Positions 1-30,525 of a DNA stretch of 30,525 nucleotides are shown here, piece by piece; position 1 is the stretch's first letter, and every line of letters starts with the position of its first letter. The position numbers and the translations under genes were made by a program. Location of the stretch: the NCBI GenBank assembly GCA_046758705.1, contig JBHIAT010000023.1:1-30525 (forward strand), in the 5' to 3' direction. The notes under the pieces are model-generated. The model was given only the letters and a program-made list of their open reading frames with translations. It was not told the DNA's origin and ran no database searches. This stretch comes from Candidatus Bipolaricaulia bacterium (GTDB lineage: Bacteria > Bipolaricaulota > Bipolaricaulia > JBHIAT01).

Positions 1-103
1 CTTTGGCAAAGTTTCCTCTGCTGGTTACTTTATAGATATCACTGACGATCTTCCGGGCCTCTCCCCAGGCTCTGATATCTTCAAATCGCTCGATTTTTGC
101 CAT
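1..103 (-). CDS. Four-helix-bundle protein (TIGR02436 / 23S rRNA IVP-like), 5' part; runs off the window
   Basis: Manual translation gives MAKIERFEDIRAWGEARKIVSDIYKVTSRGNFAK, closely similar to the N-terminus of the 5431 paralog. Confidence 0.85.
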   Translation of the reverse strand, partial: MAKIERFEDIRAWGEARKIVSDIYKVTSRGNFAK

Positions 104-109
104 TCTGTT

Positions 110-148
110 CTAGACTCTTGATACCCAACTCTGGGCCCTCTGACTCTC
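110..148. repeat. Degenerate heptamer array (GACTC-type on +) just upstream of the four-helix-bundle gene
   Basis: tagactc ttgatac ccaactc tgggccc tctgactc. Confidence 0.45.
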
Positions 149-247
149 TATATGCGCTGAAGCCAAAGGCCCGTATGGGCAACTGAGGCTAAGCATAGTT
201 GTACGCCCTACAGTATGATGTGGATGGGGGTTTACCGACAACGATCC

Positions 248-499
248 CTAAGGGTCTTCCGTTCCATAGACCTGCCGCAGTGCTTCCCGCCAGCGCTCCG
301 GAGGCGCTAGCCGCACCGCCCTCGCTAGACCTTCGTTCGTTAATAGCAAAGCCAGCAATCGCTCTCTCATCCCGTGACGATACGGGGGATCAAAGAGATA
401 GCCGTCCACCCATTCAAACTTCTCCGGCACCAACGCTAAGAACTGTTCATAGGTGATCGGTGCCGGTGACACATCAGGTATCGGCCAGGTTTCTTCCAT
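248..499 (-). CDS. Small protein resembling the Uma2 N-terminal region, without a nuclease core
   Basis: ITYEQFLALVPEKFEWVDG resembles the Uma2 N-terminal motif; no PD-(D/E)xK segment follows. Confidence 0.6.
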   Translation of the reverse strand: MEETWPIPDVSPAPITYEQFLALVPEKFEWVDGYLFDPPYRHGMRERLLALLLTNEGLARAVRLAPPERWREALRQVYGTEDP

Positions 500-509
500 G
501 GTATATCTG

Positions 510-1154
510 TTAGCCTCCTCCTATCAGCTCTCTGAAGCACTCAGCGACGGACGGAAGGGGATCCTGAAACAGCCAGCTGGCTTCCACCCAGAAGCCGGAG
601 ACAGAACGGCTTTCGACCTTCCCCGAGGTGACACGCTCCACCTCAAACCTCTCCTCCTTGAGCCGATGCACCAAGATCTCTTTCCGCTCCATGTCCACCG
701 CCCAATACTCTGAGATCCCAGCCTCACGATAGTCCTCTGCCTTCTCTTTGAGATCGATCGTCCGGGTGGACGGGCTGATGACCTCCACCACCAGGGCGGG
801 CCGGACCTCTAGCGGCACCCCTTTTGCCTTCGGGACCTCCTCGGGCGGCAACACAAACAGGTCCGGCTCCCGGATCACATCTGGAAGGACCTGAACCGCC
901 GCCGGACCAGTCAACACCTTCCCCCATCCCCGCGCCTCGCAGTATCCAGCCAAAAGTCGATAAAGGAAACCTACAAGATCCTGATGCTCAGCAGTCGCCG
1001 GCGAATACATCACCACCTCCCCCTGCACGAACTCCCAGATCAGATGCTCCGGCGCCTCCTTCAGGTAGCGCTCCAGGGACCAGCCTCCAAGGCGCACCAC
1101 ATAGGGCTCGCGAAGGAGTTCCTTCCGCTCGTCCACCACCATCACCTTCATCAC
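510..1154 (-). CDS. Uma2 family (PD-(D/E)xK) endonuclease
   Basis: Motifs EFVQGEVVMYSPA..H, REPDLFV, PALVVEVISPST..DLKEK..Y...GISEYW; RBS GGAGGTG. Confidence 0.9.
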   Translation of the reverse strand: MMKVMVVDERKELLREPYVVRLGGWSLERYLKEAPEHLIWEFVQGEVVMYSPATAEHQDLVGFLYRLLAGYCEARGWGKVLTGPAAVQVLPDVIREPDLFVLPPEEVPKAKGVPLEVRPALVVEVISPSTRTIDLKEKAEDYREAGISEYWAVDMERKEILVHRLKEERFEVERVTSGKVESRSVSGFWVEASWLFQDPLPSVAECFRELIGGG

Positions 1155-1280
1155 ACCTCACCTCCGCTCGACCATGAAAACCTTGCAAACTTCCCAGAAT
1201 TTAGCGGTCCCAAGGGACATTTGCCTTCCTCGCCGCATATCGCTTCGCTTCCTTGTCCCGTCCCTTCAGACAGGTTCAGA

Positions 1281-1844
1281 TCAAAAGACCTCCTGGAGAT
1301 CGATCTCTAACCCTTTGAGTAGAGGAGAGTTGAGCACTTCGCTGCGTTGATACACCCTGACCGTTTCGAACCCTTGCTCCCCCTGTGCGAACACCTCGAC
1401 CGTCTTCGCTTCAGGATCGACGAGCCAATACTCCACTACGCCATGGCGGGCATATAAGGTCTTCTTGTATCCTCGATCCCGCTCCGCGGTCCCTGGGGAG
1501 AGAATCTCCACCACTAAGTCTGGTGCTCCCCGAATCTCTTCTTCGGTAATCACATGGGAACGTTCCTTCGAGACATAGAGGATATCCGGCTGGGCAACCT
1601 TGTCTTCCCCCTCCTCGATGAAGTGGACGTCAAAGGGAGCATCAAGGACAATCCCAAGGTCGTTCTGTTGCACGAAGTTTCTCAGCAAAAATTCAAGGTT
1701 ACCTGAAATTCGTTGGTGTTCAAAACTGGGTGACGGAACCATGACTAACTCTCCTTCCAACAGCTCGTAGCGTTCGGCCTCAGATTCGGGCAGGCTTTTA
1801 TAGTCCTGGTAGGTGTACTTGATCTTGGTCCTCGGCTTGGCCAT
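1281..1844 (-). CDS. Uma2 family endonuclease
   Basis: Motifs YELLEGEL, QPDILYV, GAPDLVVEILSPGT..D...K..LYARHGVVEYWLVDP; start reassigned to ATG 1844. Confidence 0.92.
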   Translation of the reverse strand: MAKPRTKIKYTYQDYKSLPESEAERYELLEGELVMVPSPSFEHQRISGNLEFLLRNFVQQNDLGIVLDAPFDVHFIEEGEDKVAQPDILYVSKERSHVITEEEIRGAPDLVVEILSPGTAERDRGYKKTLYARHGVVEYWLVDPEAKTVEVFAQGEQGFETVRVYQRSEVLNSPLLKGLEIDLQEVF

Positions 1845-1908
1845 TGTCTCCACCCCTATTTGCCAAGTTATAATTTCTTGGGCTTCCAGATTGTCTGACT
1901 TGTGATTT

Positions 1909-1938
1909 ATCATAAGGAGATTACCTGTGGGTTGTCAA
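1909..1938 (-). promoter_or_regulatory. Sigma70-type promoter for the Uma2 genes
   Basis: TTGACA-N18-TATGAT on the minus strand. Confidence 0.6.
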
Positions 1939-1962
1939 ACAGAACTCAAACGATACTTACTA

Positions 1963-2247
1963 TCAGGGTGAGGATATGCTGATCTTGACCTTCTTATCCT
2001 TCAAAATCTGGACGTACTCTGGTCTCCTTATCTCGCATTGGATAAGCTTTCCGAACTGTTCTTCGTTAAGCCTGAGCTGTTGCCGAATGTAATGAGGGAG
2101 CCTGCCTTTAAGCTCCCCTCGTCCGTGGGGGACCTTGGTCCAGAGGACAAGGCGCTCTCCGCACCGGAAGAAGGCTAACGTATCCCTTCCCTCACGGATC
2201 CGCATCCCAAGCTTCTCAAAGGCACGGAGCACCTCGCTGACCTTCAT
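1963..2247 (-). CDS. HicA-like toxin
   Basis: 94 aa and basic; MKVSEVLRAFEKLG...VPHG...IRQQLRL pattern; start overlaps the upstream stop (ATGA). Confidence 0.6.
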   Translation of the reverse strand: MKVSEVLRAFEKLGMRIREGRDTLAFFRCGERLVLWTKVPHGRGELKGRLPHYIRQQLRLNEEQFGKLIQCEIRRPEYVQILKDKKVKISISSP

Positions 2248-2561
2248 GGCTTTTGGGTGCTTTGAACCACTTGAGAGAGATATCGCCAGATGGCTAGGGC
2301 CTCACCGGTCAGGTGATCCTGACTTTCTTGCAATTCAAGGTAGAGATCAGCCACAGTTCGTCGCAGATCGCTCAAGGCCGCAAGCTCGGTCTCTCCATAG
2401 CCGAAGAGTTCTAGATCATAAGCGTAGGCCACCACCTGATCCGCATCCGGATCGTACTCTAGGGAGATGGCAATAGGAGCGGTCAAGGACAGATCTGGCT
2501 GATGAAGGCTGTAGAGAAGCACCGGCTTGCTGGCAATCGTCGCACCCTCCCTCTTTCTCAT
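2244..2561 (-). CDS. HicB-like antitoxin (RNase H-like fold)
   Basis: VVAYAYDLELFGYGETELAALSDL motif; acidic; RBS AAGGAGGTG; coupled to the HicA-like gene. Confidence 0.65.
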   Translation of the reverse strand: MRKREGATIASKPVLLYSLHQPDLSLTAPIAISLEYDPDADQVVAYAYDLELFGYGETELAALSDLRRTVADLYLELQESQDHLTGEALAIWRYLSQVVQSTQKP

Positions 2562-2694
2562 AAGCCCACCTCCTTATTCATTCTCATTCTGTTGGATAGC
2601 CTGTTTGCCGTTCCCTTCGGGTCGGTTTGGCTCATCCTCCGGCCATCCCATGATCAGTTCCCGACCCACCACCCGCAACATCGTCATCCGATCC

Positions 2695-2800
2695 GTAGTC
2701 CATAGTCAGCTATCCATAGTCGGTTGGTCCATCGTCGAGAGTTCAGAGTCAAAAACACAGCCAGGGAGTCGTGAGTCATCAGTCGAAAATCCAAAGAGCT
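2695..2800. repeat. Heptamer micro-repeat array (GAGTC/TAGTC-type on +)
   Basis: 2746-2792 matches 3957-4003 at 42/47 positions. Confidence 0.7.
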
Positions 2801-2866
2801 GATCCCGTAGCAATGAATGCTGCCCAGCTAAAGTCTGGACCTGGGGCAGCCATAATTTGGTCACCC

Positions 2867-2895
2867 ATGAATCCTTGACTCACGACCCCAGACTC
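2867..2895. repeat. Heptamer array in inverted orientation (GACTC-type)
   Basis: atgaatc cttgact cacgacc ccagact c. Confidence 0.55.
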
Positions 2896-2995
2896 TGTCG
2901 CCTCACTCACCAAGAGCACCACCCTGTGCCGGTAATACTTCAAGAGTGTGGCCCATTAATAGCACAAATGTTAGGATTTTGCAAACGCAAACGCA

Positions 2996-3040
2996 GGGTT
3001 CGTAGGGTTCATGGAGTTTGTTGGGTTCATAGGGTTCTTC
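2996..3040. repeat. Five-unit 9-bp tandem array (GGGTTCRTN)
   Basis: gggttcgta gggttcatg gagtttgtt gggttcata gggttcttc. Confidence 0.8.
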
Positions 3041-3093
3041 AATCTATTCACCGTTTTCTTCGAGCAACTCTTTTAAGGACTGAATCGGAGAAA

Positions 3094-3134
3094 GGTCATG
3101 AGTCCAGAGTCGAGAGTCCTGGGTCATGAGTCAT
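3094..3134. repeat. Heptamer array (GAGTC-type)
   Basis: ggtcat gagtcca gagtcga gagtcct gggtcat gagtcat. Confidence 0.75.
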
Positions 3135-3156
3135 TTGCTCATCACGTCTTCTCTCC

Positions 3157-3534
3157 CTAGTCGGAATTCCTTTCGATACGCACTCTGTTAGCTTTATAGT
3201 CTAACTCAACTACATACCCCTTCAGGAATGCAGTCCCAATAAGGACATCTTCTGATCTGGTCAACAGAATATCTACGTCCATTGTGACCCCGTCCCATTC
3301 TGCTCGTCCGGCGAAGAGTAGCTCGTCCTCCACAATCGTCCCATCAGCCAATTCCGTGTGGGTCACGTCGATGAGCTCCAGACCCAAGGAGACCGCTAAG
3401 GGGATCGGCAGACACAGAAAGCCATCAAAACCGGTGTCCAGGATCCCTTCGACCGTGACTTCCTCACCACCTCTACCGATGACCTTAATTGCTAAGACGG
3501 GTGTTCCCGCCCCCCGAATGGTCCCCTCGATCAT
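3157..3534 (-). CDS. Clan AA (retropepsin-like) aspartic protease, AF_0612-like
   Basis: ILDTGF catalytic motif, LADG, and C-terminal LIGTAFL. Confidence 0.88.
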   Translation of the reverse strand: MIEGTIRGAGTPVLAIKVIGRGGEEVTVEGILDTGFDGFLCLPIPLAVSLGLELIDVTHTELADGTIVEDELLFAGRAEWDGVTMDVDILLTRSEDVLIGTAFLKGYVVELDYKANRVRIERNSD

Positions 3535-3803
3535 CGACGCCCCTTAAAAGTATAAGCGGTTCGATAGCCGATCCTGCCCAGGAAAAAGATCTTATCCGGA
3601 TGCTTGGCTCGGGCCTTTTGGGTGGCCTCAATCGCCGTATCACCCATGAAATAATCCCCGGAGTCAACCTCAATAGTGATGAATTGGCCAAAATGCTCCT
3701 CTGCCAACTCCTTAGGGATGGCCTCCAAGATCCTTTGACCCTTCTTAGAGATCTCATGGATATCGGGCAGCTCTTGGACCTGCTGCGTCATTAGAAACAC
3801 CAC
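3531..3803 (-). CDS. Small DUF5678-like protein coupled to the aspartic protease
   Basis: HFGQFITIEVDSGDYFMG...A...AR.KHPD..F..RIG motif; 4-bp overlap with the protease gene. Confidence 0.7.
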   Translation of the reverse strand: MVFLMTQQVQELPDIHEISKKGQRILEAIPKELAEEHFGQFITIEVDSGDYFMGDTAIEATQKARAKHPDKIFFLGRIGYRTAYTFKGRR

Positions 3804-3914
3804 CTCTCACCTTCCGTGGACGCTCTAGACTGTGAGCAATCACGCCGGCCCAATAACCGGGATCGAATCGCTTCCAGTATATCTTTTGCCAGCTCCTGAG
3901 GCAAAGCCCCTCTT

Positions 3915-4014
3915 AAGTCCAGAGTCATGAGTCCAAAGTCATGCGCCCAGAGTCGTGAGTCAAAAACACAGTCAGGAAGTCGTGAGTCATCAGTCAAGAG
4001 TCCGAGTTCCTTAG
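3915..4014. repeat. Heptamer array (GAGTC-type) directly downstream of the four-helix-bundle remnant
   Basis: aagtcca gagtcat gagtcca aagtcat gcgccca gagtcgt gagtcaa ... Confidence 0.8.
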
Positions 4015-4113
4015 TCATCCGTCTGCTCCTTTCAAATAGCGTATGAAACCGGAGATCAACCTGGCCACCTCATCAGCTTCGTTGTACAAGTCCCTGAATT
4101 CTTCATCGCTTAG
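4015..4113 (-). pseudogene. C-terminal remnant of a four-helix-bundle gene
   Basis: Translates to LSDEEFRDLYNEADEVARLISGFIRYLKGADG*, like the paralog's C-terminal helix; the 5' part is replaced by IS DNA. Confidence 0.8.
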
Positions 4114-4600
4114 CGATTATGGGGAGCACGAGGGGCTATAAGCCTCCTGGATTGATCCATGGGGATACAAGGGATTCGTGGATCCCTCGTAACCGCCGTT
4201 AGTCGGTTGATCTCTTCACCTGACTGACCTGCTAAGAATCGAGGGATCATTGTGACAACGTTCACCCTTCGCTGACGACATCTGTCGTGGCACGGGGTAG
4301 CCGGTTCGATTACGATGTAATAAGGCACAGGATGGGGTTGTGGGGTCTTGTTGAAAGACAGCCCTGCCGAGAGTAGAGGACTAGGAAAAGATAAGATCCA
4401 GATCCATGCGAAAGACCTTCAAATACAGACTCTACCCAACACCTAAGCAAGTTGAGATCCTCCAAGCCTGGCTCGGTATCTGTAGAGAGATCTACAACGC
4501 GGGTCTGCAAGAGCGACGCACCGCCTGGAAACAGTTTGGCCGTTCGGTCTGTCTCTCGGTTCAGAAAGTTCAGCTTCTTGGGTTGAAGCAGGATATCCCG
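4114..4600 (+). mobile_element. Truncated IS200/IS605-family element (left end plus 5' tnpB)
   Basis: Subterminal hairpin-like AAGCCTCCTGGATTGATCCATGGGG (~4140-4164) followed by a TnpB N-terminus. Confidence 0.65.
4406..4600 (+). pseudogene. tnpB: TnpB N-terminal fragment (~65 aa, no RuvC)
   Basis: MRKTFKYRLYPTPKQ...LGICREIYNAGLQER is the TnpB HTH start; similarity stops at KQDIP. Confidence 0.85.
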
Positions 4601-4841
4601 CCGGCAGATCGGGCCCCGTCTTCATCTGGAACGGCGCGCTCAGCAGCATCCCCAAATCCCGGACTTCGACAAAGATACCCAGGACCCTGGTGAGAAAGTC
4701 CGCCAACTCTTGATGCCTCTTTGATGCAGGTGATAGCACGATAACCTCCCCATCGACCCACTCCGCCCAGGTGTCCTCATCACACCAGGCCAAAAACTCT
4801 TCATAAGTCAGCCTCTCAGTCGGTACTTCGAGCTTAGCCAT
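4601..4841 (-). pseudogene. Uma2 endonuclease, 3'-truncated
   Basis: LTYEEFL...AEWVDGEVIVLSPAS..H...SAPFQMKTGPDLP, then the frame runs into antisense tnpB before the catalytic EPD motif. Confidence 0.8.
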
Positions 4842-4876
4842 CTTTACCAACCTCCCAAGGATCTATTCGCTGCTCA

Positions 4877-4905
4877 ATTATACAACTTCTTGACCCTGTG
4901 CCCAA
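4877..4905 (-). promoter_or_regulatory. Sigma70-type promoter
   Basis: TTGGGC-N17-TATAAT abutting the 9-bp array. Confidence 0.5.
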
Positions 4906-4907
4906 AC

Positions 4908-5063
4908 GGTTCATCGGTTCGTGGAGTTCGTGGGGTTTATTGGGTTCGTGGGGTTTATTGGGTTCGTGGGGTTTATTGGGTTCGTGGGGTTTATTGGGTT
5001 CGTGGGGTTCATCGGGTTCGTGGGGTTCATCGGGTTCGTGGGGTTCATCGGGTTCGTGGGGTT
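4908..5063. repeat. About 17 copies of a 9-bp unit (GGGTTCGTG / GGGTTTATT / GGGTTCATC; 18-bp superperiod)
   Basis: Directly visible tandem array reaching the four-helix-bundle stop codon. Confidence 0.95.
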
Positions 5064-5431
5064 AGTCGGCGTTCTTGAGGTAGGTGATGAATCGGGAGAT
5101 CTGTTTGGAGACGACCTCCAGCTTCTTAATAGATGTTATCAAATTCTTCCTGGGAGATGTACCCTTGATCAAGGGCGGTGTACCGTTGGCTTTGAACTTC
5201 CGCCGCCGAGCCCTTGGCTACGAACAGAAATTGGATAAATTCCTTGTTGGAATGCCGGGAGAAGCCTTCTGCTATGTTTGAAGGGATAGAAATTGCCGCC
5301 CTCCTGATCTGATCTTTCAAGCTGAAATCCTGGGCGAAACTTCCTCGGCCGGTGACGTTATAAATGTTGTTGACAACCTCCCGAGCCTCCCCCCACGCGC
5401 GGATGTCCTCAAATCGTTCAATTTTCGACAT
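5062..5431 (-). pseudogene. Four-helix-bundle protein (TIGR02436-like) with a 1-bp frameshift near 5128
   Basis: FEDIRAW..A, DQIRRAAISIPSNIAEG, FLFVAKGSAAEV motifs; removing one base restores IYKKLEVVSKQISRFITYLKNAD*. Confidence 0.85.
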
Positions 5432-5444
5432 GCAGGCAGTTCTA

Positions 5445-5489
5445 CCCGAACCCTATGAACCCTAAGAACTCAACGAACCCCACGAACCT
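5445..5489. repeat. Five-unit 9-bp array, reverse complement of the 4908-5063 and 2996-3040 arrays
   Basis: cccgaaccc tatgaaccc taagaactc aacgaaccc cacgaacct. Confidence 0.85.
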
Positions 5490-5493
5490 TAAA

Positions 5494-5610
5494 GTCCGGA
5501 TCATATTCGATTTTCATTGCGTTTCACCTCTCGGGAAATCTTTACCATATCTGGCTTTGACAGTGAGTAATAATTAGCTTCTGAGTCTCTTTCAGGTCCA
5601 TGGCAACTTT
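5494..5610 (-). pseudogene. Debris of a probable DUF4258/DUF2283-type toxin-antitoxin pair
   Basis: RBS GAGGTGA plus MKIEYDPD (DUF2283-like start, ATG 5517) breaks at the 9-bp array; it overlaps the stop of an upstream fragment ...TVKARYGKDFPRGETQ*. Confidence 0.45.
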
Positions 5611-5826
5611 AACTTAGTCCACCCGCACCTCAAGACCGGCCAGAAGTTTGGAGTGGACTCTTTCGCTTGGCTCCTGAGTGTTCTGCTTCACGGTGAGGTC
5701 TGGCTGAGCGATACACGGGTTTTCCTCACCACTCGCACGTCATGGGATCACGCTCCTCGGCGGTTGAATTCACGGCCTGTTCTTCGGTATGATACCTAAC
5801 AGATCTTTTCCCGAAAGGCACGAACT

Positions 5827-7011
5827 GTGGGACGAGTGGAGCAGCTCGGCTGGGGTCTCCTGTTCTTCGGTCTCCCCTGGGGCAACGGAACGATCGGGCT
5901 CCTGCTTCTGATGATCTCCCGGGCGATCGGACGTTTGAGACGGAGGGCAGGGGTCCAGGAGGCGGACGGAGGGAGCGCCGCGGCGGGCACCCTGGCAGGA
6001 TTGAGAAAGCTTTTGTATGTGATGATCCTGTTCATGGGGATCTCGGCACTGCTTTCTTCAAACCCTCTAATCGCAAGTCTCAACACGTTAGCCTTCTATT
6101 TAGTGATCCGGTTCGCATTCCTGGCGATCCCACGGTTGATCGCCGCGGCACGGTTCTTCAGGGGGATGCTCTGGGTCTTTGCGGCTTCGGCGTTCCTGTC
6201 ATCTCTATACAGCTTGTATCGCCACTTCTTCGAGGGCACGATCCAGGCGAGAACCCTGCTGAAGGAGCAGAATGCCTTTGGAACGTTAATGATCGCCGGA
6301 TTTTTCATCGCCCTCGGGCTGTTCTTCACGCTCAGGGGAAATCGCTGGCGGTATCTGCTGCTCCCAGTCTGGGGGGCGACGCTCACCGGGCTGATCTTCT
6401 CGCTCAGTCGCGGATCCTGGGCCGGTTTTATCGCCGGTGGGCTTGCGTTCGTGTTCGCTGTGGTGAAGAGGTTTCCGACCAAAAGAGCGCTGGCGATCAC
6501 CGCCGTCTTCCTGGTGCTGCTCTCCCTGGCCGTCTCCCTGGTCATGTGGCAGGTTACACCGTTGCGCAACCGGATGAACAGTGTCCTCGACCTGAACTCA
6601 GGCGAGGGGAGATTCTACTTGTGGACGAGCACGTTACGCATGTCCACAGAATCGTTCTTCTTCGGTGTGGGAACCGGGCTCTACCCGTTCGTGTATCCGC
6701 TGTATCGGCTTCCTGAAGGTCCTCCCGATAATCCCCCACCCCCCTTCGCCCACAACCTGTTCCTCCAGCAGCTGGCCGAGCAGGGACTCATCGGGGCAGC
6801 GCTGTTTGTTGCGATCGTTCTCGCTATCCTCTACCGAGGGATCCAGGGGTTGCGGTTCCGTGCCCCTTGGGCCTGGGGGGGGCTGGCCGCGTTCATCGGT
6901 TACCTCGTCCACGACCAGGTGGACAACATCCTCTATGACTATGACATGCTCATCCTCTTCTGGCTACTTGCCGGGATGTTCCTGTTTGCCCCTTCGATTG
7001 CTGAGGAATGA
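5827..7011 (+). CDS. O-antigen ligase (WaaL/Wzy_C) family membrane protein
   Basis: Multi-TM; motifs SLSRGSW, GRFYLW, GVGTGLY, AHNLFLQ..AEQG. Confidence 0.88.
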   Translation: MGRVEQLGWGLLFFGLPWGNGTIGLLLLMISRAIGRLRRRAGVQEADGGSAAAGTLAGLRKLLYVMILFMGISALLSSNPLIASLNTLAFYLVIRFAFLAIPRLIAAARFFRGMLWVFAASAFLSSLYSLYRHFFEGTIQARTLLKEQNAFGTLMIAGFFIALGLFFTLRGNRWRYLLLPVWGATLTGLIFSLSRGSWAGFIAGGLAFVFAVVKRFPTKRALAITAVFLVLLSLAVSLVMWQVTPLRNRMNSVLDLNSGEGRFYLWTSTLRMSTESFFFGVGTGLYPFVYPLYRLPEGPPDNPPPPFAHNLFLQQLAEQGLIGAALFVAIVLAILYRGIQGLRFRAPWAWGGLAAFIGYLVHDQVDNILYDYDMLILFWLLAGMFLFAPSIAEE

Positions 7012-7121
7012 CGATTGATATAGCACCCTAACCTGACAAGGTTCTCCCCTGCCTCATGACGGATGTCGTTGCCCGATCTCGGAACCGGGGGTAAGCTTGA
7101 CATACAACGATAAGGAGGTAG

Positions 7122-7712
7122 ATGGGAATGCGGAAACGACTTCTCCTATGGGGCACATGTGGGGAGGTGTTGCTGATGCTCGTCCTCGCCACTCCGGCGC
7201 TGGCCGAGCGGGAGGTGGTAATCAACGAGATCGCCTGGATGGGAACGGCAGCCAGCCCGTTTGACGAATGGATCGAGCTCAAGAACAACACGGATCAAGA
7301 GATCGACCTGACAGGTTGGAGACTGGTGGCGGACGATGCGAGCCCGGAGATTATGCTTGAAGGGACGATCCCGGCAGATAGTTTCTACTTGCTGGAGCGA
7401 TCCGACGATCTGACCGTCGGCGATATCGAGGCCGATTTGATCTATGCCGGAGGGTTGTCGAATGCCGGAGAGGTATTGCGGTTGTTCGACGGAGATGGCC
7501 ACCTGATCGATACGGCCAACTTGGGCGGCCGAGCGTGGTATGCTGGGGCCGTGGACGGTTACGTAACGATGGAACGAGTCGATCCCGAAGCAGCGGACAT
7601 TCCGGAGAACTGGGCAAGCAACGACGGTGCGTGGACGACCGGTCTGGACACCCAAGAGAGATCGCTCCGGGGGACACCGAAGGCGGAAAACTCGGCAACG
7701 GTAAACAACTAG
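7122..7712 (+). CDS. Secreted lamin-tail-domain protein
   Basis: Signal peptide (ALA-E); VVINEIAWMG, EWIELKN, IDLTGWRL, GTPKAENS. Confidence 0.88.
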   Translation: MGMRKRLLLWGTCGEVLLMLVLATPALAEREVVINEIAWMGTAASPFDEWIELKNNTDQEIDLTGWRLVADDASPEIMLEGTIPADSFYLLERSDDLTVGDIEADLIYAGGLSNAGEVLRLFDGDGHLIDTANLGGRAWYAGAVDGYVTMERVDPEAADIPENWASNDGAWTTGLDTQERSLRGTPKAENSATVNN

Positions 7713-7733
7713 AGGATCGGGGAGGGAACGGAT

Positions 7734-8618
7734 TTAGGCGTCTGCGGAGAGCCGGCGGCTGTGAGTGGCGATCATCTCCTGAATCGCCGCTATATGCCGC
7801 TCTGCTTCCCGCCTGCCCGCTTCGATAATCGGAGCGATCTCGCGTAACGACGACCAGCTGGCCTGTTGGACATCCGGATGCAGGATCCACAACCGCTCCC
7901 CCAAGCTCTGCTTGGCCAGCTCGGTCTTCACCCGGGTGAGCTCTCTGGAGGTGATGAGCTGGGCCTGAATGAGCACATCGAAGCTGGTCTTCACCTTCGA
8001 AGCGATCGCGGCGCTGACATCGACGGCGATCACCACGTCGGCACCTCGATCGACCGCCACGTCGATCGGGAGGTTGTTGACGCTGCCGCCGTCCACCAAG
8101 CAGTGTCCCCCACACCAGACCGGATAGAAGAACTCAGGGATGGCTGAACTGGCGGCGATCGCCCGATAGAGCTTCCCCGTCTCGATGATCACCTCCTTAC
8201 CGGTGTCGATATCGACAGCGACCACCGCGAAATCGCTCGTCAGATCCTCAAACCCCTGGTTCTTGGTGAACAGCGAGTAGAACTCGAACAGCTTGCTGAG
8301 CCTGCTGCTCCCGAAGCGGACGCTCCGCCATCGGGCCTCCTTGCGGAAATACTCCGCAGTTGTCCGGCTCAGGAGATCCTCGATCTCCCTGAAAATACTG
8401 GTCGGAATGCCGAGCAATTCGTTGAGATCGAGTGTCTTCAGGACCTTGCCCAGCATATCGAGGTCGATGCCGCAGACGAGCGCTCCGCCGATGGCCGCCC
8501 CCATGCTCGTGCCGACGACGATATCGATGGGAATCCTATGCTGCTGGAGAACCTGAGCAACGCCGATGTGGGCATACCCTCGGGCCCCGCCACCCCCTAA
8601 TACCAAACCCACGTTCAT
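7734..8618 (-). CDS. Patatin-like phospholipase
   Basis: LGGGGARG, GTSMG and DGG motifs; RBS GAGGTGG before ATG 8618. Confidence 0.92.
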   Translation of the reverse strand: MNVGLVLGGGGARGYAHIGVAQVLQQHRIPIDIVVGTSMGAAIGGALVCGIDLDMLGKVLKTLDLNELLGIPTSIFREIEDLLSRTTAEYFRKEARWRSVRFGSSRLSKLFEFYSLFTKNQGFEDLTSDFAVVAVDIDTGKEVIIETGKLYRAIAASSAIPEFFYPVWCGGHCLVDGGSVNNLPIDVAVDRGADVVIAVDVSAAIASKVKTSFDVLIQAQLITSRELTRVKTELAKQSLGERLWILHPDVQQASWSSLREIAPIIEAGRREAERHIAAIQEMIATHSRRLSADA

Positions 8619-8631
8619 AGGCCACCTCAGA

Positions 8632-8677
8632 TAAAGATAAACACAGCACACCCCACATCGTTGTGGGATGTGCTGTG
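8632..8677 (-). terminator. Intrinsic terminator after groEL
   Basis: CACAGCACACCCCACA / TGTGGGATGTGCTGTG stem followed by a T-rich tract on the minus strand. Confidence 0.75.
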
Positions 8678-8717
8678 CAGAGGTCAGGTTTGTATGCTGT
8701 GACTGACCCTGGTTACG

Positions 8718-10352
<1,635 letters not shown>

Positions 10353-10398
10353 TTATTCTTCTTGAGGGTTGAGTTGAAGTTGACCTGGCCTAACCCGC

Positions 10399-10683
10399 CT
10401 AGTCGACCACAGCGAGGATGTCGTTGTGCTTGACCAGGATCAGTTCCTCCCCGTCGACCTCGATCTCGGTCCCGGAATACCCGGAGAGGATAACGATGTC
10501 GCCCTCCTTCACCTCGATCGTCTTGCCGGTTCCTACGGCCAGCACCTCCGCCTGACGGTAGTCCTTATCCCCGACACCCTCGGGAAGGACAATACCCCCT
10601 TCGGCTTCGGTCGCCAACTCAACCTGCTTGACCAACACCCGATCTCCTAACGGTTTGACCGTGGTCTTCGTCTTCTGGGCCAT
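10399..10683 (-). CDS. groS: Co-chaperonin GroES
   Basis: KPLGDRVLV, GGIVLP and DILAVV motifs. Confidence 0.98.
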   Translation of the reverse strand: MAQKTKTTVKPLGDRVLVKQVELATEAEGGIVLPEGVGDKDYRQAEVLAVGTGKTIEVKEGDIVILSGYSGTEIEVDGEELILVKHNDILAVVD

Positions 10684-10748
10684 CGTGCCCTCCTTTGCTT
10701 TGTTTCTTTCTTTTTTTGATTACAACTCTGGATCCGCTCTTGGGGTTC

Positions 10749-10775
10749 TTAGCACTCTAAGAGCTTGACTGCTAA
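10749..10775. promoter_or_regulatory. CIRCE element (HrcA operator)
   Basis: TTAGCACTC-N9-GACTGCTAA upstream of groES. Confidence 0.93.
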
Positions 10776-10781
10776 ATATGT

Positions 10782-10810
10782 ATTTTATCGTATTGGCTCC
10801 CGATAGTCAA
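10782..10810 (-). promoter_or_regulatory. groESL sigma70 promoter
   Basis: TTGACT-N17-TAAAAT immediately upstream of CIRCE. Confidence 0.75.
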
Positions 10811-10880
10811 GTCTCGATTTTAGGCCCCCTGATCTCACCCGTTGACTTCGAGCCGGTGATGCGCTAAAGTGGAGCCGAAT

Positions 10881-11408
10881 ATGCCCTCAGGCAAGCAACA
10901 TCTGCACACCGAGCTGATTCTGCTTCCGGTGGTGATTGCCGGCCTCTATCTGCTTGGAGAGCGGTTCCCATCGGTCATGCTCAGATCCACCGACCTGCTG
11001 TTCGTCGCCGGGGCGTATCTGCTTTCCAGCCTGTTGTTGAGCCCGGATCTCGATCTGCGGTATAATCTGGCGAGGCGCCGCTGGGGGCTCCTTGGAGTCA
11101 TCTGGATCCCCTATATCAAGCTATTCAAACACCGTCACCTGAGCCATCATCTGTTCTTCGGTCCCCTCTCCCGGATCGTCTATCTGCTGCTCGTCGCCGG
11201 GCTGGTCCTCTTCGGGCTATATCGGGGCCACGTCATCGAACGGCCCGACGGCATCCAGTTCATCGATTACCTTGCCATCCACCGAAGATCTCTCCTGTGG
11301 ATCGTCCTCGGTCTTTACCTTCCTAACGCCCTCCACATCCTGTATGATCGCATCCATTCATGGTTGTCGTGGTTGCCGCGTAGGGTTCGACGACACCGTC
11401 ACCAGTAG
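10881..11408 (+). CDS. DUF2227-like putative metal-binding membrane protein
   Basis: MPSGKQH, SPDLD, RWG...IWIPY..F.HR..SH and H..YD motifs. Confidence 0.8.
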   Translation: MPSGKQHLHTELILLPVVIAGLYLLGERFPSVMLRSTDLLFVAGAYLLSSLLLSPDLDLRYNLARRRWGLLGVIWIPYIKLFKHRHLSHHLFFGPLSRIVYLLLVAGLVLFGLYRGHVIERPDGIQFIDYLAIHRRSLLWIVLGLYLPNALHILYDRIHSWLSWLPRRVRRHRHQ

Positions 11409-11465
11409 GTGCCGCGGTTGCTACACGGACATGATCCGAATTATAGTCATTATACTGGTAATACA

Positions 11466-12128
11466 ATGATCTGGCATTCTGCTCATTCGATCCATCTGAT
11501 GCTCCTGGGCCTGTGCTTGGGGGTGCTGACGGGTTGCACCACCGCGACCGACGAGTTGCGTTACCGCCCGGTGGAACCTGGCTTTGAGCGCAGTTTCTAT
11601 CAGGTCGGAGTCGCTTCCTGGTACGGAGAGGCATTCCACGGACGGCCGACCGCTTCCGGGGAGCCGTTCAACATGTTCGCGATGACCGCGGCTCACAAGG
11701 CCCTGCCGCTGGGAACGATCATCGCGGTGACCGATCTGAAGACCGGCATGCGAGTTCAGGTCCGGGTGAACGACCGCGGCCCGTTCCATCGGGATCGGAT
11801 CCTTGATCTGAGCTACGCGGCCGCCAAGACGCTCGGGCTCCTGGAGTCGGGGGTGAGCACCGTCGGGATCCGGGTGGTTGACATGCCCCGACTTCCCCAC
11901 TACTATACGTTGCGGATAGGGATTTACGAACATCTGTATCGCGCGAAACAACAGGTGGACGTGTTGCGACAGGCAGGTTATCACGCTGAGATCTTCGCGG
12001 CCGGCCTCGGGGCCGAGGAACGCTATGCGGTCACCCTCGGCTACTACCTTAGCCGGGCGGCGGCGGAGAGGATGCGCCGGTTCCTTGCCGAAGGGGGGAT
12101 CGTCGGCGCCGAGATCGTGAGCCGATGA
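11466..12128 (+). CDS. rlpA: RlpA lytic transglycosylase lipoprotein with C-terminal SPOR-like domain (start uncertain)
   Basis: Lipobox LTGC; GVASWYG, TASGE, TAAHKALP, VNDRGPF, ILDLS. Confidence 0.9.
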   Translation: MIWHSAHSIHLMLLGLCLGVLTGCTTATDELRYRPVEPGFERSFYQVGVASWYGEAFHGRPTASGEPFNMFAMTAAHKALPLGTIIAVTDLKTGMRVQVRVNDRGPFHRDRILDLSYAAAKTLGLLESGVSTVGIRVVDMPRLPHYYTLRIGIYEHLYRAKQQVDVLRQAGYHAEIFAAGLGAEERYAVTLGYYLSRAAAERMRRFLAEGGIVGAEIVSR

Positions 12129-12168
12129 ACCCGATCGAAACGATAGATCGTCCAGAGTCTGACTCCTG

Positions 12169-14805
12169 ATGATTAAATTTCAAACCGAACCCCACAGCGA
12201 TAAAGAGATCTTTGCGGTGCTGCATCCACTGGTCGCCGCGTGGTTCAGACGTCAGTTTGCAACGTTCAGTCCTCCACAACGGTATGCAGTGCTGAACATC
12301 CATCGCGGCGAGAACTGCCTCATTTCAGCACCCACTGGATCAGGCAAGACGTTCTCCTTTGCCCTGGCGATCCTCAGTGAGTTGCTGACCCTGGCCGATC
12401 GCGGCGCCCTCGAGGATCGCATCTACTGCGTCTACATCTCCCCGCTAAAGGCGTTGGGGAACGATATCGAACGCAATCTCTATGATCCACTGGGTGAGAT
12501 CCGATCGCTGGCCCAGGAGGAACAGAAGGACGTCGAGATCCGGGTGGCGGTCCGAACCGGGGATACTCCCGCTCACCGCCGCCAGCAGATGTTGACGCGA
12601 CCTCCGCATATCCTGATCACCACGCCCGAATCGCTCGCGATCGCCCTGGCGTCCAAGCGGTTCTCCGAGCAGTTCAACGATCTGAACTGGGTCGTCATCG
12701 ATGAGATCCACGCGCTTGCCGCCTCAAAGCGCGGTGCCCATCTGTCTTTATCGCTGGAGCGCCTCCAAGAGATGACCGACTTCATCCGGATCGGGCTGTC
12801 GGCGACGATCAGCCCGCTGGAGGAGGTCGCCCGGTTCCTGGTAGGTCGCAAGTACGGCCGGATCCTCGCAGGGGCCGCCGACGATGAGGATCTGTACCGA
12901 GACTGCAGGGTCGTCGACGTACGGTTCATCAAGGACCTTGACCTTAAGGTCCTGAGCCCGGTCGCCGACTTCATCCGTGTCTCGGCCGAGGAGAAGCGCG
13001 CCCGGATGTATGCGCTCCTCGATCGATTGATCCAGCAGCATCGGACGACCCTGATCTTCACCAACACCCGGGCAGGGACGGAGAGCATCGTCCACAACCT
13101 GAAGATTCGGTTCCCGGACCGTTACACCAACGAGACCATCGCCGCCCACCACGGATCACTCTCCCGACGTCACCGGCTCGACGTCGAACGCCGGCTCAAG
13201 GAGGGGGAACTCCAGGTCGTGGCCTGTTCCACCAGTTTGGAACTCGGGATCGACATCGGCTACATCGACTTGGTGGTCCTGCTTGGATCGCCGAAGAGCG
13301 TCGCTCGAGCGCTGCAGCGGGTCGGCCGCTCAGGGCACAAGCTTCACGATCGGATCACGGGCCGGATTATGGTCATGGATCAGGATGACCTCGTCGAGTG
13401 CGCCGTGCTGCTCAAAAGTGCCCTTGAGGATCGCATCGACCGCATCCAGATCCCCAGGAACGCCCTCGATGTCTTGGCCCAACAGATCTTCGGAACGCTG
13501 ATCGGCGGGAAGGTCCACGTCGATGACCTGTGGGAGCTTGTCACACGAAGCCACAACTACGAAGACCTGTCCGAGGCGGACTTTGAGGCGGTGCTCGACT
13601 ATCTGGCCGGAGAGTACACCTCCTTAGAGGACCGAAACGTCTATGCCAAGATCTGGTACGATCGGGAGCGGGGGATGCTCGGCAAGCGGGGGAGGTTGGC
13701 CCGGGTCATCTACATGACCAACGTAGGCACGATCCCCGATGAGTCTTACGTGACGGTCAAACGAGGCCGGGAGACGATCGGGCGGATCGAGGAGTCGTTC
13801 CTGGCGATGCTGCGTAAAAACGACGTCTTCGTCCTGGGAGGGAATACCTATCGGTTCCGCTACGCGCGGGGGATGACCGCTCAAGTCGAATCGGCCATTG
13901 GTCACTCCCCGACGGTTCCGTCATGGTTCTCGGAGATGCTGCCGCTCAGCTTCGAGCTCGCTCTCAATATCCAGCAGTTCCGCCAGGAGATGGCCAGGAG
14001 GTTCGAAGCCGGTCGCACTCAGCAGGAGATCGAGGCATTCATCGAGCGCTCCCTGTTCGTCGACCAGCGCAGCACCCATTCGCTCTATCGCTACTTTGCC
14101 GAGCAGTTCCGCCACGCCCCTATTCCTCACCGGGAGAAGATCCTGGTGGAGTCCTGCCGGGAGGGAGACAAGAGATGGGTGGTGTTTCACGCCCTGTTCG
14201 GCAGACGGACCAACGACGCCCTGAGTCGAGCGATTGCCTGGCTTATCGCCCGGCGGGAGAACAAGGATGTGAAGATCAGCATCACCGATCACGGTTTTTA
14301 CCTCGCTTATCAGGGGACCGTGCGGGTGATGGATGCGTTCAACGAACTCTGCCATCGTCGGTTGCGTCAGGTTCTGGAGGACGCACTCGAGGAGACCGAG
14401 CTGTTGAAACGGCGGTTCCGCCACTGTGCGACCCGGGGGCTGATGATCTTACGCCACTACCAAGGTCAAAGACGATCGGTCGGTCGCCAACAGTTCAAGT
14501 CGACCCTGTTGAAGCGGGCCGTCGAGGATCTGGATGACTACTTTCCGATCCTGAAGGAGGCATATCGGGAGGTTCTGGAGGATGCGATGGACGTGGCCGC
14601 GGCCGAACGTGTCCTCGATGAGATCCGGGCGGGACGGATCGAGATCGAGGGGATGGAGACCGACCGGGTCAGCCCGTTCGCCTTCCACATCATGATGCAG
14701 GGTCGCGCCGACATCATCAAGGCCGAGGATCGTCAGCGGTTCCTGCAGCGGATGTATGCACAGTTGGTCGCCGATCGAAGATCGCCGGCCGCGAAGGTGT
14801 CATAG
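12169..14805 (+). CDS. lhr: Lhr-core ATP-dependent SF2 helicase
   Basis: APTGSGKT, DEIH, SAT, HHGSLS, SLELGID and QRVGRSGH motifs; 878 aa. Confidence 0.92.
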   Translation: MIKFQTEPHSDKEIFAVLHPLVAAWFRRQFATFSPPQRYAVLNIHRGENCLISAPTGSGKTFSFALAILSELLTLADRGALEDRIYCVYISPLKALGNDIERNLYDPLGEIRSLAQEEQKDVEIRVAVRTGDTPAHRRQQMLTRPPHILITTPESLAIALASKRFSEQFNDLNWVVIDEIHALAASKRGAHLSLSLERLQEMTDFIRIGLSATISPLEEVARFLVGRKYGRILAGAADDEDLYRDCRVVDVRFIKDLDLKVLSPVADFIRVSAEEKRARMYALLDRLIQQHRTTLIFTNTRAGTESIVHNLKIRFPDRYTNETIAAHHGSLSRRHRLDVERRLKEGELQVVACSTSLELGIDIGYIDLVVLLGSPKSVARALQRVGRSGHKLHDRITGRIMVMDQDDLVECAVLLKSALEDRIDRIQIPRNALDVLAQQIFGTLIGGKVHVDDLWELVTRSHNYEDLSEADFEAVLDYLAGEYTSLEDRNVYAKIWYDRERGMLGKRGRLARVIYMTNVGTIPDESYVTVKRGRETIGRIEESFLAMLRKNDVFVLGGNTYRFRYARGMTAQVESAIGHSPTVPSWFSEMLPLSFELALNIQQFRQEMARRFEAGRTQQEIEAFIERSLFVDQRSTHSLYRYFAEQFRHAPIPHREKILVESCREGDKRWVVFHALFGRRTNDALSRAIAWLIARRENKDVKISITDHGFYLAYQGTVRVMDAFNELCHRRLRQVLEDALEETELLKRRFRHCATRGLMILRHYQGQRRSVGRQQFKSTLLKRAVEDLDDYFPILKEAYREVLEDAMDVAAAERVLDEIRAGRIEIEGMETDRVSPFAFHIMMQGRADIIKAEDRQRFLQRMYAQLVADRRSPAAKVS

Positions 14806-14883
14806 CCAGCGGTGCGCCCGAGAGGTTGCCAAACTCCGTTTGTTTTTTACGGCTTAGATCGTATATGATATGAAAGATGTGAA

Positions 14884-15792
14884 ATGTCCGATGACAAGAA
14901 GATGACCCTGGTCGAACACCTGGATGAGTTGCGCGGCCGCATCATCTACTCGGTGGCCTCGGTCATCGTCGTCGCCCTGGTCGCCTACTTCTTCCGGCAG
15001 GAACTTTTGGAGATCCTGGCCCGACCGCTGCAGATAGGGACCGGGTTCTCCACCTCGGATATCCCTGCGATCCTCCAAGCATTGGAAGATTTCTTCAGAG
15101 AGAGCGGCCAGTTCACCGAAGATCAGATTACCGCTCTGGTGGCCACGTTTCGCCGGCTCCTGTTCCAGTCCATCGGGTTGATCTTCATCCATCCGACGGA
15201 GGCGTTCTTCACCTTTATCAAACTTTCATTGTTCACCGGCCTAGTGTTCTCGATGCCATTCATCATCTACCAGATCTGGGAGTTCGTCGTCCCGGCGCTC
15301 TTCGATCAAGAACGCCGATTTCTGTTCGGCACGTTCTTCTTCGGGACGCTGTTGTTCTTTGCCGGGACGGCGTTTGCTTTCTTAATCGTACTGCCGATCG
15401 CGATCAGCTTCCTGATCCGGATCAGCGGACCACAACTCTCTGCAGTCTTCACCGTCGGCAACTACGTCTCGTTCACGATGCTGTTCATCCTCGTCTTCGG
15501 GATCCTGTTCGAGTTGCCGGTGGTCATCTTCATGTTGGTGCGGGTCGGGATCACGTCGCGGGCGTTTTTGATCAGGCAACGGAAGTACATGGTCCTGATC
15601 GCGTTCATCGTCGGGGCGGCCTTGACACCGCCCGATGTGATCACTCAAGCGTTCTTAGCGATTCCGCTCATTTTGCTATTCGAGGTGAGCCTGATCGTGG
15701 CCCGGTTCGCCGAGCGCCGGAGACGACGGGAGGCGGAAGAGATAGCGGGTGAAGCAGAGACGGTGGCCGACGAGGCCAGAGGCGGGTCATAA
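14884..15792 (+). CDS. tatC: Twin-arginine translocase subunit TatC
   Basis: MTLVEHLDELR, YQIWEFVVPAL, FELPV and LTPPD motifs. Confidence 0.95.
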   Translation: MSDDKKMTLVEHLDELRGRIIYSVASVIVVALVAYFFRQELLEILARPLQIGTGFSTSDIPAILQALEDFFRESGQFTEDQITALVATFRRLLFQSIGLIFIHPTEAFFTFIKLSLFTGLVFSMPFIIYQIWEFVVPALFDQERRFLFGTFFFGTLLFFAGTAFAFLIVLPIAISFLIRISGPQLSAVFTVGNYVSFTMLFILVFGILFELPVVIFMLVRVGITSRAFLIRQRKYMVLIAFIVGAALTPPDVITQAFLAIPLILLFEVSLIVARFAERRRRREAEEIAGEAETVADEARGGS

Positions 15793-15798
15793 TCAGCC

Positions 15799-16368
15799 AT
15801 GGGCGTACCGGTCAGCGACCTGAGGAAAGGGATGTCGATCGAATACAACGGGGCAGTCTACGAGATTGTGGCGTATGAGCATTCGAAGCGTGGACGCGGC
15901 GGGGCGCTCGCACGCACGAAGCTCAAGCACCTCGGGACCGGCCGGGTGATCTCGGAAACCTTCAAGGGAACCGCGAACGTGACGCCCATCTACCTGGAGG
16001 ACCGGGGGTTGAAGTTCCTGTATCATACCGGGACCGGGGACGAATATTGGTTCATGGACACGGAGAGCTTCGAGCAACTTCGACTCACTCGGGATCAAAT
16101 CGGCGACCTGATCAACTACCTGGTGGAGAATCTGGAGCTGACCGGCCGGTTCCATCAAGAGACGTTGATCCAGGTGAAATCGCCCACGTTCGTGGATCTG
16201 GAGGTGGCGGAAACCCGGCCAAGTGTGAAGGGGGATACCGTCTCGGGAGGGAACAAGCCCGCCCGATTGACCACCGGGCTGGTGGTGAAGGTTCCGTTGT
16301 TCATCGCTGAGGGTGATCGGATCCGGGTAGACACCCGGACGGGTACGTATGTGGAACGGGTAAGGTGA
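15799..16368 (+). CDS. efp: Elongation factor P
   Basis: KRGRGGA loop, KGDT, VPLFI and VDTRTGTYVER motifs. Confidence 0.96.
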   Translation: MGVPVSDLRKGMSIEYNGAVYEIVAYEHSKRGRGGALARTKLKHLGTGRVISETFKGTANVTPIYLEDRGLKFLYHTGTGDEYWFMDTESFEQLRLTRDQIGDLINYLVENLELTGRFHQETLIQVKSPTFVDLEVAETRPSVKGDTVSGGNKPARLTTGLVVKVPLFIAEGDRIRVDTRTGTYVERVR

Positions 16369-16408
16369 TCGGCAGCGCCCGGACGCTTAGCCGTGGGAAG
16401 GTGACCGT

Positions 16409-16858
16409 ATGAAACAGCGAAACGAGCTGGAGGAAGAGCAGGAAGGGCATATCGTCAGCGGTGAGGGCCGCATCAACATATCGGAGGAGGTCGTTGCGGC
16501 GATCGCCGGTCTGGCCGCCTCCGAGGTCGAAGGGTTGGGAGCAATGCGCGGTAACGTTGCCGATGGGCTCTCAGCCATATTCGGGGGGGAGAGTCTGAAG
16601 CGGGGGGTGACCACCGAGGTCGACGCGGGGAACGTGCGCATCACCCTCAAAGTGGCGGTCAAGTACGGCTATCCCGTCCATGAAGTGGCGCGGAAGATTC
16701 AGCAGAACGTTAAACAGGAGGTCGAGGATATGACCGGCCTTCAGGTCAGTGCTGTGGATATCTACGTTCAAAAGCTCCAGCTCCCTGAGGAGGAGACGGT
16801 GCTAGACGAGGAGGAGCCAGAACCGGAGGAGGAGATCGAGGAATGGACCGAGGGATAA
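16409..16858 (+). CDS. Asp23/Gls24 family envelope stress protein
   Basis: ISEEVVAAIAG.AA.EVEG...YG..V..VA..IQ..V...VE.MTGL.V..VDIYV pattern. Confidence 0.92.
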   Translation: MKQRNELEEEQEGHIVSGEGRINISEEVVAAIAGLAASEVEGLGAMRGNVADGLSAIFGGESLKRGVTTEVDAGNVRITLKVAVKYGYPVHEVARKIQQNVKQEVEDMTGLQVSAVDIYVQKLQLPEEETVLDEEEPEPEEEIEEWTEG

Positions 16859-17487
16859 AAAGCTACCTTTCCGAATTCGCCTATCTGATCGCTGCCCTCT
16901 TCTTGCTGTTTAACACCGGGTGGATGATTGCTCTGAAGTTTGACTGGTTCGACTTTACCACGGAGACGCTGGCTACCTTCCTCACCGGGACGGGTGGCGG
17001 GATCACCCTGTATTTGTTTGCCTCGATCTCGGCTCTGATCGGCCTCTATTCCATCCTGATGATCGTCGTGCTCCATCAACAGAGACGAAGATTCACCGAG
17101 AGTGGGCCGGTAGGGCTGATCCAGATCGCTCCGTCCGCGATTCAGCGGTTCGCCCAGGAGACGCTGCTCCAGGAGATGACGCTGTCAAACTTCGTCGTGC
17201 GCGTACGACGCGGAAGTTCCGGGGTCCAGCTGATCGTGAACGCCTCCCTGTCCTCCAATCAAGAGGCAATCAGCACCAGCGCACGCATCCAAAAGATCCT
17301 GAAGGCACGAGTAGAGGGACTGATGGGCGTGAGTGTAGATGGGGTCGATGTGATCATCCGCCGAATTGAAAAACAGCCACAACCGGCAGTGCTCCGGAAT
17401 CGGGACAAAGCGATAGAGACTGAGAAGCCGGAGGTGCTCCGCGGGATGATAGAGGCAGAGGAGGAGGCGCGTCAAGGAGGCTCCTGA
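16843..17487 (+). CDS. AmaP-like Asp23 membrane anchor
   Basis: Two N-terminal TMs plus an Asp23-like C-terminal domain; typical efp-asp23-amaP-DUF2273-nusB order. Confidence 0.7.
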   Translation: MDRGIKSYLSEFAYLIAALFLLFNTGWMIALKFDWFDFTTETLATFLTGTGGGITLYLFASISALIGLYSILMIVVLHQQRRRFTESGPVGLIQIAPSAIQRFAQETLLQEMTLSNFVVRVRRGSSGVQLIVNASLSSNQEAISTSARIQKILKARVEGLMGVSVDGVDVIIRRIEKQPQPAVLRNRDKAIETEKPEVLRGMIEAEEEARQGGS

Positions 17488-17687
17488 TGAATCGGATCAA
17501 CGTCACCCCACGGTTTTTGGGGGTGGCATTCGGGGTGGTCATCGGGGTGCTGTTCATCGTTCTCGGCTTCTGGAAGACGGTGTTGATCGCCCTACTCGCC
17601 ATCCTGGGTTATTATATCGGCAAGTACTGGGAATCGGAGACCGAGATGAGAGAGCGGCTTAAAAAGCTCCTGTCATTCTTCCGATGA
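17487..17687 (+). CDS. DUF2273 small membrane protein
   Basis: GFWKTVLI....LGYYIGK motif; gene context. Confidence 0.8.
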   Translation: MNRINVTPRFLGVAFGVVIGVLFIVLGFWKTVLIALLAILGYYIGKYWESETEMRERLKKLLSFFR

Positions 17688-18106
17688 AGCGGCGCACGGC
17701 GCGGGAGAGCGCGCTGAAGATCCTTTTCCAGAAGGAGTTTTGTGACGTCGACCTCAATGAGGTTCGCGGGTTGGAGGACCAAGCGGAGTACGTGCGCAAT
17801 GTCATCACCGCAATCGATGAACATCGAATCTTTATCGATAAACTTATCTCCCAGACGTCGATCAACTGGCGGCTGGACAGGATGGCGATCGTCGACCGTA
17901 ACATCCTGCGCCTCGGCGTCTGTGAGATCCTGTTCATCGAGGGTGTGCCAATCGAGGTGGCCATCAACGAAGCCGTCAACTTGGCGAAGAAGTACAGCAC
18001 TGACGAAGCTGCTAAGTTCGTCAACGGCATCCTCGACCGGATCTGGCGTGAGCATGCACCCGCCGAGAAGCAAAGGGAACTCCACGAGCATGAGCATCGT
18101 CATTGA
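17684..18106 (+). CDS. nusB: Transcription antitermination factor NusB
   Basis: RRTARE, DRNILR, INEAV.LAKKY and FVNGILD motifs. Confidence 0.96.
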   Translation: MKRRTARESALKILFQKEFCDVDLNEVRGLEDQAEYVRNVITAIDEHRIFIDKLISQTSINWRLDRMAIVDRNILRLGVCEILFIEGVPIEVAINEAVNLAKKYSTDEAAKFVNGILDRIWREHAPAEKQRELHEHEHRH

Positions 18107-18893
18107 TGGGACCGTGCCCGGTTATCATCTACGCTCACGCCATCAGACCTTGAGTTCCATCCTTCAGATCGGATCCGTCATGCTATGCGTCGGTCTCATT
18201 CTGTTCCTGGGCGCTCATCCGGCAGCCGGCGGTGTGTCCCCCGATGAAGAGCTGGTCAACCAGCTCAAAAACAGGTTAAACCTGGGGGTGGCCGAAGAGG
18301 AGGGTGCCTTGCTCCGGTTTATCCAACTGGGCAATCTCGACATCCTCATCGAGGGCCGTCAGGCGCTGTTAGGGGTTCCAGCGCCGCTGCTGATCGAGAG
18401 GCTCTGGATCTACATCGAGGATGTGGAGTTAAACCGCCGAGGCCGAATCATCGGGGCGCACCGGGGAGAAGCTTATCTGCAGATCCGCACCGAGGATCTG
18501 AGCACCTTTCTGCTCAACGCGAATGAGACCCTGGATCCCAAGGTCAGAGATGCCAAGGTCACCTTTGAGGGCAACAGCATCATTCTCCAAGGGTCCTATC
18601 CGCTGATCCGGGTGCCGGTCTCCTTCTGGCTGCGCGGCCATTTCGCCCTGAACGGAACGACCAAGGTCGACTTCAAGGGCGAACGGCTGCGGGTGGGATT
18701 TCTGCCGATCAGTCTCTTATTGGGGCGCCTGGAGCGGGATATGAATCCGATCCTCGATTTTTCGGATTTCTTCTTTCCGATCATGTTGGCCCCGATCGAG
18801 ATGAACGAGGAGGTTCTGATCCTGAGAACGCCAGGGATAGAAGAGATGATCGACCTCGATGAGCCGGAGCACGAACATGAGGAACAGGAATGA
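18090..18893 (+). CDS. DUF2993/LmeA-like exported protein (start uncertain)
   Basis: Hydrophobic signal followed by a beta-rich domain ending NPILDF; overlaps the nusB stop. Confidence 0.55.
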   Translation: MSIVIDGTVPGYHLRSRHQTLSSILQIGSVMLCVGLILFLGAHPAAGGVSPDEELVNQLKNRLNLGVAEEEGALLRFIQLGNLDILIEGRQALLGVPAPLLIERLWIYIEDVELNRRGRIIGAHRGEAYLQIRTEDLSTFLLNANETLDPKVRDAKVTFEGNSIILQGSYPLIRVPVSFWLRGHFALNGTTKVDFKGERLRVGFLPISLLLGRLERDMNPILDFSDFFFPIMLAPIEMNEEVLILRTPGIEEMIDLDEPEHEHEEQE

Positions 18894-18908
18894 TCGGAGT
18901 CGGAGGCG

Positions 18909-19886
18909 ATGAGGATCTTGGTCACCGGGGGTGCCGGGTTTATCGGTTCCCACGTCGTCGCTCGCTATATCGAGATGGGCCATCGGGTCACCGTCCTCGA
19001 TGACTTGTCGATCGGCAGGTCGGAGAATCTGATCGAGGGGGCGGAACTCGTCCAGCTGGATATCAGAGACGATGATGGACTGCGACAACTCTTCCACCGT
19101 GAGCGCTTCGATCTGGTGAATCATCACGCAGCTCAGATGGACGTCAGACGCTCGGTGGCTGATCCAGCTTTCGACGCCGCGGTCAACATCCTCGGTAGCT
19201 TGAATCTCCTCCAGAACTGCATCCAACACGAGGTGAACCAGTTCATCTTCACCTCCTCCGGCGGAGTGATCTACGGCGAAGCCGACCCCGAAAAGATTCC
19301 ACTGACAGAGCGTGCGGTGAAACGGCCGATCAGCCCCTATGGGGTGTCGAAGTTGGCGGTGGAACATTATCTTTACCACTACCGGATCAACCACGGGTTG
19401 CGATATGTGTCGTTGCGCTACGCCAACGTGTACGGACCCAGACAGGATCCTCACGGCGAGGCCGGCGTAGTCGCTATCTTCATCGGACAGATGCTCAACG
19501 GAGCGCGGCCGACGATCTTCGGCAACGGCGAACAACTTCGAGATTATATCTATGTGAAGGATGTCGTCGCCACCAACATGCTGGCGACCGCGCGGCTCGA
19601 CGCGCTGAACGAAGATCCAGTCAACTCGATCGATGACCTCGCCTTCAATATTGGCACGGGCCGGGCAACCTCGGTGAACGGACTCTTCGAAACGGTAAGT
19701 CGCATCCTGAGTTATCGGGACCCGCCTCGGTACGGCAACCCGCGATCGGGAGAGATTCAACGAAATGCCCTAAACATCACCAAGGCGAAGCAACAACTGG
19801 GGTATCGGCCCGAATACGATCTCGAGACAGGGTTGAGGGAGACGGTCAGGTGGGTTCAGGCCCATAAGATATCCGTCGAGCGGTGA
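18909..19886 (+). CDS. NAD-dependent epimerase/dehydratase (UDP-glucose 4-epimerase-like)
   Basis: TGGAGFIG, YGVSK and RYANVYGPRQ motifs. Confidence 0.93.
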   Translation: MRILVTGGAGFIGSHVVARYIEMGHRVTVLDDLSIGRSENLIEGAELVQLDIRDDDGLRQLFHRERFDLVNHHAAQMDVRRSVADPAFDAAVNILGSLNLLQNCIQHEVNQFIFTSSGGVIYGEADPEKIPLTERAVKRPISPYGVSKLAVEHYLYHYRINHGLRYVSLRYANVYGPRQDPHGEAGVVAIFIGQMLNGARPTIFGNGEQLRDYIYVKDVVATNMLATARLDALNEDPVNSIDDLAFNIGTGRATSVNGLFETVSRILSYRDPPRYGNPRSGEIQRNALNITKAKQQLGYRPEYDLETGLRETVRWVQAHKISVER

Positions 19887-19892
19887 TCGTAG

Positions 19893-21029
19893 ATGACCGA
19901 GCGATCAGAAAGACCCGAGAGACGCAGACCTTACCTGCTGTGGCTTCTCATCGGGATCCTCGTCACGCTCGGTGTGTCGTTCGCCGTCTCCCCAGGCTTC
20001 CAGGATACGGTGCGCACCCAGTTCAGAATTCTGTTCGGTAAACAGGGATTTGCCTTGGAGACTTTGGCGGTCTCCCCAGAGCACCCGATGGTCGGCGATG
20101 TGGTGGTCTTTTCCGCCCGGGTCCGCAACCGTGGGGCCGGCGGAACCGACAACCTGTCCCTGCGCGTGGATGGGGAGCTGACCCGCATCCGAGAGATCTC
20201 GCTTGAGGCCCGAGAAGAGGCGGTCGTCCCATTCCGTGTCTCCTTCGACCACGACGGTGATCACCAGGTCGAGATCCGCGGACAGCATGCGGAGGGGATC
20301 TTGAGGAAGCGGGTGGATGTCGGACCGCTGATCCTGGTCGAGGGCCTGGAGGTTCCCAAATCGGCGATCACGGGAGAGACGGTAGAGATCGGCGTGCGGT
20401 TGCGAAATCGAGGGCTCACGGATGGCTCCTTGCCGCTGACGCTCACCGTGGATGGACAGGAGATGGGGACGAAGGCGTTTTCGGTGAACTCCGGTGCGTC
20501 GGTGATCGGTCGCTTTGCTGCGACGTTCCCGGAGCCGGGTAGATTCCAGGTCACGATCGACAGGGCAACGGCCGAGATCGAAGTCTGGTCGGCCACTGTA
20601 TCGGCCAATGTCAACCGCCAGGCCCTGGAGATCGCCAGCCGAGAGGTCCAAGGACAGAACAGCTTTGGCGCCGAGTACCTCCGGACGGTGACGGTGTTCA
20701 GCGGAACGGATGGCACCTATCGCGTGGTCGTCGACTACAACGCCGACAATGATCGATCGGCCGGGGAGATCAAACTGGAGATGGAACGGGTGATGCGGCG
20801 GTTGTATCGGGCGTTCTACTCGAACGATCTGAATGTCAGCCAGGTGTCGGTGGCCGCATACCTGCCGGTGGAGGTTCAGGCTGGGGAGATCCGCACCCAG
20901 GTCGTCTACCGGACCATGCTCGATCGCGAGCGGGCCAGACAGATCGACTGGACAGGGGTGACGCTCGCAGATTTGCGCAATACCTGGGAGCTGGAGGCAC
21001 TGAACCCGCAACTGTTCGGCGGAAGTTGA
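19893..21029 (+). CDS. Membrane-anchored CARDB/Ig-like domain protein
   Basis: N-terminal TM, then two Ig-like repeats (G..V.....V.NRG...L.VDG...F...G.H/F.V.I). Confidence 0.75.
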   Translation: MTERSERPERRRPYLLWLLIGILVTLGVSFAVSPGFQDTVRTQFRILFGKQGFALETLAVSPEHPMVGDVVVFSARVRNRGAGGTDNLSLRVDGELTRIREISLEAREEAVVPFRVSFDHDGDHQVEIRGQHAEGILRKRVDVGPLILVEGLEVPKSAITGETVEIGVRLRNRGLTDGSLPLTLTVDGQEMGTKAFSVNSGASVIGRFAATFPEPGRFQVTIDRATAEIEVWSATVSANVNRQALEIASREVQGQNSFGAEYLRTVTVFSGTDGTYRVVVDYNADNDRSAGEIKLEMERVMRRLYRAFYSNDLNVSQVSVAAYLPVEVQAGEIRTQVVYRTMLDRERARQIDWTGVTLADLRNTWELEALNPQLFGGS

Positions 21030-21110
21030 AATTTATCGGGAATTAGATCATAATAACGATTCAAATGTGAGAAAATCGAGAGAGAGTATCCTTCAGACAG
21101 CCAATATGCT

Positions 21111-21136
21111 CTATCGGTCAGTTGACCGATAGTTTT
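21111..21136. promoter_or_regulatory. Perfect 10-bp inverted repeat (terminator or operator) upstream of the DUF5317 gene
   Basis: CTATCGGTCA-GT-TGACCGATAG followed by TTTT. Confidence 0.5.
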
Positions 21137-21215
21137 CCTCAGGATTAGGATATATAATATAACCGCTGTTCAAGTGTTCAAGCGGCCCAAGAACAGGAGA
21201 TGAAGAAAACTCTTA

Positions 21216-21797
21216 ATGCTTATTGATGGAGTGATCTTGGCGATTCTGCTGGCGTGGCTTTCCGGAGGTGATTTTCGGAAGCTGGCCGATATCCCGCTGA
21301 AGCGGGTTTTCCTGATCGTCATGGCATTCGGCATCCAGTTCGGGCTCATCTTCTCCCCTGGGAATTCCTTCCTCCACGCCTACAACCCGTATATCCACCT
21401 AGGAACCTACGGCTTGCTCTTCTGGGCGTTGTGGGAGAACCGGCGAGTAGTCGGGATGAAGCTGGTCGGCCTGGGGCTTGCGCTGAACTTCCTCGTCATC
21501 GCGGCCAATGGTGGGAAGATGCCGGTCTCACTCTCGGCGATGCAGAAGACAGAACTCGACACACCCCAAACCATGGACTCGCTCCAAAGCGGCCGTGCCT
21601 TCAAACACAAGTTGATGACCGAGAAGACACGGCTCGATTTTCTGGGGGATGTGTTCTACATCCCGAAGCTCTATCCGGAGATGCGGGTGTTCAGCATTGG
21701 AGATGTCTTGCTTTTGGGAGGCATTGTCCAGATGATCTTCTACTATATGAGACAGGGAAAGAAAGTGACGGGTCCTTTCCGATGGATAAGTCGATAA
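21216..21797 (+). CDS. DUF5317 family membrane protein; candidate LspA-like aspartic peptidase
   Basis: Multi-TM; N..VIAANGGKMPV, LDFLGDV and FSIGDV motifs. Confidence 0.8.
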   Translation: MLIDGVILAILLAWLSGGDFRKLADIPLKRVFLIVMAFGIQFGLIFSPGNSFLHAYNPYIHLGTYGLLFWALWENRRVVGMKLVGLGLALNFLVIAANGGKMPVSLSAMQKTELDTPQTMDSLQSGRAFKHKLMTEKTRLDFLGDVFYIPKLYPEMRVFSIGDVLLLGGIVQMIFYYMRQGKKVTGPFRWISR

Positions 21798-21842
21798 GAT
21801 ATCGGGAATGGAGTCGTTAAACCTGTTGCTGTTCGGCGGGGG

Positions 21843-21871
21843 TTGAAATTTAGATTGAATTAGGTTAAAAT
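21843..21871 (+). promoter_or_regulatory. Sigma70 promoter for the peptide / HD-GYP unit
   Basis: TTGAAA-N17-TAAAAT. Confidence 0.6.
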
Positions 21872-22076
21872 CGAACGATAACTACGCAACTGTTGATCTG
21901 TGTCATTGTACCCTTTGATGGGCTCAATTAAGGTGGGTGTTGAAGGAGCAACGGCCAGCCAGAAGCCACGACATACAACGCCGTCCTATTCCACGTGAGT
22001 ACCTTCGAGAGCGGAGCGGAGCTCGTTCATCCCTTCTAGCGGACGGATGGAACAGGTCTCTAAGAAGGTGGAATCA

Positions 22077-22163
22077 ATGAAGGCTCGGCTGGTAAAGGCA
22101 ATCCTGACCTTGCTCGGCCTGCTGCTCGCAGGTGGGGCTGGTGCAGGTTGGACTGGTGGTTAA
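22077..22163 (+). CDS. 28-aa putative signalling-peptide precursor MKARLVKAILTLLGLLLAGGAGAGWTGG
   Basis: RBS AAGAAGGTG, ATG...TAA; basic n-region, hydrophobic h-region, short Gly/Trp tail; below the ORF-track size cut-off. Confidence 0.75.
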   Translation: MKARLVKAILTLLGLLLAGGAGAGWTGG

Positions 22164-22220
22164 ATACTTTACCCATTCTGGCTGGCTGGCTCCTAAATTA
22201 ATCTTTACGCGGAGCGGATC

Positions 22221-23519
22221 GTGAAGCTTCCCTTAACAGCTCGCCTCTATATCGCTCTCCTCGGCTCCCTTAGCCTTCTCGCTCTAGTCTGGTCTGGAAT
22301 CAGGCTACCCTGGGAGGATTCCTGGAAAGTCCTTATCTTATTCTCCGCTCTTTATATGAGTGCAGAACTATTACAGGTAAGAATTCCGAAAACACCAGGT
22401 TTTCTTACCGTAGGGCCTGCTATAGCATTGGCGATGATCTATATCGGCGGGCCGTGGCTGGCAACATGGGGGGGCGCAGTAGGCAGCTTAATCGGTGAAA
22501 TACTTGCTCGAAAAACTAACAAACTCAGAGCTAGAGGGATTGCTTTTAATGTTTTTCAATTCAGCATTGCCTCTTTCCTGGGGGGGATCTTCTTTATTGC
22601 AACCGGGGGCGTGGCAGGAGAGATCTCCTTACCTAATATTTTATCCGCTGTTGCTGCCGGTGTCATCTATTTCGTTGTAAACATTTTTCTTCTCTCCATG
22701 ATCTTCTCTCTTACCACCGAGAAATCCTTTGTTACCGTCTGGAAGTTGAATCTCCGAAATTTAACGGCGAACTATCTGGCCCTCACCCCGCTGGGCATTT
22801 TGCTCGGTATTATTTATATCCAAATCGGTATTGTCGGTGTCATCCTTATAGCCGGACCGTTGCTGCTTGCCCGATATGGATTCAAGCTCTACATGGAGAC
22901 GCAGGAGGAGCACATCGCCGTGCTACGCAGCCTGGTCAACACCCTCGAAGCCAAGGACGAATACACCAAGGGTCACTCAGAACGGGTCGCCTTCTATGCA
23001 GTGAGGCTCGCCCAGGTCCTCGACCTTCCCCCCCAGAAGATCGCCGAGATCATGAGGGCCGGCTACCTGCACGACATCGGCAAGATCGCCATCGATGATA
23101 CCATCTTGCGCAAGCCCGGAAAATTGAGCCAACACGAGCTCGACCTCATTCGGGAACACCCGGAACGCGGTGCCAGGATGGTCTCCAGTCTGCGGTTCCT
23201 AGGGGAGACCGTTGACATCATCCGTTACCACCAGGAGAAGTACGATGGGACCGGCTATCCCGAACGCCTGAAGGCGACACAGATCCCCATGGGTGCGCGA
23301 ATTCTGCGGATCGCCGACACCTACGATGCGATGACTTCGAATCGCCCCTATCGACCCGCCCTGGGCGATTCCCAGGCGCTCGCTGAGCTACAGCGGTGTG
23401 CAGGAACGGATTTCGATCCCCAGCTCGTCAAGCCGTTCGTCACGATGATCAACGCCAATCATAAACCACTACGTCGGTACAATGTTCAGGAGATCGAGGA
23501 GGTCCTCAGTGCTTATTGA
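22221..23519 (+). CDS. Multi-TM sensor plus HD-GYP cyclic-dinucleotide phosphodiesterase
   Basis: About 6-7 N-terminal TMs; EAKD.YT.GHSERV, LHDIGK, HQEKYDGTGYP and AD.YDAMTSNRPYR motifs. Confidence 0.92.
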   Translation: MKLPLTARLYIALLGSLSLLALVWSGIRLPWEDSWKVLILFSALYMSAELLQVRIPKTPGFLTVGPAIALAMIYIGGPWLATWGGAVGSLIGEILARKTNKLRARGIAFNVFQFSIASFLGGIFFIATGGVAGEISLPNILSAVAAGVIYFVVNIFLLSMIFSLTTEKSFVTVWKLNLRNLTANYLALTPLGILLGIIYIQIGIVGVILIAGPLLLARYGFKLYMETQEEHIAVLRSLVNTLEAKDEYTKGHSERVAFYAVRLAQVLDLPPQKIAEIMRAGYLHDIGKIAIDDTILRKPGKLSQHELDLIREHPERGARMVSSLRFLGETVDIIRYHQEKYDGTGYPERLKATQIPMGARILRIADTYDAMTSNRPYRPALGDSQALAELQRCAGTDFDPQLVKPFVTMINANHKPLRRYNVQEIEEVLSAY

Positions 23520-23574
23520 CGGAGCGATCCTGGTGATTCTGCTCGCTTGGGCTCTAAGGAAGAGAGGTGGATAG
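23509..23574 (+). pseudogene. 5' stub of a second DUF5317 gene
   Basis: MLIDGAILVILLAW vs MLIDGVILAILLAW at 21216 (35/42 nt identical); RBS GAGGAGGT; stops after 21 aa. Confidence 0.75.
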
Positions 23575-23589
23575 CCTCTTCCAATTCCA

Positions 23590-24246
23590 ATGGAGGAGAA
23601 AGAGGTTCAACGGTTAGAGACAGAGCTTCAGAAGATTGAAGATATCCTGCGTGCCCGTGTCGTCACCGGCCGGGTGGGGGAGATTATCGCAATTCACATC
23701 CTGGCACGGGCCAAGCGCAGCCCGCATCAGGTCGTCCGGGATGTGGAAACCCTGATAAACACGCTCGTTGACAAGCCGATCGACCACCGCAAGATCAGCG
23801 TGGCCCAGATCGCTGGGGAGGGGGAGGAGGTCTCCGACAGGCTCCAAGTCACCGCGGGGATCCGTCTGGTCATCTCGGCCGTGAACGTCTCGACGATGAA
23901 AGACCGGGTCTGGTGTGAGGTCCGGTTCTCCGTGGACGATAAGGAGCTTATCGGAGAGGCAGAGGGAAAACGCCTTGACCAGAATCTGCTGCGCGTCGCC
24001 GCCGAGGCGACCCTGAATGCATTCGAGGAGTACCTGAACAAGAGTTGGTCGTTCGCGGTCGAAGAGATCCGCACGATCCCCCTGATCAGTGGTCAGGCCA
24101 TCATTGTCCGTGTCAGGCTATTGATCGCCGGTCGGGAGGAGGTATTGCTCGGCATCGCCCCGGTCGGGGATAGCCCATCGGAGGACGCGGTCAAGGCGAC
24201 CCTGAATGCTGTCAACCGGCGGATCTCGACACTGATTACCAAGTAA
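23590..24246 (+). CDS. Conserved hypothetical protein with an internally duplicated C-terminal motif
   Basis: VVRDVE..IDHRKISVAQ N-domain; repeated AAEATLNAF / AVKATLNAVNR. Confidence 0.7.
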   Translation: MEEKEVQRLETELQKIEDILRARVVTGRVGEIIAIHILARAKRSPHQVVRDVETLINTLVDKPIDHRKISVAQIAGEGEEVSDRLQVTAGIRLVISAVNVSTMKDRVWCEVRFSVDDKELIGEAEGKRLDQNLLRVAAEATLNAFEEYLNKSWSFAVEEIRTIPLISGQAIIVRVRLLIAGREEVLLGIAPVGDSPSEDAVKATLNAVNRRISTLITK

Positions 24247-24257
24247 TCATATCTTAA

Positions 24258-24830
24258 CTAGGTCGTCTCTAGGCGACAGGCAACGCATAGGTCGTCCTGC
24301 TCATCGTGGTAAATCCCGCACCGGAAGCAGCGCTTCCAACCCCACTGCTCCCGGATCCACTCCCGTTTAACCTCCGAGTGAATCATCTCCATCAGTGCCC
24401 GCTTCAACCGATCATCCTCAACTCCACGCACCATCTCCTCAATCCGCTGATCTTCCGCCTCATCCAGGGAGATTTGAGGGAGATCGTCCGACTTCCTTTC
24501 CGCCTGCCGTGCTTTCGTCCTTTCCTGTATCTGTCCCTTGATCACCTGAAACCGAACTCCTTTGATCCAGTTGGTTTCGCTCAAGCGCGCGTTGATCTTC
24601 TCCACGAATCGCTCCTCCATCATCGAGAGTTCCTGTTGAACGACGTGGTTGGTCACCTCTATATGGAGAACCCTGTTCTTGACGATCAGTGGAGTGGTGA
24701 GTCTCCCGATATTTGCATCCACCACTTCAGCCCATATCCAAAGCGGCTCCTGCTGCATATATTGCCGATAGAGCGCGTTCCGCCTGAAGATCCCGATGAT
24801 CGCTTTCCGGTCCATAAGCCGGCTCCTCAT
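24258..24830 (-). CDS. dciA: DciA (DUF721) family protein with C-terminal Zn-ribbon
   Basis: W.EVV...I...T.P...KN.VL.IEV......QEL motif; two CxxC pairs; follows recF. Confidence 0.78.
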   Translation of the reverse strand: MRSRLMDRKAIIGIFRRNALYRQYMQQEPLWIWAEVVDANIGRLTTPLIVKNRVLHIEVTNHVVQQELSMMEERFVEKINARLSETNWIKGVRFQVIKGQIQERTKARQAERKSDDLPQISLDEAEDQRIEEMVRGVEDDRLKRALMEMIHSEVKREWIREQWGWKRCFRCGIYHDEQDDLCVACRLETT

Positions 24831-25939
24831 CGATGGCCGTGCGTCATTCTTCCATCGATCATATAATAGATGTCCCCGTCGAGCCTTTGCAACAGGTCGT
24901 TGACTTCGGTGTGAGTCAGGAACACTTGCCCGTTCGTGGGCAGATTCTCGATCAGGAGCTTTGCCCGGTTCTGATCGAACTCCGAGATCACATCGTCGAT
25001 GATCAGGATCGGTGAATCGGTAAACTGCTCCTGAATCAACTCGACCTGGGCCACCTTAATCGAGATGATGAACAGCTTCTGCTGTCCTTGAGAGCCATAG
25101 CGCTCCATATCCACCCCATCCCAGATGAACCGCAGATCGTCCCGATGCGGTCCGACGAGCGAAAAATGCCGTTCCCGTTCCTCCGCCTTGACTGCCTCGA
25201 TCCGTGTCGCATAGCGCTCCCGTATCTCGTTCATCCCGATCCCGATATTCAGATCCTGGTACGGCTCATCCAGTGAACAGAGGTACTTCAGTCTGAGGGT
25301 CCCCTTCTTTCTCATCAATCGTTCATAGATCTGGGGAAGTCTGTCATTGAGTTCGTTAAGATAATGGACCCGTCGATGGAGGAGCCTTGATCCCGTCTCG
25401 ACCAAACTTTCGTTCAACACCTCCAGAAGCCGGTGATCGATTCGCTCCTTCTTCAACAGGGCGTTCTTTCTGCTCAATTCTTTGCGATATTTTTCCAGAT
25501 AATAACTATATTCGCGATCCAAAGCTGTTATACTTCGATTCAAAAACCTTCTTCTCCCTTGAGGGCTTCCCTTGATGATCTGCAGCTCATCGGGGACGAA
25601 GATGAACGATCTTAAGTAACGATCCATATCGCCCGTCGTACTGACCGATTGGTAGTTCACCTCAACCCGCTTCATCTGGCTCTCACGATCCAACACCAAC
25701 TTGATATGATCTTTCTCCGTTTCGATCTCGATGCGCGTGTAGTTCTCTTCCCAGTTAATCAGCTCTCTCTGCCGTTTTCCTTTAAGCAGTCGTCCCTGCG
25801 CGGTATAGTAGATTGCCTCACAGAAGTTGGTCTTCCCAGAGGCGTTTTCTCCCACGATGAGGTTGACTCCTTGATTCGGCTTGATTTCTAACGTTTGGAT
25901 GTTACGGAAATGTTCCAAGCGGATCCGTTCGATGTGCAT
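24827..25939 (-). CDS. recF: DNA replication/repair protein RecF
   Basis: GENASGKTN, GPHRDD, GSQGQQK and LIIDDVISEFD motifs. Confidence 0.96.
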   Translation of the reverse strand: MHIERIRLEHFRNIQTLEIKPNQGVNLIVGENASGKTNFCEAIYYTAQGRLLKGKRQRELINWEENYTRIEIETEKDHIKLVLDRESQMKRVEVNYQSVSTTGDMDRYLRSFIFVPDELQIIKGSPQGRRRFLNRSITALDREYSYYLEKYRKELSRKNALLKKERIDHRLLEVLNESLVETGSRLLHRRVHYLNELNDRLPQIYERLMRKKGTLRLKYLCSLDEPYQDLNIGIGMNEIRERYATRIEAVKAEERERHFSLVGPHRDDLRFIWDGVDMERYGSQGQQKLFIISIKVAQVELIQEQFTDSPILIIDDVISEFDQNRAKLLIENLPTNGQVFLTHTEVNDLLQRLDGDIYYMIDGRMTHGHR

Positions 25940-25989
25940 AGACCGACCTCTCTATGACGTATTGGTACTTGAAGCCCCAATTAACAACT

Positions 25990-26255
25990 TACAGTTCCTA
26001 CTCTATAAGATTATATCTCTTAAGTAGTAGTAGTAGGGGGAACCAAAACCTGTAGAAAACTATATCAAACACAGAATAAAAGCATATTACAGGCTGTAGA
26101 AATAGCTGTATAAAGCCTGTAGAGGGTTTGTAGAAAACTCTCTTTGGTAAATAACTTGAAACAAGTTTTCTACAGGTTCTTAGGGTTTTCTACAACCTTT
26201 CTACACAGTTTTATACAGGGTTTTCTACAGGGATGAAACCCCCTACTATTGGGTA
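25990..26255. other. Predicted oriC: AT-rich region, DnaA-trios and ten DnaA-box-like 9-mers
   Basis: (TAG)4 at 26025-26036; TGTAGAAAA-like boxes at 26051, 26095, 26107, 26118, 26129; TTTTCTACA-like boxes at 26166, 26186, 26197, 26209, 26221; directly downstream of dnaA. Confidence 0.85.
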
Positions 26256-26405
26256 TTTGATGGAGAGAAGCACGGGAATACTGTTCAAAACAAGGTTTTC
26301 GGGACAAGTTGGTTCTCACAAAAAATTTTTCACTAATTAAAAAGTTCCAGACAGATAACGGACAATAAAGCGACTAATAACGAGGTTCATTCTAACTAAC
26401 CTGTC

Positions 26406-27761
26406 TTAATCGCTTGATAGTTTTTTAAACTTCGTAAGAAGATTCTCCCTGATCTCTTCGGTCTCGGTTTGGAACAGGGGGATCTCCTTCAACAACTTTT
26501 TGGTCGTTTTATAGGAGTGCATGATCGTTGTATGGGCACGATCACCGAACTCCCTGCCGATCTCCGGGAACGAGCTGTCAGTCAGCTCCCGGGACAGATA
26601 GATGGCAATATGTCTGGGATGAGTTATCCCCTCCTTTCGGCTTTCTCCTTCCAGGTCAGCGATGGAGACTCCATAGAACCGGGAAACCTCCTCCTTGATA
26701 GCGGCGGTGTTGAGCACTCGCTCCTCCTCTTCGGGCAGGAGGTCTTCGACCGTTTGTGTATCGATTTCGCCGTTCTGGAGGCCCATCTGGGCGACGACAC
26801 GAAGCAGAGCCCCCTCCAGTGCCCGGATGTTTGAGGCGACCCGGGTTGCGATCATATTTAAGATCTCGTCTTTGATCTCCAACCCGTTCTGCCGTGCCTT
26901 ATGTTTGAGGATAGCGACCCGAGTCTCAAAGTTCGGGGGTTGGATATCGGCAACTAGACCCCATCTGAAACGGGATACCAGTCGATCTTGAAGGTAGGTC
27001 AACTCGCGTGGCGACCGATCGGAAGACAGCACGATCTGTCGGTTCCTCTGGTAGAGTTCGTTGAAGGTGTGAAACAGCTCCTCTTGGGTCCCTTCCTTGT
27101 CCTTAAGAAAGTGGACATCATCGATGAGCAGAACATCTGTTACGCGATATTTGTTACGAAAGGCGGCCGTCCGATCCCGCTGAATCGCGTCGATCATCTC
27201 GATGGTAAACCGTTCTGAGCTTGTGTAGATGACGTTGTAGTGACCGTGGTCAGCGAGGTAGTTGCCGATCGCCTGAAGCAGGTGGGTCTTCCCCAGGCCC
27301 ACGTTTCCATGGATGAACAGCGGATTATAAATCTCTCCAGGGGATTTGGCCACGGCCATGGCGGCGGCGAACGCCAGCTGATTGTTCTTCCCGCGGATGA
27401 AATTCTCGAAAATATATTCCTTCTTGAGATGGAGTTCACCGGAAACGTCCTTGGTCTGGAAGCTGTTGATCTCTTCTTTGCTCAGCCGCGTGGGGGTAGC
27501 CGAGATCGAGGAGGGTCGGCCGGAGGTGATGATGTGGAGTTCGAGTTCCTTCCCGGTGAGATCGGTCAACACGGACGTGATCAGATCCCTATACCTGCGG
27601 GTGAGTCCGCTTTTGATGAACTCGTTGGGAACTTCGATAATCAACTGCTCCCCGTCCAACTTCGTTCCTGCCGTGTCCCCGAACCAAGTCTCGAAGCTCG
27701 CCTGGGAGATCTTATCAGCGATCTCCTTTTTTGCCGTTTCCCATAAGGTTTTCGGTTCCAT
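26406..27761 (-). CDS. dnaA: Chromosomal replication initiator DnaA
   Basis: YNPLFIHGNVGLGKTHL, LLIDD, QEELFHTFN, RLVSRF and RAHTTI motifs; start set at ATG 27761. Confidence 0.98.
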   Translation of the reverse strand: MEPKTLWETAKKEIADKISQASFETWFGDTAGTKLDGEQLIIEVPNEFIKSGLTRRYRDLITSVLTDLTGKELELHIITSGRPSSISATPTRLSKEEINSFQTKDVSGELHLKKEYIFENFIRGKNNQLAFAAAMAVAKSPGEIYNPLFIHGNVGLGKTHLLQAIGNYLADHGHYNVIYTSSERFTIEMIDAIQRDRTAAFRNKYRVTDVLLIDDVHFLKDKEGTQEELFHTFNELYQRNRQIVLSSDRSPRELTYLQDRLVSRFRWGLVADIQPPNFETRVAILKHKARQNGLEIKDEILNMIATRVASNIRALEGALLRVVAQMGLQNGEIDTQTVEDLLPEEEERVLNTAAIKEEVSRFYGVSIADLEGESRKEGITHPRHIAIYLSRELTDSSFPEIGREFGDRAHTTIMHSYKTTKKLLKEIPLFQTETEEIRENLLTKFKKLSSD

Positions 27762-27787
27762 TGACAACCCCCACCTGAGGCAACCTA

Positions 27788-27817
27788 AACATACCCCGTC
27801 TCTCCCGCGACTGTCAA
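27788..27817 (-). promoter_or_regulatory. dnaA promoter
   Basis: TTGACA-N18-TATGTT. Confidence 0.5.
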
Positions 27818-27824
27818 GTCGGGG

Positions 27825-27867
27825 AAAAGCACTGAAAAGCGCATAATATCGGCTTTTCAGTGCTTTT
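27825..27867. terminator. Terminator downstream of the tRNA pair
   Basis: AAAAGCACTGAAAAGC / GCTTTTCAGTGCTTTT perfect 16-bp inverted repeat. Confidence 0.75.
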
Positions 27868-27968
27868 ATCCATCAAAAATCGTCAAAGTTGATGAGTGGA
27901 GGACACCCAAGGATCCGATCCCCAACGCTTGTGATCGCTCCACCGATAAGCGTTCAGTTCGGTTGAGT

Positions 27969-28044
27969 TGGTGCCGAGACCCGGAGTCGAACCGGGGACA
28001 CCCGCCTTTTCAGAGCGGTGCTCTACCACCTGAGCTACCTCGGC
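27969..28044 (-). tRNA. tRNA-Phe(GAA)
   Basis: 76-nt cloverleaf; anticodon loop CT-GAA-AA, GGTTCGA T-arm, encoded CCA. Confidence 0.97.
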
Positions 28045-28049
28045 GATAG

Positions 28050-28125
28050 TGGCGGGGGGTACGGGATTTGAACCCGCGTCACAGGAGTGACAGTCCTGCA
28101 TCCTAGGCCACTGAACGAACCCCCC
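28050..28125 (-). tRNA. tRNA-Asp(GTC)
   Basis: 76-nt cloverleaf; CAGGA-CT-GTC-AC-TCCTG, GGTTCAA, encoded CCA. Confidence 0.97.
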
Positions 28126-28139
28126 TCGATCCGGTATCT

Positions 28140-28168
28140 ATTCTATCACCATCACTGGAGTCGGTCAA
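28140..28168 (-). promoter_or_regulatory. tRNA operon promoter
   Basis: TTGACC-N17-TAGAAT. Confidence 0.7.
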
Positions 28169-28227
28169 CTTCGAAGGGCAGGTATAAAAATTCGGTTTTG
28201 GGGTACAATAGTGAGATGAAGCCCAAA

Positions 28228-28319
28228 GACACGCGTCCGCGACAAAGGCAAACCCATCGAAAGATGGGGGCGCAAAGCAACGGGTCCGCAAGGATAGCCG
28301 AGCTGCCGAAGGAGGTGTC
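28228..28319 (+). ncRNA. c-di-GMP-I (GEMM) riboswitch aptamer 1
   Basis: GGCAAA-CCCATC-GAAA-GATGGG-GGCGCAAAGC...GCTGCCGAA; P1 GACAC/GTGTC. Confidence 0.9.
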
Positions 28320-28320
28320 C

Positions 28321-28416
28321 ATCGGTCCCGAACGGGTAAACCTCCCGAAAGGGGAGGGGCACAAAGCCACAGACCCTAACGTAGAGCCGAGGGTGGCTGG
28401 GCCACCGAAGGACGAT
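28321..28416 (+). ncRNA. c-di-GMP-I riboswitch aptamer 2
   Basis: GGTAAA-CCTCCC-GAAA-GGGGAGG-GGCACAAAGCC...GGCCACCGAA; compensatory U-A for C-G; P1 GTCC/GGAC. Confidence 0.82.
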
Positions 28417-28520
28417 GCAAAGTTTAACGCTTGGGCACAACCAGATCTTCGCAGGCCAACGATACAGCCTACCTTTGCAGGTTCAGACCGATTTAACTCC
28501 TACGGCTGAGTTAGAACCAA

Positions 28521-28607
28521 ACGCGCCCATGACAAAGGCAAACCCATTGAAAGATGGGAACGCAACGCTGTGGGTTCGCAAGGACAGTGACAGTCGGGCT
28601 GCTGAAT
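28521..28607 (+). ncRNA. c-di-GMP-I riboswitch aptamer 3 (diverged copy of aptamer 1)
   Basis: GACAAAGGCAAA-CCCATT-GAAA-GATGGG-AACGCAACGC...GCTGCTGAA; directly before the RBS AGGAGGTG. Confidence 0.7.
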
Positions 28608-28624
28608 AGAAGGAGGTGAGGCGG

Positions 28625-29020
28625 ATGAGGAGGAGAGCGGTTGTTGTTGCAGTTTGGGCCCTCGCATTCGTGTTGGTGGTGGCCGTCCTCGCCACGCCGG
28701 TCGCATTCGCGAAGAAGAGGAGGAGTTGTAACTATGACGCGGCGTTGAAAGCGCTTATCACAGCCACCAACGAGGCGATCAACGCCAAGATTGAGGATAT
28801 TAAAAAAGCGGCGGCCACCAAGAGCACTAGAAGAGAACTGCGGCGTCTCGTCAGACAGCTGAAAAGATTTGCGAATAGGCAGATCAGACAGCTGAGGAGG
28901 GTGGCAAAAAGAGAGTACGGCTGCCGGCTCAAAAAGAGTCGGGTGTCGATCACCCTCGTATCGTCGAACAGAGACAGAATCATTAGAACGGTCGATCCAA
29001 TACGGATCGCAGGAGGGTGA
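28625..29020 (+). CDS. Small, very basic secreted protein of unknown function
   Basis: RBS AGGAGGTG; signal peptide ending AFA; K/R-rich helical mature part; C-terminal VDPIRI. Confidence 0.8.
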   Translation: MRRRAVVVAVWALAFVLVVAVLATPVAFAKKRRSCNYDAALKALITATNEAINAKIEDIKKAAATKSTRRELRRLVRQLKRFANRQIRQLRRVAKREYGCRLKKSRVSITLVSSNRDRIIRTVDPIRIAGG

Positions 29021-29120
29021 AGGGTACATAGCCGTTGTAGTCGTGTTCCTTGGAGGTCGGGATGAGTGTCCCAGCCTCCCCGCTTTGGAACGGTGAAAGA
29101 TCGTTTTTGGCAACCAGCTC

Positions 29121-30525
29121 ATGAAAGGATTAAGTCTCCATCGCGCGGATGATGTTATCGATAGAGTACAGAAAGCAGGGGCGAAGTTCTGTCTCCTCGC
29201 TCACGGGGATGACCTGGAAGTTAGCAAGATCACCATCGCTCCAGAGAAACGGGTTTGCCTTTACCCGACCACGCCCGAGGATGGCAAGGGTTATGAGTTC
29301 CTCTATATCTTGGCCGGAGAGTTGACCTGGGCGGGAGAGGATGAAAGTAAGCAAATCGTTCTCCGCGCAGGGGATTACGTATTTTTTCATGCTTTGCAAG
29401 AGGAAGCCCATTTCAAGACTGATACAGAGACGACCCTTCTCCATGTGGCATCTAAGCCATCCTTTCATATAGCGCGAGAGGAGATCAAAGACCTGATCGC
29501 CCTGGCACAGGAGGTCGAGCGCAAGGACAAGTACACCGAAGAACATTGTCGGAGAATCGAGAGGCTCTCGATAAAGGCAGGGGAGCAGCTCGGTCTGTCT
29601 GCCGACCGGCTAGAGGATCTGGCGTTCGCGGCCTTCCTCCATGATCTGGGGAAGGCCGGGATCCCTGAGCACATTCTCGGCAAAGCGGGCAAGCTCACCG
29701 AGGCAGAGTGGGAGGAGATCCGCAAGCATCCGTCCATCGGCAGGTGGATGGCTGAGCGGAAGTCTTTCCTGAAGGAGGCGGCCCGGATCATCGAGCAGCA
29801 TCACGAGCGGGTCGATGGAAAAGGTTATCCGAAGGGGCTGAGCGGAGAAGAGATCAGTCTGGAGGCCCGGATCGTCGCGGTAGTGGATGCCTATGACGCG
29901 ATGACGACGGATCGTCCGTACCGAGACGCACTCTCTGAAGCAGAGGCGATCGCAGAGCTGCGCAAGAATGCGGGGACCCAGTTTGATGAGCAGGTGGTGG
30001 AGACGTTCCTCAATGTCTTGAGCGAGAGCGAACGCCAGGAGGAATTAGGGATCACCGATCGGAGATCGGAGCGGCGACTCGAGAGGAAGTTGCTGAGAGT
30101 GGGCGAGGGACTCCTGTCGCTACAGGACGTGAACGAGATCCTGGATCGGGCGACCGAGGTCATCACCCAGCACAGCCGGTTCCGACGGGCGGTAATCTCG
30201 CTCTATGAGCAACCGATCCCCCTGTTGCGGATCGAGGAGGCACAGGTGGTGAAGGTCGCCACCTCCGGACTGACTCAGGAGGAGGAGGAGAAGATCAAGC
30301 GGAGCCCGGTCGCTCCAGAGGATCGCAAGCAGATCGTTAACGATCGGTTCAAGTTCAGCCGTTCTTATTACATCCCTCAGGGTCGGTTCGCCTGGGATCC
30401 TGAAATGGTCGTGAGGGAGAGTCGCATGTCGGTCGAGGAGATCGAGGACTGGTACCCGGGCGATGCGTTATTCATCCCCCTGTATGTGGGAGATCGGATC
30501 CTGGGGTTCATCTCGGTCGACGATC
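29121..30525 (+). CDS. Cupin + HD-GYP + GAF signalling protein, partial (runs off the window)
   Basis: Manual translation: EFLYILAGEL...LRAGDYV (cupin), KDKYTEEHC, LHDLGK, HHERVDGKGYP, DAYDAMTTDRPYR, then a GAF-like region ending FIPLYVGDRILGFISVDD. Confidence 0.88.
   Translation, partial: MKGLSLHRADDVIDRVQKAGAKFCLLAHGDDLEVSKITIAPEKRVCLYPTTPEDGKGYEFLYILAGELTWAGEDESKQIVLRAGDYVFFHALQEEAHFKTDTETTLLHVASKPSFHIAREEIKDLIALAQEVERKDKYTEEHCRRIERLSIKAGEQLGLSADRLEDLAFAAFLHDLGKAGIPEHILGKAGKLTEAEWEEIRKHPSIGRWMAERKSFLKEAARIIEQHHERVDGKGYPKGLSGEEISLEARIVAVVDAYDAMTTDRPYRDALSEAEAIAELRKNAGTQFDEQVVETFLNVLSESERQEELGITDRRSERRLERKLLRVGEGLLSLQDVNEILDRATEVITQHSRFRRAVISLYEQPIPLLRIEEAQVVKVATSGLTQEEEEKIKRSPVAPEDRKQIVNDRFKFSRSYYIPQGRFAWDPEMVVRESRMSVEEIEDWYPGDALFIPLYVGDRILGFISVDD

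Follow-up and report, generated by a model that had tools for sequence, protein, structure and literature searches.

We found that a 28-codon open reading frame (ORF), missing from the gene calls of the 30,525-nt stretch of bacterial DNA analysed here (the window), encodes a mini-protein that, as judged from sequence and gene order, belongs to a widespread, undescribed membrane module around an HD-GYP sensor. The module comprises four genes, for the mini-protein, a MASE9-HD-GYP protein, a DUF5317 protein and a 218-aa cytoplasmic protein, and comparison of loci shows that position and partners are conserved; our literature searches returned no description of it. MASE9 is an integral-membrane input domain of HD-GYP proteins with no known signal. 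As the mini-protein is encoded ahead of MASE9 genes in many phyla, and stays there when the output domain changes, it is, together with DUF5317, a testable candidate for the missing MASE9 input. DUF5317 also gains a context, being paired with the mini-protein and with MFS exporters. Experiments are feasible, since the carriers include several cultured thermophiles (Thermosediminibacter, Fervidicola, Thermohalobacter, Thermovorax and Thermoanaerobacterium).

The features of the locus are as follows.

21026-21054, + strand: promoter-like site TTGAAA-17-CATAAT ahead of the relocated DUF5317 gene, within repeat copy D2a (20992-21054)
21194-21215, + strand: remnant of an HD-GYP 3' end, abutting the DUF5317 start and opening repeat D1a
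21216-21797, + strand: DUF5317 gene (Pfam DUF5317), 193 aa, five predicted helices
21809-21871, + strand: repeat copy D2b (73% identity with the CARDB gene end and the DNA that follows); carries the promoter-like site at 21843-21871
21872-22076, + strand: 5' leader of about 205 nt, with no Rfam family and a fold no better than that of shuffled sequences (z = +1.12)
22077-22163, + strand: mini-protein gene, 28 aa; basic start, Leu/Ala-rich helix, invariant G-A, tail GAGWTGG; predicted N-terminus in, C-terminus out
22221-23519, + strand: MASE9-HD-GYP gene; MASE9 at about residues 1-230, HD-GYP at 238-402 with intact motifs
23509-23574, + strand: vestigial DUF5317 start, 21 codons (VLIDGAILVILLAWALRKRGG) ended by a stop; overlaps the stop codon of HD-GYP; the ancestral DUF5317 site
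23590-24246, + strand: gene of the 218-aa cytoplasmic protein (no Pfam family matched); a conserved partner in other phyla

The mini-protein gene and its upstream region

The mini-protein (MKARLVKAILTLLGLLLAGGAGAGWTGG) is encoded from ATG 22077 to TAA 22161-22163. An alternative in-frame ATG at 22047 would give a product of 38 aa; however, the start is probably at 22077, because homologues elsewhere begin at MK and because a Shine-Dalgarno-like AAGGTGG lies 6-7 nt before this codon. The preliminary description had given the gene a promoter and a ribosome-binding site of its own. The Shine-Dalgarno-like sequence is indeed present, as is a sigma-70-like site (TTGAAA-17-TAAAAT, 21843-21871; 10 of 12 matches) about 205 nt upstream of the gene, but the latter is probably the promoter of the whole operon rather than private to the mini-protein gene, since the gap to the HD-GYP gene is 57 nt and our scan placed no terminator-like site in it.

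Searching 21780-22240 for known RNAs gave no Rfam match up to E=10, and thus no riboswitch aptamer in the operon leader. No Rfam family reached its gathering score in a scan of 19 loci from the class and from the window's own genome; in one related locus (L077) a c-di-GMP-I-GGC aptamer is found at 2286-2362, ahead of its small ORFs. The mini-protein itself matched nothing in Pfam (E<=0.01) or NCBIfam. The region 21728-22238 was recovered on a single contig piece without differences in two further DNA sequencing runs of the same study; the sequencing runs listed included no RNA run.

The sensor and its kinase paralogue

The gene downstream is what it had been taken for, an HD-GYP gene with intact motifs preceded by a membrane domain. 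The protein matches HD_5 (PF13487; 149.3 bits against a cut-off of 27.2, 1.1e-43) and, at residues 107-210, MASE9 (PF20972; 37.4 bits against 24.3), and the motifs LHDIGK, YHQEKYDGTGYP and RIADTYDA (HD, H..HxE and GYP) can be read in its translation. The nearest solved chains to the HD-GYP domain are 5z7c (a 3'3'-cGAMP phosphodiesterase, 1.9e-35), 4r8z and 4mcw. By homology, the protein is a cyclic-dinucleotide phosphodiesterase, whose substrate may be c-di-GMP or cGAMP.

A genome-wide search returned two MASE9 genes, on C23 and C186, each preceded by a copy of the mini-protein gene. The MASE9 part of the C186 protein is 84.5% identical to that of the window, and its output is HisKA_3 plus HATPase_c, followed by a REC-GerE regulator. 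As the C186 copy precedes a MASE9-histidine kinase and a response regulator, the mini-protein appears to go with MASE9 regardless of the output domain. Because the C186 copy arose by recent duplication, it may owe its place beside MASE9 to inheritance and not to selection. A MASE9 search of 184 genomes of the phylum returned only frames of HD-GYP size, and is hence silent on other output domains.

Conservation of the mini-protein

In the window's own class, an ORF of like build lies directly 5' of the HD-GYP gene in 16 of 20 loci; of the four misses, one is N-masked, another is truncated near its contig start, and the remaining two offer less than 175 nt of upstream DNA. The corresponding count for the phylum is 25 of 29 loci, the misses having less than 100 nt upstream (three) or about 325 nt (one). 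Among other phyla, 52 loci have 150 nt or more of upstream DNA, and the family profile matched 5' of HD-GYP in 42 of them, a count in which 27 of the loci contributed sequences to the profile itself. When the profile was run against 15,678 frames of 80 other-phylum loci (E<0.01), matches were found only on the module strand and no more than about 500 nt 5' of HD-GYP or DUF5317. Without exception, the ORF directly precedes the sensor gene, at a distance of about 30-100 nt.

Comparison of the window copy with that on C186 over 21 codons gave five synonymous changes and one non-synonymous change (pS 0.26, pN 0.02), and seven relatives of 36 codons gave pN/pS = 0.34. Such sequence comparisons confirm the ORF as a genuine conserved gene, far above chance, and show purifying selection at the protein level. 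Both the existence of the ORF and its functional tie to the membrane HD-GYP gene and DUF5317, proposed from the window alone, are borne out by these conserved positions, from the class to other phyla.

Tandem mini-protein genes are common (three each in L073 and L075, identical; two each in L077 and L168; three in L181). The window's genome holds six copies, in which the leader is kept and the tails vary, as they do among close relatives. Some copies are paired with DUF5317 and no HD-GYP gene (C45, C79, L087, L107 and L131); DUF5317 genes without an upstream MASE9 gene had a small ORF in front in only 3 of the 27 such loci examined.

Members of the family share a common build, in which basic residues at the start lead into a Leu/Ala-rich helix; next come an invariant Gly-Ala and a tail of about five residues with the pattern x, hydrophobic, Lys/Arg, Trp or other hydrophobic, Gly, which is kept across phyla. 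The Trp highlighted in the preliminary description occupies the most conserved position of the tail (Trp itself in 28 and a hydrophobic residue in 44 of the 45 sequences), but the five other copies in this genome lack Trp, including the one ahead of the MASE9 kinase. Stable transmembrane helices are commonly anchored at the membrane interface by a Lys/Arg-Trp pair at the helix end. With its 14-18 residues the hydrophobic core is short, and small-x-small (A/S-G-A) comes after it; this is the grammar of signal peptides. In some class relatives a conserved cytoplasmic extension lengthens the N-terminus by up to 25 residues. The suggestion of a lipobox-like site fails on its defining Cys: the residue after G-A was N, G, F, H, S, P, A or D, and Cys in 0 of 45 sequences. 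Counts of Lys and Arg put the mini-protein tail and residues 98-160 of DUF5317 on the same, outer, face of the membrane.

Gene order and history of the locus

In 27 of 29 class loci the order is the usual one, HD-GYP followed by DUF5317. The window shares with L075, L083, L098 and L135 the order DUF5317, mini-protein, HD-GYP; wherever DUF5317 sits, the mini-protein gene is immediately 5' of the MASE9 gene. Repeat D1a (21194-21257) is 77% identical to 23487-23550, and a remnant of the HD-GYP 3' end also precedes paralogous DUF5317 genes. As read from these repeats, an old duplication and deletion shifted DUF5317 upstream in the window, and a vestigial DUF5317 start remained behind HD-GYP.

The C-terminus of the 218-aa protein has two beta-beta-beta-alpha units, akin to the allosteric domain of LeuA and citramalate synthase. 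No tblastn match to this protein at 1e-3 was found beside the module in class relatives, where downstream genes vary by locus.

DUF5317 and its relation to the mini-protein

The upstream neighbour was correctly named as DUF5317 (PF17248; 143.7 bits against a cut-off of 25, 5.9e-42, profile positions 2-150 of 151). By the positive-inside rule, its N-terminus is predicted outside and its C-terminus inside, with a conserved domain of about 60 residues (98-160) outside; N91, N98, D145 and D163 are invariant across phyla. All 11 of the longer homologues that we found are N-terminal fusions to MFS_1 or MFS_3 exporters.

DUF5317 had been described as peptidase-like, for which our searches gave no backing. 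Pfam returned no family other than DUF5317; a search of PDB sequences with the family profile gave only chance rows (E >0.2); Foldseek against the PDB gave no row at E<1, and VIA-align wide gave a best Z of 6.4 for helical hairpins only, neither listing LspA; and the ESM Atlas search gave no usable match. DUF5317 is, like LspA (PF01252), small and polytopic, and in both a pair of conserved Asp, spaced by about 18 residues, lies near the outer face; the putative substrate motif L-A-G-G-A of the mini-protein resembles a lipobox, but without the Cys. An hhalign comparison with 20 LspA sequences of the same class gave, however, a probability of 7.8% (P 0.0044, 56 columns): LGD...FSIGD of DUF5317 was set on VVDF...FNxAD of LspA, an alignment that takes in the second Asp motif alone and leaves the first catalytic Asp of LspA without a counterpart. 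On the Pfam, PDB-sequence, fold and hhalign results, we keep the LspA-like peptidase as a weak lead only. True LspA was separately present in 26 of 26 genomes searched.

Co-folding of DUF5317 with the mini-protein, a check proposed earlier, passed at 0.40 in three runs, while the best of three controls scored 0.00. The runs share at least 79% of contacts, and the partner pLDDT is at least 60. Of 80 solved complexes 58 reach the pass mark, as do 2 of 110 mismatched pairs, and scores up to 0.60 were given by only 7 of the 80 solved complexes and by both mismatches that passed, counts that hold only roughly as our own alignments were supplied. The model thus lends weak support to binding of the mini-protein by DUF5317.

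Possible functions of the mini-protein

In the reading that we favour, to which we give about an even chance, the mini-protein would be a membrane-resident co-sensor or adaptor of MASE9 and DUF5317. Its topology, physical contacts and effect on enzyme activity are what we infer here. The single-span product of the first gene of a four-gene membrane signalling module, it would insert with its N-terminus in and C-terminus out and not be released, its tail lying at the outer face of the membrane beside the conserved outer domain of DUF5317. It would partner MASE9 within the membrane and so set the activity of HD-GYP and the level of c-di-GMP or a related dinucleotide. The 218-aa protein, with its LeuA-allosteric-like domain, might be the cytoplasmic ligand-binding part of the module, and DUF5317 may couple the sensor to a transport process, given its MFS exporter fusions in other lineages. 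Conservation of the family, purifying selection, linkage to MASE9 and DUF5317, the outer-face geometry, the weak co-fold pass and the Lys/Arg-Trp anchor are consistent with a co-sensor, as is the conservation of the tail across phyla, unlike fast-diverging pheromones. The definers of MASE9 proposed, in the part of their preprint available to us, that ligands bind inside the membrane (bioRxiv 10.1101/2021.11.05.467447).

Much of the same evidence can, however, be read as a processed peptide signal. Signal peptidase I or DUF5317 would cut the precursor, made of a leader and a tail of 4-9 residues, after its G-A; release or export of the tail (through the DUF5317-MFS fusion in some lineages) would follow, and MASE9 would sense the tail and switch HD-GYP or the C186 kinase. 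The basic start, short core, A/S-G-A and invariant G-A equally describe a cleavable Sec-type signal peptide; tandem copies, some identical, suit a consumed product better than a 1:1 subunit; and the leader is constant while tails vary among close relatives and paralogues. The fusion of all 11 longer DUF5317 homologues to MFS exporters and the closeness of four invariant residues of DUF5317 (two Asp, two Asn) to the outer face of the membrane point the same way, as does the hhalign match of FSIGD to FNxAD. The order on C186, a small gene, a polytopic membrane kinase and a response regulator, is by analogy that of classical peptide-pheromone cassettes, namely the layout of the comCDE and pln types. 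The C186 duplicate also weakens the case for a co-sensor if its place beside MASE9 is merely inherited. Against a peptide signal stand the lack of a peptidase family, fold or solved relative for DUF5317 and the unmatched first Asp of LspA, the lipobox without Cys, and the failure to find AgrB, AgrD, C39 or a double-glycine leader. A tail pattern held across phyla would be unusual for a species-specific signal, the cytoplasmic extension of some class relatives also counts against it, and proteins of 25-30 residues presumably cannot use co-translational Sec targeting (compare the accessible part of PMC7549839). Altogether, we regard a processed signal as possible but doubtful. Its most far-reaching form is unlikely: a cross-phylum peptide-to-second-messenger system, in which a precursor of 25-50 residues is cut at Gly-Ala by DUF5317 as a new membrane peptidase, exported (by the fused MFS pump in some lineages) and sensed by MASE9 acting on HD-GYP or a histidine kinase.

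Two further explanations deny the peptide any role. The ORF could act in cis, its translation merely tuning expression or membrane targeting of the HD-GYP mRNA, as its constant place 30-100 nt before the sensor gene and the riboswitch in the leader of some related loci (L077) might suggest; but selection acts on the protein, G-A and the tail motif persist from phylum to phylum, and the gene occurs in tandem arrays and beside DUF5317 without a sensor gene, making this explanation very improbable. A chance ORF in an intergenic spacer might be expected of 28 codons with neither a gene call nor a family-library match. It is refuted by recurrence of the ORF, in a constant place and with mostly synonymous changes, in dozens of genomes from many phyla, and we give it practically no credence.

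Comparison with known systems

HdgA (Vnz_24090) of Streptomyces venezuelae is, in the available parts of the two papers on it, the only studied MASE9-HD-GYP protein, and is described as membrane-bound, with no phenotype and no known input signal (PMC6205966; 10.1101/2021.11.05.467447). It has the architecture of the window's sensor, a six-helix membrane domain plus HD-GYP; neither paper, in those parts, mentions a mini-protein or a DUF5317 partner.

In size, single hydrophobic span and predicted orientation the mini-protein is built like the MgrB-like functional class (<50 residues, single span), whose members bind and modulate a membrane sensor; as to binding, there is the weak co-fold pass with DUF5317. 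In E. coli and Salmonella, the sensor kinase PhoQ is regulated by two such proteins, MgrB and SafA. As with them, the mini-protein has one helix and a short conserved outer tail with Trp, and its proposed action is on the membrane part of a sensor. In contrast to them, its gene lies within the operon of the sensor, often in tandem, the output is HD-GYP (a kinase on C186), and a third membrane protein, DUF5317, belongs to the set; there is no sequence relationship, and binding to the sensor is a proposal of this work. Small membrane-protein regulators are reviewed as a class in PMC12648545, of which we draw on part.

The peptide-pheromone cassettes of Gram-positive bacteria include agrBDCA, comCDE and plnABCD, alongside Phr and SHP precursors. 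The module resembles them in the small gene directly 5' of a polytopic receptor, in the layout of peptide, kinase and regulator on C186, in a conserved leader with a variable short C-terminus, and in an associated membrane protein that could process or export a peptide. It differs in having no AgrB, AgrD, double-glycine leader or C39 transporter, in the phosphodiesterase receptor of the window and in a tail conserved across phyla. The Agr logic invoked in the preliminary description is likewise at odds with the absence of an AgrB or AgrD family match in Pfam and NCBIfam, and with the window's receptor being an HD-GYP phosphodiesterase and not a kinase. The riboswitch-controlled gene near 28.6 kb, put forward there as a plausible output, is itself a second (cupin-)HD-GYP gene, and hence would be a generic output and not a specific one.

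A mini-protein gene within a conserved module

The 28-codon ORF in front of the MASE9–HD-GYP gene is a genuine gene. As the preliminary description had it, it is present between a DUF5317 gene and an HD-GYP gene whose catalytic motifs are readable in the translation:

21216-21797, DUF5317 gene, upstream of the small ORF (Pfam, 5.9e-42)
21843-21871, sigma-70-like site, ~205 nt upstream of the small ORF
22077-22163 (+), small ORF, ATG at 22077 and stop at 22161-22163, preceded by AAGGTGG
22221-23519, MASE9 + HD_5/HD-GYP protein, 57 nt after the small ORF (HD_5, 1.1e-43; the MASE9 membrane domain above cut-off)
23590-24246, ORF of a 218-aa protein following the HD-GYP gene, without a Pfam match of its own

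The ORF translates as MKARLVKAILTLLGLLLAGGAGAGWTGG, and the segment 21728-22238 is identical (0 differences) in contigs from two other runs of the same study. Comparison with the copy on C186, another contig of this genome, revealed five synonymous changes and one non-synonymous change across 21 codons, and among seven relatives of equal length pN/pS was 0.34.

The preliminary description had pointed to DUF5317 neighbourhoods as the place to look for such ORFs, and there they were indeed found. DUF5317 is present in 53 of 61 genomes of the class (counting that of the window), and in 27 of 29 fetched class loci the HD-GYP gene is followed by DUF5317 on one strand, the remaining two being interrupted by the contig start. 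With 2.5 kb of extra upstream DNA taken for 20 class loci, we found an ORF of 36-51 codons immediately 5′ of the HD-GYP gene in 16, laid out as MKWG, a basic/amphipathic stretch, a hydrophobic helix, L-S-G-A, x-x-K-W-G and stop. Two of the four misses had <175 nt of upstream DNA, one was N-masked, yet with the start of the small ORF visible, and one had a second HD-GYP-like gene and the contig start upstream. A broader search of the phylum recovered the same small ORF in 25 of 29 loci (three misses with <100 nt upstream, one with ~325 nt).

Scanning named genomes with a DUF5317 alignment gave 80 loci from Bacillota (several orders), Aerophobetes, Bipolaricaulota/Acetothermia, Thermotogae, Anaerolineae, Calditrichales, Ignavibacteriales, Armatimonadota, Actinomycetota and a Spirochaetaceae MAG. 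We then searched both strands of these loci (15,678 frames, each of 18 residues or more) with a profile derived from 45 mini-protein sequences. Fifty-two loci include the start of HD-GYP and no less than 150 nt of DNA preceding it, and in 42 of them the profile matched (E<0.01) upstream of HD-GYP; 27 matched loci had supplied profile sequences, so only the remaining ones are independent. Three further loci (L087, L107, L131) had matches upstream of DUF5317, and among these frames there was no match on the opposite strand or elsewhere. By eye, a look-alike ORF could be seen in five of the ten misses (L075, L084, L094, L137, L140). In four loci (L035, L038, L041, L052) runs of N lie exactly at the mini-protein genes, upstream of HD-GYP and with duplicated sequence on either side, as if the assembly had broken at tandem copies of the small gene.

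Features and copies of the mini-protein

The sole invariant residues of the family are a Gly-Ala pair closing the hydrophobic stretch. The tail after it (median length five residues) has Asn at +1 in 20 of 45 sequences, Lys or Arg at +3 in 32, Trp at +4 in 28 (a hydrophobic residue in 44) and Gly at +5 in 21; the Trp of the window tail, GAGWTGG, falls at +4 in a MAFFT alignment. Basic residues precede the helix (mean 2.8), the +3 residue being the only one beyond it, so that by the positive-inside rule the mini-protein is expected to be oriented N-in, C-out.

A profile search of 108,195 frames of the window's own genome found six copies, on the contigs listed here with their neighbours:

C23, the window copy
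C186 593-679, copy with tail APIRIAGG, in front of a MASE9 kinase
C186 733-2223, MASE9-HisKA_3-HATPase_c kinase
C186 2174-2851, REC-GerE response regulator, after the kinase
C45, copy before a DUF5317 gene, no HD-GYP nearby
C79, copy before a truncated DUF5317 gene, no HD-GYP
C42, copy followed only by a remnant
C297, weak match (E 0.048)

The MASE9 part of the C186 protein is 84.5% identical to that of the window, and the similarity ends at the domain boundary, the output domains being HisKA_3 and HATPase_c and not HD-GYP. The mini-protein gene thus precedes both MASE9 genes of the genome. In the other copies the leaders are conserved and the tails differ (APIRIAGG, ALRVAGS, PMRISGG..., PMRIRGG), keeping a hydrophobic, Arg, hydrophobic pattern but no Trp. 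Upstream of the C79 and C42 copies lies a large, divergently transcribed SARP/BTAD-type regulator (Trans_reg_C + BTAD at 1-537 (-) of the C79 locus; Trans_reg_C + BTAD + NB-ARC + TPR at 17-2368 (-) of the C42 locus).

Partner proteins and gene order

For a peptidase role of DUF5317 we found no support. Sequence, fold and family searches found no solved structure or family resembling it. Compared as profiles, DUF5317 and 20 LspA proteins from the class align LGD...FSIGD of the former with VVDF...FNxAD of the latter, at a probability of only 7.8% (P 0.0044); a relationship to LspA is at most a weak lead, and the earlier label ‘peptidase-like’ is unsupported. Across 57 sequences from many phyla G87, N91, N98, G100, M102, P103, D145, G162, D163 and G169 are invariant. 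Five helices are modelled (pLDDT 83.9), the fourth and fifth separated by a mixed domain of 60 residues that K+R counts (4.2 for loop 1, 1.25 for loop 3 with its four residues, 3.1 for the C-tail) would put outside. All 11 longer homologues found carry an N-terminal DUF5317 fused to an MFS_1/MFS_3 exporter, which ties DUF5317 to a transport process.

Co-folding DUF5317 with the mini-protein, using alignments that we supplied, scored 0.40 in three runs versus 0.00 for the best of three controls, with at least 79% contact agreement and partner pLDDT of at least 60. Of 80 solved complexes 58 attained the co-fold mark, as did 2 of 110 mismatched pairs; only seven of these solved complexes, together with both mismatches that passed, had a score no higher than 0.60. 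With alignments of our own as input, these frequencies apply approximately. The predicted contact, which the preliminary description had proposed to examine in this way, thus receives weak support.

The nearest solved relatives of the HD-GYP protein are a 3′3′-cGAMP phosphodiesterase (5z7c, 1.9e-35) and the c-di-GMP phosphodiesterases 4r8z and 4mcw. The module has a fourth conserved member in the 218-aa protein: of the 80 cross-phylum loci, 29 carry a homologue immediately 5′ of the mini-protein gene, and none was found beside the module in class relatives. The Pfam LeuA allosteric domain is matched by 16 of 30 family members (best E 7.9e-06), and its model (pLDDT 88.7) finds a counterpart in the regulatory domains of LeuA and of citramalate synthase (1sr9, E 4e-05; 3fig, rmsd 3.8 Å over 126 columns). 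We therefore regard the 218-aa protein as a probable cytoplasmic component that binds a small molecule. In three loci of Bacillota and Calditrichales, raiA RNA motifs (Rfam RF03072, 103-167 bits; L074 1-293, L078 1-142, L089 1-202) lie ~1.2-1.8 kb upstream of this partner gene.

The gene order of the window stems from an old rearrangement, as is evident from two repeats. One comprises the last 22 nt of an HD-GYP gene and a DUF5317 start (21194-21257 and 23487-23550, 77% identity), and the other the end of the CARDB gene with the promoter-like site (20992-21054 and 21809-21871, 73% identity); a 21-codon DUF5317 stump (23509-23574) overlaps the HD-GYP stop. The order DUF5317, mini-protein, HD-GYP was also found in L075, L083, L098 and L135. 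The highest identity of the window mini-protein (50-53%) is to the short AGGA type that Aerophobetes and Bacillota carry, versus 19-34% to the MKWG/LSGA type of its own class. Together with the 218-aa partner it resembles the module form of those phyla (L073, L077, L085, L124), which hints at horizontal acquisition. The module adjoins a replication-initiation neighbourhood:

24258-24830 (-), DciA-domain protein
26406-27767 (-), DnaA
27972-28125 (-), two tRNA genes

Possible roles of the mini-protein

We put at about even the chances that the mini-protein has a membrane-resident role. It would insert N-in, C-out, contacting both the helices of MASE9 and DUF5317's outer domain, and would control how active the cytoplasmic output domain is, with the 218-aa protein as a possible cytoplasmic ligand sensor. 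Consistent with such a role, the gene strictly adjoins MASE9 irrespective of the output domain, it has persisted next to DUF5317, its tail pattern stays constant across phyla, and the text of the MASE9 description suggests that MASE9 binds its ligand within the membrane (10.1101/2021.11.05.467447).

The main rival, that the mini-protein is a processed and exported peptide, seems to us rather improbable. The precursor does read like a signal peptide closing with small-x-small, close relatives differ in the tail, the gene is frequently duplicated or triplicated in tandem, at times as identical copies, and DUF5317 is fused to exporters; the C186 locus, moreover, resembles classical pheromone cassettes in its order of peptide gene, kinase and regulator. 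However, there is no identifiable processing enzyme, the ‘lipobox-like’ site of the preliminary description has no Cys, its Agr-like logic finds no Agr components here, double-glycine components are likewise absent, and the tail shows more conservation than a species-specific signal would. That the ORF acts purely in cis is very improbable, as this is hard to reconcile with the selection seen at the protein level and with copies lacking a sensor gene downstream.

A full-text literature search found no mention of DUF5317 or PF17248 and, the domain description aside, nothing related on MASE9; the main text of that description mentions neither DUF5317 nor a partner gene. For HdgA of Streptomyces, the text of PMC6205966 reports a membrane location and no developmental phenotype. 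New here are the MASE9-kinase paralogue behind a mini-protein gene, the duplication/deletion history of the window, the residue counts for the tail, the geometry at the outer face, the resemblance of the 218-aa protein's fold to LeuA and the negative LspA test.

c-di-GMP aptamers

The window leader of the small ORF contains no known riboswitch. Three tandem c-di-GMP-I-class aptamers (28238-28606) lie further downstream:

28238-28311 (+), c-di-GMP-I aptamer, GGC variant
28325-28409 and 28527-28606 (+), c-di-GMP-I-class aptamers
29121-30524 (+), cupin + HD-GYP protein gene, extending beyond the window end

The gap of ~500 nt between the last aptamer and this gene contains an ORF (28616-29020) without a Pfam match. 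The aptamers of the proposed riboswitch-controlled output are thus present, but the ‘output’ is another phosphodiesterase, and its link to the module is possible but non-specific. In an Aerophobetes MAG (L077), a c-di-GMP-I-GGC aptamer (2286-2362 (+); 61.9 bits versus a gathering score of 59) lies directly upstream of two tandem mini-protein genes, which would place the entire module of that lineage under the control of a riboswitch.
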